This document shows positions 1 through 64,000 of a stretch of DNA of 64,000 nucleotides, piece by piece. This DNA comes from Armatimonadota bacterium (GTDB taxonomy: Bacteria > Armatimonadota > HRBIN16). Below the pieces are notes generated by a model. That model searched no databases, was not told the origin of the DNA, and worked only from the letters and a program-made list of their open reading frames with translations. The position numbers and the translations under genes are program-made. The first letter of the stretch is position 1, and every line of letters starts with the position of its first letter. The stretch spans positions 320,001 to 384,000 of the forward strand of contig OY781964.1 in the NCBI GenBank assembly GCA_963677485.1, given 5' to 3'.

Positions 1-417
1 CTGGAGGCCATCATCCGCCTGAGCAAGAAGGCGAAGCTGCCGATGAAAGGCGTGACCGTCGATAACCCGTATGACTACGCCACAGGACGCTGCAAGATGA
101 AATTCCCTGAGGGGTATGATCCCAAGAGCATCGACTGGATGAGCCGCATCCGGGGCATCGAGGACATCTGCCACAAGAACAAGCTGGAGTTCAATCTGGT
201 GGTGAACTCACAGACACCCGGTGAGAGCAATATGCCAGATTATTGCCAGGAGACGCTTCAGTATGTGGACCACTACCGCAGACTCAGCGGACGCCCCGAC
301 ACCTGGATCGTGCAGAGCTGGTACACCCACCCCCTGCGCGACGAGGTGTTGCCCGAGACCAAGCCGAACACCTTCATGTGGCTGGTCAAGCAGGTGATTC
401 AGAAGGTCAAGGGGTAG
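1..417 (+). CDS. hypothetical protein, C-terminal part (5' truncated by window edge)
   Basis: Frame is open from base 1 (LEAIIRLSKK...) through ORF 43..417 to TAG; GC-rich codon usage; followed by a repeat cluster. Confidence 0.75.
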   Translation: MEAIIRLSKKAKLPMKGVTVDNPYDYATGRCKMKFPEGYDPKSIDWMSRIRGIEDICHKNKLEFNLVVNSQTPGESNMPDYCQETLQYVDHYRRLSGRPDTWIVQSWYTHPLRDEVLPETKPNTFMWLVKQVIQKVKG

Positions 418-419
418 AG

Positions 420-574
420 ATTCATCCGCAGATTACGCAGATTACACAGATGGTTCTTGGAACGCCCCTGGGAAGGCCAATCTCCCGATTGGCCTTCTCC
501 TTCCCTATCTGTGTCATCCGGTTGATCCGTGGTTCAGACATCTCCGCAGGGCAGGCACAGGGGCCTGCCCCTAC
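420..574. repeat. nested intergenic palindromic repeat cluster (REP-like)
   Basis: CCGCAGATTACGCAGATTACACAGAT and its approximate inverse ATCTGTGTCATCCGGTTGATCCGTGG enclose the hairpin GGAAGGCCAATCTCCCGATTGGCCTTC; then AGGGCAGGCACAGGGGCCTGCCCCTAC (GTAG-type REP on the minus strand). Lies between convergent genes. Confidence 0.7.
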
Positions 575-595
575 CCGCCCTGTCTGGTAGATGGC

Positions 596-1156
596 TTACC
601 GATACAATCGAGACGCCCTGGCCTTTCTGTAGCCGAGGTAAACATACACAGATATGCGTCGTAGACCCATACTCGGGATAATTACACAGACCGTTAGTAC
701 ATGGGCTACTAGCAATGGTAAGGTCATGATAAGCGAAGAAACCGATGGAGCCGGTTTGAATGGTGCCCCGCTGGTACACAACAGTAAGGCAGGATATATC
801 ATCAATGCTTCTAGCATGATGATTGTGATCAATGGACGTGCTATGCATGCGATCATGTCACAGATACTGGAGTTTTTCGAATGCATGATTAACGGCTTAA
901 ATTTCTGGGTTCGGTGCTTTACGAAATCCCTCAGTTCATCGATATTGCATATAATCCCCCAAACACCGACTAACCATATCCATACGACTGATATCACTCC
1001 AGGCGAATGAGGGCCGGTACCATATTGGCCGGTCAATATGCTATACGCCTCATAATATGCGGGAAATATAAATATTAATACTGCCGGGATACGGGTTATA
1101 AGTGCATTCACATAATAGTCAATACTATTCAAAAACGTCCGCCCGTATCCCCTCAC
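596..1156 (-). CDS. hypothetical membrane protein (about 4 TM segments)
   Basis: 186-aa ORF with hydrophobic segments; its start overlaps the stop of the upstream gene by 4 bp (coupled). Confidence 0.6.
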   Translation of the reverse strand: MRGYGRTFLNSIDYYVNALITRIPAVLIFIFPAYYEAYSILTGQYGTGPHSPGVISVVWIWLVGVWGIICNIDELRDFVKHRTQKFKPLIMHSKNSSICDMIACIARPLITIIMLEALMIYPALLLCTSGAPFKPAPSVSSLIMTLPLLVAHVLTVCVIIPSMGLRRISVYVYLGYRKARASRLYR

Positions 1157-3336
1157 TCGAAATACTCCGGTGCGTGCTCACGGATGTGCTGCAGAATGAT
1201 CATTACATCTGGATGATTGCCTGATATGACAATCTGCGACTTTACAGAGCCGCGGACAAGCACGATCTTTTTGATGCCCGATGCTTTCCTGGCATCATAC
1301 TTTACCTCAACCTTGGTGAGTTCGTCCCATCGAATGGCTCGACAACTCGGACTATTAATCGCACCTGTCAGACTGATCCCACAATCGGTAACACAATAAT
1401 AGGCCGTGAGGTGGAACAACACCTGTATAGGAATGTAAAATGCAAATACAGCATAATAGAGCGCACACACTACAAACATCAGGATTCGTTGAGGATCGTC
1501 TATGAGCCATCTCGAAACCGATATAAATAGCACGATAAATAGTAATTCATAGGCCACGATAAGGATGGTGGCAGCCGTTTGACCGATGTTGATATCTGAA
1601 ACACGGTAGCAGTTGTCTCTTGATGTGAGCTGGCTCCAGCGGGTGGGCCAGTTCGAAAGCTCATCTGCGATCCACTCAACCAGCATTACGACAGCGAGCC
1701 CAACAGGAAATGACACAAATATGGCGGCTGCTACCATTGCTACCACCGTCAAGAACTCGTATGACTGAAACGCGACCATTACAATAAAGTCAGCCGTCAA
1801 GGTTATACATAGCACCGTGAAGCCTAGAGAACTGGGCGATGTCACCATTCCAGGCAGCACCTTGCATAACTTGTCTGGTATTTGGCCGTATTTTTCCGGA
1901 ACTATGTGTTTGAAATCACGCAGGATATTGTCAATCTCCGCATGTCGGCCTGATATGGTAATACTCTTGAAGTATGGTCCGCCGGGACCGGTGGTCAAGA
2001 CGACCTTCTTGATGCGGTCCGAATTTGATGCGCTATACTGCACATCGACACTGCTCAGTAAATCCCACTTGATATGTGTCTCATCGACACCCGCAACAAG
2101 CGACTTGGTGCAGACCTCTTCATCGCTCAGGTAAAGCCGTGTGGTCAGAATATGGACCAGTTTCAATGTGCCCAGTACAACGGACATCAGCACAACCAGA
2201 GCCAGTGTGGGAAGAACAAAGGACAGATTTGATGGGGCTTTGTTGCTCAGGATCACGGCCAGTGTCACAACTATGGCTTCCGCTGCGGTATATACAAGCC
2301 AGGCCCTGGCTCGTTCATTACTGGAGGTCAGCATGTAACATCGGGCACCTGTTTGGAACGACTCCCAGCGTAACTTGACATTCATCAAGAAAGAAATGAG
2401 TCTCACCGCACACATCCCAAACCCAAGAACCCAGATGGTGGTTACGAAGAGCCTCCAGTTTGATGGCGACCCATAAACCGGAAAAAGGAGGGGTTGAAGA
2501 CAGATCACCCAAGCGGTGATCGCCAGCCCCAGCGTCCAGTTGGCTACGTCACGCCGTAAAGTGTTTCGAAGCTGCTTCGGTTCAGACGCTACATCCACCA
2601 GCTTGTCTGGCACAGCCTCACGTATGTGCTGTAGAATCTGTTCAAGTTGGGGATGGTGGCCAGGTATGACGATGTTACCGTAGCGTAGACTTCCCTTCAC
2701 AACCAGCTTGCTTATACCAGACGGCAGGGTTGGGTCGCGGTGTATCTCGACACTCACGATCTGCTTCCAGTTGATCAGCGTCGGGTGCGGGTTGTATATC
2801 AATGATTCCTTGCTGATCCCGATATTCGATAAACATATATGCTTAGTCAGGTAGTCGATAAGCCCACCGCATATCCCCGTGGTGAACATCGTACAGATGG
2901 CAAGAACGAGTGGGATCATGTCGTATACAAACGAAGTATTTTTCTTGCCTGCACCATCATCTATGGCATCTATATTTAGGAACCATATAAAAGCGCCAAG
3001 CAATGCGAAGAGCAACACCGAAAATCCGATTTTGGTCCATCTGATTGAGCTGGGCCGAGTGAGCAGCTTAAAGCACTTAGTGTCAGTCATGAATCGGGCA
3101 CGCTGCTTCTTCCAGTTTCGCAGCGAATAACAGGAGATGCCTAATATTATCGCCATGGCTGCGATGCCATAGGCCCATATACCCACACGCACCCACATCA
3201 TATCCCTGGGTGACACGTCCTGGCAGGGCTGTTCGTCGTAGCATGCGCACGCCGGTAGTGACAGCATGATAGCCAAAAGAGCAGGCATGATCCGCTTCGT
3301 GAATACCGAGACGCTGGTTGTTTTTATATATCCCAT
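1153..3336 (-). CDS. multi-pass membrane protein with three TM + PH-like repeat units
   Basis: 727 aa; three copies of the unit ending I.I(P/S)G.H..I..IL......P (IPGHHPQLEQILQHIREAVP, ISGRHAEIDNILRDFKHIVP, ISGNHPDVMIILQHIREHAP). Confidence 0.75.
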   Translation of the reverse strand: MGYIKTTSVSVFTKRIMPALLAIMLSLPACACYDEQPCQDVSPRDMMWVRVGIWAYGIAAMAIILGISCYSLRNWKKQRARFMTDTKCFKLLTRPSSIRWTKIGFSVLLFALLGAFIWFLNIDAIDDGAGKKNTSFVYDMIPLVLAICTMFTTGICGGLIDYLTKHICLSNIGISKESLIYNPHPTLINWKQIVSVEIHRDPTLPSGISKLVVKGSLRYGNIVIPGHHPQLEQILQHIREAVPDKLVDVASEPKQLRNTLRRDVANWTLGLAITAWVICLQPLLFPVYGSPSNWRLFVTTIWVLGFGMCAVRLISFLMNVKLRWESFQTGARCYMLTSSNERARAWLVYTAAEAIVVTLAVILSNKAPSNLSFVLPTLALVVLMSVVLGTLKLVHILTTRLYLSDEEVCTKSLVAGVDETHIKWDLLSSVDVQYSASNSDRIKKVVLTTGPGGPYFKSITISGRHAEIDNILRDFKHIVPEKYGQIPDKLCKVLPGMVTSPSSLGFTVLCITLTADFIVMVAFQSYEFLTVVAMVAAAIFVSFPVGLAVVMLVEWIADELSNWPTRWSQLTSRDNCYRVSDINIGQTAATILIVAYELLFIVLFISVSRWLIDDPQRILMFVVCALYYAVFAFYIPIQVLFHLTAYYCVTDCGISLTGAINSPSCRAIRWDELTKVEVKYDARKASGIKKIVLVRGSVKSQIVISGNHPDVMIILQHIREHAPEYFE

Positions 3337-3353
3337 TTCATTATCGATCCTGT

Positions 3354-4073
3354 CTAGAGTGCTTCGTTCATCAAGTTCGGAGCGTGCTCGCGGATGTTCT
3401 GCAGGATGCGCTGGATATCCGGGTGGCTGCCGGGGATGACAATGGGCCTTAGTCGCCGGATTTCAGTGCGTCCTTGTAAGGTCACTCGGCGAATACCGGA
3501 CTTGCATTTAGGGTCGTGTTGAACATCAACACTTGTCAACTGCTCCCAGCGTATCACCCATGGAAATTGCTGGTACGCTTCCGATTCCACGCTAATCCCT
3601 TCATCATCGAGGCATGCATGAGCTGTCAGTAAATTGACAATCTCTATTGGTATGAATGCAACTATCATCAATATAACCCCAATCAACACTGGGATCATAT
3701 ATACAAGGAACGACAGCATCTTAGCGGTGGGATGTGACAGAAAGATATATAACACCGCACTGAGCATCATAAGTTCCAACGGAATCAACTGCATGTAAGC
3801 CGATACTCTGTCATTGGTCGTACAAACTAGTTTATAACAGCAGGTTTTGGATTGTAGAGCAGCCCGTCGGTCCTTTCTGCCCTTGAAAAAACCAACAATT
3901 GGTTTTACCATCTCTACGATACCCAGAATGCCAAACACCCAGTATACAGCACCGAATAGCATCCACCCGATGCGCTCACTGGGATATCGACCGATCAGGA
4001 ATACGATCACCGCCAACAAAATAGGTGTCAACAATAAAATGATTGACTGAGGGCGGATGCGTTTTTTATTCAT
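3354..4073 (-). CDS. membrane protein with one TM + PH-like unit (paralog family)
   Basis: 239 aa; about 4 TM; ends IPGSHPDIQRILQNIREHAP; GGAG RBS upstream. Confidence 0.8.
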   Translation of the reverse strand: MNKKRIRPQSIILLLTPILLAVIVFLIGRYPSERIGWMLFGAVYWVFGILGIVEMVKPIVGFFKGRKDRRAALQSKTCCYKLVCTTNDRVSAYMQLIPLELMMLSAVLYIFLSHPTAKMLSFLVYMIPVLIGVILMIVAFIPIEIVNLLTAHACLDDEGISVESEAYQQFPWVIRWEQLTSVDVQHDPKCKSGIRRVTLQGRTEIRRLRPIVIPGSHPDIQRILQNIREHAPNLMNEAL

Positions 4074-4097
4074 AGCCTTACCGTCTCCATTTAAAAT
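4069..4097 (+). promoter_or_regulatory. sigma70-like promoter for the candidate ncRNA
   Basis: TTCATA (4069-4074), 17-nt spacer, TAAAAT (4092-4097); the predicted start near 4103-4105 coincides with the 5' arm of the closing stem. Confidence 0.5.
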
Positions 4098-4102
4098 TTG
4101 TA

Positions 4103-4481
4103 TTGAAATCAGTTACCACGCAGCTCTGGCCATGTTCATTCGTAATAGCCGACGGGCGATTGGTGTATCCATACGCCGGCCGGAGCGAAGCGACGCCGGC
4201 CGATACTGATCAGCCGCGCGGTGCAGGAACCCGCACTGGACGCAGTTCCCGGAGCGTCAGCTCCCGGAACGTAGACGTGTGGGTGACAAAACCCGCGGTA
4301 GCGTGGCTGATCACCTGCGGTCCACGCCACCGTCCCTTGTCGACGGGTTCCGTGGCCCGTCCGTGACTTCGTCTCGGTAAGGGCACTGTCACCCATCGCT
4401 CATCAATACCGGCCCGCGTTCCGGCGGGCGTGGGAAGCCTTGCGCCCGTTCACAGGCTGAGACCCATCTGTGTAGTTTCAA
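4103..4481 (+). ncRNA. candidate large structured non-coding RNA, family not recognised
   Basis: GC-rich island in an AT-richer region with at least 9 nested helices and 5'/3' end pairing (TTGAAA/TTTCAA); G-T wobbles in six helices favour the + strand. Confidence 0.55.
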
Positions 4482-4491
4482 AACTGCATGA

Positions 4492-5223
4492 TCATACTGT
4501 CTCGTTCATCTTATCCGGTGCGTGTTCGCCGATATCCTGCAGGATGCGTTGAATATCCGGATGGCTGCCAGGGATGACAATAGGCCTCATCGGCCCTCTT
4601 GTGGTTCTACCGGTCACTATCACCTTCTTGATGTCATTCGATATCGCCTGTCGTTTTACCTTAATACTGGTCACCTGCTCCCAGCCGATGGCCTGCAGGC
4701 GCAACTCGTCTACTATTGTCTCGATGCCGTTTCCCTCTTCCGTGATACAAACGTGGGCTGTCAGGCTTTTTACCAGATCGAGTAATGCCTGTAATAACAT
4801 AATGAAGACGCCTGGCACGAAAATAGCTAGCCACATATATGATCCCAGGCGTATGCCGCTGTGGATTTCCGACAAAACCGACACCGTCATAGCAAGACTG
4901 ACGGTGATCAAAATGACAGGTCCGACAAGCGCAGGTATGACATCGCTCCGACAATTAAGCAGCTTGTAACATTGAGGTCTGGAATTGAATTCAAGGAGCC
5001 TTTCTTGCCTGTTTTTCAATACCTCCACCAGCTTCATTATGAGAACTACCATCATGAAGACAAACGGCAGCGAGAAGCAGATAGCGTATACCAACACTGA
5101 CGAAGTGATAGGGTGTTTCCGTGCGGTTAGAATAAGTATGAGAGCAGGCATCCACAGGGCGGTGTATATATTCCTCTGGATACCAATCTTTTTCTTGATG
5201 ATTTCGGCTCGTTTGTCGTCCAT
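4492..5223 (-). CDS. membrane protein with one TM + PH-like unit (paralog family)
   Basis: 243 aa; ends IPGSHPDIQRILQDIGEHAPD; clearly similar to 5257..5976; GAGGAG RBS. Confidence 0.8.
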   Translation of the reverse strand: MDDKRAEIIKKKIGIQRNIYTALWMPALILILTARKHPITSSVLVYAICFSLPFVFMMVVLIMKLVEVLKNRQERLLEFNSRPQCYKLLNCRSDVIPALVGPVILITVSLAMTVSVLSEIHSGIRLGSYMWLAIFVPGVFIMLLQALLDLVKSLTAHVCITEEGNGIETIVDELRLQAIGWEQVTSIKVKRQAISNDIKKVIVTGRTTRGPMRPIVIPGSHPDIQRILQDIGEHAPDKMNETV

Positions 5224-5256
5224 TGATGCGTTATCTCCTCATGGCTATCATTCGTA

Positions 5257-5976
5257 TCATTGACCCAACAGCGTCTTTGCTACCGTGTCAGGCGCGTGTT
5301 CGCGGATGTCCAGCAGAATGCGCTGGATATCCGGGTGGCTGCCGGGGATGATAATGGGTCTTAGCACCCCTCTTTTTGTCCTACCAGTCACTATCACCCG
5401 CTTGATAGCATTGGATATTGCCTGTCGTTTTACCATGATACTGGTCACCTGCCCCCAGTCGATAGTGTGCAGGCCTAGCTCCTTCACGACCGACTCCATG
5501 CTGATCCCCTGTTCCGTGATACAGACATGCGCTGTCAGAATTTTCGCCAGTTCGAGTATCACCATAAGAACCAGCATCAAGAAGCAAGGCACGAACCAGG
5601 TTAGCCACAAATATGAATGCTGACGTAATCCGGTGAGGGCCCCAACCAGAACATCCACAGCGAACGTGAGTGTGAACGTGATCAATACCACAGGTACTAT
5701 AAATGCGAATATCACATCGTTCCGGGTATTCACTAGCTTGTAGCATCCGGTTCTGGAGCCAAACTCTATGAGCCTTTCCTGTCGGTTTGTCAACACATCA
5801 ATCAATGAAACGCAAAGAAGCGTCGATATATATAACCACGGTAATGAAAAGTAAATTGCGTACACCAGCATAGACGAAGTGAGCCGATGGTGCTCAGCCG
5901 TGAAATTCAATATGATGGTGGGTAGTGATATGATCATGAATAGTATCTTGATGATACTGGCTTGTTTCTTGTTCAT
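5257..5976 (-). CDS. membrane protein with one TM + PH-like unit (paralog family)
   Basis: 239 aa; ends IPGSHPDIQRILLDIREHAPDTVAKTLLGQ. Confidence 0.8.
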   Translation of the reverse strand: MNKKQASIIKILFMIISLPTIILNFTAEHHRLTSSMLVYAIYFSLPWLYISTLLCVSLIDVLTNRQERLIEFGSRTGCYKLVNTRNDVIFAFIVPVVLITFTLTFAVDVLVGALTGLRQHSYLWLTWFVPCFLMLVLMVILELAKILTAHVCITEQGISMESVVKELGLHTIDWGQVTSIMVKRQAISNAIKRVIVTGRTKRGVLRPIIIPGSHPDIQRILLDIREHAPDTVAKTLLGQ

Positions 5977-5999
5977 ACCTTATTATTCCCTCATGGCTA

Positions 6000-7484
6000 T
6001 CATTGACCCAGCAGCGTCTTCGCGACCATGTCCGGCGCGTGTTCGCGGATGTCCTGCAGAATACGCTGGATATCCGGGTGGCTGCCAGGGATGGTAATCG
6101 AGCTCTTCGACCACTTATCATTGCCGCCTCGAACCACAACACGCCTGATCCCAGAGGGGCTGTGGTGCGAGGTCTGCACATCGAGCCCGGTGAGGTATTT
6201 CCAACTAATGCCTTCCCTGTCTTCGGATGTCTTTGCCGTTTTCACACATATACGCTCATCTGTGATGCAGACGCGCGCCGACAGTTTTGTGATAAGCCAC
6301 TCTGCACCCATCACGATTGGTATCAAAAAGCCAACCAGCAAGACAGCAAATAGGTAACGACCATTATGTGAGTGAGATATGCCCGTCAGATAGATACCAA
6401 ACGCATAGCTGAGTGTGATGATCACAACCACTGCGTAAACGACATATGCTCTGATCTTGTATGATCGGTCCTCAGCCAGGGCATATTCATGCGCAGCCAG
6501 TGGTGAGCTGCGGTGTTTGTATGCGGTGTAGGTATAGACGAGTGCAGCTATTTGTTGCAAGCATCCGACAACGATGACCATTGACAGAGTTACTGACCAA
6601 AGCAGCTTGACCGTCATACTTTTGGGGTATGCATGAAGCAGCCAGTTGGCGCTGATCACCACAGCCATGATGACCACCAGGTAAATCATGGCTAACACAC
6701 GCATAAACTTCACGCGAGGCGGCACAACAGTGACCTTTTTGGGCGGTGGCTCGAATTTGTCAGGGGCATGTACTCGTATCACCTCGAGCATCTGCTTGAC
6801 TGCCGGATGATGCCCGGGGATGGTAATGATCCTTGACTCACGCTTGCCGATTTTTCCATGAAGCGCCACTTTAAGAATGCCTGACAGATTACGCGAGCTC
6901 TTCCTTACCTCCACCCAGGTGAGATGGTCCCAGCTTATCCCTCCTGTATTGCTACCGCAAACCACAGATTCGAAATTCACACCGTCTTCTGTGATACAGA
7001 TATGGATGGTCAGGTAACTCAGCAGACTCAAAATGATCGCATCCGCGAATAACAGCACGATCGCCCATTGCATTGGCAATAAGAGGAAGTATATCTTGAA
7101 GTCCGGGTAGTAGTGATCCCAAAACGCGGCCGTAAGTATCTTGTGACTGACCAGATACCAGGCAGCCGCAGCGCATAAAATAAGCACACACACCGATATC
7201 GCAATACGACACGCGGCGTTGCTCGAATACCGGGTGGCCTGCGGGTTTGACCGCAGACGGTCCCACCGGCTTCGCCAGTGTATCAGCGCATCGGTCGGCC
7301 ACCACAGCAGGAGCGCATAGGACACAGCTACAACTATGTCCATGACAACCATGAAAATAATGTCAAGGGTGTCATCTATTGGCTGTGTGCGATGACCCTG
7401 GTTCTGGCACCACGCTGGTAATGACACCGCTTGAATGAGCAGCATATACCCCACAGCCTGCCGTACTCTATCTTTACGTTTCAC
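6000..7484 (-). CDS. membrane protein with two TM + PH-like units (paralog family)
   Basis: 494 aa; units end IPGHHPAVKQMLEVIRVHAP and IPGSHPDIQRILQDIREHAPDMVAKTLLGQ. Confidence 0.8.
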   Translation of the reverse strand: MKRKDRVRQAVGYMLLIQAVSLPAWCQNQGHRTQPIDDTLDIIFMVVMDIVVAVSYALLLWWPTDALIHWRSRWDRLRSNPQATRYSSNAACRIAISVCVLILCAAAAWYLVSHKILTAAFWDHYYPDFKIYFLLLPMQWAIVLLFADAIILSLLSYLTIHICITEDGVNFESVVCGSNTGGISWDHLTWVEVRKSSRNLSGILKVALHGKIGKRESRIITIPGHHPAVKQMLEVIRVHAPDKFEPPPKKVTVVPPRVKFMRVLAMIYLVVIMAVVISANWLLHAYPKSMTVKLLWSVTLSMVIVVGCLQQIAALVYTYTAYKHRSSPLAAHEYALAEDRSYKIRAYVVYAVVVIITLSYAFGIYLTGISHSHNGRYLFAVLLVGFLIPIVMGAEWLITKLSARVCITDERICVKTAKTSEDREGISWKYLTGLDVQTSHHSPSGIRRVVVRGGNDKWSKSSITIPGSHPDIQRILQDIREHAPDMVAKTLLGQ

Positions 7485-7542
7485 GGTTTACCGATGCCTC
7501 TCTTTACCATCAAACTCTTGCTGATGCGACCAGCTTGATATC

Positions 7543-7571
7543 AGCTTACATCAACGTTTGCGAAAGGTCAA
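7543..7571 (-). promoter_or_regulatory. sigma70-like promoter for the membrane-protein array
   Basis: Minus strand TTGACC (7571-7566), 17 nt, TAAGCT (7548-7543), about 60 bp upstream of the 7484 start. Confidence 0.45.
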
Positions 7572-7605
7572 TGGTGATAGATGGCTTTAGTCATCGACTC
7601 GGATT

Positions 7606-8320
7606 GTCACGCGAAGACGCGAAGGCGCGAAGTGTATTGTCCGAACCATTCGTGGTTTAATAAACCAACAAATCTAGCGCAAGGATACTAACTCGGAAAC
7701 TCACGCGAAGACGCGAAGACGCGAAGTGTGCTGTCCAAAGTGGTCTGACGAATCGCCGAACCATCCGCGTTCATCTGTGTCCATCCGTGGTTAAAAATCC
7801 AACACCACCCCGGTCTTATACTCGACACCAAGCTTTCGTGGCTATCCGCCAGACCGGCGCGGTCTTGAGCCTTCCGAAGCCGCTATCGAACAGCCAGACC
7901 GCCCCGGACATAGACAATGCTTGATCTGCGTCATCTGCGTCATCTGTGGATTAGCTTTTCCATGTCCGCGTTGGTCTGATGTATATCCGCGTTCATCGGT
8001 GTCCATCCGTGGTTAAAAATCCAACACCACCCCGGTCTTATACCCGACAGCAAGCTTTCGTGGCTATCCGCCAGACCGGCGCGGTCTTAAGCCTACCGTA
8101 TCCGCTAACGAACTGCCAGACCGCCCCGGACAGTGGCAATTCTTGGTCTGCATCATCTGTGGATTAGCATTTCCCATGTCCATGTTGGTCTGATGTATAG
8201 CCGAACCATCCGCGTTTATCCGCGTCCATCCGCGGTCAAAAGTACCCACACCGCCCCAGACAGTGGCAATTCTTGATCTGTGTCATCTGCGTCATCTGTG
8301 GATTATTATTTCATCCGTGG
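7606..8320. repeat. composite intergenic repeat array with a ~222-bp tandem duplication
   Basis: Two CACGCGAAGACGCGAAG modules, then near-identical units starting at 7763 and 7985 plus a partial third near 8208; the same modules recur at 10.4-10.7 kb and 16.4-16.7 kb. Confidence 0.8.
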
Positions 8321-8428
8321 TGAAAAATGACCAAACCGGCACGCAAACCCAATGTAGGAATACGCCCCGCCTGCGGCGAATACTACCACGCGGACACAAT
8401 CCGCACACCACAAGGTAAAGAGGCAGGC

Positions 8429-10342
8429 ATGAGGCATTCCATCCAGTCTGGGTTCAGTGTTCGAGCGGTTGTATTGGGTCTTATTCTCATCATCCCCAAT
8501 GTCTTCTGGACGGTCTACGGCGAAGTGATCTCACAGACCGACCTCAACTCCACCTCGCTGATGATGCCGCCGCTTTGCACTCTGCTATTGTTACTCATCT
8601 GCAACGCCGGGATTCGCCGGATATGGCCAAAGAAGGCACTGCTGCCAGCGGAGCTGATCTCCATCTACGTCATCGTCACCATGGCCACCGTGCTGGCGGG
8701 CATGGGCATGCTTCAGTTTATCGTGACCACACTGCCCGCGGGGTATCACTACGGGCTGGTGTCCAAAGACATCGCCACAGTCACAAAGAGTTTCCCGGCC
8801 TGGGCGATGCCAAGTTCTACAGTCACAGAGGCGTTCTACAAGGGAAACAGTAGCGTGCCGTGGTCCGCCTGGGCACTCCCCCTGACGATCTGGGGCGGGT
8901 TTCTGATGATCATGGTCTGGACGATGTATTGCATGAACGCGATGTTCCGCAAGCAGTGGATGGACCGCGAGCGTCTGACCTACCCGATCGTGCTGCTGCC
9001 GCTGGAAATGACCGATCCGAATGCTGGATTCTTCAAAAACAAGCTGATGTGGGCGGGTTTCGCAGTTCCGGTGATCCTGGAGAGCATGAACAGCCTGAAT
9101 GCCCTCTTCCCCAGTGTGCCCTTCCTGCAAATCCGCGCCAGGGAGCTGGCAGTGTTCTTCCCCGACCCGCCGTGGAACTCGATGGGCCCTCTGCAGACCA
9201 CCTTCTACCCGCTGGCCATCGGCCTGGGTTACCTGCTTCCCGCGGATGTGAGCTTTAGCTGCTCCTTCTTCTACATCCTGACCAGGCTGGAGAATGTCGC
9301 CACCGCCGCCATCGGTCTGAACCAGGGCGGAGGCACCGGTGCTCAGTGGCCGTTCCTTGGTGCTCAAGGCGTCGGCGGGTTCCTGGGACTGGCGGCCATG
9401 ACCATCTGGCTGGCGCGGAAGCACCTGGCGGATGTCTGGCGCGGTGCCTGGAAGCCGAAGCAGGCGGACGACGCGGATGAGCCGATGAGCTACCGCGCGG
9501 CGTGTATAGGATTGTTGCTAGGTATCGTCGGCCTGATGGCCTACGGGTATATGTTCAAGATATCACCCGCGGTGTTTGGGCTCTATCTGCTGCTCTACCT
9601 CGCCTTTTCGCTGACCATCACGCGGCTGCGGGCGGAGGCAGGTCCCGCCTGGACCATGGGCCCCGCCATGAATGCGATCTCCGTGACACACACCACCATC
9701 GGCACCATCAACATGACCGACACGGACATCCACAAACTCGCCCTATTCGGCTGGTTTGCGCAGGAGATGCGCTGCTGCCCGATGCCGGTGAGTGCTGAGG
9801 CGATGAAGATGCAACACGGCCAGAAAACTCCGCGCACATTGCTCACCAGCGTTTTGATGCTGGCCTCTGTGTTGGGTATAGTCGTTGGCTTCATTGCACT
9901 GCTGATGGTGTATTACCAGAGCGGAGCCGCCAGCAGCAAGGTGGATCCGTGGCGCACGGGCAGCGGACTAGCACCGTATTGGACGGCATTCTCAGCGGGG
10001 ATGAACCCGCGCAACCCCGACTGGTCGCAACTGGGAGGTACCGCGTTTGGTGCGCTGGTGGCGGTCGGCTTGACTTTCGCCCGCACGATGTTTGTGTGGT
10101 GGCCGCTGCACCCCGCCGGCTACGTGCTGGCCAACACCGGCACGATGGACTGGCTGTGGCTGCCCTTCGCCATCGCCTGGGCGTCTAAGGTCAGCTTCCT
10201 AAAGCTCGGCGGCGTCAAAAGCTATCGGAACGCCATGCCGTTCTTCATGGGACTGGTGGTGGGTGACTACGTCACCAGTGCGCTTTGGGCACTTCTAGGC
10301 AGCCTGCTTCGCATGCCCATGTACCGCTGCTTCCCCTGCTGA
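8429..10342 (+). CDS. DUF6785/DUF6784-type multi-pass membrane protein (putative peptide transporter)
   Basis: Many TM helices; motifs RKQWMDRERLTYP and WWPLHPAGY recognised as typical of this family; ATG at 8429 after a GAGG RBS is preferred over 8327. Confidence 0.75.
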   Translation: MRHSIQSGFSVRAVVLGLILIIPNVFWTVYGEVISQTDLNSTSLMMPPLCTLLLLLICNAGIRRIWPKKALLPAELISIYVIVTMATVLAGMGMLQFIVTTLPAGYHYGLVSKDIATVTKSFPAWAMPSSTVTEAFYKGNSSVPWSAWALPLTIWGGFLMIMVWTMYCMNAMFRKQWMDRERLTYPIVLLPLEMTDPNAGFFKNKLMWAGFAVPVILESMNSLNALFPSVPFLQIRARELAVFFPDPPWNSMGPLQTTFYPLAIGLGYLLPADVSFSCSFFYILTRLENVATAAIGLNQGGGTGAQWPFLGAQGVGGFLGLAAMTIWLARKHLADVWRGAWKPKQADDADEPMSYRAACIGLLLGIVGLMAYGYMFKISPAVFGLYLLLYLAFSLTITRLRAEAGPAWTMGPAMNAISVTHTTIGTINMTDTDIHKLALFGWFAQEMRCCPMPVSAEAMKMQHGQKTPRTLLTSVLMLASVLGIVVGFIALLMVYYQSGAASSKVDPWRTGSGLAPYWTAFSAGMNPRNPDWSQLGGTAFGALVAVGLTFARTMFVWWPLHPAGYVLANTGTMDWLWLPFAIAWASKVSFLKLGGVKSYRNAMPFFMGLVVGDYVTSALWALLGSLLRMPMYRCFPC

Positions 10343-10344
10343 GC

Positions 10345-10732
10345 CGGAGGAGACAGGAGACAAGGAGAGCAGGAGCCAGTAAAAAACGACCGAGTGGAAT
10401 CTCACGCGAAGACGCAATGTTTGTTGTCCGGAGTCTCACGCGAAGACGCGAAGGCGCGAAGTTTGCTGTCCAGGGTGGTTTGGATTATAGCCGCCCCATT
10501 CGCGTTCATTCGTGTCCATTCGCGGTTAAAGGAACCAGCACCGCCCAGCGCACGAATGCTACCTCGGAGTCTCACGCGAAGACGCGAAGGCGCGAAGTGT
10601 GCGGTCCGGTGCAGTCTAGCAAATAACCGTCCCATTCGCGTTCATCCGTGTTCATCCGTGGTTAATAGAACGCACACCACCCCGGTCATGGGTATCCCTT
10701 AATCCGTGTCATCTGCGCAATCTGTGGATTAG
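10345..10732. repeat. composite intergenic repeat array
   Basis: AGGAGAC-like run, three CTCACGCGAAGACGC modules, two CCATTCGCGTTCAT(T/C)CGTG modules and ATCTGCGCAATCTGTGGATT, between convergent genes. Confidence 0.75.
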
Positions 10733-10754
10733 TATACCCATCCGCCGCCCAGGC

Positions 10755-12764
10755 TTAGTCACGCTCCTTCGCCATGCGGTAATCCAAGCGCGACGGCGGA
10801 ACTAGCTCGCGCCGAACCTTAGCCCGAAGGGCATCGTCCAACGGCACTCCCTGCTCATCGCTGATCCGCTTCGCTTGCAGCGCGAACCACAGATCGGTCA
10901 GCGTCACCTCTCCCTCGCGGATATTCGCGAAGTTGTGCTGGAGTATCTGGTCGACACCATCCAGCTCGTTGAAATGCAGAGCCAATTTACCATAAGCCAG
11001 CATGATGCGCTCATGGGTGCCGTAATTGGTCGGCAGCTCCGACAGGAACTTCCTCAGCTCATCCCACTTGCCGCAAACCTCCATGATCCCCGCAAACTCC
11101 ACAGCCAGACTGGGGTGTTGCGGCCCTGTCTGCCAGGCATTCTCGAAATACTCGTAGGCTGCCTGGTTGTGACCAGCCCGCTGCTCCAGCACCGCCAGAT
11201 TACGGTAGGCCCAGCTAGAAGGCGTTCGGTGAATGGAAAGAATCCAGGCATCGCGCGCGCCTAGCAGATCGTTAGCCTCATGGCGCATGACACCCAGGTG
11301 CAGCCATCCAAGCCAGTGGTCGCTGCCGCCCTTCGCGGCCGACCGCTCCAACAGCTCGTGCCACTCATTCTGAATCATGTAGCAGCCCGGGCCGTCTTTA
11401 ATGTCCCGACAGGGCAGAGTTCCTTCGTGCAACAGCGTCAACCAGGGCTGCTGGTCTTCCTGGCACTCCGGTGCGAACACCAGGCTGCTTGGTATTCGAG
11501 GTCCCTCAGCACACGCCGCTTCCCTCTGACGCTCCAGGCTGCCCCAGCCTTCGTCATTGCAGATCACTTCGGCGGGCTGCAGCAGCATCCTGCGCTCCAA
11601 ATCGGCGTGGATGAGCTCCATATCGGCCTGAGGCAACTGCTTCTCGAGCTGCGACTGAACCGCTTGCCGGGCATCCGACCATGAGCTGGAATGCAGCTTC
11701 TCAGGCTCCGCCTGAAGCAGACCGTATGCCTCTGTCCAGCTCCATTCCGCACGAGCCGGCATGGGAACATGCTCGAGCTGCGTCCTGGCGAGTCCGGCCT
11801 GGATCTCCAGATACTCCCGCCCCTCACCTAGCAGATGCTGCTGCCAGCGCTGACCTCCGCTGCGGGTGCCCCAGGCGAACAGCTTCCGTCCGCACAGCCG
11901 GCTGGTCGAAGTCTGCACCAGACCCTGCCCTGATCCATCGACACAAGCCACCCAGGGGCGCGCCGATTTTGGGATGTCAAAATAGAACTCATTCGAGTAG
12001 TCCAGGTTGGTGGTGTATGTGATGTCGCGCCCGTTCAGCATCGGCAGATCCATCAGCGCCAGTATGCCTCCAGTGTGATGCAGGTTCTGGTCGGCGGAAA
12101 CTAGAATGCGGCGATCGGCCGACTGCTTCACGCCGATGTTGGACCACCAATAGGCCGAAACCTGTTCATCCTGAGTGTTCACAAGCCTCACGTGGATGTA
12201 GAGATGCTTCGAACCATCTGGCAGATAGGCATCAATCTGGTACGCAAGACCCTTCACCCTGTCCCAGGCGTATAGACGAAGCGACTCCTCGCTTGCCTCA
12301 TCCACTACCCTGGCGGCGTTGATCGGCGAGCAGGTGAGATAGTGGTGGCCCAACTGCCCCACATTCCACTCCACACCTCCGGCAATCCAGGCATCGCGCA
12401 GGGCGATATTCACCGGCTGGAAGTTAACCACCGGCTCCAGCAGCTCACAGCCAGTGGCGAGGTCGACCAGCGAGCTCATTCGGCCACCCAGTTCGGGCAG
12501 GAAGCTCGCTTTGATGTATTCATTCTGTAGTGTGATGACTGTAAATTCGCGAGGTGTCAGCTCTCGGCCATATCCGTCCTGCATCCGATATGGCAACACG
12601 CGGTAACCGGTCTGCCAGCCTAGATAATTTTTAAAATCCTCGGGCACCGTCTCATCGGTCGCAAAATCCATATTCGGTTCGGCAGCTCGGAAGATCGGTA
12701 GCGGGTTCTCATCACCCAGCTTGGCTGCGGGCATAGAAATGCGGTTCACTGTGAGCGTAGCCAT
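10755..12764 (-). CDS. DUF5107 domain protein with C-terminal TPR-like helices
   Basis: LQNEYIKASFLPELGGR, GGVEWN, YWWSN and EYLEIQAG motifs; ATG at 12764 after GAGGT (the ORF caller starts at 12788). Confidence 0.8.
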   Translation of the reverse strand: MATLTVNRISMPAAKLGDENPLPIFRAAEPNMDFATDETVPEDFKNYLGWQTGYRVLPYRMQDGYGRELTPREFTVITLQNEYIKASFLPELGGRMSSLVDLATGCELLEPVVNFQPVNIALRDAWIAGGVEWNVGQLGHHYLTCSPINAARVVDEASEESLRLYAWDRVKGLAYQIDAYLPDGSKHLYIHVRLVNTQDEQVSAYWWSNIGVKQSADRRILVSADQNLHHTGGILALMDLPMLNGRDITYTTNLDYSNEFYFDIPKSARPWVACVDGSGQGLVQTSTSRLCGRKLFAWGTRSGGQRWQQHLLGEGREYLEIQAGLARTQLEHVPMPARAEWSWTEAYGLLQAEPEKLHSSSWSDARQAVQSQLEKQLPQADMELIHADLERRMLLQPAEVICNDEGWGSLERQREAACAEGPRIPSSLVFAPECQEDQQPWLTLLHEGTLPCRDIKDGPGCYMIQNEWHELLERSAAKGGSDHWLGWLHLGVMRHEANDLLGARDAWILSIHRTPSSWAYRNLAVLEQRAGHNQAAYEYFENAWQTGPQHPSLAVEFAGIMEVCGKWDELRKFLSELPTNYGTHERIMLAYGKLALHFNELDGVDQILQHNFANIREGEVTLTDLWFALQAKRISDEQGVPLDDALRAKVRRELVPPSRLDYRMAKERD

Positions 12765-12812
12765 CGCGTCATACCTCGTCATCAACAAATAATCGTTCGG
12801 ATACGGGGGTGG

Positions 12813-13724
12813 TTACCGAAGTGCCACCATCACGAGACCTGCCAGCATCACCCCAATCCCGATCAATTTCGGGATATGGGCTTTTTCCTTCAACACTACT
12901 ATACCCAACATGGCCCCGATCGGGATACTGAGCTGCCGGAATGCCACCACGTAGCTGACATTTTTGGCAAAACCCATCGCCACGAGCACCAGCCCGTAAG
13001 CTGCGAAAACGCCTATCCCCGCCACCGCACTACTGCGGATATACCGCCAGTCAACGGGTGCCGACCGCTTCAGCTTAAGCTGCCCGCTCACCATAAGCAT
13101 CAGCAGCAGCCATGCAGATGAAAACACGCCTTCCATCACCGCATACACAAGGGTTAACACCGTATTGCTGGCCCGAACATCCAAGTGTGTGTGCAGTGAC
13201 CGCAACGCAGTGTCATCAACTATCGAATAACCGGCAGTTCCTATCGCCGCCATGAGAGCAAAAAGGCTGGCCGGCTTGATGTAGTCACGCCAATGCCACT
13301 CTGACCATCTACCAACGGGCAGCACCAGTCCGCCAAGTGCCACGAGCACCATGCCGGCAATGGCCATTAGCGAAAGCTGTCCTGTCCGACCTATAGCCAG
13401 GTTGAACAGCAAAACCAGCACCACCGGAATGGAGCGCGCCATGGGGTAGACCACCGACATCTGGCCGGCACGATACGCGCTGGCCAGTCCCCAATAGTAG
13501 ACCGCCTGGAACAGCCCTGTGAGCACAAGATAGACCCAGAGCTCGGACGGAAACCACACCACCAGATGCAAAAATGGAGCCATGAACAGGCCCAGAATAA
13601 TCCATCCGAAGCTGTTGGCCAACAGGAAGAACTCCGTGGCCGCCTCTTCCCGCTTTCCCAGCAGGTTCCAGCAGGCGTGTATGGTGGCCGATACGATTAG
13701 TAAAGCGATCGCGACAGTGGTCAC
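12813..13724 (-). CDS. EamA/DMT family transporter
   Basis: About 10 TM; SATIHACWN, SVVYPMARS and VVAFRQLS motifs; GTG start overlaps the TGA of the upstream gene (GTGA). Confidence 0.85.
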   Translation of the reverse strand: MTTVAIALLIVSATIHACWNLLGKREEAATEFFLLANSFGWIILGLFMAPFLHLVVWFPSELWVYLVLTGLFQAVYYWGLASAYRAGQMSVVYPMARSIPVVLVLLFNLAIGRTGQLSLMAIAGMVLVALGGLVLPVGRWSEWHWRDYIKPASLFALMAAIGTAGYSIVDDTALRSLHTHLDVRASNTVLTLVYAVMEGVFSSAWLLLMLMVSGQLKLKRSAPVDWRYIRSSAVAGIGVFAAYGLVLVAMGFAKNVSYVVAFRQLSIPIGAMLGIVVLKEKAHIPKLIGIGVMLAGLVMVALR

Positions 13725-15016
13725 GACACCGCCCACAACCGATCATACAGACGGCTCACCCGGGCCTTCAACGCTCGCAAGGATGCGGCTGCACCAGCAT
13801 CGCCAGCCAAATGTGCCAGCATGAGACGCCCCTCTTCCACGCAGAGTTCATCATGTTTCGGGAATATCTCCCGCAACAGGAACTGTGAATACCGTACCAG
13901 TCGGAACGGCCCAAACGCACGAACCTGCTCATTGGGAAGCCCTTCTACCGCCACCGAAAACAGATCACGTACACTGCCCACCAGTGCTGGCAACTCCAGA
14001 GATTTGGAAAACACGATGGTGTAATACCAGCCAAACAGCTCAGACTGAACGCATCCGTGCGAGTCGCTGGCCCCCACTACCGGGATGCGCCGCCCTTTAG
14101 CACGCTCGTCATGGTAACGGGCGACCTGCAGCATGTTGGATTCGACCTCACTAGACAAGTAACCGCCGATCAATTCCAGTGCATCGTATGGCTGGTGCTC
14201 AAAAATCAGATCGGTCAGGTATTCCGGCACATCAAGCCGAGTCCCTGCCTGCCAGTAAGGATGGCAGAACACCGCCAGACCGCCGCCATCACGTATTTTT
14301 TTAAAGCTCCAAATACAGCTTGCCAGTTCATAGCGGCTGACACCTGATGGAACTTTATCAAGCGACCGCTCGATAGAGGCCACTTCGGCTTTATAGGCAT
14401 CCGTCGCGAACAGGGCATTCACGCTGAACCTACTTCCGAAATTCACAATATGCACCGGATTTTCAGGAGGATGCACCTCCTCGCCTGGGAATATCTTCAA
14501 GTCGATGTCAAGCCCTTCAAACGCCTTCATCGCCTCAAGTGATGGGCCATACTGGCGATGATCGGTGATCGCCATGAAATCCAACCCAATTTTCCGGCAC
14601 GAAGCCGTAAGGAAGCCGGGTGACTCCTTGCCATCAGACCGGAAGGTATGCATATGGGTGTCACCCTTGTAGGGCCGTCGAACTAACAGGTCGGGCTCCA
14701 GCGCATAGAGACGAAACTCCGCCATCGTGCTGTTCTTGCCATTCTCGTTCAGGTGGAGCTGTAGAATGTACTCCTGCTCGCCCTCAAACTGCAGTTTGGC
14801 CTTGATACAACCATTGGTCAGCGTGGCCGGTGAAGGCGTTCGATCCTTTCGGTTGGTCTGTTTCGCCGCTCCGCTGATAGGAATGAGCGTCACCTGAAAC
14901 TGCGCACCGGCAGGGAAGGCCACATGGTCGTATAGCGGTTTGATGGTGATCTCAGTCTGCTGATGGGCAGGCACAATCTGAGGTGTGCATTCATAGAATA
15001 CGTGAGCCAGTTTCAT
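13721..15016 (-). CDS. PHP-family metallohydrolase (CehA/McbA-like)
   Basis: KGDTHMHTFRSDG, AITDH, GEEVH, HPYW and GASDSH metal-binding motifs. Confidence 0.85.
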   Translation of the reverse strand: MKLAHVFYECTPQIVPAHQQTEITIKPLYDHVAFPAGAQFQVTLIPISGAAKQTNRKDRTPSPATLTNGCIKAKLQFEGEQEYILQLHLNENGKNSTMAEFRLYALEPDLLVRRPYKGDTHMHTFRSDGKESPGFLTASCRKIGLDFMAITDHRQYGPSLEAMKAFEGLDIDLKIFPGEEVHPPENPVHIVNFGSRFSVNALFATDAYKAEVASIERSLDKVPSGVSRYELASCIWSFKKIRDGGGLAVFCHPYWQAGTRLDVPEYLTDLIFEHQPYDALELIGGYLSSEVESNMLQVARYHDERAKGRRIPVVGASDSHGCVQSELFGWYYTIVFSKSLELPALVGSVRDLFSVAVEGLPNEQVRAFGPFRLVRYSQFLLREIFPKHDELCVEEGRLMLAHLAGDAGAAASLRALKARVSRLYDRLWAVS

Positions 15017-15122
15017 GACAATGTCCTTTCTGACAAACCATCCGACGTGATGGACCGATCAGATGGATCTTGCATACCAGTCTGATCCGTCCGATTAACT
15101 AAATTGGTAGGGAGAACCCTAC

Positions 15123-16244
15123 CTACTTATCGAAACTAGGTATTTTCATCTGCACTCCGCCCTTTTCTGCCGAGGCGTGCGCGATGATGCCAGGCACGGT
15201 GTAGGCCAGCGCCTCGTGGATGTCCACGGCGGGCTTGCGGTTGTTCACCAAAGCGTCAATGAATTCGTGCGTCAGGAACGGCTCTGCACCCTCATGACCG
15301 CCGCCGACCCGCATGGGTTCGGGCAGCATGGTCTGAGCCCAGTTTACCAGCGGAGACGGTTCAAACTCCGCCTCTTCGCGGGCAAAGCCAGCACTATCCG
15401 TGCCCATCTTGTGGGTCGACCGGCGGATAACCGGGCCGATCCCGTTCGTGCTTGGTTCGAAGTAGCTCATTTTGCTGCCATACCACTGCGCGCGCTCACA
15501 ACCACCAAACGCGCCGCGCCAGTTGATGGACACTCGGAAGGCATGGCCCTTGCTCGTTTTGAACATGGCCGTCTCATTCCAAAACTTGTTATGGTAGGGG
15601 TTCCCCTCCATGATTGGGTCGCCATCACCCCAGCCGATACCGGTCACTTCAGTCAGCCGTTCCCCGGTCAAGCCCACCAGGAAGGAGGTGCAGTGCGTGG
15701 GATAAAGCATCGGAGGAAGTCCCCAGCGCCAGGTGTGGTTGCCCTTCTCGTCTTTCCAGAGCTGATACTCCATACCGGCATGGTGGTATTCGGCTTCCGT
15801 ATAATAGATGTCGCCAAACTTGCCTTCCGCCAAAAACTTGCGGGCTGAAATCATCGCGGGATGGTAGTAGCTAGTCTCAGCCATCATGTATGTCAGGCCG
15901 GTCTTCTTCTGTGCGGCGAAAAGCTGCTCCGCTTGAGCCATCGAGATGCACGCAGGCACCGCGGAGATCACATGTTTCCCAGCTTTCATGCAGGCTACCG
16001 CATGCTTCACATGGTCAGGGGCGCCTGTGAATACTGCTACCGCATCGACATCCTTGTCCTTGATCAGCTCCTCCAGTGAGGGATACGATTTGTTACACTT
16101 GTAAACTTCCATCAGAAACTTGCGACGGTCATCACGCAAGTCGGATACCGCCTCAACGATGCAGTTTGGATCGAGATGCCAAAAGAATGCGGACCCAAAT
16201 CCGCCGCCGACAACGCCTATCCTGATCTTCTTTGATGAACTCAT
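15123..16244 (-). CDS. Gfo/Idh/MocA family oxidoreductase
   Basis: IRIGVVGGGFG Rossmann start, GKHVISAVP, EAEYHH, GGHEG; ATG at 16244 after AGGAG. Confidence 0.9.
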   Translation of the reverse strand: MSSSKKIRIGVVGGGFGSAFFWHLDPNCIVEAVSDLRDDRRKFLMEVYKCNKSYPSLEELIKDKDVDAVAVFTGAPDHVKHAVACMKAGKHVISAVPACISMAQAEQLFAAQKKTGLTYMMAETSYYHPAMISARKFLAEGKFGDIYYTEAEYHHAGMEYQLWKDEKGNHTWRWGLPPMLYPTHCTSFLVGLTGERLTEVTGIGWGDGDPIMEGNPYHNKFWNETAMFKTSKGHAFRVSINWRGAFGGCERAQWYGSKMSYFEPSTNGIGPVIRRSTHKMGTDSAGFAREEAEFEPSPLVNWAQTMLPEPMRVGGGHEGAEPFLTHEFIDALVNNRKPAVDIHEALAYTVPGIIAHASAEKGGVQMKIPSFDK

Positions 16245-16319
16245 GATGATGCCTCTCCTGTGCTGTGCTTCTAGTGCCACCGAGTGTGGTCACTATGGAT
16301 TTTTGTGCCTTCAAGCTAG

Positions 16320-16348
16320 AAGTTACCCCGGTTTGTTCAGAATGTCAA
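16320..16348 (-). promoter_or_regulatory. sigma70-like promoter for the oxidoreductase-PHP-EamA-DUF5107 run
   Basis: Minus strand TTGACA (16348-16343), 17 nt, TAACTT (16325-16320). Confidence 0.5.
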
Positions 16349-16427
16349 TACCAGCGTTACTAACCAATAGCTAGAACTGCGTATTTGGCTGTTCCGGGGT
16401 AGTCTTTCGGTATGCTGGTATATGATC

Positions 16428-16747
16428 CTGCTGACAGCCGGACCATTCGCGTTCATTCGTGGTTAATAGAACCAACACGCCGTTCCTGCTCCCGACAAAT
16501 ATCTTTCATGGCTATCCGCCAGACCGGCGCGGTCTTGTGCCTTCTGCAACTGCTAGCTCTCTGCTAGACCGCCCCGGACTTAGGCCACGCTTGACCGCCC
16601 CGGACTTAGGTAACGCTTGATCTGTGCTGCCCGATGCCTGCTGACAGCCGAACCATTCGCGTCCATCCGTGTCCATTCGTGGTTTAAAGAACCAACACAG
16701 GTGTGATTGACTTCTGATCTGTGTAATCTGCGTCATCTGTGGATTGA
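16428..16747. repeat. composite intergenic repeat array
   Basis: Same modules as at 7.6-8.3 kb: CCATTCGCGTTCATTCGTGGTT, TGGCTATCCGCCAGACCGGCGCGGTCTT, GACCGCCCCGGAC x2, ATCTGCGTCATCTGTGGATT. Confidence 0.75.
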
Positions 16748-16869
16748 CTCACCAACACCAGCCCGGCAATTATACCGCTATTTCATTTAGGGGTACAATA
16801 TTCTGGGGACGTTGCGCCCTGGAAGTTCACACAAATACGTAAAGCAGTATTCTAAGGAGATATCAACGC

Positions 16870-17634
16870 ATGGATACCAAAAGAGTCCTATCGCAGGTAG
16901 TGGAACTCTCCCACTGGCTGGGTGAAGAGCCGCGCGAACTAGCGATTATGGGCGAAGGCAACACTTCCGCACTCAGTGAAGACGGCAGCTTCTTCTACGT
17001 GAAGGCCAGCGGCACTCGCCTGATGGACATCCCGGAAGATGGTTTCGTGAAAGTTGACCTCGCGAAAGCGCTCGATTTCCTGAAAAACGGCGAAGACAGC
17101 GATACCGCCACCCAGCAGGCTCTAAAGGACTGCCGCGTTGAGGCCACCGAAAAGCGGATGCCCTCTGTAGAGACCTTCCTGCACGCGTATCTGCTTTCCC
17201 TGCCAAAGATCAACTTCGTAGGCCACACCCATGCCACTTATGTGAACATGCTGACCTGCTGCGTCGACGCTGAGAAGCTGATTGCTGGACGACTATTCCC
17301 AGATGAGATCGTATGTTGCGGCGTCGCCCCGCTGTGGGTTCCCTACACCGATCCGGGCCTTCCCCTTGCCCGTGAGCTGGCCGCCCGCTGCGACGTCTAC
17401 ATCGACAAATATAACACAGCCCCTCGCGTCATCCTCATGCAGAACCACGGCATGATCTGCTCCTCCGACAGCGTATCTGGAGTGCAGAGTGCCACCGCCA
17501 TGTATCAAAAGACCGCCAAGGTAATCCTCGGCGCCGTCTCACTGGGCGGACTGCGCTTCATGAGTGAAGAAAATGTGAACCGGATTTACACACGACCCGA
17601 CGAAGCCTACCGCAAACAAGTCATCACGGGTTAA
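16870..17634 (+). CDS. class II aldolase/adducin family protein (rhamnulose/fuculose-phosphate aldolase-like)
   Basis: GEGNTS, VKASG, PSVETFLH, HTH and NHG zinc motifs; AAGGAG RBS. Confidence 0.9.
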   Translation: MDTKRVLSQVVELSHWLGEEPRELAIMGEGNTSALSEDGSFFYVKASGTRLMDIPEDGFVKVDLAKALDFLKNGEDSDTATQQALKDCRVEATEKRMPSVETFLHAYLLSLPKINFVGHTHATYVNMLTCCVDAEKLIAGRLFPDEIVCCGVAPLWVPYTDPGLPLARELAARCDVYIDKYNTAPRVILMQNHGMICSSDSVSGVQSATAMYQKTAKVILGAVSLGGLRFMSEENVNRIYTRPDEAYRKQVITG

Positions 17635-17653
17635 TTGACTAAGGAGTGGATGA

Positions 17654-19372
17654 ATGTCTCAAAAACTAGATACCTATGTGAAGGCTCAAGGCCAGCTACC
17701 GGCCACCTGCCTTCAATGGCGGCTCTACGGCGCCGGTCTTGAGAATTTCGGCATCAATGCCCAGCCAGAGGAGATCGCTCTGCCCGAGCCAGCCGATGAC
17801 CAACTGCTGCTCCGCACCGACTCAATTGGCATCTGCTTCTCTGACGTCAAAGTCGTCAAGCAGGGTAATGAGCACGCTCGCCTGGTCGGACGTGACATGA
17901 AGACCAATCCCGTGGTGCTTGGCCACGAGGCGCACGTCACCGTGGCCAAAGTCGGCAAGAACCTGGCCGCCCGATACAAAGTCGGTGAGCGGTTCATCGT
18001 GCAGGCCGATGTCTTCTATAAAGGCGTCTCCATGGCCTACGGCTATGTGCTTCACGGCGCCATGACCCAGTATGGCCTGGTCGGCAAAGAAATTACCGAC
18101 GGCGACGACGGCAGTTACCTGCTGCCCGTGAAAGACAGCACCGGATATGTGGAAGCCGCTTTAGTGGAGCCCTGGGCCTGCGTGGTCGATAGTTATGACC
18201 AGCATCGCCGCACCGGCATCAAGGATCATGGCACCGCATTAGTGGTCGTGGCCGATGATGCCGATGGTTACACCCTTGGCAGTTTGGCCACCGGCCCACA
18301 CCCCGCCGTGCCATCCCAAATCGTGGCCGTGAACCTGAAGGGATCCCTTTACAACCAAGCACTCAACGCTGGCTTAAACATCATCAAAGTGGTTGATCTA
18401 GCCGCTGCGAAGGCATTTTTACCTAAGGGTGCAGACGACGTGATCGCCATAGGTAATCTGTCCGAAGAGGTCGTTGAAGGGGCTGCCGCACTGCTCGGTG
18501 TTAAGGGCCTGATGTGGGTCGCCCGCACCCAGCCTTTCACTCGTAACCTGAGCCTGGACCTTGGCCGTATCCACTACGATCAGCTCTGGTTCACGGGCAC
18601 ATTCGGCACAGACATCAGCAAAGCGGCCCAGCCGGCTCTGCGCAGCGACTTCCAGGCAGGCTCCAAGATCTGGCTGGTCGGCGCAGGCGGCCCAATGGGT
18701 CAGATGCACCTGCAGCGCGCAGTTCAGATGAGCAACCCGCCATCCGTGATCGTGGCCAGCGATGTGGACGATGTTCGTATGGAATACGCCCGAAACCGCT
18801 ACGCCAAGATCGCTGCTGATGCCGGTGTGAAACTCGTCTTCCTGAACCCGAAGACACTCGGTAACGAGGCTTTCGCCGAGGCGCTCAACGCCGCGACGGA
18901 CGGAGCCGGCTTTGACTACATCTCCTGCATGGTGCCAGTCGCACCGATCGTCAGCGACAGCTTCAAGAGCATGGGCAAGTGCAGCGTGATGAACCTGTTT
19001 GCAGGCCTGGGCCGAGGCACGATGGGAAATGTGGACTACAACCTGGTTTGCGGACAGGGCGCCCGCCTGTTTGGTTCCAGCGGCAGCAGCATCGACAGCA
19101 TCAGCAAGACATTGAACCTGATGGAAAGCGGAGAGCTGAAGACCCGCGCCAGTCTGGCCGCCATCGGCGGTATGACCTCGATGTGGGAGGGTTTGAAAGC
19201 CGTCATGGAGAACAAGTTCTCCGGCAAGACGGTGATCATTCCCAACATCGAGCTGCCATTGATGTCCGTTCAGGAGATCAAAGAAAAGCTGCCCACCGTC
19301 TACGCCAAGCTGGAAGACGGCAAGTTCTGGACAGTCGAAGCAGAGCAAGAACTGCTGGAGCTGAAACTCTAG
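17654..19372 (+). CDS. zinc-type alcohol dehydrogenase superfamily protein, L-sorbose-1-phosphate reductase-like
   Basis: GICFSD, GHE, LVEPWACV and GAGGPMG motifs; longer than typical MDRs (572 aa). Confidence 0.8.
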   Translation: MSQKLDTYVKAQGQLPATCLQWRLYGAGLENFGINAQPEEIALPEPADDQLLLRTDSIGICFSDVKVVKQGNEHARLVGRDMKTNPVVLGHEAHVTVAKVGKNLAARYKVGERFIVQADVFYKGVSMAYGYVLHGAMTQYGLVGKEITDGDDGSYLLPVKDSTGYVEAALVEPWACVVDSYDQHRRTGIKDHGTALVVVADDADGYTLGSLATGPHPAVPSQIVAVNLKGSLYNQALNAGLNIIKVVDLAAAKAFLPKGADDVIAIGNLSEEVVEGAAALLGVKGLMWVARTQPFTRNLSLDLGRIHYDQLWFTGTFGTDISKAAQPALRSDFQAGSKIWLVGAGGPMGQMHLQRAVQMSNPPSVIVASDVDDVRMEYARNRYAKIAADAGVKLVFLNPKTLGNEAFAEALNAATDGAGFDYISCMVPVAPIVSDSFKSMGKCSVMNLFAGLGRGTMGNVDYNLVCGQGARLFGSSGSSIDSISKTLNLMESGELKTRASLAAIGGMTSMWEGLKAVMENKFSGKTVIIPNIELPLMSVQEIKEKLPTVYAKLEDGKFWTVEAEQELLELKL

Positions 19373-19391
19373 AATCAACAAGCAAGACTCA

Positions 19392-19418
19392 TACGCCGAC
19401 CGGTAAACGGTCGGCGTA
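19392..19418 (+). other. intra-operon hairpin
   Basis: TACGCCGACCG-GTAAA-CGGTCGGCGTA, a perfect 11-bp stem with no strong U tail. Confidence 0.5.
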
Positions 19419-19485
19419 GTTATATCACCCGTTCAAGTAGCGATACCTGAGCATATACGAACAGACTCACAGGAGCAGACATACG

Positions 19486-20280
19486 ATGATTTGTAACAGA
19501 TTAGCCGGTCAGGTGGCCATTGTCACCGGCGCGGCGCAAGGGCTTGGCGAAGCCATCGCCTACCGATTGGCAGCAGAAGGCTGTCTCGGCGTCACTATCG
19601 CCGATATGCAGCAAGATAAGGCGCAGATCGTGGCCGATAAACTGGTCGCCGATTATCCCAACTGTAAATCGCTGGCCGTCGCGGTCGATGTGACCAAACC
19701 AGAGCAGGTCGCTGAGATGGTCAAAGCCACCACCGATGCATTCGGTAAGCTGGACATCATGGTCTCCAACGCCGGCATCTTGATTGCTGGCGACATCCTT
19801 GATTTCGACCCGGCCAAGTGGGCCAAAGTGGTGGAAGTCAACCTGATGGGCTACATGCACTGCGCTCAAGCGGCGGCCAAAGTGATGGAGCCAAACAAGA
19901 GCGGTGTGATCATTCAGATCAACAGCAAGTCCGGGCTGAAGGGCTCCTTCCGAAGCAGCGCCTACGCGGCCAGCAAGTTCGGCGGCATCGGCCTGACCCA
20001 GTCCATCGCGATGGACCTGGCACCATACGGCATCCGCGTGCTCTCCATCTGCCCTGGCAACCTGCTGGACGGTACCCTTTGGAGCGAGAGCCTGTTTGTG
20101 CAGTATGCCGAGAAGTGGGGACTGACGGTGGACGAAGTGCGCAAGAAATACACCGACCAGGTTCCGCTGGGCCGCGGCTGCACCTACGAGGATGTCACCA
20201 ACATGGTGTCCTTCTTGGCCAGCGATGAAGCCAGCTACATGACCGGTGAGGCGATCCGCGTCGCCGGCGGGCAACTGTAG
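19486..20280 (+). CDS. srlD: sorbitol-6-phosphate 2-dehydrogenase (SDR)
   Basis: TGAAQGLG, QINSKSG, YAASKFGG, GNLL and VPLGRGC, characteristic of SrlD/GutD. Confidence 0.85.
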   Translation: MICNRLAGQVAIVTGAAQGLGEAIAYRLAAEGCLGVTIADMQQDKAQIVADKLVADYPNCKSLAVAVDVTKPEQVAEMVKATTDAFGKLDIMVSNAGILIAGDILDFDPAKWAKVVEVNLMGYMHCAQAAAKVMEPNKSGVIIQINSKSGLKGSFRSSAYAASKFGGIGLTQSIAMDLAPYGIRVLSICPGNLLDGTLWSESLFVQYAEKWGLTVDEVRKKYTDQVPLGRGCTYEDVTNMVSFLASDEASYMTGEAIRVAGGQL

Positions 20281-20294
20281 GGTTAGCGATTCAT

Positions 20295-20329
20295 ATGCCC
20301 GTTGCGGCTGATGCTGCAACGGGCATTTT
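20295..20329 (+). terminator. intrinsic terminator after srlD
   Basis: ATGCCCGTTGCGGC-TGAT-GCTGCAACGGGCAT stem followed by a short T run. Confidence 0.65.
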
Positions 20330-20411
20330 ACGTTTTAGGGGAATGGGACGGATGGGACGGATTGGGCGGATCGGACCAATTAAACACATCGGTCCAATCC
20401 GTCCGATGATC

Positions 20412-21656
20412 CTACCAGTTGGTCTCCGGAGTCGCCGGATCATCATCGGACGTTTGCAAATCGGCGTCCTCTTCGTAGTTCTGCACCACATCCTCGGCGA
20501 TCAGGTTGACCTCAGCATTATAAAGCCGCCGGAAGTCCCATGCGTTGATCCAGGAGCGGATATACCGCCTCATGCCGACGCTGGGCAGCACCTCGGGACG
20601 CTGCGAAAGCTCGGGAGCCTCCCACGAGTAGGCCTCGCTGTATAAAGCACGCACGCATCGGTAGATGTCATCCACCTGCTCGCCAGTATACGGTCGGATA
20701 GGGTTACCCATGCGCATGATCAGCTCCATACCCTTTTGAGCCAAAGGTACCACCGCGGCGTCACGGCTGACTGCCAGCTTGACAGGTATCTTCTCCAGGT
20801 CATTGCGCTTGACCAGTATCTGCCCCGCGTAGTCCGTGGTGATCGTCAGCACCGATCCCATACCGAATATCTGGCTGCCATATCCCAGTAAATGTGCCAG
20901 GTGGGCATATGCTTGAGCGCGCTGACGCAAGCTATACCGCGAGATGATCTCACCTTCATCCAGAAGAATCAACCAGCCTGAATACCCCGCAGAGCGGAAG
21001 AACCTGGAGAGGAACTCAAACCGCTGGAGCTCCTGGGCTTTCACCTGTGCGCGAACCCTAACACCCGGATGGCCCATATCACGCAGTGCATTGCGAATCT
21101 CGGCCACCTTCATCGGATAGCCGGTCCATTCGTTCACGATCTGCTGCCGAACCTCTTCGTCGGTAGTATTCACGAATATCTGCAGCGTCTGTGCATACCG
21201 TGGGTCAATCCCCTGGGTTATGTTCACCCACTCCTGCAGTTCGTCGAAGTATGGAGCACGGTCGCTGTGGTAGGTGTGGGCGATCTCGGTCAGAGCGGGG
21301 CCGACTTTACCGCTCACGATGGCGGATTCCACGCAGGTTCGATACACCTTCTTGAGGTCGTTAAGTGGAGTCTCCTTGTTCAGCACAATACTCGACACCA
21401 CGAACTTCCGTTCGAGGGCAGCATGGCGGAAATACTCCAGCCAGTGGGACTTGCCGGTGCCAAAATCGCCTTCCAGCAGCAGACCCTGAGGGAGCGTGCC
21501 CGTTTCCCATACACTTCCCAACCCAGCGAGCAACTGATCGAATGATTCCAAAAGGTCGCTTTGCAGCGGTGGCAACTGCCTGACCACATCACGGTTAGGC
21601 ACACCAGCACGCAACGCCTCGATGGCCCTGCGTTTTTCAATCAATGGGTCAGACAT
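20412..21656 (-). CDS. BrxD/DUF2791-like P-loop ATPase (intact Walker A and B)
   Basis: IEALRAGVP N-terminal signature, GDFGTGKSH Walker A, WLILLDEGE Walker B; ATG at 21656 after AAGGAG. Confidence 0.85.
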   Translation of the reverse strand: MSDPLIEKRRAIEALRAGVPNRDVVRQLPPLQSDLLESFDQLLAGLGSVWETGTLPQGLLLEGDFGTGKSHWLEYFRHAALERKFVVSSIVLNKETPLNDLKKVYRTCVESAIVSGKVGPALTEIAHTYHSDRAPYFDELQEWVNITQGIDPRYAQTLQIFVNTTDEEVRQQIVNEWTGYPMKVAEIRNALRDMGHPGVRVRAQVKAQELQRFEFLSRFFRSAGYSGWLILLDEGEIISRYSLRQRAQAYAHLAHLLGYGSQIFGMGSVLTITTDYAGQILVKRNDLEKIPVKLAVSRDAAVVPLAQKGMELIMRMGNPIRPYTGEQVDDIYRCVRALYSEAYSWEAPELSQRPEVLPSVGMRRYIRSWINAWDFRRLYNAEVNLIAEDVVQNYEEDADLQTSDDDPATPETNW

Positions 21657-21666
21657 GAGTATCTCC

Positions 21667-22620
21667 TTATCCAGCACTCTGCACCAAGCTCACCATGGCA
21701 TTCAACGGATTGTCGCGAGAGAGATCATGAACCTCGTTCACTAAGCGCATTTTCAACGCCGCGTAGATATCCATGCTCAGTTTTGGGTGGCTGATAAACT
21801 CCGGCCCTACCACAGCCACCAGCAGCATGTGTGATAGTTCATCGGTGTCGTCGATAAAAGCCCTCAGCATCTCATAACTGTCCAGCACCGAATTGCGTGT
21901 ATATCGCAAACCCGAGCCGAACTGGCTGTGATCCGTCAAAATGGCTTGCATGTCGAGTATCAACACTGTTCCCTTGTATCCCATGAAGAACTGCCAAGCA
22001 GAGAGCGATCGCAGAAGCAGGCGCGCGTTATGTCGTCCGATGCGCTGGAATATCTGCAGCCTCTTCAACTCAGTCAGGCTCACGGGCTCGCCCTGCAGCC
22101 ATTGGATGATGAGCTCCGATTCGGCCGCTGCCACGCTCTGTGAATCGACCGCGGCGTAACACAATAACGCCATTGCGGTACGAAACTCCCTGCACAGCTT
22201 GTAGTTGCGCAGCACCCAGTGCGTGATCAGGCGTTTTATCTCGTTCAGCAGGTCTGAACGCGACCGACCGTTCCACTCCGCGATGCCATCCACGTCGTCG
22301 AGGGCCTGGCCCACTTCAATGTGAATCCCGTGCGCTGCCAGCAGAATGCGCAGATAGCAGTCGATGTCACCGCGCCAGTCCACCTGACGAGCGATCGCGA
22401 AGAAAACCTCTTGCACCAGATGAGCCTTGGTGACAGCGGCATCGACTTGTGCGATGAATAACTGTCTGTCATGAGCTGCACTGGCGACGGCCGACTTCAC
22501 ATACTCCGCATCTTCAGCCGACACAACTGCCACCTTCACAGCGGCACCACCCTGCGGTATATACTCCGTGAGATACTCGCGGTCCAGATGCGTTAACCAC
22601 TCCGACACGCTGATACTCAT
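21667..22620 (-). CDS. BrxD/DUF2791-like protein with degenerate P-loop
   Basis: GGAAVKVAVV in place of Walker A; IIQWLQGE, ARLLLRSL, GYKGTVLILD, SYEMLRAFIDD and YAALKMRL match DUF2791 blocks; GGAGG RBS. Confidence 0.75.
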   Translation of the reverse strand: MSISVSEWLTHLDREYLTEYIPQGGAAVKVAVVSAEDAEYVKSAVASAAHDRQLFIAQVDAAVTKAHLVQEVFFAIARQVDWRGDIDCYLRILLAAHGIHIEVGQALDDVDGIAEWNGRSRSDLLNEIKRLITHWVLRNYKLCREFRTAMALLCYAAVDSQSVAAAESELIIQWLQGEPVSLTELKRLQIFQRIGRHNARLLLRSLSAWQFFMGYKGTVLILDMQAILTDHSQFGSGLRYTRNSVLDSYEMLRAFIDDTDELSHMLLVAVVGPEFISHPKLSMDIYAALKMRLVNEVHDLSRDNPLNAMVSLVQSAG

Positions 22621-22631
22621 ACCAGGCCTCC

Positions 22632-23417
22632 TTATCGTTTAGCCGGTGTGAACTTGATGGCCACATACTCTTTTTCGAGTCCATCTCGGGTTACGAAGAG
22701 CAGTTTTTTCACTCCACGCTCACGTGACGAGCTGCTGGCGGGCAGGCTCATGTGGAACCCATCTTTAGTGAGGGTCTTCTCAGCCTGCTCTAGGAAATAG
22801 ATATCACGCGTAAAGTCCAGCAGGGCGTAGTCCTTGTTTGCTCCCGGTAGAAGGGTCAGCACTTCGTAGATTTTGATCAAAGGTAGGTCGATGTATTCGT
22901 CCCTCACCTTGCCTGGCATCGCCCGCAACAGTTTATAAGCATCGAAAAGCGTCTCGATGAAGCGGTCAGGGTTGGTTTTCGGGTCCTTAGCTTGCAACTT
23001 CTTTAACTGGGCCGCTAATACTTCAGCACGGATACCATAGTCCAACCGTTTGTCGATACGTACCGCGGGCATCTCCGGCTCGCGGCGGATCAACACAGGA
23101 TAGCAGAAGATGATACCGTCACGCTCATACATCGTGACCCCAGCCGCCTCCGCGGCAGCCTTCAGCTCAGGTATGAAATCGCCATTTGGCTGCATGTAGC
23201 TTGAAGCATCAAACGTGAACTCAGGACACTCTTCGGCGCGTAGCTGGAGGCACTCGGTGGCGGTAACCGCCGCTTGACGCAGCTTTTCGATGTCGCGCAG
23301 ATTGCCGATGGCCACCGCTGTCTGCAATTTATGTAATGCCGCGGTGGCCTTCTTGGCTTGATCGAGCCATCCCGATAACTGCTTTCCGTATTCGTCCAAC
23401 TGTTGACTTAACGTCAT
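22632..23417 (-). CDS. hypothetical protein (helical N-terminus, possible winged-helix C-terminus), first gene of the ATPase cassette
   Basis: 261 aa with a GGGAG RBS; 11 bp from the next gene. Confidence 0.8.
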   Translation of the reverse strand: MTLSQQLDEYGKQLSGWLDQAKKATAALHKLQTAVAIGNLRDIEKLRQAAVTATECLQLRAEECPEFTFDASSYMQPNGDFIPELKAAAEAAGVTMYERDGIIFCYPVLIRREPEMPAVRIDKRLDYGIRAEVLAAQLKKLQAKDPKTNPDRFIETLFDAYKLLRAMPGKVRDEYIDLPLIKIYEVLTLLPGANKDYALLDFTRDIYFLEQAEKTLTKDGFHMSLPASSSSRERGVKKLLFVTRDGLEKEYVAIKFTPAKR

Positions 23418-23573
23418 TTGGTTCTCCCGTCGTGTTATATTTCAGGCAACAAGCGTTCTCATGCCAGTGCCATATGTTACTTATGATCCGTTAATATCTT
23501 AGCTGATTTGTGCTCCAACGTCTACGGAAGGGAATCGGACGGATGCGACGGATCGGACCGATGACCCATTTGC

Positions 23574-23627
23574 CGTATCAGCTCCTGCATCACCAGACCG
23601 TTGGCGGTGAGCTGCTTGCGGTTGCGG
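23574..23627 (-). pseudogene. 54-bp relic copy of the 3' end of the neighbouring glycoside hydrolase gene
   Basis: Matches 23951-24004; encodes RNRKQLTANGLVMQELIR versus RNRKELTANGLVMQELIR. Confidence 0.55.
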
Positions 23628-23684
23628 GATGATTGACACAGTCCATTCTCCATACATATCTGCAGAGTCAGTACATCGTCGATT

Positions 23685-23828
23685 CCGCGACATAAATGTC
23701 TCGGCTATTGGTCATCAAGCCTGCTGAAGCAGTCTGGGTGCAGCATCAGACGCACACTTACAGGGCGAAGCCCTGCAGCCTGCTTCAGCAGGCTTGGCCG
23801 GTCAATAGCCATGTGCTTTAGCACGTGG
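23685..23828. repeat. inverted pair of REP-like elements (AATAGCCGAGACATTTATGTCGCGG family)
   Basis: Arms 23685-23735 and 23778-23828 in opposite orientation, each with an internal palindrome such as AGCCTGCTTCAGCAGGCT. Confidence 0.75.
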
Positions 23829-23931
23829 TATGGCTGACTGTGCTAACTCCACTGCACCGCGCGGCTGATTAATAGCGGCCGGATTTGACGGATCGGACCA
23901 ATCGCGCTTAATGCGATATCGCCACCCCACC

Positions 23932-24870
23932 CTACCGCATGCCAGAACCTCGTATCAGCTCCTGCATCACCAGCCCGTTGGCGGTCAACTCCTTGCGGTT
24001 GCGGAACAGCCCGTAATCTACACCCTCGGCGGTGATGGCGTAGTGAACGCAGAAGCACTTCACGCGCGCTGCGATCAGCGCCAGGGAGGCCTGCTTCAGC
24101 AGCCTGCTGTCGGCATTACGGATCGCACCATACTCCGTCACCACCACATCACGACCCTCCAGCCCATACCGATTCATGGTCTGCCGCAACTGCTTTATGG
24201 CCAGCGGGATCTGCTCAGGCGGATTGTACGGGTGATACCCCACTCCATCCAGCCAACGCCGACTGGCACACACCTCCAGCGCCTTCGGGAACCAGTAGAG
24301 CGCGCTGTAGCTCTTCATCTCATCCTCATGCCACTCAGCGGCCAGACCACCGCTGATCACCGGTATGTTCGGGCTCTCCGCTTTCAACATCTGGATGGCG
24401 GGGTCGAGAATCCGCCGACCGAACTCCGCGGCTCTGACGGTCCATGGATCGATGTTGTCCATCCAAAAGTCGTAAGTGTCAGGCTCGTTCCATATCTCCC
24501 ATGCTGCGATTTCCGCCAGGTGGCCATAACGTCTGGCCACCTGACGAAGGTATTCGCTCCACAGCTCTGGTTTGTCAGGCGCCATTTTACTGCTGTGACG
24601 GGAGTTGCTCCAGGCAGGTGACCCATACAAGCAGACGATCAGTCGGTGCCTATCCTGCTTAGCTGTGTTGACGGCTGCATCCGGCTCCGACCAGTCATAC
24701 CGGCCTGGCTGAGATTCGATCACCGACCAATGCCACATGTCACGGACGGCAATCTGCCGTCCCGCAGCCATCTGTTGCATCAGCGGAGCGTTGTCCACGT
24801 AGGCGTTCTGCCCATCACCATAGTTATGGCTCTGGGCATGAATGCCTATCAATGGCAGGTTGAGCCTCAT
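23932..24870 (-). CDS. clan GH-A glycoside hydrolase (GH5/GH39-like)
   Basis: WSVIESQPGRYDW, WEIWNEPD acid/base, YHPY and VTEYG nucleophile motifs. Confidence 0.8.
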   Translation of the reverse strand: MRLNLPLIGIHAQSHNYGDGQNAYVDNAPLMQQMAAGRQIAVRDMWHWSVIESQPGRYDWSEPDAAVNTAKQDRHRLIVCLYGSPAWSNSRHSSKMAPDKPELWSEYLRQVARRYGHLAEIAAWEIWNEPDTYDFWMDNIDPWTVRAAEFGRRILDPAIQMLKAESPNIPVISGGLAAEWHEDEMKSYSALYWFPKALEVCASRRWLDGVGYHPYNPPEQIPLAIKQLRQTMNRYGLEGRDVVVTEYGAIRNADSRLLKQASLALIAARVKCFCVHYAITAEGVDYGLFRNRKELTANGLVMQELIRGSGMR

Positions 24871-26918
24871 TTAGAGGAAGCGGGAACAATCAAGACAGCC
24901 GGAAGGGCCCAGCAGAACCAGTCTGCACCAAGGTTTTGCCGTGCGTTCACGCCAAGACCAAGTTTGATCGTCTGACCAGCGTAGGCACTGAGATCAAAGC
25001 TGCGTTCCTGCCAGCCTCGCGTCGTCTGGGTACCCTTGGCGATCTGCTTGCCGTTGACCATCACAGACCAGTCCACACCATCAAGGCTGTCATTGGTGAA
25101 GCCAGTGGATGCCGTGAACACCAGTTTCTGCATCTTGGTGACTTTCGGCAGCTTCACCTCCATCGTGCCGTAACCGGTGCCCTCTTTCGGCGGATGGCTG
25201 TAGATGGCGCTCATGTGCGTCACGCCATCGGACACAAGCTCTTTGCGCCACTCCAGCCCGGGCTGCAGATTATCCAGCTTCGCGGTGTCGATCAGCAGAC
25301 TGAGATCCGTTACCAGGTTCTTACCCGCGAAAGCCGGTTTTGGCTTAGATCGGTCGATGTTCTTGGAGGGCAGAAGCTGCTGCCAGCTCTTGGCACCCAG
25401 CACCGGCAGCAGATACGCCAGCTTCTGGTCAGCCTCAGGAGTGCCAGACAGCCGGAACGCCTCCCAACTGGGCAGTTTACGACCGAGTTTACCCGTGCTG
25501 GGATTATCAACGTCAGGGAAGTCCCACACGCCCAGCCTCAAGCCGAACTCATCGCGCGCAGACACATGCCGGTGCAGATTGAACGCTACGATGCCGTTGA
25601 TGTGTGCCACCCGATAATACGCAGCCGCATAGGCCGCGGCCTGAAGCTGCTCACCCTCAGGCGTCGGGTCTGCGTTGAAGCCTTGCTCCGTCAATGCGAT
25701 TCGTCTCAGTTTGCCGTTGTATAAGAAACGCGGCTGCGACAGGAAGTCGGGAAGCACCTCCAGGTTCCTGAAGGTAATCTTGGGCGTATCATACCGAAGC
25801 AGTGCCTGATCGTCCTTCAGAAAGTTCGGCTTGAATAGGTCCTGCGGATAGGGATGGAAAGCCACGTCCCACGGGAAGTTGCCCTCCGCGTTCGAACGCT
25901 TCGCCAGACCTTCCAGCACCACATCGCCCTGCATGTCCACAGGTGCCGTCCAGTGATGCTCCATGCTGATGAACGCACGCAGGTCAGGATGCGTGTCGCG
26001 CAGCACCAAGTCGGTCACACGCACCGCCTTCATGTACTCGTCCAGGAAATGCTGGTCGGAGGGTCGGCCCATGTTATACCACGACCAGTGCGCCTGCACC
26101 TCGTTGCCCACGATGTAGCTGCTCACCCAGCCGTATTTACAGTCTGGACGGCTATACCGCTCCGCGAAGAATCCAATCACGGCGCGGTAGGCCTTCAGAC
26201 CGCGGTCGTTGGTGAGGTTGAACGCGCCCAGATGCATCGGCGCATTCGCCAGATCGGTCTCCGGGTGTATAAACGGGTTGCCGGGGTCGGGCTTATTAGG
26301 AATTGGGTTGTTGATCACCGCAAAGATATTGATACCCGCATCGGTCAGCTCTTTGAACTGCTGGTCAAACCCGCGGAATGTGTCCATATTGATGCTGTAG
26401 CGCTCACCATCGACCTCAATCACCGGCTCGCCGGGCTTCGCATCTTCCGGTGGTTTCAGCACGCCGATGAGGTTAATGTTGGTGGTGATGTGCTTCACAC
26501 CCAGCGTCACCAAATCATCGATCATCCATGGGCAACTCATGCCCTTTCTGGAGGCTGGCCAAGGCAACCGAAAGCCGCGGCTGTTCTCTGTGAATTCGGT
26601 GACATACCGCATTGCTGATGCCTTACCCGTTTTAGCATCCACCAGCCGGAATCGCCGATACAGCAGGTCTTCATCACGCTGCACACGCGGAAAACCAAGC
26701 TTCTGCTGGCCGGTTAGCTTGCCGTTCCAAACGGTCACGCCAGCGGAGTTCTGCCAGGGCTTCAACGCCTCCAGGCGATATAAACCGGGTTTATCCGTCT
26801 TCGCCGTGATGGTGATTACAGATTTACTGGCCTCAGACTTGACGATCACAGCAGCATCTGCCAATCCTGTCAGACTCGCACATAGAACGGCCGCCATGGC
26901 CGCAGTTCGCAAATTCAT
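24867..26918 (-). CDS. secreted DUF5722-like glycoside hydrolase
   Basis: Signal peptide; IVGNEV, AFHPYP, ITFRNLEVL and LTEQGF motifs; C-terminal beta-sandwich-like domain. Confidence 0.8.
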   Translation of the reverse strand: MNLRTAAMAAVLCASLTGLADAAVIVKSEASKSVITITAKTDKPGLYRLEALKPWQNSAGVTVWNGKLTGQQKLGFPRVQRDEDLLYRRFRLVDAKTGKASAMRYVTEFTENSRGFRLPWPASRKGMSCPWMIDDLVTLGVKHITTNINLIGVLKPPEDAKPGEPVIEVDGERYSINMDTFRGFDQQFKELTDAGINIFAVINNPIPNKPDPGNPFIHPETDLANAPMHLGAFNLTNDRGLKAYRAVIGFFAERYSRPDCKYGWVSSYIVGNEVQAHWSWYNMGRPSDQHFLDEYMKAVRVTDLVLRDTHPDLRAFISMEHHWTAPVDMQGDVVLEGLAKRSNAEGNFPWDVAFHPYPQDLFKPNFLKDDQALLRYDTPKITFRNLEVLPDFLSQPRFLYNGKLRRIALTEQGFNADPTPEGEQLQAAAYAAAYYRVAHINGIVAFNLHRHVSARDEFGLRLGVWDFPDVDNPSTGKLGRKLPSWEAFRLSGTPEADQKLAYLLPVLGAKSWQQLLPSKNIDRSKPKPAFAGKNLVTDLSLLIDTAKLDNLQPGLEWRKELVSDGVTHMSAIYSHPPKEGTGYGTMEVKLPKVTKMQKLVFTASTGFTNDSLDGVDWSVMVNGKQIAKGTQTTRGWQERSFDLSAYAGQTIKLGLGVNARQNLGADWFCWALPAVLIVPASSK

Positions 26919-26964
26919 CTGGTTCTCCCTGTGTTGAATAATACATAAGTGGTACGTCCCCTCA

Positions 26965-28593
26965 TCAAGCGGGTGTTCCTGTGAGAATCAGCACCCAGTC
27001 CTGCAGAACGGGCATCAGCTTCCAGTCGCCCTTCCCGTATGAAAGCGACCATGTGCCCTGCTCATCAGGCTCCACAGCTCCCGATGCAAACACCGAACCA
27101 TCCACCGGGCTGACGAGTCGCCATTGGTAGTTGATGCCAGCTTCCAACTGCTTAATGGTCACGCTGGATGCCCACACCGGAGGCGTGTAGATCACCCTCA
27201 GCCGCTCATGAATGCCCGCGCAGACCGGAGCGAAATAGGACTCGATGCGGTCACTGACAGAGATGTGTGGTTCGCACCATTCAGGATGCGGCGCCATATT
27301 CCACCACTCTACGCCCTCAAGGATCCGCTTGCCCAGCGCCACATGCGTGGAGCCTGGCAACTGGTAGGCGTCTTCCCACGGAGTGTCGCCGTACGATATC
27401 CCATGCGGTGAGGGCCCGTATGGCTGCTGCCGTGTGTTCAGTTGCCACAGACCGTTAGCGCCATAGGTGTGCCCCGCCGCACCGCTGAGTATGCAGTCCC
27501 AGAACATATAACGCTGCACCTCTTGACGCGAGGCCTCGCCGATGCCCTCATAACTCACTTCGGAGTTGATCACGGGCATCACAGGCGTGGATTCATACGA
27601 CCCACGCACTTGATCTACCGTGTTCTTGAGGCTAAGCCAGTTCGCATGGCCTGTCTGAAGCATCTCCATGTCCAGCAGACTTGCGTCTTCCAACTGGTTC
27701 CGGCCGTTGTCGGTCGGATGAATAGTGATGATGTTCCCAAACGGGTCGGTCTGCTTCACGTAACGGGCGATCTCCGTCCAGCCCTGTTTGAGGAATTTGG
27801 CATCTTCCACCTTGTTTTCGGACAGGTAGAACGGCATCGTCGCTTCACCGGCGAGGCACCAGACCACCGGATAGGCTCCCCAGCGCGCGATGAGGTTACG
27901 CCAGTGGGCTTTCATGAACTCCAGACCGGTCAAACTTAGGTAATATCCCCAGCAGCCGACGATACACGGCACGATCCCCAGATCCACCAGGCATTGAATC
28001 CGCTGGTCGGCATATTCGTAGTAATCGGGATTGATGGCATCATAGCTTTCTGTCCATGGGAAGCCCGCTTCGTTGGCTCCACGGGCATCGAACGCCGGCA
28101 TATCCGGGTAGAGGCCAGCCACGATCTGCACCACATTGAAGCCCTTTTTCACGCGGTCAAGAGCCAGGGTTTGGAATCCGATCGGCCAGTCCAGCCGTTT
28201 GCACAGGCCCATCCACCAGGTATCTGCCATCCAGAAGAACGGTGTACCGTCCTCGTGGGTCAGGTAGCGCCTGCCAGCCTCCGTGCCGATGCGCCCGTGC
28301 TGCTTGATCGAGTGATCCCACTGGTGCTCGACGACCTCAAACCCGCCGCCGAACTCATCCATGTCATCGCCATCATACTGATTGCAGACGCAGCGATAAA
28401 AATAGATGCCGGGAACCGAGCTGCTGTAGCGAACTCCCCAAGACCGTCCACCTGCCCAGAAGGCTGGCACGATCTGATGACCCTTCGGTCCGCTGATCAC
28501 TAAGTCTATCTGAACGGCGCTCAGCGGCACACTAAACTCTTGAGAAAGGGTAAACCGCCGTTCCCATACCTCGTTACGTCTGATGGTCTCCAT
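26965..28593 (-). CDS. DUF4038 (apiosidase-like) glycoside hydrolase with DUF5060-like N-terminus
   Basis: DGTPFFWMADTWW, WCLAGE, TIHP, QTGH and GHTYGANGLW motifs. Confidence 0.85.
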   Translation of the reverse strand: METIRRNEVWERRFTLSQEFSVPLSAVQIDLVISGPKGHQIVPAFWAGGRSWGVRYSSSVPGIYFYRCVCNQYDGDDMDEFGGGFEVVEHQWDHSIKQHGRIGTEAGRRYLTHEDGTPFFWMADTWWMGLCKRLDWPIGFQTLALDRVKKGFNVVQIVAGLYPDMPAFDARGANEAGFPWTESYDAINPDYYEYADQRIQCLVDLGIVPCIVGCWGYYLSLTGLEFMKAHWRNLIARWGAYPVVWCLAGEATMPFYLSENKVEDAKFLKQGWTEIARYVKQTDPFGNIITIHPTDNGRNQLEDASLLDMEMLQTGHANWLSLKNTVDQVRGSYESTPVMPVINSEVSYEGIGEASRQEVQRYMFWDCILSGAAGHTYGANGLWQLNTRQQPYGPSPHGISYGDTPWEDAYQLPGSTHVALGKRILEGVEWWNMAPHPEWCEPHISVSDRIESYFAPVCAGIHERLRVIYTPPVWASSVTIKQLEAGINYQWRLVSPVDGSVFASGAVEPDEQGTWSLSYGKGDWKLMPVLQDWVLILTGTPA

Positions 28594-28661
28594 GTTCGCA
28601 CCTCATCTCTCGATCTCGTTGTAGTGGTAGCTGTCACGCAAGGCGGTGTGGCGCCTGAACG

Positions 28662-28760
28662 AAGGGCGGTTCGCGAACCGCACCCTACCGACCCCTGGGC
28701 ACGCCAATCTCCCGATTGACATCTCCCTATCTGCGTCCATTCGCGTCCATCTGCGGTTCA
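28662..28760. repeat. REP-like cluster
   Basis: AAGGGCGGTTCGCGAACCGCACCCTAC (near copy at ~38945), CTGGGCACGCCAATCTCCCGATTG (near copy at ~468) and ATCTGCGTCCATTCGCGTCCATCTGCGGTT. Confidence 0.65.
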
Positions 28761-28785
28761 AAAGCCTCCGGGCACGCTTCTGTCA

Positions 28786-30846
28786 TTATCGTGGTTGAGC
28801 AGCCGCTGGTAGTTTCAATATAGCGGGCTTCATCCAGCAGAACCAGTCATAGCTCGGGTCCTTTCGTGCATTCACGCCCAGACCCAGGCGGATGCTTTGC
28901 CCTGCCCAGGTACTTAGGTCTATGCGCAACGGCTTCCATGCGCGGCTGGTCTGTGTTCCCTTGGCGACCTGCTTGTCATTCACCAGCACCACCCAGTCCA
29001 CACCGTCAATGGAGTTGGCCGAGAACCCGGTGGATGCCACGAACACAAGCTTCTGCTTCGTTGTGATTTTAGGCAGATTGATCACCATGGTTCCATATCC
29101 TGTGCCCGTCAGCGGAGGGTGGCTCAGTATCGCCTTCTGGAAGGTCACACTGTCGGTCACCAACTCTGGCCGCCATTCCAGCCCTGATCTCATATTCTGC
29201 AGAGTGGCTCGGTCCATGATCGTGCACAGGTCGACCACCAGGCTGTCAGCAGCATAGACAGGCTTGGGTGGCGTGCGGTCGATCTTGCTGGCGGGCAGAA
29301 GCTGCTTCCAACTCTTCACGCCTAACACCGGCAGCAGATATGCCAGTTTTTGCTCCGCGCCAGGAGTGCCGGATAGCCGAAAAACCTCCCAAATGGGTAA
29401 CTTACGGCCGTAGGGATTGGGTGAGTTATCCTCTGGCTTGTCATACAGACCGAGCTTCAGTCCGAAAAGAGTCTGATCAGATTTCGAGGAGACATGCTGG
29501 TAGAGGTTGAAGGCGTCAATCCCATCGATATGCGCCACGCGGTAGTAAGCCGCGGCATACGCGGCAGCCTGCACCAGTTCACCATTGGGATCGCTGGTGA
29601 CGTTAAATCCCTGCTCGGTGAGTGCCACTTTACGCCGCTGCCTACGATAGAGCATCCGCGGTTGAGCCAGATAGGCTGGCAGCACCTCCAGGTTCTTGAA
29701 GGTAATCTTGGGTGTATCGAACCTCAGCACAGCCTGATCATCTTTCAGGAAGTTGGGCTGGTACAGGTCCTGCGGGTAAGGATGAAAAGCCACACACCAC
29801 GGGAAGTCGCCCTCCATCCTGGCGCGTTTCGCCACACCCTCGATCACGGCGATCCCGGTCAGGTCTACAGGGGCACTCCAGTTATGTGTCATGCTGATCA
29901 GTGCGCGCAGGTCGGGATGGGTATCGCGTAAGGCCAAATCGGTCACCCGGACCGCCTTCATGTACTCGTCCAGGAAATGCGATTCCGAGGGCCGTCCCAT
30001 GTTATACCAGGACCGGTGCGCCTGCACCTCATTGCCGACCACATAACTGCTGATCCAGCCGTATTTACAATCGGGTCGGCTATAACGCTCAGCAACAAAA
30101 CGCATCACTGCCCGATACGCCTTCCAGCCGCTCTCATTGGCGATATTGATCGCGCCATAACGCAGTGGAGCGTTGGCCAGATCGCTCTCTGGGTGTATGA
30201 GTGGATTGGTGGGATCAGGCTTCAATGGCATGAAGTTGCTGATCACCGCGATGCAGTTAATGCCAGCATCGGTCAGCTCCTTGATCTGCTGATCGGTGCT
30301 TCGTAATGCTTCCAGGTTGATGCCGTAACGCTCATTATCTACCACGACCACGGGCTCACCGGGCAGCACCGCATCGGGTGACTTCAGAACGCCCGTGATC
30401 ACCATGTTCACGGTCGCATGCCTCACACCCAGCGTCTTTAGGTCGTCCACCATGCGGGGAAGACTCATGCCTTTCTTCTCTTTCGGCCAGATGATCCGAA
30501 AACCACGGCTGTTCTGCGTGAAGTCGGTGACATACAGGTTGTTCGATGCGTCTCCTGTCCTGTTGCTTACCAGACGGAAACGCTGGTAGAGCAGGTCTTC
30601 GCCATCTAGAATTCGCTTGAACCTGATCTTCTGTTGGCCGCTCAGCTTGCCGTTCCAAACCGCTATGACCCCGAACGTCTCCCAAGGCTTCAAGGCCTCG
30701 AGACGATAATATCCAGGTTTGGCAGATTTGGCCGTCACCGTGATCATCGACTTACTGGCCTCAACCTTTAGCAGTTCCGCCGCACCAGCACCACAGCTTA
30801 TACATATAATGAATGCGATCGAGACCGTTATCAATGAACTCTTCAT
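28786..30846 (-). CDS. secreted DUF5722-like glycoside hydrolase (paralog of 24867..26918)
   Basis: Collinear full-length similarity to the 683-aa gene, e.g. ERYSRPDCKYGW, HFLDEYMKAVRVTDL, AFHPYPQDL. Confidence 0.8.
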   Translation of the reverse strand: MKSSLITVSIAFIICISCGAGAAELLKVEASKSMITVTAKSAKPGYYRLEALKPWETFGVIAVWNGKLSGQQKIRFKRILDGEDLLYQRFRLVSNRTGDASNNLYVTDFTQNSRGFRIIWPKEKKGMSLPRMVDDLKTLGVRHATVNMVITGVLKSPDAVLPGEPVVVVDNERYGINLEALRSTDQQIKELTDAGINCIAVISNFMPLKPDPTNPLIHPESDLANAPLRYGAINIANESGWKAYRAVMRFVAERYSRPDCKYGWISSYVVGNEVQAHRSWYNMGRPSESHFLDEYMKAVRVTDLALRDTHPDLRALISMTHNWSAPVDLTGIAVIEGVAKRARMEGDFPWCVAFHPYPQDLYQPNFLKDDQAVLRFDTPKITFKNLEVLPAYLAQPRMLYRRQRRKVALTEQGFNVTSDPNGELVQAAAYAAAYYRVAHIDGIDAFNLYQHVSSKSDQTLFGLKLGLYDKPEDNSPNPYGRKLPIWEVFRLSGTPGAEQKLAYLLPVLGVKSWKQLLPASKIDRTPPKPVYAADSLVVDLCTIMDRATLQNMRSGLEWRPELVTDSVTFQKAILSHPPLTGTGYGTMVINLPKITTKQKLVFVASTGFSANSIDGVDWVVLVNDKQVAKGTQTSRAWKPLRIDLSTWAGQSIRLGLGVNARKDPSYDWFCWMKPAILKLPAAAQPR

Positions 30847-31054
30847 TCCTCACCCTTTCGTAGAGCCAAAACTGAAGACAGCACAATTGGTATGACGTCG
30901 ATCCTGCCATTTTTCGGTGCTTAGTGTGCTTTCCGTTGATACTATTCTACCCTGTGATCCGCCTCATTCCCATAGAGCATGAAGGCGTGATTGAACTCCA
31001 TAGCCAAATCGGCGTAATATCAATCAGGACTAAGTTTTTATAAGGAGCGGGATC

Positions 31055-33034
31055 ATGGCCACACGACTCGGTTTCATAACCGCACTCGCGATGCTTGCCG
31101 TCTGTTGGCCGTCGCCTGCGCGATCCCAACCCGATAGCCAAACACCAAATACTACCCAAACAAAGAGGATACAAATGCGAGTCTGGACCAACACCGAGTC
31201 AAATGGTGCCATCCACGCCATGGGGAATGGCGAGATGGTTGTATACGGTCAGGGCGCGAACCTGACAAACATATACGGCCCTCCATATAGTGCTCCAAAC
31301 ACTCTATCCCTCACGACCGAAGGTTCGGAGCAGCTGCAAGACACAGCAGTACGTGAGATGGGCACATCCATCTGGAACCACAAGACCTCTGTCGCTGGTC
31401 AGCCAGCCGTTGACTACACCGAGTTTGTGGCCTCGGACATGGCAGCATATATCCGCCTGTTCGATTGTAAATCCGAGGGTGTCCGCTGGGTTCTGCACCC
31501 GCATCCTGCCGCTAAATTCACCCAGTGCGCTCTGGTTCCGGGTGTCTGGCAGCAGATCATCAAAGCGGGCCAGAATGCCTATAACTACCCCACTAACCTG
31601 TGGTCCTTTCACCGCATCGTGCCTCAGGGCTCCTGCAAGACCGAGCTTAGCCCGAACGGCGATCTGGTCATCAGCATCCTGCCCGGAAAAGGCAGCCTGG
31701 CGGTGGTCGGAGCCTCCACGTACCCGGATGCGGTCACGGAGACCGAGAAGCTGATGAAGCTAGGTGCTGCAGCCTATCTGGAGCCCACCCACGCCCACTG
31801 GAAGGCCTTCACCGAGCGCCGTCTGGCCGCCAAGCCGGAGCTCAAGAAGCTGCCCGCCGATATGGCCGAGGTAGTGGATAGCATCGCCACGCTGATCAAA
31901 TCGCAACAGTCCAATGACGGCGGCGTGATGGCAGGCCATTACTACGCTCTTGCCTATGTTCGCGACCAGTATGGCACCGCCAAAGGTATGCTGAGCATCG
32001 GCATGGTGGAAGAGGCCCGCAAGAACCTGGAGTTCCGGCTGCGCAAATATCTTCTGTTCGGCACGCTGCAAACCGCTGAGACCATGGGTGTTGACTGCGC
32101 GCGTCATATCCACGAGAATGACGAATCCGAAGGCCCGGGCTACACCATTCTGCAGGCACGAGACTACATCGAGCTCACCGGCGATCACGCCTTTGGCCAG
32201 AAAATGTGGCCGATGCTGGACTGGTGCTGGACGGTGCAGACCAAACATCTGGCCGGTGGTCTGCTGCCATTCAACGGCGACGAAACCTATGTGGCGGGCG
32301 GCTTCTTCCCTCGCTCTGGGCTGAACCAGGGCTCCGCCGACTCCACGCTGGTGTTCATCGAGGCCGGTAAGTGGCTTGGCAAGTGGGCGGTCGATCATGG
32401 CTATTGGAGCAATGGGTTTGCGAAAGATCAAATGGCAATGGTGAAGCAGGCCTCCGAGGCCTACCGCAAGCACTTCTTCGCCGGCAACCTCATCTGGGCC
32501 AACGAACCCGAACGTCTCGACCATATTACACCACCCAGGTTCCGGCACGGCGTGTGCGAGGGTTCTTGCGGTTGGTTTGGCTGGACCGAGCGCAGCGACA
32601 AAGGCCGCTACCTCTGCCCGAACTGCATCGGCGTGAAGGATGTGCCCGCTGAGGTTCCTGCGAAGATGGAGGTGAACTCCGTGTCGCTGTTGCCGGCGTA
32701 TCTGGAGAGCGACATCCTCAGCAACGAGGAGACGCAGCGTGTGCTGGAGCACGTGCTGTCGCAAGCCGACGCACAAGGTCATATCTCCAGTGTGCCCGGA
32801 AAACCGGCTTGTGTGGGTTACGATCCAGGCTTGATTTTGATCAGCTTGACTAAGCTGCACAGCCCCAAGGCGAAACAGGCATGTGAGCGCATGCTGAAGC
32901 TGCTGGACGACACCGGAGCCTGGGTGGAGTATTACGGTGGAGGCGATGCCCGCATCGGCTGCTGCCGTGCCCGTCCATGGGAGAGCGGCATCAACGTGAA
33001 GGCACTGGTGAATTACCTGAGCCAGACGAAGTAG
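31055..33034 (+). CDS. secreted six-hairpin glycosidase-like protein
   Basis: Signal peptide; QQSNDGG...YVRD, FNGDETY and GAWVEYY...RPWE resemble (alpha/alpha)6 GH15-like enzymes; AAGGAG RBS. Confidence 0.65.
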   Translation: MATRLGFITALAMLAVCWPSPARSQPDSQTPNTTQTKRIQMRVWTNTESNGAIHAMGNGEMVVYGQGANLTNIYGPPYSAPNTLSLTTEGSEQLQDTAVREMGTSIWNHKTSVAGQPAVDYTEFVASDMAAYIRLFDCKSEGVRWVLHPHPAAKFTQCALVPGVWQQIIKAGQNAYNYPTNLWSFHRIVPQGSCKTELSPNGDLVISILPGKGSLAVVGASTYPDAVTETEKLMKLGAAAYLEPTHAHWKAFTERRLAAKPELKKLPADMAEVVDSIATLIKSQQSNDGGVMAGHYYALAYVRDQYGTAKGMLSIGMVEEARKNLEFRLRKYLLFGTLQTAETMGVDCARHIHENDESEGPGYTILQARDYIELTGDHAFGQKMWPMLDWCWTVQTKHLAGGLLPFNGDETYVAGGFFPRSGLNQGSADSTLVFIEAGKWLGKWAVDHGYWSNGFAKDQMAMVKQASEAYRKHFFAGNLIWANEPERLDHITPPRFRHGVCEGSCGWFGWTERSDKGRYLCPNCIGVKDVPAEVPAKMEVNSVSLLPAYLESDILSNEETQRVLEHVLSQADAQGHISSVPGKPACVGYDPGLILISLTKLHSPKAKQACERMLKLLDDTGAWVEYYGGGDARIGCCRARPWESGINVKALVNYLSQTK

Positions 33035-33059
33035 GGACGCAGGCTTTGTGATTCGTCAC

Positions 33060-33364
33060 CCTGCCACGTCCTGAAGGACAAGGTTATGTTCATGACTCAC
33101 TTCCGCCGCGCCCTGAAGGACGCGGCTTATTAGCCGAAAAGCCGGCTGAAGCCGTCTACCAGAGTTCTGCGATCGAGTGTGGGCTGTGATGTTTCATATC
33201 GATTACCGAGCGGATGTCCGCAGCCCATTTTAATGGGCTTTTCGGTTAAGAAGCCGCGTCCTTCAGGGCGCGGCACAGGATGTCGACGAAGGTTGCACCC
33301 TCTGGCGCAATCAGCCATTACGCCATATGAGCCCTATCCCTGCCGCGTCCTTCCGGGCGCGGCA
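33060..33364. repeat. REP-like inverted repeat cluster (CCCTGAAGGACGCGGC family)
   Basis: GCCGCGCCCTGAAGGACGCGGCTTATTAGCCGAAAAGCC (~33104) pairs with GGCTTTTCGGTTAAGAAGCCGCGTCCTTCAGGGCGCGGC (ending ~33274); further partial copies here and at ~48510. Confidence 0.7.
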
Positions 33365-33416
33365 TAGAATGGCGACGATTGCAGGCTTGCTGCATGGCTG
33401 TCCGCCGCTGCCCGAT

Positions 33417-34709
33417 CTAGGTAAAGCTGGGCAGGAAGTCGGCTTGCAACTGCAGCATGTAGTCCAGCATCTTCTCCGCCTGAACCACGCTGTCGACCAC
33501 CGGATCCAGCAGCAGTGCTTGCATCAGCCTGTCGCGCGACTTGGTGGCAAACGCCTCAGTCAGGCTGTCAATGATCGAGAACTGCACGCGCATCAATGCT
33601 GCGGCTGGCTCAGGGATGCAGCCTACAAAGTGCGGGTGAAGACCATCAGCATCCACTGAAGCGGGAACTTCCACCACAGCCGTTTTGGGCAGATTCGCCA
33701 CATATCCAGCACTGTTCAACACGTTCACGGCCGGGTCATCAAACGCCACGCCCGAAACCTGCGCGTTGATGATGTCCACAGCCGCCTCTCCGCTGCCGCG
33801 CACCCAGCTCTCATCAGCAACCTCACCCGCCTGCACCACACTCTCCACTGCGCTCACCTGCCGCTCCGACGGCTTCACAGCATGGCACTCCTGGCCATAC
33901 GACCATCGGTCGGGCACATAGCTTGCTCCCCAGGCCAGGTACTCGCCGATGTGGTCGTCCGACCGGTAAGTGAACATATTGAAATACTTCACCAGGTCAT
34001 GGTAGATGGAGTTCTGACGCTTCTCATCGGCCAGAGCGCCCTCAATAACCTTCGGCAGAAGGTCTTCCCCTGTCTGCTTATCCTTCACGCTCAGGAACAT
34101 GTAGAAGTGGTTTAGACCAGCGCTCACGATCTCCAGCTCATCCAGTGGACGGCCCAGATACTGGCTGGCAGCACCTGTTCCGCTGTGGATACCGTGGCAA
34201 AGCCCCACCACCTTAATCTTGGTGAGGTGCGACACCGCATGGGTGATGCGCGCCACCGGGTTCGTGAAGTCCAACAATAGTGCCGTAGGACAGATGCGCT
34301 CCATATCGCGGCAGATGGGTATCACGATGTTCATGTTGCGCAGCGCGTGGAATATGGCGCCAGGACCGCCATTTTCGCCCAGAATATGCCGGAAGCCAAA
34401 CGCGTGTGGCACTCGGAAGTCCTGCTCCCAAAGAGGCATTCGCGATCGTTCCACGGCGCAGATCACGAAATTGGCGTCAGTCAACGCTTGCTCAAGGTCC
34501 AGGCTCCGCGTGACCGTGATGTCTGCACCGAGGTGCGCCTTCACGATCTCAGCGAAGCGGTACATCAAGTCGAGAGCGGTCTCGTTGATGTCGTGCAGGC
34601 AGAGGGTCACTCCCTGCCCTCGCAAACCTTCAGCCCACATGATATCTACTACATTGCCTCGGCCAAAATCCTTCGACCCGGCACCCACCATGACGATCTT
34701 AACGGACAT
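33417..34709 (-). CDS. family 4 glycoside hydrolase (NAD+-dependent alpha-galactosidase/glucosidase)
   Basis: KIVMVGAGS, GENGGPG, FTNP, VGLCHG, AGLNHF and VVEVPA motifs; ATG at 34709 after AGGAG. Confidence 0.9.
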   Translation of the reverse strand: MSVKIVMVGAGSKDFGRGNVVDIMWAEGLRGQGVTLCLHDINETALDLMYRFAEIVKAHLGADITVTRSLDLEQALTDANFVICAVERSRMPLWEQDFRVPHAFGFRHILGENGGPGAIFHALRNMNIVIPICRDMERICPTALLLDFTNPVARITHAVSHLTKIKVVGLCHGIHSGTGAASQYLGRPLDELEIVSAGLNHFYMFLSVKDKQTGEDLLPKVIEGALADEKRQNSIYHDLVKYFNMFTYRSDDHIGEYLAWGASYVPDRWSYGQECHAVKPSERQVSAVESVVQAGEVADESWVRGSGEAAVDIINAQVSGVAFDDPAVNVLNSAGYVANLPKTAVVEVPASVDADGLHPHFVGCIPEPAAALMRVQFSIIDSLTEAFATKSRDRLMQALLLDPVVDSVVQAEKMLDYMLQLQADFLPSFT

Positions 34710-34905
34710 ATGCACTCCTCTTTCCGGCACACAAAGATATGTGTAACCGCTGATATTATTCGCTCTCGAGCGGCAGTATTCCTACTGCCAACTGATTGTT
34801 TGACATACCCATTCGTCACTGTGTCCTAAAAAACAGGGACAGATGCAGCGGACTGCTTCTATCCCTGTTGCGTTGACGATGCAAATCTGATCGGTCAGCC
34901 GATCA

Positions 34906-36204
34906 CTAGAACTTGATACCATACCCCAGCATGAACTCAAACTGGTACATGGACAGGTCGACCTGCTGCTGGCCTGGAGCTTCCATGGGGTTGGCACCAC
35001 TCACCGTTTTTGAAGGCGAATAAGCCAGCGCAAATGAGAACTCACGGTCGTTGGGCAGCTCTTTGGTTCCACCCAGCGTGTAATGCCATTCCTGAACACC
35101 AGGAGCCAGGATGTTAAACAACACTTCGCTGCTTGGGATGGGCTGTCGGCCATAGCTGACACCAGTCCGCCAGGTCCAGTCGGCTGCTCCCTTTTTCTGG
35201 TAGCCAAGTTTGTACACGGTCATATCGCGCCAGCCAAAACCTGACCCATTATCTCCACCCAGCAGATAGGATGCATCTCCGCCCATGCCGTTCATCAGGT
35301 AAGAGAAGGGATTACCAATGGAGGCGACATCGCTGTACCATATCTTTTTGATATCAAAGGTAACCACAGTATCTTCATTGGTATGGTAAGCACAACCAAT
35401 CGTACCGTTAGCAGGGATATCGAAACCGCCCTGCTGAGCAAACAGATCAGAATAACGTGTAAATTTACCCATGCTGATTTTTGGCTGATAGGCTGCACTC
35501 AGTGTGAGCTTCTCACTTACATTCGCCTGTACACCCAATCGAACACCCACTCCGTCAGTGGTGTCTTTACCCTGATTAGTGAGGCTGTCTGGGTTGCCGT
35601 CGCTGACCATACCGCCAAAGCTGGCAAGGCCATCGGCTTCGAAGTTCTGCATGACGTATATCAGCGAGATGCCAAAATCCAGTTTCGGCGAGACCTTACG
35701 TGCATAGGTGCCCGCGATGAACATCTGCTCAAGGTTAACTCCTGTCGCACCAGCCCAATAAGTGCCAGTTCCGCCAGCCGATGCAGGCCAGGTGGTGTTC
35801 ATGCCGCCGTTGCCATAGATGGTGATACCAAGGCTGGAATTCTCATCAAGCATTTTATTGTAGCCAATGTCTGGCATATAGAACAGCTTGCTCGCGCTGT
35901 CCCAATTTCCGGGCGCTAATGGGAATGTGCCGGGTGCGCCTGATGGGTTACCGCTGACCGAATAGTTCCTTAAGGGCGAAAAAAGATTCAAGCCGATGTC
36001 GAATCTGGTCCCGACGGTCACCATACCCGCCGGATTGGTAGCCGCCGCCAATGCATCCTGAGATAGTGCGGAGGTAGCACCCGCCAGGGCTTTTGATTTG
36101 ACGCCAAAGCCGTCAGTAAAATAGCCATCGGTTGACCATGAGGGTGAACTAATGGCTGCCGCCATGACGACAGCAAGTGCCGCCTTTGTAATGAATAATT
36201 TCAA
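34906..36204 (-). CDS. FadL/OmpP1 family outer-membrane transport protein
   Basis: Signal peptide, TDGYF N-terminus, NPAG motif, YGNGGMNT and C-terminal Phe. Confidence 0.85.
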   Translation of the reverse strand: MKLFITKAALAVVMAAAISSPSWSTDGYFTDGFGVKSKALAGATSALSQDALAAATNPAGMVTVGTRFDIGLNLFSPLRNYSVSGNPSGAPGTFPLAPGNWDSASKLFYMPDIGYNKMLDENSSLGITIYGNGGMNTTWPASAGGTGTYWAGATGVNLEQMFIAGTYARKVSPKLDFGISLIYVMQNFEADGLASFGGMVSDGNPDSLTNQGKDTTDGVGVRLGVQANVSEKLTLSAAYQPKISMGKFTRYSDLFAQQGGFDIPANGTIGCAYHTNEDTVVTFDIKKIWYSDVASIGNPFSYLMNGMGGDASYLLGGDNGSGFGWRDMTVYKLGYQKKGAADWTWRTGVSYGRQPIPSSEVLFNILAPGVQEWHYTLGGTKELPNDREFSFALAYSPSKTVSGANPMEAPGQQQVDLSMYQFEFMLGYGIKF

Positions 36205-36327
36205 TGATATTCCCCTTCATTTTCGATATCTAGATATGGGTAGTTTGGGAAAAGCCTGTGAATAGCCGGATATCTGCCGTTACGAAGACATACTGAAGTG
36301 AACGAAAATACAGTTCTACATTAGTTT

Positions 36328-36356
36328 TATATACCTGTACTCAAACATGCTGTCAA
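36328..36356 (-). promoter_or_regulatory. sigma70-like promoter for the FadL-family gene
   Basis: Minus strand TTGACA (36356-36351), 17 nt, TATATA (36333-36328). Confidence 0.5.
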
Positions 36357-36627
36357 GAAGGCATGATAGATTACACGGCACTGGGTATATCTCACCGCGT
36401 CCTGGCATATTGTAAGCCACTTATCTGAGCTAGTCTTAGATATATCTGTGGCATTCAGTCCTCAGTATATGCAACCATTATCGTTTACCAGAGCTCTCTA
36501 GCGCATTAACGTCTCGTTTTCTGGTAGATTCGCATTATCATTCAAGCCACGCCGCGTCTTCGCGTGATTGGCAGGGTTGTGTATAATACATTCAATACAC
36601 GCCATACATTTCGTAAGGAGTTTTCAC

Positions 36628-38925
36628 ATGTCTATGCGTTTATGGTCCGGTCTGGCCGTGATAACCTCGGTACTGATGCTCTCACTCTCTGCAAATGCTC
36701 AGCTCGCGAAGCCGCCAGCCGACCTGCTGCCGAATGTGCCAGCAGACTTCACACGCTTCGTGATGCCCAACCAACCCGAGGTGGCACAGCTTTTCAACCG
36801 CTACACATGGTATTTCTGGAACAACCGCGCCTACAACAACAATGTGATGTTCTACCAGGAATATATGACCATGGCAGACATGTGGCTGAACGACGCGATA
36901 GACCCGCGCCGAAAGATCAGCATCCAAAATGCCCGACGCGACGACCTGGCCACTACGCTTATCCACCGCAGCGGATATGTGCACACGCAGCAGCACTATA
37001 GTCATGCCGACGACTGGGGCTGGGTGTTTCCACTATGGGAACAAAGCCAAGTTTTTAACCCGGGCGACCCCGCGAACATCTACAAAAAAAACACCACCTA
37101 CGGATGGTGCTTCCAGACCACGGTGCCACCGTGGTGGATTGATGGTGGGTATCTGGTATCGTGGCCCGGGCTGCAGGGTGACGCGCTGGGCGAATCGGCC
37201 ACCCACAAATGGGAGCTGACAGACCTTAAAAGCAGCGGCATCAAAGAGGAAAAATGGCAGCTCGAAGCCACAGGCCCAAACCCAACCATCACCTCACCTG
37301 CCGATGTGCAGTTGCAGGCGTTCCAGTGCCCGTATCTGCAGATTCGCTGGCTTCGCGAACTGGCATCTGGCGGTAAACCCAAGGCGGTAATCGAGTGGAT
37401 GCGGGTCGGTGATACCGGCTTCTCTGCCGACCGCCGTATCGAGTTCGACGCACAGTCTGAGACGACGGAACTCGAAAAGCAGATCGGCTTCATCGCCACG
37501 GACACCATCATGGGACCGTGGGAACAAACCTGGCACAGCATCGTGCCGATGTTTAAGCATCCGAAGTGGAATGGCAAAATCGCAAGGTTCCGCATCCGAC
37601 TAGCACCTGGCAGTGAACAGGCGAAATTCCAGATTGACAGCATCTTCACCTGCTACGACACGCGCCATTCCATCAACAACCCGCTGTTCGTGATGGGCTC
37701 ATGGAACGTCTACCGCTGGTCTGGCGACTTGGATTTCCTCCGTAAACAGCTCGACCGTATGCGCATCGCCTGTAAATACCAGATGGAGCAGATGGGTGGC
37801 TTGAAATACAACCACATCCGCAACACCTGGCCTGGGCACGACGGTCTACCAGGCTGGAGCATCGACAACACCAAGCCCGGTAAGCGCGTATTGAATGGCG
37901 GGCATGGCATAGGCAATAACTACTACGACCTGGTGCCCTTCGGCTGGGATGATGCCTACGCTACCAGTCAGTATTACGGCATGCTGACCACAATGATCAA
38001 AGTGGAGCGTCTGGTCCTAAAACATCCTGAATGGAAGATGCCGAACCGTGTAAAGTTCTACAGTGCTGATTTCCTGACTAAGCACGCAGCCAAAGTCAAA
38101 CAGACCGCCAACAAGCTGTTCTGGAACGACAAGACCGGGCGGTTCATTGGCTCCATCTCCAAAGAAGGCAAGCGTCACGACTACGGCTTCACCTTCGTCA
38201 ACCAGGATGCCATCTGGTATGACATCGCCAGCCCGGAACACGCGAAATCGATCATGGACTGGATCACCGGCAAGCGGATTGTAGCCGGCGACACCTCGCA
38301 AGGCCCGGATATCTACCGGTTCGAGTTCGGTCCCCGCGCCACTACCAAACGCAATGTGGAATGGTATGGCCAGGGCTGGTACTACCCTGAAGGTATTCCG
38401 TGGGGAGGCCAAATTCAAGACGGCGGTGCCGTGCTGGGCTTTGCATACTACGATCTATGGGCACGCATGAATGTGTATGGCATCGACAACGCCTGGTCGC
38501 AGTTTACACGTATTGCCAACTACGAAAAAGAGGTCATCGCCGCAGGTGGGTACCGCAAGTTCTACGCGGACGGCACCAAGGGCACCACACTGCAAGGCGG
38601 AGGCCGGCCGGGCGGTATCGGAGTCGACCAGGAGTTCCTGGAGAGCGCCGTGCTGCCGGCATTTATCGTGAACGGATTCCTGGGCATCAATCCCGATGGC
38701 CAGAACCTGCTCATCAAGCCCAATCTGCCGAAGGCGTGTCCCAGCATAGGCATCCGTAAAATGCGATACCGCAACTGCACATGGAACATCCAGGCCGACG
38801 GCTCACAGATCATCGTGGAGTTACTGGACAAGCCCTCGCAGCCCATCAGCGTGTGCTGGTACCAGCACGGCAAGCTGATGAGCTACAGCTTCAAGACTCC
38901 AGGGCTGGTAAAGCTGAAGCGTTAG
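36628..38925 (+). CDS. secreted six-hairpin glycosidase-like protein with GH65-like C-terminus
   Basis: Signal peptide; NNYYD, FWNDKTGRF, QDGG and GFLGINP...IKPNLP; ATG at 36628 after AAGGAG. Confidence 0.7.
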   Translation: MSMRLWSGLAVITSVLMLSLSANAQLAKPPADLLPNVPADFTRFVMPNQPEVAQLFNRYTWYFWNNRAYNNNVMFYQEYMTMADMWLNDAIDPRRKISIQNARRDDLATTLIHRSGYVHTQQHYSHADDWGWVFPLWEQSQVFNPGDPANIYKKNTTYGWCFQTTVPPWWIDGGYLVSWPGLQGDALGESATHKWELTDLKSSGIKEEKWQLEATGPNPTITSPADVQLQAFQCPYLQIRWLRELASGGKPKAVIEWMRVGDTGFSADRRIEFDAQSETTELEKQIGFIATDTIMGPWEQTWHSIVPMFKHPKWNGKIARFRIRLAPGSEQAKFQIDSIFTCYDTRHSINNPLFVMGSWNVYRWSGDLDFLRKQLDRMRIACKYQMEQMGGLKYNHIRNTWPGHDGLPGWSIDNTKPGKRVLNGGHGIGNNYYDLVPFGWDDAYATSQYYGMLTTMIKVERLVLKHPEWKMPNRVKFYSADFLTKHAAKVKQTANKLFWNDKTGRFIGSISKEGKRHDYGFTFVNQDAIWYDIASPEHAKSIMDWITGKRIVAGDTSQGPDIYRFEFGPRATTKRNVEWYGQGWYYPEGIPWGGQIQDGGAVLGFAYYDLWARMNVYGIDNAWSQFTRIANYEKEVIAAGGYRKFYADGTKGTTLQGGGRPGGIGVDQEFLESAVLPAFIVNGFLGINPDGQNLLIKPNLPKACPSIGIRKMRYRNCTWNIQADGSQIIVELLDKPSQPISVCWYQHGKLMSYSFKTPGLVKLKR

Positions 38926-39123
38926 GGGCTTGCACCAACGCAAGAAGGGCGGTTCGCGAACCGCCCTTACACAAGACAATCAACTGACCGGCGTGGTTTT
39001 CATCGCGCCGGTCTTGCGTTAGCCGTTAGAATATGTCAGACGAGTAGGACGAGTAGGACTGATAAGCTAGCGGCAACAGTTCCCATTCTATCTCCTTCTC
39101 TCCTGCTCTTCTGTCTCCTCCGC

Positions 39124-40059
39124 TTAGTGCATCTCCACCGCGCAGCTGCCGATTCCGCTGCGGAGGAAGTTGAACTGCACGTTCGGGTGAAGCCCCAGCA
39201 ACGACATCGGCACAGCCGAGTCGGCCAGTTTCTTGGCGATCATCAGCGTGGTCAGGCGCATACCAAACGGGTTGTCATGGCAGCCCGCGTGCCAGATCGA
39301 CACTTTCTCCGATTTCCATGTCTGCAGCGGGCCGACACTCACCGCCTGGCTGGGCACCAGATCAATCTTACCGCCTCCGCTGGTGCGGGCGTTCTGCATC
39401 ACCGTGACAGGGTGCAAGGTGACCACACGGGTGGAGAGCTTCAGGTATTCCTCCGGCGTGGGCGGGTTGTCCTGGTATTTCCCGGTTCTGGGCAGCGGGT
39501 CATTGAATGCCCAGTGCTTGATGTCGCCCTGACCACCCTGCATCACCGCGCAGCGGGCGGTTTCGAAACTGGCCACGTAGTCGGTATTGTCAGCTTTCGG
39601 AAAGTGCATATTGCTCGCCCTCATCGCCAGCTCGGGACGGATGCGGTTGAAACAGAGCTCCTTGTCGGCTTTCGCGAAGGATAGCGGATGGTCCTCAGCG
39701 GCCTCTTTACCGTCAATAATCCACTCGTCCATGCCCCAAAAGTGTGCGTCGCGGGCATTCAGGTTCAAGCCCATCGCATTCACCATGCGCGCCACCAACG
39801 GGAGCTGCTCGGTGGGGCCGATCGGGCCGCAGATGCCCACCGGGTCGTTCGGTGTTGACTGCTGCCACGCCTCGATATACTCCAAAGCCTCCGCGCAGTA
39901 GAACTCTTCGATGCTGTCGTAATACACCACCTTGAAACCTTCGCGCGACAGCCCAAACATATCCTCGGCAGTGAGTTTAGCGGCGTCATCCAGGATCGCC
40001 TGGTCGATGGTGGTAAAGTCCCACCACCCGGGAACGAGCTTGCTGATCGGTCGAGTCAT
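39124..40059 (-). CDS. glucosamine-6-phosphate isomerase/deaminase-like protein (NagB fold)
   Basis: [20 protein letters not shown] and HWAFNDP motifs. Confidence 0.8.
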
Positions 40060-40841
40060 TATCGGGTTCCTCCATGTCGGGTTACTTTATTAGTTAATAC
40101 GGTGGTCAGCGGATCGAACTCCTCGGAGCCGAAGCCCAGGCTAAGGTGCCGTCGCCAGCCCTCAGCCACGATAAACTGGCCAGAGCAGGCGCCCACCTCT
40201 TCGCACATCTGCTCCATCAAGTGGATGTAGTTGTCGGTTCCCTGGCTTTCATCCAGCCACTCTTTCTGGCTTCGATGGCAGGCCAGCATGTCGCGTTTCA
40301 TCTGCAGAACATCCTGCATATTCACATAGAGCTCGGGTGTCAACGGCTGGCGCAACGGATCCTTCAAGCCCATAGGCATGGCATGATACAGGCATATGTC
40401 CTGGAATGTGGCCTCTGTGACAGGATCGCACACGTAGTTGGGCATATTGCGGCAGAACGCCGCCGTGACCGCCAGCCGGGCCGTGTTGGTGTGGTCCTCC
40501 ATGTAGTCCTGAGGTGAGGGTATCAGCAGTATCTCCGGCTGGACTTCGCGGATGATCGCACACAGCTTGCGGATGAGCGACTGCTCGTAGAGTATCTCCA
40601 GGTCGTTGGTGATGGGCGTATGATAGGTCGCACCTATCAGCCTGGCGGCATCGGCCGACTCCTGTATGCGGATGCGCGCGGTGATCTCCGCATCCGTCAC
40701 CACCGACCCGCAGCAGCCGTTCGCCAGCGACATCACGTGGATCTCATAGCCCGCCTGTGCCAGAAGAATCAGCGTGCCGGACATCACGAACTCAATATCA
40801 TCAGGGTGGGCACCGATGGCCATTGCGCGAGGGTTACCCAT
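40059..40841 (-). CDS. PIG-L family deacetylase
   Basis: AHPDDIE, DYMEDH and CHRSQ motifs. Confidence 0.9.
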
Positions 40842-43178
40842 TTAGTATTCCGCCTTTCCTTCGTATATCATATGCGTGCCGGCCGGGTGAATCACATCGT
40901 GCGCCGTGCCGTTGATCTTCACGCTGATGGTGCCGTGCGGAGTGGCGATCAGCCCCTCTGCTGACGTCACATATCCAGGCAGCTTAGTGAAGCTGAACTT
41001 CTTGAAGCCGGGTTCAAGCGGTTTGATGCCGAGTATATATGCGTGCCAGAAGTAGACCGGAATGCCCGACCAGCCATGGCACAGACTGCCGGCATCATCA
41101 AAGTCGGCGGCACCCTTGATGGTCTCCCAAAAAGTGGTAGCGCCATGGCTCAGCATGTATGCCCAGTCCTTGCGGATGTCCTCCATCGCGGCCAGCCCGA
41201 ACTGCTCCGGCTGCTGAAGCAGTGCCTCATACTTGTAGATACTGTAGCTGAGCGTGGCCCTGACCATGCCGTTCTCGCGGTTGGCCAGCTTGGCCCGCAG
41301 ACCCTGGGCCTCACGTTCGGGCACTACACCGGCCAGAAGCGCAAGCGACTGCGTCAGCTCCGCACAGTGCTGCTCGTTGTCGGAGTAGGTGCGGTATAGC
41401 TGCGTGCGGGCGTCCCAAAACTTGCGGTGGATGGCCTTGTTCACGCTGCGCTGCTGGGCCGAGTAGTCATCGGCCAGAGCCTGATCACCCAGATAGTGTG
41501 CCATCTTGGCCGCCGCTTCGAGGGCCAGCGAGTAGAACAGGTTGAGCGGAGCATCTCGGCGGTCCGGCGACACCTTCTCGCTGTGGGAGCCGTCCAGACC
41601 ATCGGCCCACTCGTAGAAATGCCAGTAACGCTTGCCGATCGGCAACTGCAGCAGTCCCTCAGCCAGCGAGGCCTGGTAGCTCTCCAGCATCCGCATCACG
41701 CGCGGCAACTGCCTGGCGGCGAACTCAAGATCGCCGGTATACATCAGGTGGTCGGCTAATGCGATCACCCACGCCATGCTGAAGCACGGGATCGTGATAG
41801 ATATCTCTGCAGGTGCGCAGAGCTCCAGATAGCCGTCGGCTTTCAGTCCCATGCCCAGAAGCTCCAGAGAAGCCGCCGGGAACTTGGGATCGCCAAACGC
41901 GGTGTAACCACACAGCGCCTGGTTGCGCATATCCATGGCATACAACGCCTGCTCACGCCACGGGCAATCTTCGTAGTGCTCATGCATGCACAGCTCCAGC
42001 GTGCGGATGCTGGTCTGGTAAATCTGGTCGATCTGTTCATCGGAGCTCCGGAAGCTGCCGTTTTGCACCACGGGATAGGCCACCGGCAGCAGGCCCGCAT
42101 ATGCGATTTCGCACTTCGGCCCGGCGTGGCTGATGTGCAGTTGGATATACCGACCAGCCATACGCAGGAAGTAGTGGGTGAAGTTCTGCTTTCCTTCGCG
42201 GCAGACATACCGGCTGGCGAAACACCGCCGGCCCACACTGGCGCGCACGTGACCATCCTCCAGATGCTCTCCCCAGGCGATATCGACGATGGTGCCCTCC
42301 GAGGCATCCAGTTCCAGGTCAAACTGCCCGGCCTCTTCCCTGCCCAGGTCGAAGATCAGATAGATGCCGTCGGCTTTCCTGGCGGCTGCGGTGATGAGCT
42401 TCAATCCCAACCTGTCCGGGAGCCTGGTCGCGTAGCCCGGAATCACAAGCTGCTCCAGAGTGCCCGGCAGAAGGCGTGCTGCCTGCATCTGCTCCGCCAC
42501 AGGGCTTGCCTTCTCCTCAGCCGATTGGTGGAACAGTCCTTGCGCCACCAGGCATGATGTCAGCCGGCCCCCGATGTTGAGTTTTTCGATTGGGCGGGCC
42601 TGAGCAAGCGGACGCGTCTGTGTGCTGACCGTGTCTGCGGCGGTGATTGTGCGCCAGTCCGACTTCATCTGGAACTCTGGCGCATTCCAGTTTTGGTCAT
42701 CAAGCCCGGCGTGGTATTCAAAGGTGAAACCGAGTTGGCCGGTCACTTTGGCTATCTTGCCCTGCTTGTAGCCTTTCGACAGCCGGTAGGAGGTCTCCAC
42801 ACCGCTGCTGACCACCGTCTCGGCACATCGCAAGCTGTAGATCAAACCCGGGTTGGAGATGATGTATTGGAAGCTGTCTGCGCCTTGGTAGAAGCCCAGC
42901 ACCGCGATGGTGTTGCGACCGGCACGAAGGTATTGCGCCACCGGCAGCGTGTCGTAGGTCTTGCATTCGGGATAGTCGTCATACTGACCGAAACCGGCCA
43001 GCTGCCCGTTGATCCACACCGCGTAGTCGGTGTCAATGCTGATGTCTAAACTGGCGTTATTATCGACGCTGGATAGGTCGAACTGCTGTCGATACTGGAC
43101 ATATTGATTAGGTGAACTACCCGCCGCGGCAGGCCAGATCCATAGGGCACCGGTATCATCAAAAAGCTGTGTATTCAT
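40842..43178 (-). CDS. GH78 alpha-L-rhamnosidase-like protein
   Basis: EDCPWREQALY, GATTFWE, SLCHGWS and ILGIKPLEPGF; start uncertain (43178 or 43208). Confidence 0.85.
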   Translation of the reverse strand: MNTQLFDDTGALWIWPAAAGSSPNQYVQYRQQFDLSSVDNNASLDISIDTDYAVWINGQLAGFGQYDDYPECKTYDTLPVAQYLRAGRNTIAVLGFYQGADSFQYIISNPGLIYSLRCAETVVSSGVETSYRLSKGYKQGKIAKVTGQLGFTFEYHAGLDDQNWNAPEFQMKSDWRTITAADTVSTQTRPLAQARPIEKLNIGGRLTSCLVAQGLFHQSAEEKASPVAEQMQAARLLPGTLEQLVIPGYATRLPDRLGLKLITAAARKADGIYLIFDLGREEAGQFDLELDASEGTIVDIAWGEHLEDGHVRASVGRRCFASRYVCREGKQNFTHYFLRMAGRYIQLHISHAGPKCEIAYAGLLPVAYPVVQNGSFRSSDEQIDQIYQTSIRTLELCMHEHYEDCPWREQALYAMDMRNQALCGYTAFGDPKFPAASLELLGMGLKADGYLELCAPAEISITIPCFSMAWVIALADHLMYTGDLEFAARQLPRVMRMLESYQASLAEGLLQLPIGKRYWHFYEWADGLDGSHSEKVSPDRRDAPLNLFYSLALEAAAKMAHYLGDQALADDYSAQQRSVNKAIHRKFWDARTQLYRTYSDNEQHCAELTQSLALLAGVVPEREAQGLRAKLANRENGMVRATLSYSIYKYEALLQQPEQFGLAAMEDIRKDWAYMLSHGATTFWETIKGAADFDDAGSLCHGWSGIPVYFWHAYILGIKPLEPGFKKFSFTKLPGYVTSAEGLIATPHGTISVKINGTAHDVIHPAGTHMIYEGKAEY

Positions 43179-43265
43179 TGGCTCTCTTTCCTGATGCGCG
43201 CTCATCAAGCACGCGGAATATTCCTACCTTAGAATACACCGTCCGGCGGGCTGAATCCTGTTTGG

Positions 43266-43724
43266 TTAGTCAGCTCCCGAAGCATACATCGCTAGACCAC
43301 CATAGAATATGACGTATATCATATAAAGGCCCATCCATACAATGAGGGGCATCGATATCCAAAGTGCTGTATTTGCTAGTTTGGCCTCCTTCGGCTTGTG
43401 CTGTGCTTTTATACGCCGTTTTACGTCACGCGCAACAAACATGGCCGCGACCACTAACCCTAAGCTTAGTATGTAAAACAGGCCTATGGAGAACAACCCT
43501 AATCCAAAGAAAACAAGACCGGCTATAGATAACCTGACAGCCCAATCCGCAGCAACTCGTGGTGAGGATTCATCCAAGGCATCTGTGGGCTCATTCAGCG
43601 ATTCGTAGCATTTCGGGCAGACCAGTAGTCCGCGGTCCTCCTTCGAGCATTCGGCGCACACCGGATGCTTGCAGTAGTGGCAGCGTTCTTCAGCGGTGAT
43701 ATCTGGGTGGTTCACGCAGTGCAT
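43266..43724 (-). CDS. B-box-type zinc finger membrane protein (DUF4190-like C-terminus)
   Basis: MHCVNHP...CHYC...CAEC...CPKC followed by TM segments; GGAGG RBS. Confidence 0.8.
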   Translation of the reverse strand: MHCVNHPDITAEERCHYCKHPVCAECSKEDRGLLVCPKCYESLNEPTDALDESSPRVAADWAVRLSIAGLVFFGLGLFSIGLFYILSLGLVVAAMFVARDVKRRIKAQHKPKEAKLANTALWISMPLIVWMGLYMIYVIFYGGLAMYASGAD

Positions 43725-43856
43725 GGGTGGTCCTCCAATGATCGATTTTTGGTGTCCGGTTTCATGTTACCAGATATCAGTTCGCCTGTATCGCATCCGT
43801 AGGGATGGCCCGCGGGCAACTATTTACCTGTCGAGGTTGGCGGCCATGCACCGATT

Positions 43857-43993
43857 CCGCGACATAAATGTCTCGGCTATTGATCAGCAAGCCTGTTAAA
43901 ACAGGCTGCGGCATTTCGTGCCGATGGTGTGCTCTTCGTCCTAGGCTGCTTCAGCAGACTTAGTGGTCAATAGCCGAGACATTTATGTCGCGG
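43857..43993. repeat. inverted pair of REP-like elements (AATAGCCGAGACATTTATGTCGCGG family)
   Basis: Arms 43857-43907 and 43943-43993 face each other across a ~35-bp spacer. Confidence 0.8.
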
Positions 43994-44114
43994 CGGAAGG
44001 TCACGAGTTGAATCTTGCCTCCGCTTGACATCGCAGCTGGCTTAGAGGAACATACAATCAAGGCTGGTGTTCTGCAACACACGGCATCTGCATATAAACC
44101 TGGAGCAATCATCT

Positions 44115-47100
44115 ATGATCATCAAAATCACCGTGCCGATCCTGATCGCGCTGTTCGCAACAGCGGTCTTGTCCATCTCTCACGCGCAGGGGTCTGCCCT
44201 GGTGGCCCATTGGTCGTTCGATGAAGGCTCCGGCAACGTGGTGCGAGACATCTCAGGGAATGGCCATGACGGCAGGTATCGACATACCGTATTGACAGGC
44301 GGCATCAAAGGCCAGGCGGCCTCTTTCGGCGGAACCAGTGACAGCTGCGTCACCATCGACTCCTCGAAGCTGCCAACCTTCAGAGCATTCACCATTGAGG
44401 CATGGGTCTATCCCGGTGAGTTGGACAGTGCGCCTGACAAATACATCGTAAGCTGGTGGGACCATTTCCTGCTGCGCATCGACCGACCGGGTCTTAATAG
44501 CGCCACCACCTTCTACACCTTCACCAATGCCGATCCAGGCACACCGGCGAAGGGTCCTGCGCTACAAACCAACGTCTGGCAGCACCTGGTGGGCACCTGG
44601 GATGGCTCCACCGCGCAGCTCTGGGTGAATGGTGCGAAGGTCGCCGAAGTGCCGCGGCCCGGCCCGCTGGGAGTCACCGACAAGCCGTTTGACATCGGCG
44701 CCTCGTTCACAGGGCTCATCGATGAAGTCAAACTCTACAGCCGGGCCCTCAGCGCGAAGGAGATCGCAGAGCAATTCGGCATGTCTGTGCGTGTAATGAG
44801 CTTCCAGTCGGAGGACCCCGTCAGCCTCGCCCAGATTCCCGCCAAACTACAGCTCAACCTGATGAACACCAGCCAATCCAGCCTGGTGGCCAGACCGCTT
44901 ATCACGCTGCCCGCCGGTGTGAAACTGGTCGGCAACCAGCCCGAGGCGACCCGCATCGAGGCTGGAAAGAACCGAAGGTTCGTCTGGACCGTCATCTCAT
45001 CCACTGAGGGCATGAAGCAGTTCCTGGTGAATCCCGGTGTGACCGGCGGAGGCGCGCTGCCCGCATCGGCTACCGTCCGGTTCCTGCCCGCGGTCAACAG
45101 CCACAACACATCACAAACAAGGGCAAGTCAGATTAAATTTTCATCCGATGGTTATCAGTTCACCGTCACCGCGGAGCCACACGGACTGAACCTGGTGGTC
45201 ACCTCGCATAGATGCTCGTACCGGCCGCTGGCCGGGCTGGGACCGGTCTTCCGCGCGGGCGATGTGGAGCACCGGCCGGGTTCATACCCTGTGCAACTTG
45301 TGTCTGTGAAACAGCAGCCGCGGTCGCTGACTGCCACCTACCGCGCCCTCCCTGCTGGAATGGAGCCCGTGGAGTTCACCCTCACCGCCAAGCCCGCCAA
45401 ACAAGGGATGTCGCTGGAGTTCGATTGTCAGCAGCCGGTGGTCTCTGCGGTCACGGCTGGTGTTTGCGTCGGCGTCGACACGCTGCGCTCTCAGCCCATG
45501 GGACGATACCACGAGCAGGGCGGCGAAGGCCCGTTCCGTGCATTCTGGCTGGCCGAGGCGCAAAGCTGGGCATGGGCGGAGTGGGACTTCGACAAGAGCA
45601 ACTGTTCCGTCATCACACCCACAGGCACCAAACCTAATCGCCAACCTTTGGTCGGTGATCAAATCTACATGAACCGGCAGGATGGCTCGCGGATGCCCAT
45701 GCATGAGGTGCTGAACCTGAGGCTTGGCTCCGATCTGTGGAAGACGATCGGTCCCCTACCCAACCAGCCCACGCCTTTCGCAAAGGAGCTGCGCAACATG
45801 GTCTGCGCCGACCTCTGGGGAGGCTCCTTCGGTTTCTGCAAAGACTTCCTGGAGTGGCTCGATCGCAGCACAGCGGGCGCCTACAAGTTTTTGACTATCG
45901 TGCATGACTGGCAGTCACCGGCATATGACACCAACCTGCCTGAGGTGATGCCTCCGAGCGCCAAATACGGCGGTGAGCAGGCGATGCGCTCTCTGCTGGC
46001 CACCGGCAACCGCATCGGGCGGATCGGTCTGCATAACAACTATCTGGTCACCGGCCTACCCGGCGGACGCGCGGAATTAGCCGGAGCACGGCCATACCTC
46101 TCTCCCACCGGAGGGATGGACAAGGTCCTCGGCGGGTTCAGGCCGGCACCCATCAGCATGGTCGAACCGATGAAGCTGATCGAGCCGGAGGTACATGCGA
46201 TGGGCACCTCAGCCATTCACATGGATGAGCAAGGTGCAATAGGAATTCCGGTCGATGGTTGGGCGTTTGGCATCAACTGCGACCCGAAACACCCAGATGA
46301 GATCATGCTGCGCACGCTCATTCGAGGGATGCGCGAAACCACACTGACCGCGAAGAAAATACACCAGGGACCGGTGTTCGTGGAGACAGGCGGTAACGAG
46401 TATCTTGAGGGATACTCCGACTGCAATGACTACGGCGTGCTGAAGGGTACCGCGCGTGTACTCTGGCCCGACTACAAGCTGCACCGGATCCAGCCGCTCA
46501 TCGGTGGCTACGGCATGGGTCTGTATTACCGGTATTTCCTGTCACCCAGCGAGTTCTACACGCCATGGCCATCACCCGGTGTCAAACAAGAGGAAGCCGA
46601 CGACTACCGCACCGCGCAGATGTTCTATGCCAACGGTGCCTACCTCTTCTGGTATCCCGGCATGCCCAAGGAGTTCGCCTTCACCGAGGTTGGTCTGGTG
46701 GGCACCCTCCAACCATACTACATGTTCCAAAAGATCAACGAGATCAGTTATCTGTGTGTGGACAGCAAGTGGCGAACTTTCGCGGAGCTCATTCAGCAGG
46801 ATTTGCCGCGCGACCGGCGTTATGTGGTGAAGGAGATCTTCGCCAACGGATATACCCAGATCGTCAACCGCACAGCAGACGAGGTGACCGTCTCCACGTC
46901 GCAAGGCAAAATGGTGCTGCCGAAGAACTCCTTTGTGGCCTGGAAGGGCAGCAGCCTGTATGCCTACTCGGCCTATGCTCCCGGCACACAGCATCGGGTG
47001 GACTTTGCCGAGGACAAAACGCGGCAGATCAAGTTCATCAACCCGCGGGCTGGCGAGTTCCAGGGTGTGACCGTGCCCTCTTTATGGGTGAAGGGCAAGC

Positions 47101-47144
47101 GGGTGGAGGTCTCCTTCACGCCGGACAAGCTCCCACAGAAATGA
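44115..47144 (+). CDS. secreted LamG-domain protein with putative glycoside hydrolase C-terminal domain
   Basis: Signal peptide; LVAHWSFDEGSG, FTIEAWV, WQHLVGTWDG and IDEVKLY (LamG); C-terminal IVHDWQ..YD..LP region resembles a TIM-barrel GH. Confidence 0.75.
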   Translation: MIIKITVPILIALFATAVLSISHAQGSALVAHWSFDEGSGNVVRDISGNGHDGRYRHTVLTGGIKGQAASFGGTSDSCVTIDSSKLPTFRAFTIEAWVYPGELDSAPDKYIVSWWDHFLLRIDRPGLNSATTFYTFTNADPGTPAKGPALQTNVWQHLVGTWDGSTAQLWVNGAKVAEVPRPGPLGVTDKPFDIGASFTGLIDEVKLYSRALSAKEIAEQFGMSVRVMSFQSEDPVSLAQIPAKLQLNLMNTSQSSLVARPLITLPAGVKLVGNQPEATRIEAGKNRRFVWTVISSTEGMKQFLVNPGVTGGGALPASATVRFLPAVNSHNTSQTRASQIKFSSDGYQFTVTAEPHGLNLVVTSHRCSYRPLAGLGPVFRAGDVEHRPGSYPVQLVSVKQQPRSLTATYRALPAGMEPVEFTLTAKPAKQGMSLEFDCQQPVVSAVTAGVCVGVDTLRSQPMGRYHEQGGEGPFRAFWLAEAQSWAWAEWDFDKSNCSVITPTGTKPNRQPLVGDQIYMNRQDGSRMPMHEVLNLRLGSDLWKTIGPLPNQPTPFAKELRNMVCADLWGGSFGFCKDFLEWLDRSTAGAYKFLTIVHDWQSPAYDTNLPEVMPPSAKYGGEQAMRSLLATGNRIGRIGLHNNYLVTGLPGGRAELAGARPYLSPTGGMDKVLGGFRPAPISMVEPMKLIEPEVHAMGTSAIHMDEQGAIGIPVDGWAFGINCDPKHPDEIMLRTLIRGMRETTLTAKKIHQGPVFVETGGNEYLEGYSDCNDYGVLKGTARVLWPDYKLHRIQPLIGGYGMGLYYRYFLSPSEFYTPWPSPGVKQEEADDYRTAQMFYANGAYLFWYPGMPKEFAFTEVGLVGTLQPYYMFQKINEISYLCVDSKWRTFAELIQQDLPRDRRYVVKEIFANGYTQIVNRTADEVTVSTSQGKMVLPKNSFVAWKGSSLYAYSAYAPGTQHRVDFAEDKTRQIKFINPRAGEFQGVTVPSLWVKGKRVEVSFTPDKLPQK

Positions 47145-47172
47145 CGAACACCGTGCCCGCCAGGAGGACTAG

Positions 47173-48468
47173 ATGATGAATCCAAACAAAGCACTCATCG
47201 ACCGCATAGCCCAGACCAAAACGCTGATGGAAAGCAAGGGTGTCCGGCGCCACAAGCTGACTGGGCTGGATTACTATACCAGCTATACCGACCTGTATGA
47301 CTGGGAACTCTATTACGATACCCTCGCGCTGGCCTATCTGGGCAACGAGAGCTATGGTATCAACGGCATCAATATCTTCCTGGCGAACCAGCGGGAGGAC
47401 GGCTTCATCCCGCGCCATGTGCGTCAGGCGCCGTTCGAAGATTGTGCACCCGAATCCCAGAACCAGATATGGGTGGAGGAGCAAAAAGAGCACTGCAAGC
47501 CCTTCCTTTTCCAGACCGCGCTGATCATCTGCAAAGCTCTTGGAAACATGGACTGGCTCACCATGCCGCAGTTTGAAGGGCTGAAGAGATACCTCAATCA
47601 CTGGCTGAACGATTGGGATAGTGATCATAACGGCCTCTGTGAGTGGAACAGCGGTCCGCACAGCGGAGCCGACTCCCAACTGGAGCGCATCGGCTCATGG
47701 GGTTCCCGCTTCTGTGAGGGTGCCGATCTGAACAGCTTCCTGTATCGCGAGTGCAAAGCCGCCGCGCTGGTGGCCACGATCCTCGGACAAACGGCAGACG
47801 CAGACTGTTTTGAAGCTCAAGCCCAGATCAAGGCCGACCGTATCCAGAAACTTCTCTGGAACGAAGAAGAGGGCTTCTATTTTGACAGGAATTCCAAGAC
47901 CGGCCAACCCATCCTGGTGAAATCCGCGGCTGCATTCCTACCGCTCTGGGCAGGAATCGCCACCTATAGCCAGGCGGAAGCGCTGGTGGAGAAGCATCTG
48001 AAGAACACAGATGAGTTTTGGACGGCTCTACCGGTGCCCGCTTACGCCCGATCCGAACCGTTCTACACCCAATACTACCAACCCAACTACGACCTCGATC
48101 CGCTCCGGACTTTGCCACCAGGACACTGCAACTGGAATGGCGGCACTTGGCTTCACTGGGACTATATGTTTGTGCAAGGCCTGCGGCAATATGGTTTTGT
48201 GGAAGAGGCCAACCAGTTGGCCAACAAGCTGTGTGCGGCCATGCAGTCAAACCCAGGCGTATTCGAGTGGTATAACGCCGACACCGGTGAAGGCTGTGGG
48301 ATGTCCTTCTGGGCTGGTGCCACCGTGATGGGCTTCCTCATGCCCACGGAACTCGGTCTTGGCGTAGACCCAACGCGGCTGGATGCCAACCTCGACCCCG
48401 CGGGCTTCGAAGCCGTGCGGCAGCAGCTTGGGCTTACCGGCAGGTTTACGCCGACAGAGGTTCACTGA
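47173..48468 (+). CDS. MGH1/GH63/trehalase-like glycoside hydrolase
   Basis: LYDWE, HSGAD, DLNSFLY, LWNEEEGFYFD, FLPLWAG and FEWYNADTGEG motifs. Confidence 0.85.
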   Translation: MMNPNKALIDRIAQTKTLMESKGVRRHKLTGLDYYTSYTDLYDWELYYDTLALAYLGNESYGINGINIFLANQREDGFIPRHVRQAPFEDCAPESQNQIWVEEQKEHCKPFLFQTALIICKALGNMDWLTMPQFEGLKRYLNHWLNDWDSDHNGLCEWNSGPHSGADSQLERIGSWGSRFCEGADLNSFLYRECKAAALVATILGQTADADCFEAQAQIKADRIQKLLWNEEEGFYFDRNSKTGQPILVKSAAAFLPLWAGIATYSQAEALVEKHLKNTDEFWTALPVPAYARSEPFYTQYYQPNYDLDPLRTLPPGHCNWNGGTWLHWDYMFVQGLRQYGFVEEANQLANKLCAAMQSNPGVFEWYNADTGEGCGMSFWAGATVMGFLMPTELGLGVDPTRLDANLDPAGFEAVRQQLGLTGRFTPTEVH

Positions 48469-48489
48469 TTGGGGAGCGGACTCATACCC

Positions 48490-49194
48490 TCACTGCCACG
48501 CCCTCAGTACCGCGCCCTGAAGGACACGGTTTATTAGCAAAAAGCCGGCTCGAAGCCGGCTGCCGGAGATCCGCGGCCGAGAGGATTGATCGCATCTATT
48601 GCCGCATGTCCGTCCGCAGCCTGTTTCAACGGGCTTGGCTGGTCAATAGCCGAGACATTTATGTCGCGGTAGCAGTGACGGTGTCCCCCACACGCTACAT
48701 GCCTTCCGGCACCCACGGAGTGGGTATGATTCTTATAGCCAGGGGTAAGCGAAGCGCAACCCCTGGTAGATGCAACACCATCCCTACCCCGAAGTGGGTC
48801 GAACCGGTTTACAGCGGTCTACCATTCAACTCGGCGTGACGTAAGAGATGCCACGCCCTCGATATCAGTCTATTACCCACAAATATCGCATGGCCAGTAG
48901 GTCACCGATTCCGCGACATAAATGTCTCGGCTAATGAACACCAAGACTGCTGAAGCAGTCTTCATTAACGTTATCTTTGTCGGCAAGGAGCTCCGCAGCC
49001 CGGTTTAGCGGGCTTGTATATAGCTGGTCGTAGGGGCGTCCCTTGTGGGCGCCCTAATCGTTGTTGATTCGATAGTTTTGGTTTTAGGGCGTCCACAAGG
49101 GACGCCCCTACGACCGTATCAGTTACAGTCTGGGCTACCGTACCAGCACGGGTAGGTGCTTGGCTGGTCAATAGCCGAGACATTTATGTCGCGG
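48490..49194. repeat. dense mosaic of at least four REP-like families
   Basis: CCCTGAAGGAC family ~48510-48560; AATAGCCGAGAC family 48618-48669, 48911-48961, 49158-49194; tnpA-flank family 48706-48805; GTAGGGGCG inverted pair 49030-49055/49086-49111. Confidence 0.8.
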
Positions 49195-49242
49195 TATTTG
49201 CGGTCGCCGACTACGATATGAGATTGATATCCATCGACTAGA

Positions 49243-49656
49243 CTACTCGCCACATACACCGGTTAGCTGATTTTTGGGGATTTTGAAAAACCGCAACCCA
49301 TAAATGACCACTATCCATAGTGCAGATTTAAACAGACCGCCATAGTTGTGTGTTAGGATGCTGAGGTAGATCCCCGTCACACACATACAGGTAAGCAGCC
49401 GCCTGATCGCCAGGCGTACGCCAACACCCTCCGGCGATTGCCAGAATGCCTTTTTAGACTCGATACGAGCGAGCCTTTCCTCATCTGACGGAACGGCTGA
49501 ATTGCCAGCCAGCTCTACTGGTTGGTTCTCAGGGTCGAAACACTGCTTGCAGACGTATCGGCCGCGGTCGTTTAACAGGCAAATGGGGCAGAACGGCTGG
49601 TGGCAGACGTCGCAACTGCATTGTGTATAAATGCTAGAATGGTTGGTACAGTTCAT
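49243..49656 (-). CDS. B-box-type zinc finger membrane protein
   Basis: MNCTNH...CDVC...CPIC...CKQC plus 2 TM; ATG at 49656 after AAGGGG (the ORF caller over-extends to 49809). Confidence 0.75.
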   Translation of the reverse strand: MNCTNHSSIYTQCSCDVCHQPFCPICLLNDRGRYVCKQCFDPENQPVELAGNSAVPSDEERLARIESKKAFWQSPEGVGVRLAIRRLLTCMCVTGIYLSILTHNYGGLFKSALWIVVIYGLRFFKIPKNQLTGVCGE

Positions 49657-49756
49657 GATGTTCCCCTTATCATATGGCCCGTTGCCCTCTGTTAATGATA
49701 GCCTTCGATAATGCTGAGCTTCGGCCCTTCCGCTCGTTCGCACGTTCACTCGTTCG

Positions 49757-50191
49757 TCAGCAACCCATATTCGCGATCCTGTAGACCGCCGCAGCGCACA
49801 CCAAGACAATCACCAGCGCAGACATCCAGATCGTCGTGGTTGCTAACCGGGCCGATTTGGGATCATGACGTTCGTGGCAGAGCTTCCTGGCATCGCGCGC
49901 ATAGATGATCGCATCAATTGATAGACCAAGGCTGACCAGGAAAAACACGCCCAAAGTAGCCAAACCCAGGCCGCAAAACAAAACACCCTGCACGAACGTC
50001 CACAAGGCCTTTTTTGCCGCGATGTCGGTCGGTTCAACAAAAGAAGTGGCTGACGCTGAGGTCTGGGGCTCATAACATGACAGGCATGTTATGGTTCCAC
50101 TGTCCTCATGCATGCAGTCGCTGCAGACAAACTGTTGACAGATATGGCATCGCCCTTGTGAGGGAACCTCTGGATGGTTTGCGCAGTTCAT
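49757..50191 (-). CDS. B-box-type zinc finger membrane protein (DUF4190-like)
   Basis: MNCANHP...CHIC...CSDC...CLSC plus TM segments; AAGGAG RBS. Confidence 0.8.
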   Translation of the reverse strand: MNCANHPEVPSQGRCHICQQFVCSDCMHEDSGTITCLSCYEPQTSASATSFVEPTDIAAKKALWTFVQGVLFCGLGLATLGVFFLVSLGLSIDAIIYARDARKLCHERHDPKSARLATTTIWMSALVIVLVCAAAVYRIANMGC

Positions 50192-50209
50192 ATTTACTCC
50201 TTAATCATG

Positions 50210-50647
50210 TCATCCGCTAAATATGAGAGCCTTTTGCGCCATGATAAGTATGAATACGGCCACCATCAGCACTACGCTCATTACGATCGCCGCGTTGGCT
50301 AGGACAAGGCCCTTCAGCTCCGGTTGTTCTTTCAGAATCCGCCTGGCCTTCACCGCTTTAAATATGGAAACGACAAATAACACGGCACTAATAAGCAATG
50401 GCAAGCTCACAAAAACTACACCAAGCCCGACGTTCACAAACCCCCAAACCGCCAGCTTGAACGCAAGCATCGCCTCTTTGCACAACAGTGATTCGTCCAT
50501 CGGCTCCTCTGGCGGGTTTATCGTGTCATAACACTTCTGACACATGAACCGACCGCGGTCGTCTACCAGCGTGCCGACGGGGAAACTGCCCTTGCAGGTG
50601 TCACACATGATGGTCGTCGGTACATCAGGTAACAGTTTAATTTTCAT
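50210..50647 (-). CDS. zinc-finger membrane protein (reduced B-box, DUF4190-like)
   Basis: CDTC...DDRGRFMCQKC plus TM segments; AGGAGG RBS. Confidence 0.75.
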   Translation of the reverse strand: MKIKLLPDVPTTIMCDTCKGSFPVGTLVDDRGRFMCQKCYDTINPPEEPMDESLLCKEAMLAFKLAVWGFVNVGLGVVFVSLPLLISAVLFVVSIFKAVKARRILKEQPELKGLVLANAAIVMSVVLMVAVFILIMAQKALIFSG

Positions 50648-50662
50648 GTAGCCTCCTGTGCA

Positions 50663-51100
50663 TTAACACGGATGTTGCAAGAAACGTACCAACGAGATAC
50701 TCACATACAGCAGCATGCATGCCACCATCGAACCCGACAACCACAATGCTGTGTTCGCAGCCAACCTGACCAACCCTCCCGAAAGCGGCTTCGGTTGGCG
50801 CTTCAGTTCAACGGCCTGGAGCACTGATCCCGCGGAAAAGCCGATACTCAGGATGATAAACAACCCGATGGAATGCACACCCCACCAAAAGCTGATCAAC
50901 CCACTGATCGCCAGTATGAGGGCAGTTAGGGCACCCTTCGACGCTGAGAAACCACTTGGCTCGCTGGCGTTCATCACATCGAAGCAGCTTTGACAGATAT
51001 ACCCTGCACGTTCTTCAACCATACTCTCAACCGGTACCAAATGCTGGCAGTTCGCGCATCGGGCGTGCGTCGGGATGTCTGCGGGTAGTATAATTTTCAT
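50663..51100 (-). CDS. zinc-finger membrane protein (reduced B-box, DUF4190-like)
   Basis: CANC...CQSC plus TM segments; AGGAGG RBS. Confidence 0.75.
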   Translation of the reverse strand: MKIILPADIPTHARCANCQHLVPVESMVEERAGYICQSCFDVMNASEPSGFSASKGALTALILAISGLISFWWGVHSIGLFIILSIGFSAGSVLQAVELKRQPKPLSGGLVRLAANTALWLSGSMVACMLLYVSISLVRFLQHPC

Positions 51101-51131
51101 ATGGCCTCCTGCTAGATTTCAAATGTAAAGC

Positions 51132-51650
51132 CTACTTCATCATCTGTGTTCGGATGAGTTGGAACCAAAGATACACCGGTATCCAAAGGATGATGACGAC
51201 AAATAGGATATTCGTCATCAAACTATACTGCCTGTTAGTTGGACGTGGCTGGTTACGAGTCTTGCGGTTTGATATAAACTCGCTCATCAAGAAAAGAGGT
51301 AGCCATACAACATCAATCACCAACCGCACATTGTAAAAACCTCGATCAAAACCATGAGTGCTGGTGGCATCACTGTAAATAAGCTTCAGCCACATCACCA
51401 CAATAAATACCCAGGCAGCCCATATAACGGCAACACCCAGTCTTGTTTTGAAAAACGCTTGACAAGCTTCATACCGACTATTGGTGACAGATGAATCCTC
51501 GATACTTACCACAAGCGGTTGCGCCGGGTCAAAACACTGCCTGCACACAAACCGGCCGCGGTCGTCCTGCAGACAACTGGGGCAATACGGCTTGTGGCAC
51601 ACGTCGCAACTGGTTTTTACGATAATATCGGGATGGTTGGTGCAGTTCAT
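51132..51650 (-). CDS. B-box-type zinc finger membrane protein
   Basis: MNCTNHP...CDVC...CPSC...CRQC plus 3 TM; start placed at 51650 by comparison with paralogs. Confidence 0.75.
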   Translation of the reverse strand: MNCTNHPDIIVKTSCDVCHKPYCPSCLQDDRGRFVCRQCFDPAQPLVVSIEDSSVTNSRYEACQAFFKTRLGVAVIWAAWVFIVVMWLKLIYSDATSTHGFDRGFYNVRLVIDVVWLPLFLMSEFISNRKTRNQPRPTNRQYSLMTNILFVVIILWIPVYLWFQLIRTQMMK

Positions 51651-51837
51651 CGCATCTCTACTTCGATCGTTTTTCGATACTCTGTCTGTATAATACCATA
51701 TCGAATAGCACTGCATGACGACGTGACTACTAGAACTCATTTGGTACTATGATATTGGTGTGAAATGAACCTAATGCCTACCGAGACGGTCAAAATATGA
51801 GACTGATGGTTGATGATGGGACCGTGGAAACTAGAAT

Positions 51838-52560
51838 ATGAATATTGGCGTGCTGTTAGCCGCAGGTACCGGATCGCGAGCAGAAACTGACATCCCGAAG
51901 CAGTTTACGATTCTGAACGGGAAATATATGCTTCACCGTAGTCTACGCTGCCTGATCGAAGAGCCTGACCTCGGCCGAATCTACATTGCAGTGCCCCAAA
52001 AATGGCTGGATTACTCCCAAATTGTTCTCAGCGAACTACCGGCCACTGCTCGCACCAGGAAAATGATTCGGCTGGTAATCGGTGGTGACACCCGGAGCGA
52101 ATCGATCCGACTAGCTTCTCAGGCCGCCATCAACGACCAATGCATAGACAGCCAGTCACTGATGGTCGTCCATGATGCCGACAGACCATTCGCGACGGTC
52201 GGCATGGTAAGGAACTCTTTAACAGCCGCTTCGGAGCTGGTATCGAGTGTATGTGTGGTGCCTGAACATGACACGGTATTTATCCATAAAGATGATGATA
52301 ATGTATGTCACATGGCGGATCGAAGCCTGATATACCGTGGCCAAGCTCCTGAAGGGGTCAATGTGCATCTCTGGAATCAGTGTTACGACAGCATGGACGA
52401 AACGGAAAGATACCGCATGACGGGCACAGTACAGGTCGTGCTGGCCAAGGGCCATAAAGTGGTTTCCGTGCCCGGGGATGATTCGAATATCAAGATCACC
52501 ACTCCCTGGGACTTCACCATTGCAGAAGCATACTTAAGGCGGGTCGAACGATCAAAGTAG
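51838..52560 (+). CDS. IspD/TarI family cytidylyltransferase
   Basis: LAAGTGSR, PKQF, GGDTRSES, VHDADRP and NIKITTPWD motifs. Confidence 0.9.
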   Translation: MNIGVLLAAGTGSRAETDIPKQFTILNGKYMLHRSLRCLIEEPDLGRIYIAVPQKWLDYSQIVLSELPATARTRKMIRLVIGGDTRSESIRLASQAAINDQCIDSQSLMVVHDADRPFATVGMVRNSLTAASELVSSVCVVPEHDTVFIHKDDDNVCHMADRSLIYRGQAPEGVNVHLWNQCYDSMDETERYRMTGTVQVVLAKGHKVVSVPGDDSNIKITTPWDFTIAEAYLRRVERSK

Positions 52561-52594
52561 ATATTATCATGGTTATGTTCAGTTCAACCGGCCG

Positions 52595-53506
52595 TTGGCC
52601 AAGAAACATATGATGCACCAGACTAACGTGGAATTACCGCCAGACACAAGGCAAATCATCGGTAAAGTATTGATTTATCAAAGCGTCATCATCGACATGA
52701 TGAAAGTCATCGACGCGTTTTGTCGCGCGCATAACATCAGATATTTCCTGTATGGCGGCACCCTGTTAGGCGCAGTTCGCCACCATGGGTTCATCCCATG
52801 GGACGATGACGCAGATATCTGTATGCTGCGCGAGGATTATGAGCGTTTTATTCATCTTTGGACCAAAGACGAGACCGGGCTCGATCTGGAGTGCCATCTC
52901 ACAGACGAGACATCCAGTATGCCGTTTGGCAAAGTAAGAATGCCCGGAACAGAGCTGCACGAGGATTCCGATACTTCGAAACAGTTTTATGGAATATGGA
53001 TTGACATCTTCCAACTCGATTATTATTCCAACAACCGCATCATCAGGGGTATAGAACAAAAAGTCACCACATTGCTATACAACTGCCACGAAAAGCGTGA
53101 GCTGGGACCTATCGCAAGCATCGGTGGATTTTTCCGCAATCTCCAACTGCATATTCAGTTATACTGTCTATTATCCTGGCTGGTCGGCATACCATGGATC
53201 CATGTCTGGCTCCAACGATACCGTCGCAGACCACGGAAGTATGTGGCCGACTGCTCTGGGTGCGGAAGAAAAAAATCCTGTGTACCAGTTTCTATGTTCG
53301 CGAATGTGGAGTATATGGAGTTTGAGGGGCTGTCACTGCCGGTAATGGGTGAATGGAAAAGTTGGCTCACACACGTGTATGGCGACTATATGCAGATGCC
53401 ACCCGTTGAACAACGGCGACCAGGCCATACCATTGAGTCCATCGATACCCCATCTTACGTGCCATCGATCACCCGATACCGAAAGACCGAAACGGGAGAC
53501 AGTTGA
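52595..53506 (+). CDS. LicD family phosphotransferase
   Basis: GGTLLGAVRHHGFIPWDDDADI, WIDIF and YGDYMQMPP motifs; start may be the ATG at 52610. Confidence 0.9.
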   Translation: MAKKHMMHQTNVELPPDTRQIIGKVLIYQSVIIDMMKVIDAFCRAHNIRYFLYGGTLLGAVRHHGFIPWDDDADICMLREDYERFIHLWTKDETGLDLECHLTDETSSMPFGKVRMPGTELHEDSDTSKQFYGIWIDIFQLDYYSNNRIIRGIEQKVTTLLYNCHEKRELGPIASIGGFFRNLQLHIQLYCLLSWLVGIPWIHVWLQRYRRRPRKYVADCSGCGRKKSCVPVSMFANVEYMEFEGLSLPVMGEWKSWLTHVYGDYMQMPPVEQRRPGHTIESIDTPSYVPSITRYRKTETGDS

Positions 53507-53548
53507 GGTGGGGATGATAATTCCTCCACCTGCGATATTGGAAATGAA

Positions 53549-54391
53549 ATGCAAACTTCACTGATCATTACGACCTATAATTCCAAAACAACACTTTCCA
53601 GGGTCTTAAACTCGTATAAACAGCAGATCGTCATGCCGGATGAAATCATCATCGCAGACGATGGCTCCAGAGATGGAACGGACTTGATGATCGCACAGAT
53701 GCAGTCTGACTACCCATGCCCACTCAAGCATGTCTGGCAGCCAGATAACGGGTTCCAGGCCGCACGCATCCGCAACTTGGCGGTGATACAATCAACCGGC
53801 GACTACTTGATATTCACAGACGGCGATTGCATCCCGCACCCCCTCTTTATCAAAGACCACATCGGTTTGGCTCAGCATGGCCAGTTTGTGTCAGGATACC
53901 GTATCCGGCTGTCAGAAAGAGCCACGCCTGGGTTCCGTTGGCGAGGAGCCGGCACACTGCCACACATTCCCATCAATCGATGGCGGCACCTGATACGAGT
54001 TTTGCATGCACCCAGGCTTTACTGTAGTGCAGAGGATTACCTCATGACACACAGAGCATCTATTGCGAGCTGCAATATGGCGGTTTTTCGTGATGACTAC
54101 ATTGCGGTCAACGGGTTTGACGAACGCTTTGTAGGCTGGGGAGCCGAAGACAGTGAGTTGGCGGTTAGACTGTGCCGATACGGCCTAAAAATGTTGGTGG
54201 TCCGGTATAGGGCACTCACCTTTCATCTACGCCACCCTGAACAGCCGAAGGATCGTGAGATGTTGAACGAAAAGCTGCTGGAGCAATCCAAGCTTAACCC
54301 CACCCATCAATGCATACACGGCTTGGAGGACTTAAGCAGTTCAGAGCTAAGCACCCACCCGTGCACGCACGACAGCCCAGGCTGTAAATGA
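53549..54391 (+). CDS. glycosyltransferase family 2
   Basis: SLIITTYN, IADDGS, FTDGD and NGFDERFVGWGAEDSEL motifs. Confidence 0.9.
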   Translation: MQTSLIITTYNSKTTLSRVLNSYKQQIVMPDEIIIADDGSRDGTDLMIAQMQSDYPCPLKHVWQPDNGFQAARIRNLAVIQSTGDYLIFTDGDCIPHPLFIKDHIGLAQHGQFVSGYRIRLSERATPGFRWRGAGTLPHIPINRWRHLIRVLHAPRLYCSAEDYLMTHRASIASCNMAVFRDDYIAVNGFDERFVGWGAEDSELAVRLCRYGLKMLVVRYRALTFHLRHPEQPKDREMLNEKLLEQSKLNPTHQCIHGLEDLSSSELSTHPCTHDSPGCK

Positions 54392-54513
54392 TACAAGGGA
54401 CGCCCCTACGCCATGTTTCCTACAAACGGATTATGAACACAACAAACTGCTGGCGTTCGCCAATACAACAATGCCACCAACAATACACCCATATGGAAGT
54501 ATAATAGCTACAC

Positions 54514-55545
54514 ATGATAGAAACGCATGCACCTGACGAACACATCGATGTGAAACCTAACAGCCGCAAACCATCAATACTCTCAGGAATCGCCATCTGC
54601 TTGGGGATTTCGTTCCTCGCGCTGTGGCTGGGAGGGCTGATGCCGATCATCGGCGGACCGGTCTTTTCGATCATCATTGGCATCGCGGTGGGAAACTCGC
54701 TGACACTGTCCGATGGCACGAAACCGGGAATCGCCTTTTGCAGTAAGAAGCTGCTTCAGACCGCCATCATCGTGATGGGTGCCAGCTTGAGCCTGGTGCA
54801 GGTCTGGAACACCGGGCGTGATTCCGCCAGCGTGATGCTGGTCTCGCTGTTCACTGCGTTGATCGGAGCGTATCTGATCGGCCGCAAGATGGGCGTATCC
54901 CGTAACCTCACCAGCCTGATCGGGGTCGGCACCGCCATCTGCGGCGGATCGGCCATCGCGGCGATCGCACCGATCATCAGCGCCGATGATGACGAGATCG
55001 CATTCTCCATATCCACCATCTTTCTGTTCAATGTCATGGCGGTGTTGTTGTTCCCGGCACTTGGCCACTTGATGCATATGACCAGTCAAGGCTTCGGGCT
55101 ATGGGCAGGCACTGCCATCAACGACACATCCTCTGTGGTGGCCAGTGCGTATTCCTACAGCAAGGCGGCCGGTGATTACGCCACCATCACTAAACTGGCG
55201 CGCACCACCATGATTATCCCGATCGCGCTCGCCTTCACAGCGCTCGCTAGAAGGCGGTCCGGCACGACCAACTTCCAGATGCGCTCCATATTCCCATGGT
55301 TCGTGATCGGATTCCTTCTCGCCGCTCTGCTCAACACCACAGGTCTGTTGGGTGCACAGATGCAGCATTGGGCAGGTTCGGCGGGCAAATTCCTGATCGT
55401 GGTCGCACTGGCTGGTGTGGGTCTGGGAGCCAACTTCCGCAAGATCGTGAAAACCGGCTCGAAACCCATTCTGCTTGGTATGATCGTATGGGCGTTGGTG
55501 GCCGTCACCAGCTTGGCCGTGCAGATGCTGATGAAGCAATTTTAG
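54514..55545 (+). CDS. YeiH family (putative sulfate exporter) membrane protein
   Basis: GTAICGGSAIAA, WAGTAINDTSSV and TKLART motifs. Confidence 0.9.
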   Translation: MIETHAPDEHIDVKPNSRKPSILSGIAICLGISFLALWLGGLMPIIGGPVFSIIIGIAVGNSLTLSDGTKPGIAFCSKKLLQTAIIVMGASLSLVQVWNTGRDSASVMLVSLFTALIGAYLIGRKMGVSRNLTSLIGVGTAICGGSAIAAIAPIISADDDEIAFSISTIFLFNVMAVLLFPALGHLMHMTSQGFGLWAGTAINDTSSVVASAYSYSKAAGDYATITKLARTTMIIPIALAFTALARRRSGTTNFQMRSIFPWFVIGFLLAALLNTTGLLGAQMQHWAGSAGKFLIVVALAGVGLGANFRKIVKTGSKPILLGMIVWALVAVTSLAVQMLMKQF

Positions 55546-55789
55546 CGGCTGAAGCTGTCTACTATCGACGACATCCGTGCCTTGGTCACTAATCCATAGT
55601 GTAGATCGGCCTTCCGGCATCCTGAAGTGTTTGTGATTGTTATTGTCACAGGTGATCGTCCGACACCCACGGTTATGGTATGCTTATAGAAATGGCTCGG
55701 TACGGGCCTTTCATCCATGCCCAGGGTGTGGTTTTCATTCGTTGTCACAGACATGAGTCCTACACCCACGGTGGATGCCAATTCATATG

Positions 55790-55989
55790 GCCACGCATGA
55801 GCGGACGGTGTCTGTGATGTGATCAATAGCTATACAACAGTGATGGGACATCCGGCACCCACGAAGTGGGTACTTTCTTATAGCCACGGATGAGCGGACG
55901 GTGCCTGTGATGTTATCAATAGCTATACAACAGTGATGGGACGTCCGGCACCCACGAAGTGGGTACTTTCTTATAGCCACGGGTGAGCG
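55790..55989. repeat. 93-bp tandem repeat (two copies plus start of a third)
   Basis: Units start GCCACG at 55790, 55883 and 55976; the first two are near-identical. Confidence 0.85.
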
Positions 55990-56647
55990 CCAGCGAAACC
56001 CGTGGTAAGCGCCCCATCTATCTACCCCGAAGTGGGTCGTTTGACAGGAGGTTGCGATGCCAGGATCGCTCGTTTCTAACCACGTCCATGTCATATTCAG
56101 CACACATAATCGGACTGATACCATTCTCAACGAATACCACGAACACCTTTACAACATCATCGCGGATGTTGCCAAAGGGCATCACTGCCATATGCGTGCG
56201 GTTGGTGGAACCTGCAATCACATTCATATGTTAATGTCACTTCACCAGGATAGCCGGTTATCCTATGTAGTTCGGGATATCAAGATTGCCTCATCGAAAT
56301 GGGTTCATGACCACGGTGGCCAATTTCAATGGCAGTCAGGATATGGCGCGTTCTCTGTTGGTCAACGCGAACTGGAGGTGATCAAAAGATATATTCTCAA
56401 TCAGAAGGTTCACCACCAGAAGCATACGTTTGAAGAAGAGATGGTCAAAATCCTGAAATATGCGCAGATTGAGTATAATCCTGACCATGTTTTTGGGTGA
56501 TGGACCAGGTTGAGATATTGTGTTGTGACCCGAATCATCCGCTGCGAAGTGGTTCGACCCACTTCGGGGTAATATATGACGACATCCACCACGGGTTTCG
56601 CTGGCGCTCACCCGTGGCTATAAGAATGTACCCACTTCGTGGGTGCC
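55947..56647 (+). mobile_element. REPtron-like element: IS200-type tnpA flanked by ~93-bp inverted palindromic repeats
   Basis: Left arm 55947-56039 is the approximate reverse complement of right arm 56555-56647; each carries ACCCACGAAGTGGGT and CCACGGGTGAGCGCCAGCGAAACCCGTGG hairpins. Confidence 0.75.
56057..56500 (+). CDS. tnpA: IS200/IS605 family (Y1 HUH) transposase, RAYT-like
   Basis: HVIFST, NHIHML HUH motif, SSKW, WQSGYGAFSV and catalytic YILNQ; AGGAGG RBS. Confidence 0.92.
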   Translation: MPGSLVSNHVHVIFSTHNRTDTILNEYHEHLYNIIADVAKGHHCHMRAVGGTCNHIHMLMSLHQDSRLSYVVRDIKIASSKWVHDHGGQFQWQSGYGAFSVGQRELEVIKRYILNQKVHHQKHTFEEEMVKILKYAQIEYNPDHVFG

Positions 56648-56735
56648 CGGAGGGCATTAATCATTAGGTTTTTTTATACGGGAGAATAACACCCACTAAA
56701 AACCTCGGCATACACCATACGCACGAAGTGCCGAC

Positions 56736-57070
56736 AGCCTGTTTTAACAGGCTTACTGATCAATAACCGAGACATTTATGTCGCGGCAGGCTGGTATGAC
56801 GACTTACAGTCTCCGGATACTGAAAAGGTTGCTACCCACTTCGGGGTAGGAATGTAGCACCGCTATCCAGGGGTATCGCTTCGCTCACCCCTGGCTATAA
56901 AGAGTCTTACCCACTTCGTGGGTGCCCGGAATGATGCCTACGACCTAAGGCTCGAGACCGCGCAGGTATGGCGGTCAGCCTCCCTGGTTTGGTTTCGGGA
57001 ACAAGACAGGCGCGGTCTATAGACAGTGGTCTTTGCAGGCGTACTGACAGACCGCCCCGGACAGTGGCAA
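56736..57070. repeat. REP-like cluster downstream of tnpA
   Basis: AATAACCGAGACATTTATGTCGCGG copy at 56736-56786; third tnpA-flank copy ~56834-56928; GGCGCGGTCT...AGACCGCCCCGGACAGTGGCAA at ~57005-57070. Confidence 0.75.
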
Positions 57071-57083
57071 CCGCGTAACTAAC

Positions 57084-57119
57084 ACAAAAGAGGGTGCCCG
57101 GATGGGCACCCTCTTTTGT
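57084..57119 (-). terminator. intrinsic (likely bidirectional) terminator after tkt
   Basis: ACAAAAGAGGGTGCCC-GGAT-GGGCACCCTCTTTTGT, a perfect 16-bp inverted repeat. Confidence 0.8.
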
Positions 57120-57135
57120 ATGAATTGCGGTTTAC

Positions 57136-59130
57136 TTACTTGCCTGCGAGACCAGCGAGCACCCTGTCAGCAACCTGCTGCGGGGTGAAGCCGTAGGTCA
57201 CTGCCAGGCTCTTAGCCGGGGCAGAGGCACCGAAGCTGTTCACCGCAATCGCGATGCCGTCGCGTCCGATGTACTTGTGCCAGCCCATTTCGGAGGCGGC
57301 CTCTACGCTCACGCGCAGCTTGGCGGGTGCGTCCAGAATGCTGGCCTTGTAAGCCTCGTCCTGAGCGTCGAACAGTTCCCAGCAGGGCATAGAGATCACG
57401 CGGCTGGTTTTGCCTTGAGCCTTGAGCAACTCGGCGGCCTGCAGTGCCAGACCAACCTCGGAGCCGGTAGCGTAGAAGGCCACATCCACAGGGCAGGTGC
57501 AGCCGCTCAGCAGGTAGGCACCCTTCGCCACACCCTCGCGGGCAGACACGCTGGTCAGTGCGCTCATGTCAGCCATATTCTGGCGGCTGAGGATAAAGCC
57601 GACAGGGCCTTCGCACTTCATCGCCTGAATCCACATCGCCTTGGTCTCATTCTCATCTGCCGGACGGAAGATGCTCAGGCCAGGCATGGCACGCAGGCCA
57701 GCCAGATGCTCCACAGGCTGATGGGTCGGGCCGTCCTCACCAAGAAGAATGGTGTCGTGTGTCCACTGGAACAGCACGCGAACCTTCATCAGGGCCGCCA
57801 GACGCACGGCGTTCTTCATATAGTCGCTGAAGGTGAAGAAGGTGCCACAGAGAGGCTGGATCATCCCCCCGAGGCGCATGCCGTAACAGGCAGCGGCCAT
57901 GGCGAACTCACGCACACCGAACTTGATGAGCTGACCGGTGTAGTCCTCTTTGTTCACAATGTCGGCACCCTTGATGAAGGTGTTGTCAGAGTGGCTAAGG
58001 TCGGCAGAACCGCTCACAAAGAAAGGAACCAACTGGGCGACCTTGGCGATGATCGACTGGCTCAGCACGCGAGTGGCCTTGCCTGGCTCGAGTGGCATGT
58101 TCCAAATCTGGTCATCGAAGTCAGCCGGCAGCTTCTGCTCTGTGTAGGTCTCCCAGAGGGCGGCCTTGGCAGCGTCTTTCTTCATGGCAGCCAGTTTGGT
58201 GTTCCAAGCGGCTTCTGCGGCTTCGTTCTCGGCAACCTTCGCTGCGAAGTATGATTTTACGGCTGCAGGAACGGTGAAGGGCTCTTCTTTCCAGCCAATC
58301 GCCTTTTTCATCAGTTCGAGTTCAGCGGCTCCCAGCGGGGCACCGTGGCAGCTATTCGTGCCCTGCTTAGCAGGCGAGCCCTTGCCGATGATCGTCTTGG
58401 CGATGATCATCACAGGCTTCTCAGCTTCAGCTTTGGCTTCGGCCAGAACACTCAGCAGAGCCGGGATGTCATGACCATTCACGTTCAGAACCTTCCAGCC
58501 GTATGCCACGTAGCGGGCGGCTACATCTTCGGTGAAGCACTCGCTGGTAGGGCCGTCAAGGCAAATGTCGTTGCTGTCATAGATCACAACAAGGTTGTTC
58601 AGACCCATGGTGCCAGCCAGGCTGCTCGCCTCGCCGCTAATGCCCTCCATCAGGCAGCCGTCGCCACACAGGGTGTAGACTTTACCTTCGAACAGCTCTG
58701 GACCGAACTGCGCACCCAGCATCTTGTTGGCCAGTGCCATACCGGTGGCTGCGGCGATTCCCTGTCCCAGAGGGCCCGTGGTGGTTTCTACACCGGCGGT
58801 CTCACGGAACTCAGGGTGACCAGGTGTCTTGCTGTGAGGCTGTCGGAACGCCTTGATGTCATCCATGCTCAGGTCATACCCACTGATGTGCAGGCATGAA
58901 TAGAGGAACATAGAACCGTGGCCAGCGGAGAGCACGAAGCGGTCGCGGCCAAGCCAGTTGGGGTTCTTGGGGTTATAGCTCAGGTGCTTAGCGAACAGCG
59001 CTGCACCGATCTCTGCGCATCCCATGGGAAGACCTGGATGGCCAGAGTTGGCCTTTTCCACGCCTTCTGCTGAGATCACGCGGATGGTATCCGCAATCAA
59101 TTGAAGTGTATTCGAGTTATCTGAAGCCAT
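57136..59130 (-). CDS. tkt: transketolase
   Basis: SGHPG, RDRFVLSAGHGS, TTGPLGQG, GDGCLMEG, GVREFAM and GEDGPTHQP motifs. Confidence 0.97.
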   Translation of the reverse strand: MASDNSNTLQLIADTIRVISAEGVEKANSGHPGLPMGCAEIGAALFAKHLSYNPKNPNWLGRDRFVLSAGHGSMFLYSCLHISGYDLSMDDIKAFRQPHSKTPGHPEFRETAGVETTTGPLGQGIAAATGMALANKMLGAQFGPELFEGKVYTLCGDGCLMEGISGEASSLAGTMGLNNLVVIYDSNDICLDGPTSECFTEDVAARYVAYGWKVLNVNGHDIPALLSVLAEAKAEAEKPVMIIAKTIIGKGSPAKQGTNSCHGAPLGAAELELMKKAIGWKEEPFTVPAAVKSYFAAKVAENEAAEAAWNTKLAAMKKDAAKAALWETYTEQKLPADFDDQIWNMPLEPGKATRVLSQSIIAKVAQLVPFFVSGSADLSHSDNTFIKGADIVNKEDYTGQLIKFGVREFAMAAACYGMRLGGMIQPLCGTFFTFSDYMKNAVRLAALMKVRVLFQWTHDTILLGEDGPTHQPVEHLAGLRAMPGLSIFRPADENETKAMWIQAMKCEGPVGFILSRQNMADMSALTSVSAREGVAKGAYLLSGCTCPVDVAFYATGSEVGLALQAAELLKAQGKTSRVISMPCWELFDAQDEAYKASILDAPAKLRVSVEAASEMGWHKYIGRDGIAIAVNSFGASAPAKSLAVTYGFTPQQVADRVLAGLAGK

Positions 59131-59283
59131 GAACGGATGTCTCCTTAAGGGTTAATTCACCGTTTATCATTCTATTCTTTTTAGGGCAATAAATAAAGGC
59201 GCCCGGCTCGCACGCCATTGGAAGCACGCGGGCCGGGCATCATGCATAGGTGTCACAACGCCTACTCCGGCGATGTCGGGCCG

Positions 59284-62127
59284 CTAATTCACCCGAATAT
59301 TCGTGACCCTAATCACCCGAAAGCCAAGGTCATCGAAGCTATGCGTGGCAGCCAGACAGTCGGTGCGGAAGTCACTACGGAAGTAGTCAGGGTTGGTGCT
59401 CTTCCAGGAGCCACCGCGTACCACCCGGGAGGCACCACTGTCAGGACCCAACGGGTTTACGTTTGGCGCGGACTTATAGTAGTCGGAGCCGTAGAAGTCG
59501 GAGCACCACTCCCAGGTGTTACCAGCCATATCAAGGCATCCGAATGGACTAATACCAGAGGGGAAGCTGGAACCCGGCAGCGGGCCATCGAGCAATATCT
59601 TGACGCTGTTCGCACAAGCGGATTCATCCCACTCGTTGCCCCACGGGTATTTGCGCCCTTTGGTGCCTCTCGCTGCTTTTTCCCACTGTGCTTCGGTGGG
59701 TAGTGAACCACCTGCCCACTTCGCGTAGTCTGCAGCATCCTGCCAGCTTTCATTGACGATTGAATCGACGTCAATCCATCCCTTGTGTGGCTCGGTCGGC
59801 ATCGCGTGGTGTGTCTCCGCACAGAATTTCTTGTATTGGGCTACTGTCACTTTGTTTTTGTAGATCCAATAGCCATCAAGGTATACCGTCCGCTGCGGTT
59901 TTTCATTCTCGTAAGCAGCGGAATCATCCCCCATCAAGAACTCGCCAGGAGAAACCCATACCATTTCAGCATCATCAACCTGGTTGAATGTGCCCAACCT
60001 ATCGCCTTTGGCGCCGAAGTTCTGGTCGAGAACTACATAGTCGAACAGGTTCACCTGACCATCGCCGTCCAGGTCAGCCATGGGGTCCGATGAGCCGAAG
60101 TGCTGGTCCAACACGACGTAATCAAACAGGTTCACCTGGTTATCGCCATCAGCATCGCCATTAGCTGGCGAGAATGCTACCACTGTGGTGGGGAATACAT
60201 ACCCCATCTTGGCCCGTATGAGATGGATACCCTCGAAGGATATATCCCATGGTGGCGGAAGGAAGGTAGAAAATGCGAACCCACCCATCGCTTGCGGTAG
60301 GATACTAAGGCACTCGTGCAAACTGGGATCGGCTGTGCTGTTGATGAAAGTGGTAAAGTGTTGTGAATACAGGTTACCCACGAAGTTGCCGAGATCCACA
60401 TGCACAGGTATGATCTCGGAACTCCGGATCACTGTAGTGTAGTGGTTCCCTGCGGATATACCGACTATGCCACTGTTCGGTGCCGGCAACTCACACTGCC
60501 CTAAGTCGTTGCTTCCCCAACAGGCTATCGATCCGTTCAGTCTCAGACCCACAGCATGGTTGTATCCCGCTTCGATGGCTCGGAAATTCGTATTTGGCAG
60601 CGGGACACTGCACTGTCCAGACGCATTGTTTCCCCAGCAGACTGCTGATCCATCTTGCTTCAATCCCATCGAAAACAGAGTACCCGCCGCAACAGCCGTG
60701 AAGTCCTGGTTGGGCAGCGGCACATTGCATTCCCCGCTTCCGTTTGATCCCCAGCAAATCACGGAACCGTCACTTTTCAGGCCTACCGTATGGGAGCCGC
60801 CCGCTGCGATAGCGATGAAGTCCTGGTTAGGTGCCGGCACATCACACTGTCCACTGGTGTTGGCACCCCAGCAGATAACCGAGCCATCACTCTTTAACCC
60901 TACCGAGAAATATGTGCCTGCGGAGATAGCGGTGAAGTCCTGGTTTGGCACAGGTGCCGTCGATTGGCCGTAGTCGTTCTTGCCCCACACCCGCACCGAT
61001 CCGTCTTGCTTCAATCCGATGGAATGAGCCAGACCTACAGAAACAGCCTTGAAATCCTGGTTTGGCAACGGTATGTTACACTGTCCATATCCGTCCTCTC
61101 CCCAGGCCACCAGTGTGCCGTTCTGCCTTAACCCGATATTGTGGCTCCAACCTGCCGCAACTGATGTAAAATTCTGATTGACTTGAGACACATTTTCTTC
61201 ACCATCGTTGTTCTCACCCCAGCAGACCAGCGAGCCATTACGCTTCAATCCGACCATGTCCCTTTCACCAGCGGAGGCGGCGATGAAGTCGTGGTTGGGC
61301 GCAGGCACGGTAAAGTTGAACCCCCAGCAAACTATCGATCCGTCATCCTTGAATCCTGCGATACCTATCGAGCTTGCATCGATGGCAGCAAAATGCTGGT
61401 TGGGGGACGGTATGTTCAACTGCCCCTGGTAGTTCGCTCCCCACACCACCACCGAACCATCATTTTTGAGGCCCACAGTGAAGTAATCACCGCCTGCCAC
61501 TGCAATGAAGTTCTGGTTTGGCGCAGGCACGTTACATTCACCATGAAGGTTACTCCCCCAGCAGACGATAGTGCCGTTGCTTTTCAGCCCGGCTGTAAAG
61601 GCCAAGCCCACGGCGACGGCTATGAAGTCCTGGTTAGGAGCAGGCACGTTGCATTGGCCGTAGTTGTTGGCACCCCAGCAGACCACTGAGCCATTCTGCT
61701 TCAGCGCTGCGGTGTGCCAGGAACCTGCAGATACCGCTGTAAATCCAGTGTTGGGAGCAGGCACGTTGCACTGACCGTACTGGTTATTTCCCCAGCAGAC
61801 CACTGCGCCATAACTCTTCAAGCCAACGGTATATTGGTCTCCCGCTGAGACTTTGGTGAAGTCTTGATTGGGCAGGGGCACATCGCATTCTCCGCTATTG
61901 TTATATCCCCAGCACTGCACAGAGTGATCAAGCTTCAACCCGGAGGTGTGGTGCCTCCCAGCATCGACGGCACCGAAACCAGTCAGATCGCCGGGCACAA
62001 TACGGTACGCTCCCCACGATTCGATCGTTCCACCCGATGCGAATGACAGGCTGCTGCACAGCGCGAGCAGGAGTAGTGTGGTCCACCCTACCCACATATT
62101 AGCATGTGATGATCTTGTTTGGTTCAC
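59284..62127 (-). CDS. secreted RCC1/BLIP-II repeat protein with dockerin-like domain and C-terminal FGE-sulfatase (SUMF1) domain
   Basis: Signal peptide; 14 ~40-aa xWG repeats; GDADGDNQVNLFD-type motif x2; LPTEAQWEKAARG, DMAGNTWEW and RVVRGGSW...GFR; GTG start after GGAGG. Confidence 0.88.
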   Translation of the reverse strand: MNQTRSSHANMWVGWTTLLLLALCSSLSFASGGTIESWGAYRIVPGDLTGFGAVDAGRHHTSGLKLDHSVQCWGYNNSGECDVPLPNQDFTKVSAGDQYTVGLKSYGAVVCWGNNQYGQCNVPAPNTGFTAVSAGSWHTAALKQNGSVVCWGANNYGQCNVPAPNQDFIAVAVGLAFTAGLKSNGTIVCWGSNLHGECNVPAPNQNFIAVAGGDYFTVGLKNDGSVVVWGANYQGQLNIPSPNQHFAAIDASSIGIAGFKDDGSIVCWGFNFTVPAPNHDFIAASAGERDMVGLKRNGSLVCWGENNDGEENVSQVNQNFTSVAAGWSHNIGLRQNGTLVAWGEDGYGQCNIPLPNQDFKAVSVGLAHSIGLKQDGSVRVWGKNDYGQSTAPVPNQDFTAISAGTYFSVGLKSDGSVICWGANTSGQCDVPAPNQDFIAIAAGGSHTVGLKSDGSVICWGSNGSGECNVPLPNQDFTAVAAGTLFSMGLKQDGSAVCWGNNASGQCSVPLPNTNFRAIEAGYNHAVGLRLNGSIACWGSNDLGQCELPAPNSGIVGISAGNHYTTVIRSSEIIPVHVDLGNFVGNLYSQHFTTFINSTADPSLHECLSILPQAMGGFAFSTFLPPPWDISFEGIHLIRAKMGYVFPTTVVAFSPANGDADGDNQVNLFDYVVLDQHFGSSDPMADLDGDGQVNLFDYVVLDQNFGAKGDRLGTFNQVDDAEMVWVSPGEFLMGDDSAAYENEKPQRTVYLDGYWIYKNKVTVAQYKKFCAETHHAMPTEPHKGWIDVDSIVNESWQDAADYAKWAGGSLPTEAQWEKAARGTKGRKYPWGNEWDESACANSVKILLDGPLPGSSFPSGISPFGCLDMAGNTWEWCSDFYGSDYYKSAPNVNPLGPDSGASRVVRGGSWKSTNPDYFRSDFRTDCLAATHSFDDLGFRVIRVTNIRVN

Positions 62128-62221
62128 GATATGGCCTCCGAATCTTCTATAGGGTCACCGTCACATACCTTGCGGTATGGCGAATTATCTTTTGGTATGC
62201 GTGCATTTTGTATTTCATCTC

Positions 62222-64000
62222 TTACTCGCCCATCGCTCCGAAGTTCTGGTCGATCACCACGTAGTCGAACAGGTTCACCTGGCCGTCACCGTCCAGATCG
62301 GCCATGGGATCTGAGCTGCCGAATTTCGAGTCTAGCACGACATAGTCGAACAGGTTGATCTGACCGTCGCCGTTCGCATCGCCGTTGACTAGACTGAGTT
62401 CGAGAAGATCAATGGGCTTAGGATCGAGTTTCATAACAGTCAATCCCAGAAAGTGAGAGTCAGAGACGGTGAAGTCCCATGGCGATGGCAGATAGGTGGA
62501 CAATGCATATCCACCCATGGCTTGAGGCATCAAGCTCAATGACTCTGTGAAGCTTGGATCGGATGAGCTGTTGATGAGCACTGAAAACTGCTGAGTGAAC
62601 ATGTTCCCCACGAAATTGTTCAATGTCACATTGACGGGTATGGTCTCAACTGGGCGGATGGCGGTGGTGAAGTCCTTACCGGCACTAATGAAGGTGAACC
62701 CACTATTTGGTGCTGGCACATTACACTCTCCAAAACTGTTGTCTCCCCAGCAGACCAGTGAGCCATCTTGCTTCTTCCCCACCGAGTGACGGTACCCCGC
62801 TGCGATAGCAACAAATCCCTGGTTGGGTAAAGGAACGGTGCATTGGCCGCTGGTGTTCAGACCCCAGCACACGATGGTGCCATCTTGCTTGAGACCGACT
62901 GTGAATCCATTCCCTGCTGCGACCGATTCAAATCCGTTATTAGGAGCCGGCACGATGTACTCACCATTACTGTTAGCACCCCAACAGACTACGGAACCAT
63001 TGCTCTTCAGACCGACTGAATGGTTGTAACCAGCAGACATAGCCATGAAATCTTGGTTGGGTGCTGGCACAGAGCTTTCGCCATATGTATTGCTGCCCCA
63101 ACAGGCTATGGAACCGTCTTGTTTTAGCCCCAGCGAGTGGCTATTGGCTGAGGAGATAGCCCAGAAGTTCGTGTTGGGGGCAGGCACATTACACTGCCCG
63201 TCTGTATTCGTTCCCCAACATACCAACGAAGTATCGCTTTTGAGCCCAACGGTGAATTGGTTCCCGGCGGAGATGGCCATGAAGTCCTGGTTAGGGGCAG
63301 GAGTTGCACTCTCACCTTGTGCATTGGCTCCCCATACCGCTACGGAGTTGTATTCCGTCATCCCAATGGTGTGAGTATTACCTGTGGCGATCACCGAGAT
63401 GAAATGCTGGTTCGGAACCGGCACACTGCATTGACCATATGTGTCTTCACCCCAGCTTACGATGGATCCATTGTTCTTCAACCCCACATTATGATCGCCA
63501 CCAGCAGCTACTGCAATAAACCCACTATTTGGGGCAGGTACGTGCAATGCACTATTGTTTACGTTTGATCCCCAACAGGCGACGGAGCCATCGCTCCGTA
63601 ATCCGGCACAGTGGAAACGGCATGCTGTGATTCTTACGAAGTCATGGCTTGTGGGCACGTTAAGTTGGCCTAGGCCAAAAGGGTCGCCTCCCCAGCCAAC
63701 CAGAGAGCCGTCTTGTTTCAGTCCGATGCTGAATTCAGTTCCAGCCGCTACAGCAGTAAACCCCTGATTGGGTGCGGGCACGTTGCACTCGCCGAAGTAG
63801 TTATAACCCCAGCACACTAACGAATGATCTTCCTTCAGCCCAATAGTGTGGAAAGATCCTGCAGCAACGGCGATGAAATTCTGGTTGGGTGAAGGAACGC
63901 TGCACTGGCCGGCGTCGTTATTACCCCAGCAAACCACCGAACCATCGCTCTTCAAGCCAACTGTGAAGTCAGAGCCTGCTGCAACTGCCGTGAAGCTCTG
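62222..64000 (-). CDS. RCC1/BLIP-II repeat protein with C-terminal dockerin-like domain (5' truncated by window edge)
   Basis: Frame open to base 64000; 11 visible xWG repeats; ends GDANGDGQINLFD...DLDGDGQVNLFDYVVIDQNFG. Confidence 0.88.
   Translation of the reverse strand, partial: QSFTAVAAGSDFTVGLKSDGSVVCWGNNDAGQCSVPSPNQNFIAVAAGSFHTIGLKEDHSLVCWGYNYFGECNVPAPNQGFTAVAAGTEFSIGLKQDGSLVGWGGDPFGLGQLNVPTSHDFVRITACRFHCAGLRSDGSVACWGSNVNNSALHVPAPNSGFIAVAAGGDHNVGLKNNGSIVSWGEDTYGQCSVPVPNQHFISVIATGNTHTIGMTEYNSVAVWGANAQGESATPAPNQDFMAISAGNQFTVGLKSDTSLVCWGTNTDGQCNVPAPNTNFWAISSANSHSLGLKQDGSIACWGSNTYGESSVPAPNQDFMAMSAGYNHSVGLKSNGSVVCWGANSNGEYIVPAPNNGFESVAAGNGFTVGLKQDGTIVCWGLNTSGQCTVPLPNQGFVAIAAGYRHSVGKKQDGSLVCWGDNSFGECNVPAPNSGFTFISAGKDFTTAIRPVETIPVNVTLNNFVGNMFTQQFSVLINSSSDPSFTESLSLMPQAMGGYALSTYLPSPWDFTVSDSHFLGLTVMKLDPKPIDLLELSLVNGDANGDGQINLFDYVVLDSKFGSSDPMADLDGDGQVNLFDYVVIDQNFGAMGE

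Follow-up and report, generated by a model that had tools for sequence, protein, structure and literature searches.

The window analysed here, 64,000 nucleotides of an Armatimonadota genome (contig OY781964.1, positions 320,001 to 384,000), carries three small genes that a sequence-only reading had regarded as a distinct minimal system built around BrxD/DUF2791-like ATPases. The locus raises the question of whether these genes, hereafter A, B and C, are a complete system or the remainder of a larger one, and whether they still act.

Layout and surroundings of the three genes

All three genes lie on the minus strand: A at 23417..22632 (261 aa, ATG start), B at 22620..21667 (317 aa, ATG start) and C at 21656..20412 (414 aa counted from the ATG). 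The mechanical open reading frame of C begins at a GTG at 21677; in the alignment, its homologues begin at the ATG. Eleven nucleotides separate the stop of A from the start of B, 10 nt separate the stop of B from the ATG of C, and a purine-rich site resembling a ribosome-binding site precedes each start (GGGAGA, AAGGAGG and AAGGAGA for A, B and C, respectively). The earlier description of three co-oriented, tightly spaced genes, each with its ribosome-binding site, is borne out, as is their placement between the terminator of a sugar operon and a glycosidase cluster. On the left lie genes for a class II aldolase, an ADH-like protein and an SDR, and on the right genes for a GH10-like protein (a weak assignment), a DUF5722 protein and an apiosidase-like protein. 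A terminator-like hairpin of the converging SDR gene (20295..20326, plus strand) is common to the same-genus genomes and forms a conserved left border. A sigma-70 consensus scan, uninformative for this phylum, gave no promoter-like sites, and an Rfam scan of 20000-24200 gave no match at E ≤ 0.1.

A 69-nt palindromic GGACGGAT-type repeat (20339..20407) begins 4 nt past the stop of C and folds as DNA at -15.6 kcal/mol (z -2.9). The upstream intergenic region (23418..23931) consists of about 110 nt of unique sequence before A, then a GGACGGAT half-element (23530-23562) and copies of a dispersed palindromic element (23681-23879) that include a 111-nt palindrome (z -6.6). Comparison of both intergenic flanks with the genome by blastn gave 212 matches, and the genome holds eight matches to the 69-nt element and 145 to a 160-nt element, 18 of the latter covering at least 70% of it. 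Repeats do bound the cassette, as had been claimed, but they are not ends peculiar to it, since their families are dispersed genome-wide. A mobile element with cassette-specific terminal repeats was rejected on the same grounds, there being also no adjoining integrase or transposase gene and no break in composition.

Genes B and C: a predicted dead/live pair

Both B and C exceed the gathering cut-off (22.2 bits) of Pfam PF10923, BrxC_BrxD (DUF2791), with 35.6 and 65.1 bits, respectively, and a genome-wide scan recovers these same two stretches. The match of C has an E-value of 7.3e-18; that of B (6.6e-9) covers profile positions 145-331 only. Among PADLOC models, C matches BrxD (4.9e-11) and SngB (2.5e-10). 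Residues invariant in 24-25 homologues of C include F65, G66, G68 and K69 of Walker A, D233 and E234 of Walker B, and R246 and R363; the protein ends in an acidic tail. Judged by these motifs, C is a predicted BrxD/SngB-like ATPase of the ORC/Cdc6-type AAA+ class with intact catalytic motifs. It is not a BrxD equivalog, scoring 41.6 bits on NCBIfam BREX_BrxD (NF033438) against a cut-off of 350, nor a full-length SngB: its 38 bits on that model come from residues 37-132 alone, compared with 526.7 bits along the entire length of the genome's true SngB. With this resident SngB, C shares 21-25% identity, and the alignment takes in both Walker motifs and the conserved arginines. The nearest solved sequences to the C profile are BrxC (E = 0.0037) and the DnaC/DnaI helicase loaders (0.008-0.08), with DnaA also among its weak PDB neighbours; these matches (E 0.004-0.17 overall) are confined to the P-loop region.

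In an alignment of 24 homologues of B, GGSAVK occupies the place of the P-loop, and the Walker B glutamate is missing as well. Profile-profile alignment of B with C (hhalign) gave a probability of 97.3% and an E-value of 2.2e-11; the GxGKS position falls in a gap. B thus appears from its sequence to be an inactive paralogue of C with a BrxD-type fold, and the claim of two ATPases does not hold; the P-loop is intact in C only.

Gene A represents a family with a predicted winged-helix-like domain

The product of gene A has no match at E ≤ 0.1 in Pfam, PADLOC or NCBIfam, and its family comprises 723 cluster representatives at E ≤ 1e-3. Structure models of high confidence (pLDDT 88.3 and 90.4) predict a coiled-coil hairpin (residues ~3-63), an alpha+beta domain (~68-146) and a winged-helix-like domain (~147-260). 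The last of these matches many winged-helix chains at Z 4.8-6.0, none reaching Z 8, and resembles weakly (Z 5-6) the winged-helix domains of ORC, Cdc6 and Cdt1, among others; no fold match of A exceeds Z 6.3, which is weak and under the trust level of the tool itself. In the PDB, Foldseek found no match at E ≤ 1e-3 to the full model or to residues 68-261, and viral models gave none either. VIA-align of the full model matched only a generic coiled-coil hairpin, and the A profile found among PDB sequences only designed helical bundles, aligned on the coiled coil.

The 261-aa protein had been put forward as a possible effector, but no catalytic fold or motif was found in the confident model. A PD-(D/E)xK reading of the alpha+beta domain was rejected, as the candidate acidic and lysine residues are unconserved in a wide alignment. 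From the model, an adaptor or DNA-binding role fits A better than that of an effector. A is unrelated to SngA, an hhalign comparison of its profile with the SngA of the same genome giving a probability of 0.2%. One distant A protein used as a query against metagenome contigs found nothing.

The cassette is very probably truncated

In its commonest architecture, the cassette continues from A-B-C into D (about 180 aa) and E, an SNF2 helicase. Among 35 resolvable Armatimonadota/Abditibacteriota loci, 24 have A-B-C-D-E, two have A-B-C-E and nine have A-B-C. In metagenome loci, gathered through C and numbering more than 510 confirmed, C is preceded by A and B in 40 of 42, D comes next in 33 of 45, and E is present in 27 of 38 (missing in 11). 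Wherever there is enough DNA to judge, the triad co-occurs as an operon, in the 40 metagenome loci just counted and in every one of the 35 genome loci resolved, and it lies outside BREX and Shango loci, as anticipated. The helicase E is recognised by the ZorD and DpdE models with E-values from 1e-58 to 3e-76. For D, a profile search of PDB sequences gave no credible match (best E 0.26), and in a protein atlas D falls into unnamed clusters only.

Genomes of the same genus allow the site itself to be compared. In G002, one contig end holds the glycosidase cluster, A and the first part of B, and on the next contig the last part of B is followed by C, D, E and then the converging SDR, ADH-like and aldolase genes, whose products are 88%, 79.5% and 93.7% identical in amino acid sequence to those in the window. 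In the window, the stop of C, 4 nt and the 69-nt repeat lead directly to the shared terminator. As G002 has five genes between the same flanks, the window holds a form truncated in situ; the comparison shows that the ancestor of the genus bore all five genes at this site and that D and E were later deleted here, C being spared. The 69-nt repeat sits where D and E lie in G002 and is the deletion junction. In G001, both flanks are present on one contig at 85-90% nucleotide identity with about 820 bp of dispersed repeats between them, and all five genes are missing from the site. A was absent from 13 of 13 genomes searched in a sister genus. The loss of all five genes in G001 and the absence of A from the sister genus indicate that the cassette is dispensable.

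D and E have not moved elsewhere in the window's genome: tblastn with three E and two D queries gave nothing at E ≤ 0.01, a genome search found neither, and the SNF2 domain PF00176 has no match, while 14 of 14 control genomes were positive. We conclude that the three-gene cassette is very probably a truncated derivative of the five-gene cassette. The notion of a distinct minimal system has to be given up, the commonest form having five genes and a same-genus genome having all five between the same flanks.

State of the three-gene core

Truncation leaves two possibilities for A, B and C. They may be a dead remnant, functionless since the deletion of D and E, too young to have acquired stop codons and headed for the complete loss seen in G001; or the shortened core may still act. 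A dead remnant would fit the loss from the whole genome of E and D, the likeliest DNA-acting parts, the removal of all five genes at the same site in G001, and the absence of any nuclease or other effector domain from A, B and C in the searches made, which leaves the truncated form with no evident output. Decay of the cassette does occur, as in L034, a cassette of a metagenome-assembled genome in which the frames of A, B, D and E are split.

The frames in the window, by contrast, are intact, and its A, B and C carry every listed family-invariant residue, the latter because the window's proteins are the reference rows of the alignments. Lineage-specific substitutions number 14-18 in A for the window as against 19-25 for G002, and 28-30 as against 36-41 in C (chi-square 0.5-2.5 for these comparisons). 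On these counts, A and C of the window are not accelerated relative to the five-gene sister, which speaks against a dead remnant; a recent deletion of D and E would equally leave intact reading frames and an unremarkable substitution rate.

Evidence of longer reach comes from other three-gene loci. On a tree of 35 C proteins, the three-gene label requires five changes, at least four of them forced by well-supported branches, so that three-gene forms arose at least four times. In a three-gene trio of Armatimonas, dN/dS is 0.03-0.10 in all three genes at dS 0.38-0.95. Two further pairs, the window with G002 and G004 with G006, have saturated synonymous sites, and NG86 yields no value for them. 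C of G004 and G006, three-gene members of the same family, has a very long branch (1.43), which could reflect relaxed constraint. A useless helicase-less core is hard to reconcile with at least four independent origins and with the dN/dS values in Armatimonas. Purifying selection on three-gene forms elsewhere suggests that the core acts without the helicase. We consider a dead remnant unlikely, though far from negligible, and lean slightly towards a truncated core in the window that still does something useful.

Relation to known defence systems

The nearest described systems are Shango and the BrxD-BrxHI dyad of type 2 BREX (Pgl). In PMC10250203, Shango is described as a TerB-domain protein (SngA), an ATPase (SngB) and a DEAD/DEAH helicase (SngC). 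The full cassette is likewise a small operon in which a PF10923-type ATPase stands by an SF2 helicase and the first gene is non-enzymatic. It differs in that A lacks a TerB domain (and any Pfam or PADLOC match), the ATPase is duplicated into the dead/live pair B/C, the helicase is of the SNF2 rather than the DEAD/Lhr-like type, and there is an additional small protein, D; the window's cassette differs further in having no helicase at all. PMC12839542 places BrxD among the ORC/Cdc6 AAA+ ATPases, describes its tight linkage to BrxHI and proposes that it acts as a helicase loader. The cassette resembles this dyad in having a helicase-linked ATPase of the ORC/Cdc6 type, with B and C both passing PF10923, but the helicase of the full cassette belongs to another SF2 family and the window's genome lacks PglZ. 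The likeness to the AAA+ initiators and helicase loaders (ORC/Cdc6, DnaA, DnaC/DnaI) lies at superfamily level and serves as a working analogy, not as membership; unlike the initiators, the cassette has no origin-binding or replicative-helicase context. Its closest counterpart is the five-gene A-B-C-D-SNF2 cassette, to which A, B and C of the window are orthologous and whose gene order and tight spacing they keep; the difference is the absence of D and E at the locus and genome-wide.

In the searches made, for PglZ across the genome and for helicase genes next to the cassette, no BREX or Shango partner accompanies it, in agreement with what was first noted. The single-contig genome (5.22 Mb, 97.4% complete) has no match to PglZ (PF08665), for which two of 14 control genomes were positive, and none to SNF2. 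No helicase gene adjoins the cassette; the sole SngC belongs to a complete Shango locus about 2.9 Mb away, whose SngB is the only other PF10923 gene in the genome. The absence of a named match also stood: PADLOC 2.0 gives only weak BrxD/SngB similarity, and the five-gene cassette is unnamed there and in the main texts of the papers searched, although a recent name may exist. The BREX-related 'BR' systems were considered and rejected, being DUF499-centred in the available part of PMC12839542.

The chance that cassettes of this family defend against phages or plasmids is, in our estimate, slightly better than even. The alternative is an accessory DNA-transaction module without a role in defence, acting in repair, replication restart or remodelling of chromatin or transcription, with an ORC-like loader and an SNF2 motor at its centre. 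Proteins of the SNF2 and ORC/Cdc6 types serve in many housekeeping processes. Metabolic genes surround the cassette in the window and make up most of its neighbours in 30 loci inspected, A has no tblastn match in plasmid and phage records, and in the window's family inheritance is vertical at a stable site, the family forming one clade in the tree of C (support 99) and synteny with G002 holding. The distribution of the cassette is, on the other hand, patchy (71 of 401 genomes of the phylum, 53 of 207 genera) and differs within genera. DarT, PIN, Cas3+Cas5, HEPN+MNT or M78-HTH genes, of toxin-antitoxin or CRISPR-Cas kind, adjoin it in five of the 30 loci, a raw count. Furthermore, the only characterised relatives of C, namely BrxD and SngB, are components of anti-phage systems (PMC10250203 and PMC12839542). 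A module outside defence is, in our judgement, improbable.

It is more improbable still that the core is split rather than reduced and borrows in trans a helicase encoded elsewhere, such as the resident SngC (2.5e-223, the only full-length match to the BrxHI model in the genome), since the Shango locus, though complete, is self-contained with its own SngB, to which C is only distantly similar, and four further three-gene genomes (G004, G113, G302 and G401) contain neither a true SngB nor an E-type helicase, their best candidates being SNF2 proteins of about 1000-1090 aa and 35-40% identity that also occur in three of four five-gene genomes checked. Dependence on a resident Shango helicase as a general rule was dropped on the same searches.

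A working model of the cassette

Our preferred reading, to which we assign a probability of roughly 0.6, is that the window carries a derivative, without its helicase, of an ATPase-helicase cassette of defence type that has not been described before, and that the core probably still works. If the BrxD-BrxHI dyad and Shango are a guide, B and C of the full system would pair up as a dead/live AAA+ assembly of ORC/Cdc6-like kind, and A would serve it as a nucleic-acid-binding adaptor. The A-B-C complex would recognise foreign or aberrant DNA and load or activate the SNF2 motor E, which together with D would act on the recognised DNA. In the window, A-B-C may remain a working unit, an ATP-driven complex that binds or senses DNA. 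Its output without a helicase could be to occlude or remodel invading DNA alone, or to signal to another factor.

A bolder version, possible if rather doubtful, is that the A-B-C core is autonomous, sensing and neutralising invading DNA, or signalling its presence, by itself, and that it represents the ancestral sensing module of Shango, BREX type 2 and this cassette. Autonomy of the core would explain why the helicase and D were lost at least four times despite strong purifying selection on A, B and C. If this is true, A-B-C would be more than a helicase loader.

Significance

In BREX type 2 and Shango, no component is less well understood than the BrxD/SngB-type ATPase. The cassette family, a common one by the counts for A and C given above, brings together such an ATPase, its own predicted dead copy, an SNF2 motor and a protein from a new family; if it is not defensive, it still represents an undescribed ORC-like/SNF2 DNA-transaction module. 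One genus offers a natural dissection of it, with species that have five, three or none of the cassette genes at one site, and comparison of the five-gene and three-gene forms in one host would offer a direct way to learn what ATPases of this class sense and do.

Three genes, one intact ATPase

The sequence-only reading had placed three co-oriented genes in 20412-23417, between a sugar-gene group and a glycosidase cluster, and both descriptions held. The minus-strand ORFs are gene A (23417..22632, 261 aa), gene B (22620..21667, 317 aa) and gene C (21656..20412), with gaps of 11 nt (A-B) and 10 nt (B-C) and an RBS-like purine-rich site before each start. The mechanical ORF of C begins at GTG 21677; homologues support the ATG at 21656, the start that they themselves use, giving 414 aa. 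On one flank an aldolase/ADH-like/SDR group ends in a hairpin terminator (20295-20326), while GH10-like, DUF5722 and apiosidase-like genes occupy the other. No break in G+C was seen across the cassette region.

Both B (35.6 bits) and C (65.1 bits) pass the Pfam cut-off for BrxC_BrxD (PF10923, 22.2 bits). C matches the PADLOC models for BrxD (4.9e-11) and SngB (2.5e-10), and scores 41.6 bits on the NCBIfam BrxD equivalog, below its cut-off of 350. Residues F65, G66, G68 and K69 of Walker A, D233 and E234 of Walker B, R246 and R363 are invariant in 24-25 homologues of C. Its 21% identity to the SngB of the same genome (G000) is aligned through the Walker A/B and arginine motifs, and the nearest solved sequences to its profile, BrxC and the DnaC/DnaI loaders, match weakly and only around the P-loop. 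B and C are paralogues (hhalign probability 97.3%, E 2.2e-11). In the homologue alignment and in hhalign the P-loop of B is deleted and its Walker B glutamate is missing, which makes B a pseudo-ATPase; the two ATPases claimed from sequence alone are therefore one, as only C keeps Walker motifs.

A has no match in Pfam, PADLOC or NCBIfam, and is unrelated to the SngA of Shango. In its confidently predicted models (pLDDT 88.3 for the whole protein, 90.4 for residues 68-261), a long coiled-coil hairpin precedes an alpha+beta domain, and a further domain lies at the C terminus. The solved folds nearest to the last are winged helices (ORC, Cdc6 and Cdt1 domains, histone H1/H5, forkhead, ESCRT-II and kleisins), at Z 4.8-6.0, under the trust level of the tool. 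Foldseek with the A model returned nothing at E<=1e-3 in PDB or viral models, and homologue alignments revealed no conserved catalytic motif.

Most loci encode a helicase downstream of C

A has 142 close relatives (53-76% identity), those named being Armatimonadota or Abditibacteriota MAGs. The family comprises 723 cluster representatives at E<=1e-3, almost all of ~260 aa and without annotation; some members come from Binatia or Nitrospinota, and atlas neighbours from Pseudomonadota, Spirochaetota and Bacillota. Its distribution in the phylum is patchy (71/401 genomes searched, 54/300 high-quality genomes, 53/207 genera). None of 13 genomes of a sister genus yielded A, and neither did G001, which belongs to the window's own genus and is a single contig.

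Whole-genome loci were collected around A and their ORFs labelled by blastp and tblastn. Exclusion of six same-place duplicates and three contig-end fragments left 35 resolvable loci, of which 24 were A-B-C-D-E, two A-B-C-E and nine A-B-C alone. For D (~180 aa), neither Pfam nor PADLOC gave a match. E, about 490-740 aa long, is an SNF2 helicase with the ZorD and DpdE helicase cores as best PADLOC matches. An independent sample of metagenome contigs, drawn through a conserved C motif, gave 599 stretches, 510 of them confirmed, and the best 80 of the 510 were scored with profiles from our own alignments. Among these 80, A and B lay upstream of C in 40 of the 42 loci where at least 2.1 kb of upstream sequence was available; in the remaining two, A is accompanied by an unusually long B/C-like frame. 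D was downstream in 33/45 loci with at least 800 nt, and E in 27/38 with at least 1.5 kb.

In three metagenome contigs (L137, L138, L139) the frame after A is 2.4 kb long and scores as C, and B is not present there as a gene of its own; a B-like frame lies ~5 kb downstream in two of them, and the variant may represent either a fusion of B with C or a rearrangement. One of the 24 five-gene loci, on an uncultured-bacterium MAG contig (L034 8001-13552), has its A, B, D and E frames each split in two, which reflects either decay of this copy or errors in the assembly. Several A copies or fragments occur in genome G039 (contigs C34, C98 and C99; L005, L008, L009), and on different contigs of one MAG (L021/L022). 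With two or three per genome in some genomes, the cassette can be multi-copy.

Inferred loss of D and E in the window lineage

In G002, also of the same genus, one contig end (L014) carries A and the first part of B together with the glycosidase cluster, and another contig the end of B, C, D and E, then converging SDR, ADH-like and aldolase genes. Its C is 64.7% identical to that of the window, and these three flank genes are 88%, 79.5% and 93.7% identical to the window's left flank. Because the contigs carry the window's flank genes, G002 has a full five-gene cassette at the same site. C in the window has a complete acidic tail, and its stop is followed by 4 nt, a 69-nt palindromic repeat and the terminator shared with same-genus genomes. 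G001 has both flanks (85-90% nt identity), separated by just ~820 bp of dispersed repeats. As the simplest history, we infer a genus ancestor with five genes, deletion of D-E in the window lineage and deletion of all five in G001.

A whole-genome search of G000 found no D or E homologue. PglZ is also absent from this genome, and no SNF2 domain (PF00176) was found in its 5.22 Mb, a domain present at least once in each of 14/14 control genomes and 9/9 other Armatimonadota genomes checked. At the three-gene locus of G006, an IS21-type transposase/IstB pair (L019 5057-6942) lies directly downstream of C, a hint that D-E may have been removed in that genome by insertion sequences.

The repeats said to bound the cassette are real, but they are not specific to it, being members of dispersed palindromic families. 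The two flanks give 212 blastn matches in G000, and a ~160-nt palindromic element (copies at 23681-23879) gives 145; the 111-nt core of this element folds at -36.6 kcal/mol (z -6.6). There are 8 copies of the 69-nt GGACGGAT-type palindrome in the genome, and within the window its family is represented at 20339-20407, 23530-23562 and 23877-23902. One 69-nt copy coincides exactly with the D-E deletion junction. Both families are MITE- or REP-like in type. Dispersed genome-wide, the repeats are thus no particular marker of the A-B-C cassette.

Is the three-gene core alive?

The frames of A, B and C in the window are intact with every invariant residue, which speaks for a live core; the undatable age of the D-E deletion here counts against one. 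Lineage-specific substitutions show no excess in the window over five-gene G002 (A, 14-18 versus 19-25; C, 28-30 versus 36-41; chi-square 0.5-2.5 with three different outgroups). G001 shows that the cassette is dispensable; yet the three-gene state is recurrent, being scattered on a tree of C (35 rows; quick IQ-TREE search, also run without G002) such that five changes are needed and at least four are forced by branches with SH-aLRT>=95. The three-gene forms of G004 and G006 share a very long branch, and none of A, B and C is effector-like, points that count against a live core. Three Armatimonas species, all three-gene, nevertheless show dN/dS of 0.03-0.10 at dS 0.38-0.95 for A, B and C.

In a search covering G004, G113, G302 and G401, neither an E-type helicase nor a true SngB was present in the Armatimonas three-gene genomes, G113, G302 or G004. 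SNF2 proteins of ~1070 aa in three-gene genomes were rejected as a specific stand-in for E, since three of four five-gene genomes examined have them too (G141, G177 and G181; not G106).

Relation to defence systems

Among the relatives of C, BrxD and SngB alone are characterised. According to PMC12839542, BrxD of type 2 BREX is an AAA+ ATPase of the ORC/Cdc6 class that is tightly linked to the helicase BrxHI in a dyad, and it is proposed to load this helicase. SngB belongs to Shango, described in PMC10250203 as an operon of TerB, ATPase and helicase genes whose anti-phage activity is modest. Shango itself is present in G000 as a separate, complete locus outside the window (G000:C1:3277288-3281713; L020 12289-16714), with SngA at 1.5e-20, SngB at 1.3e-158 and SngC at 2.5e-223. 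An ATPase_2/DUF234 gene lies ~1.2 kb upstream of it, with a PIG-L-family gene between.

From 212 ORFs within 5 kb, neighbours were scanned as the two nearest of at least 150 aa per side (114 ORFs, 30 loci). DarT, PIN, Cas3+Cas5, HEPN+MNT or M78-HTH genes stood beside the cassette at 5/30 loci, a raw count that is suggestive only; RHS, Hcp or DUF4058 genes did so at three more, and the rest were metabolic or unknown. Among individual loci, type I CRISPR-Cas genes (Cas3, Cas5; L043 1525-4462), a DarT toxin gene (L015 1521-2186) and a HEPN/nucleotidyltransferase pair (L050 11932-12986) adjoin the cassette. Neighbourhoods vary between loci.

From the kinship of C with BrxD and SngB, the profile matches and these variable neighbourhoods, we read the family as a putative, undescribed defence-type ATPase-helicase cassette, and the window copy as a helicase-less derivative of it. 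The dead/live AAA+ pair of B and C, together with A, would recognise DNA and then engage the SNF2 motor, E. The cassette matches no named system in PADLOC-DB 2.0, and no published description was found in the main texts searched. The window contributes a five-gene, three-gene and empty series at a single site within one genus, and evidence of the three-gene core persisting on its own.
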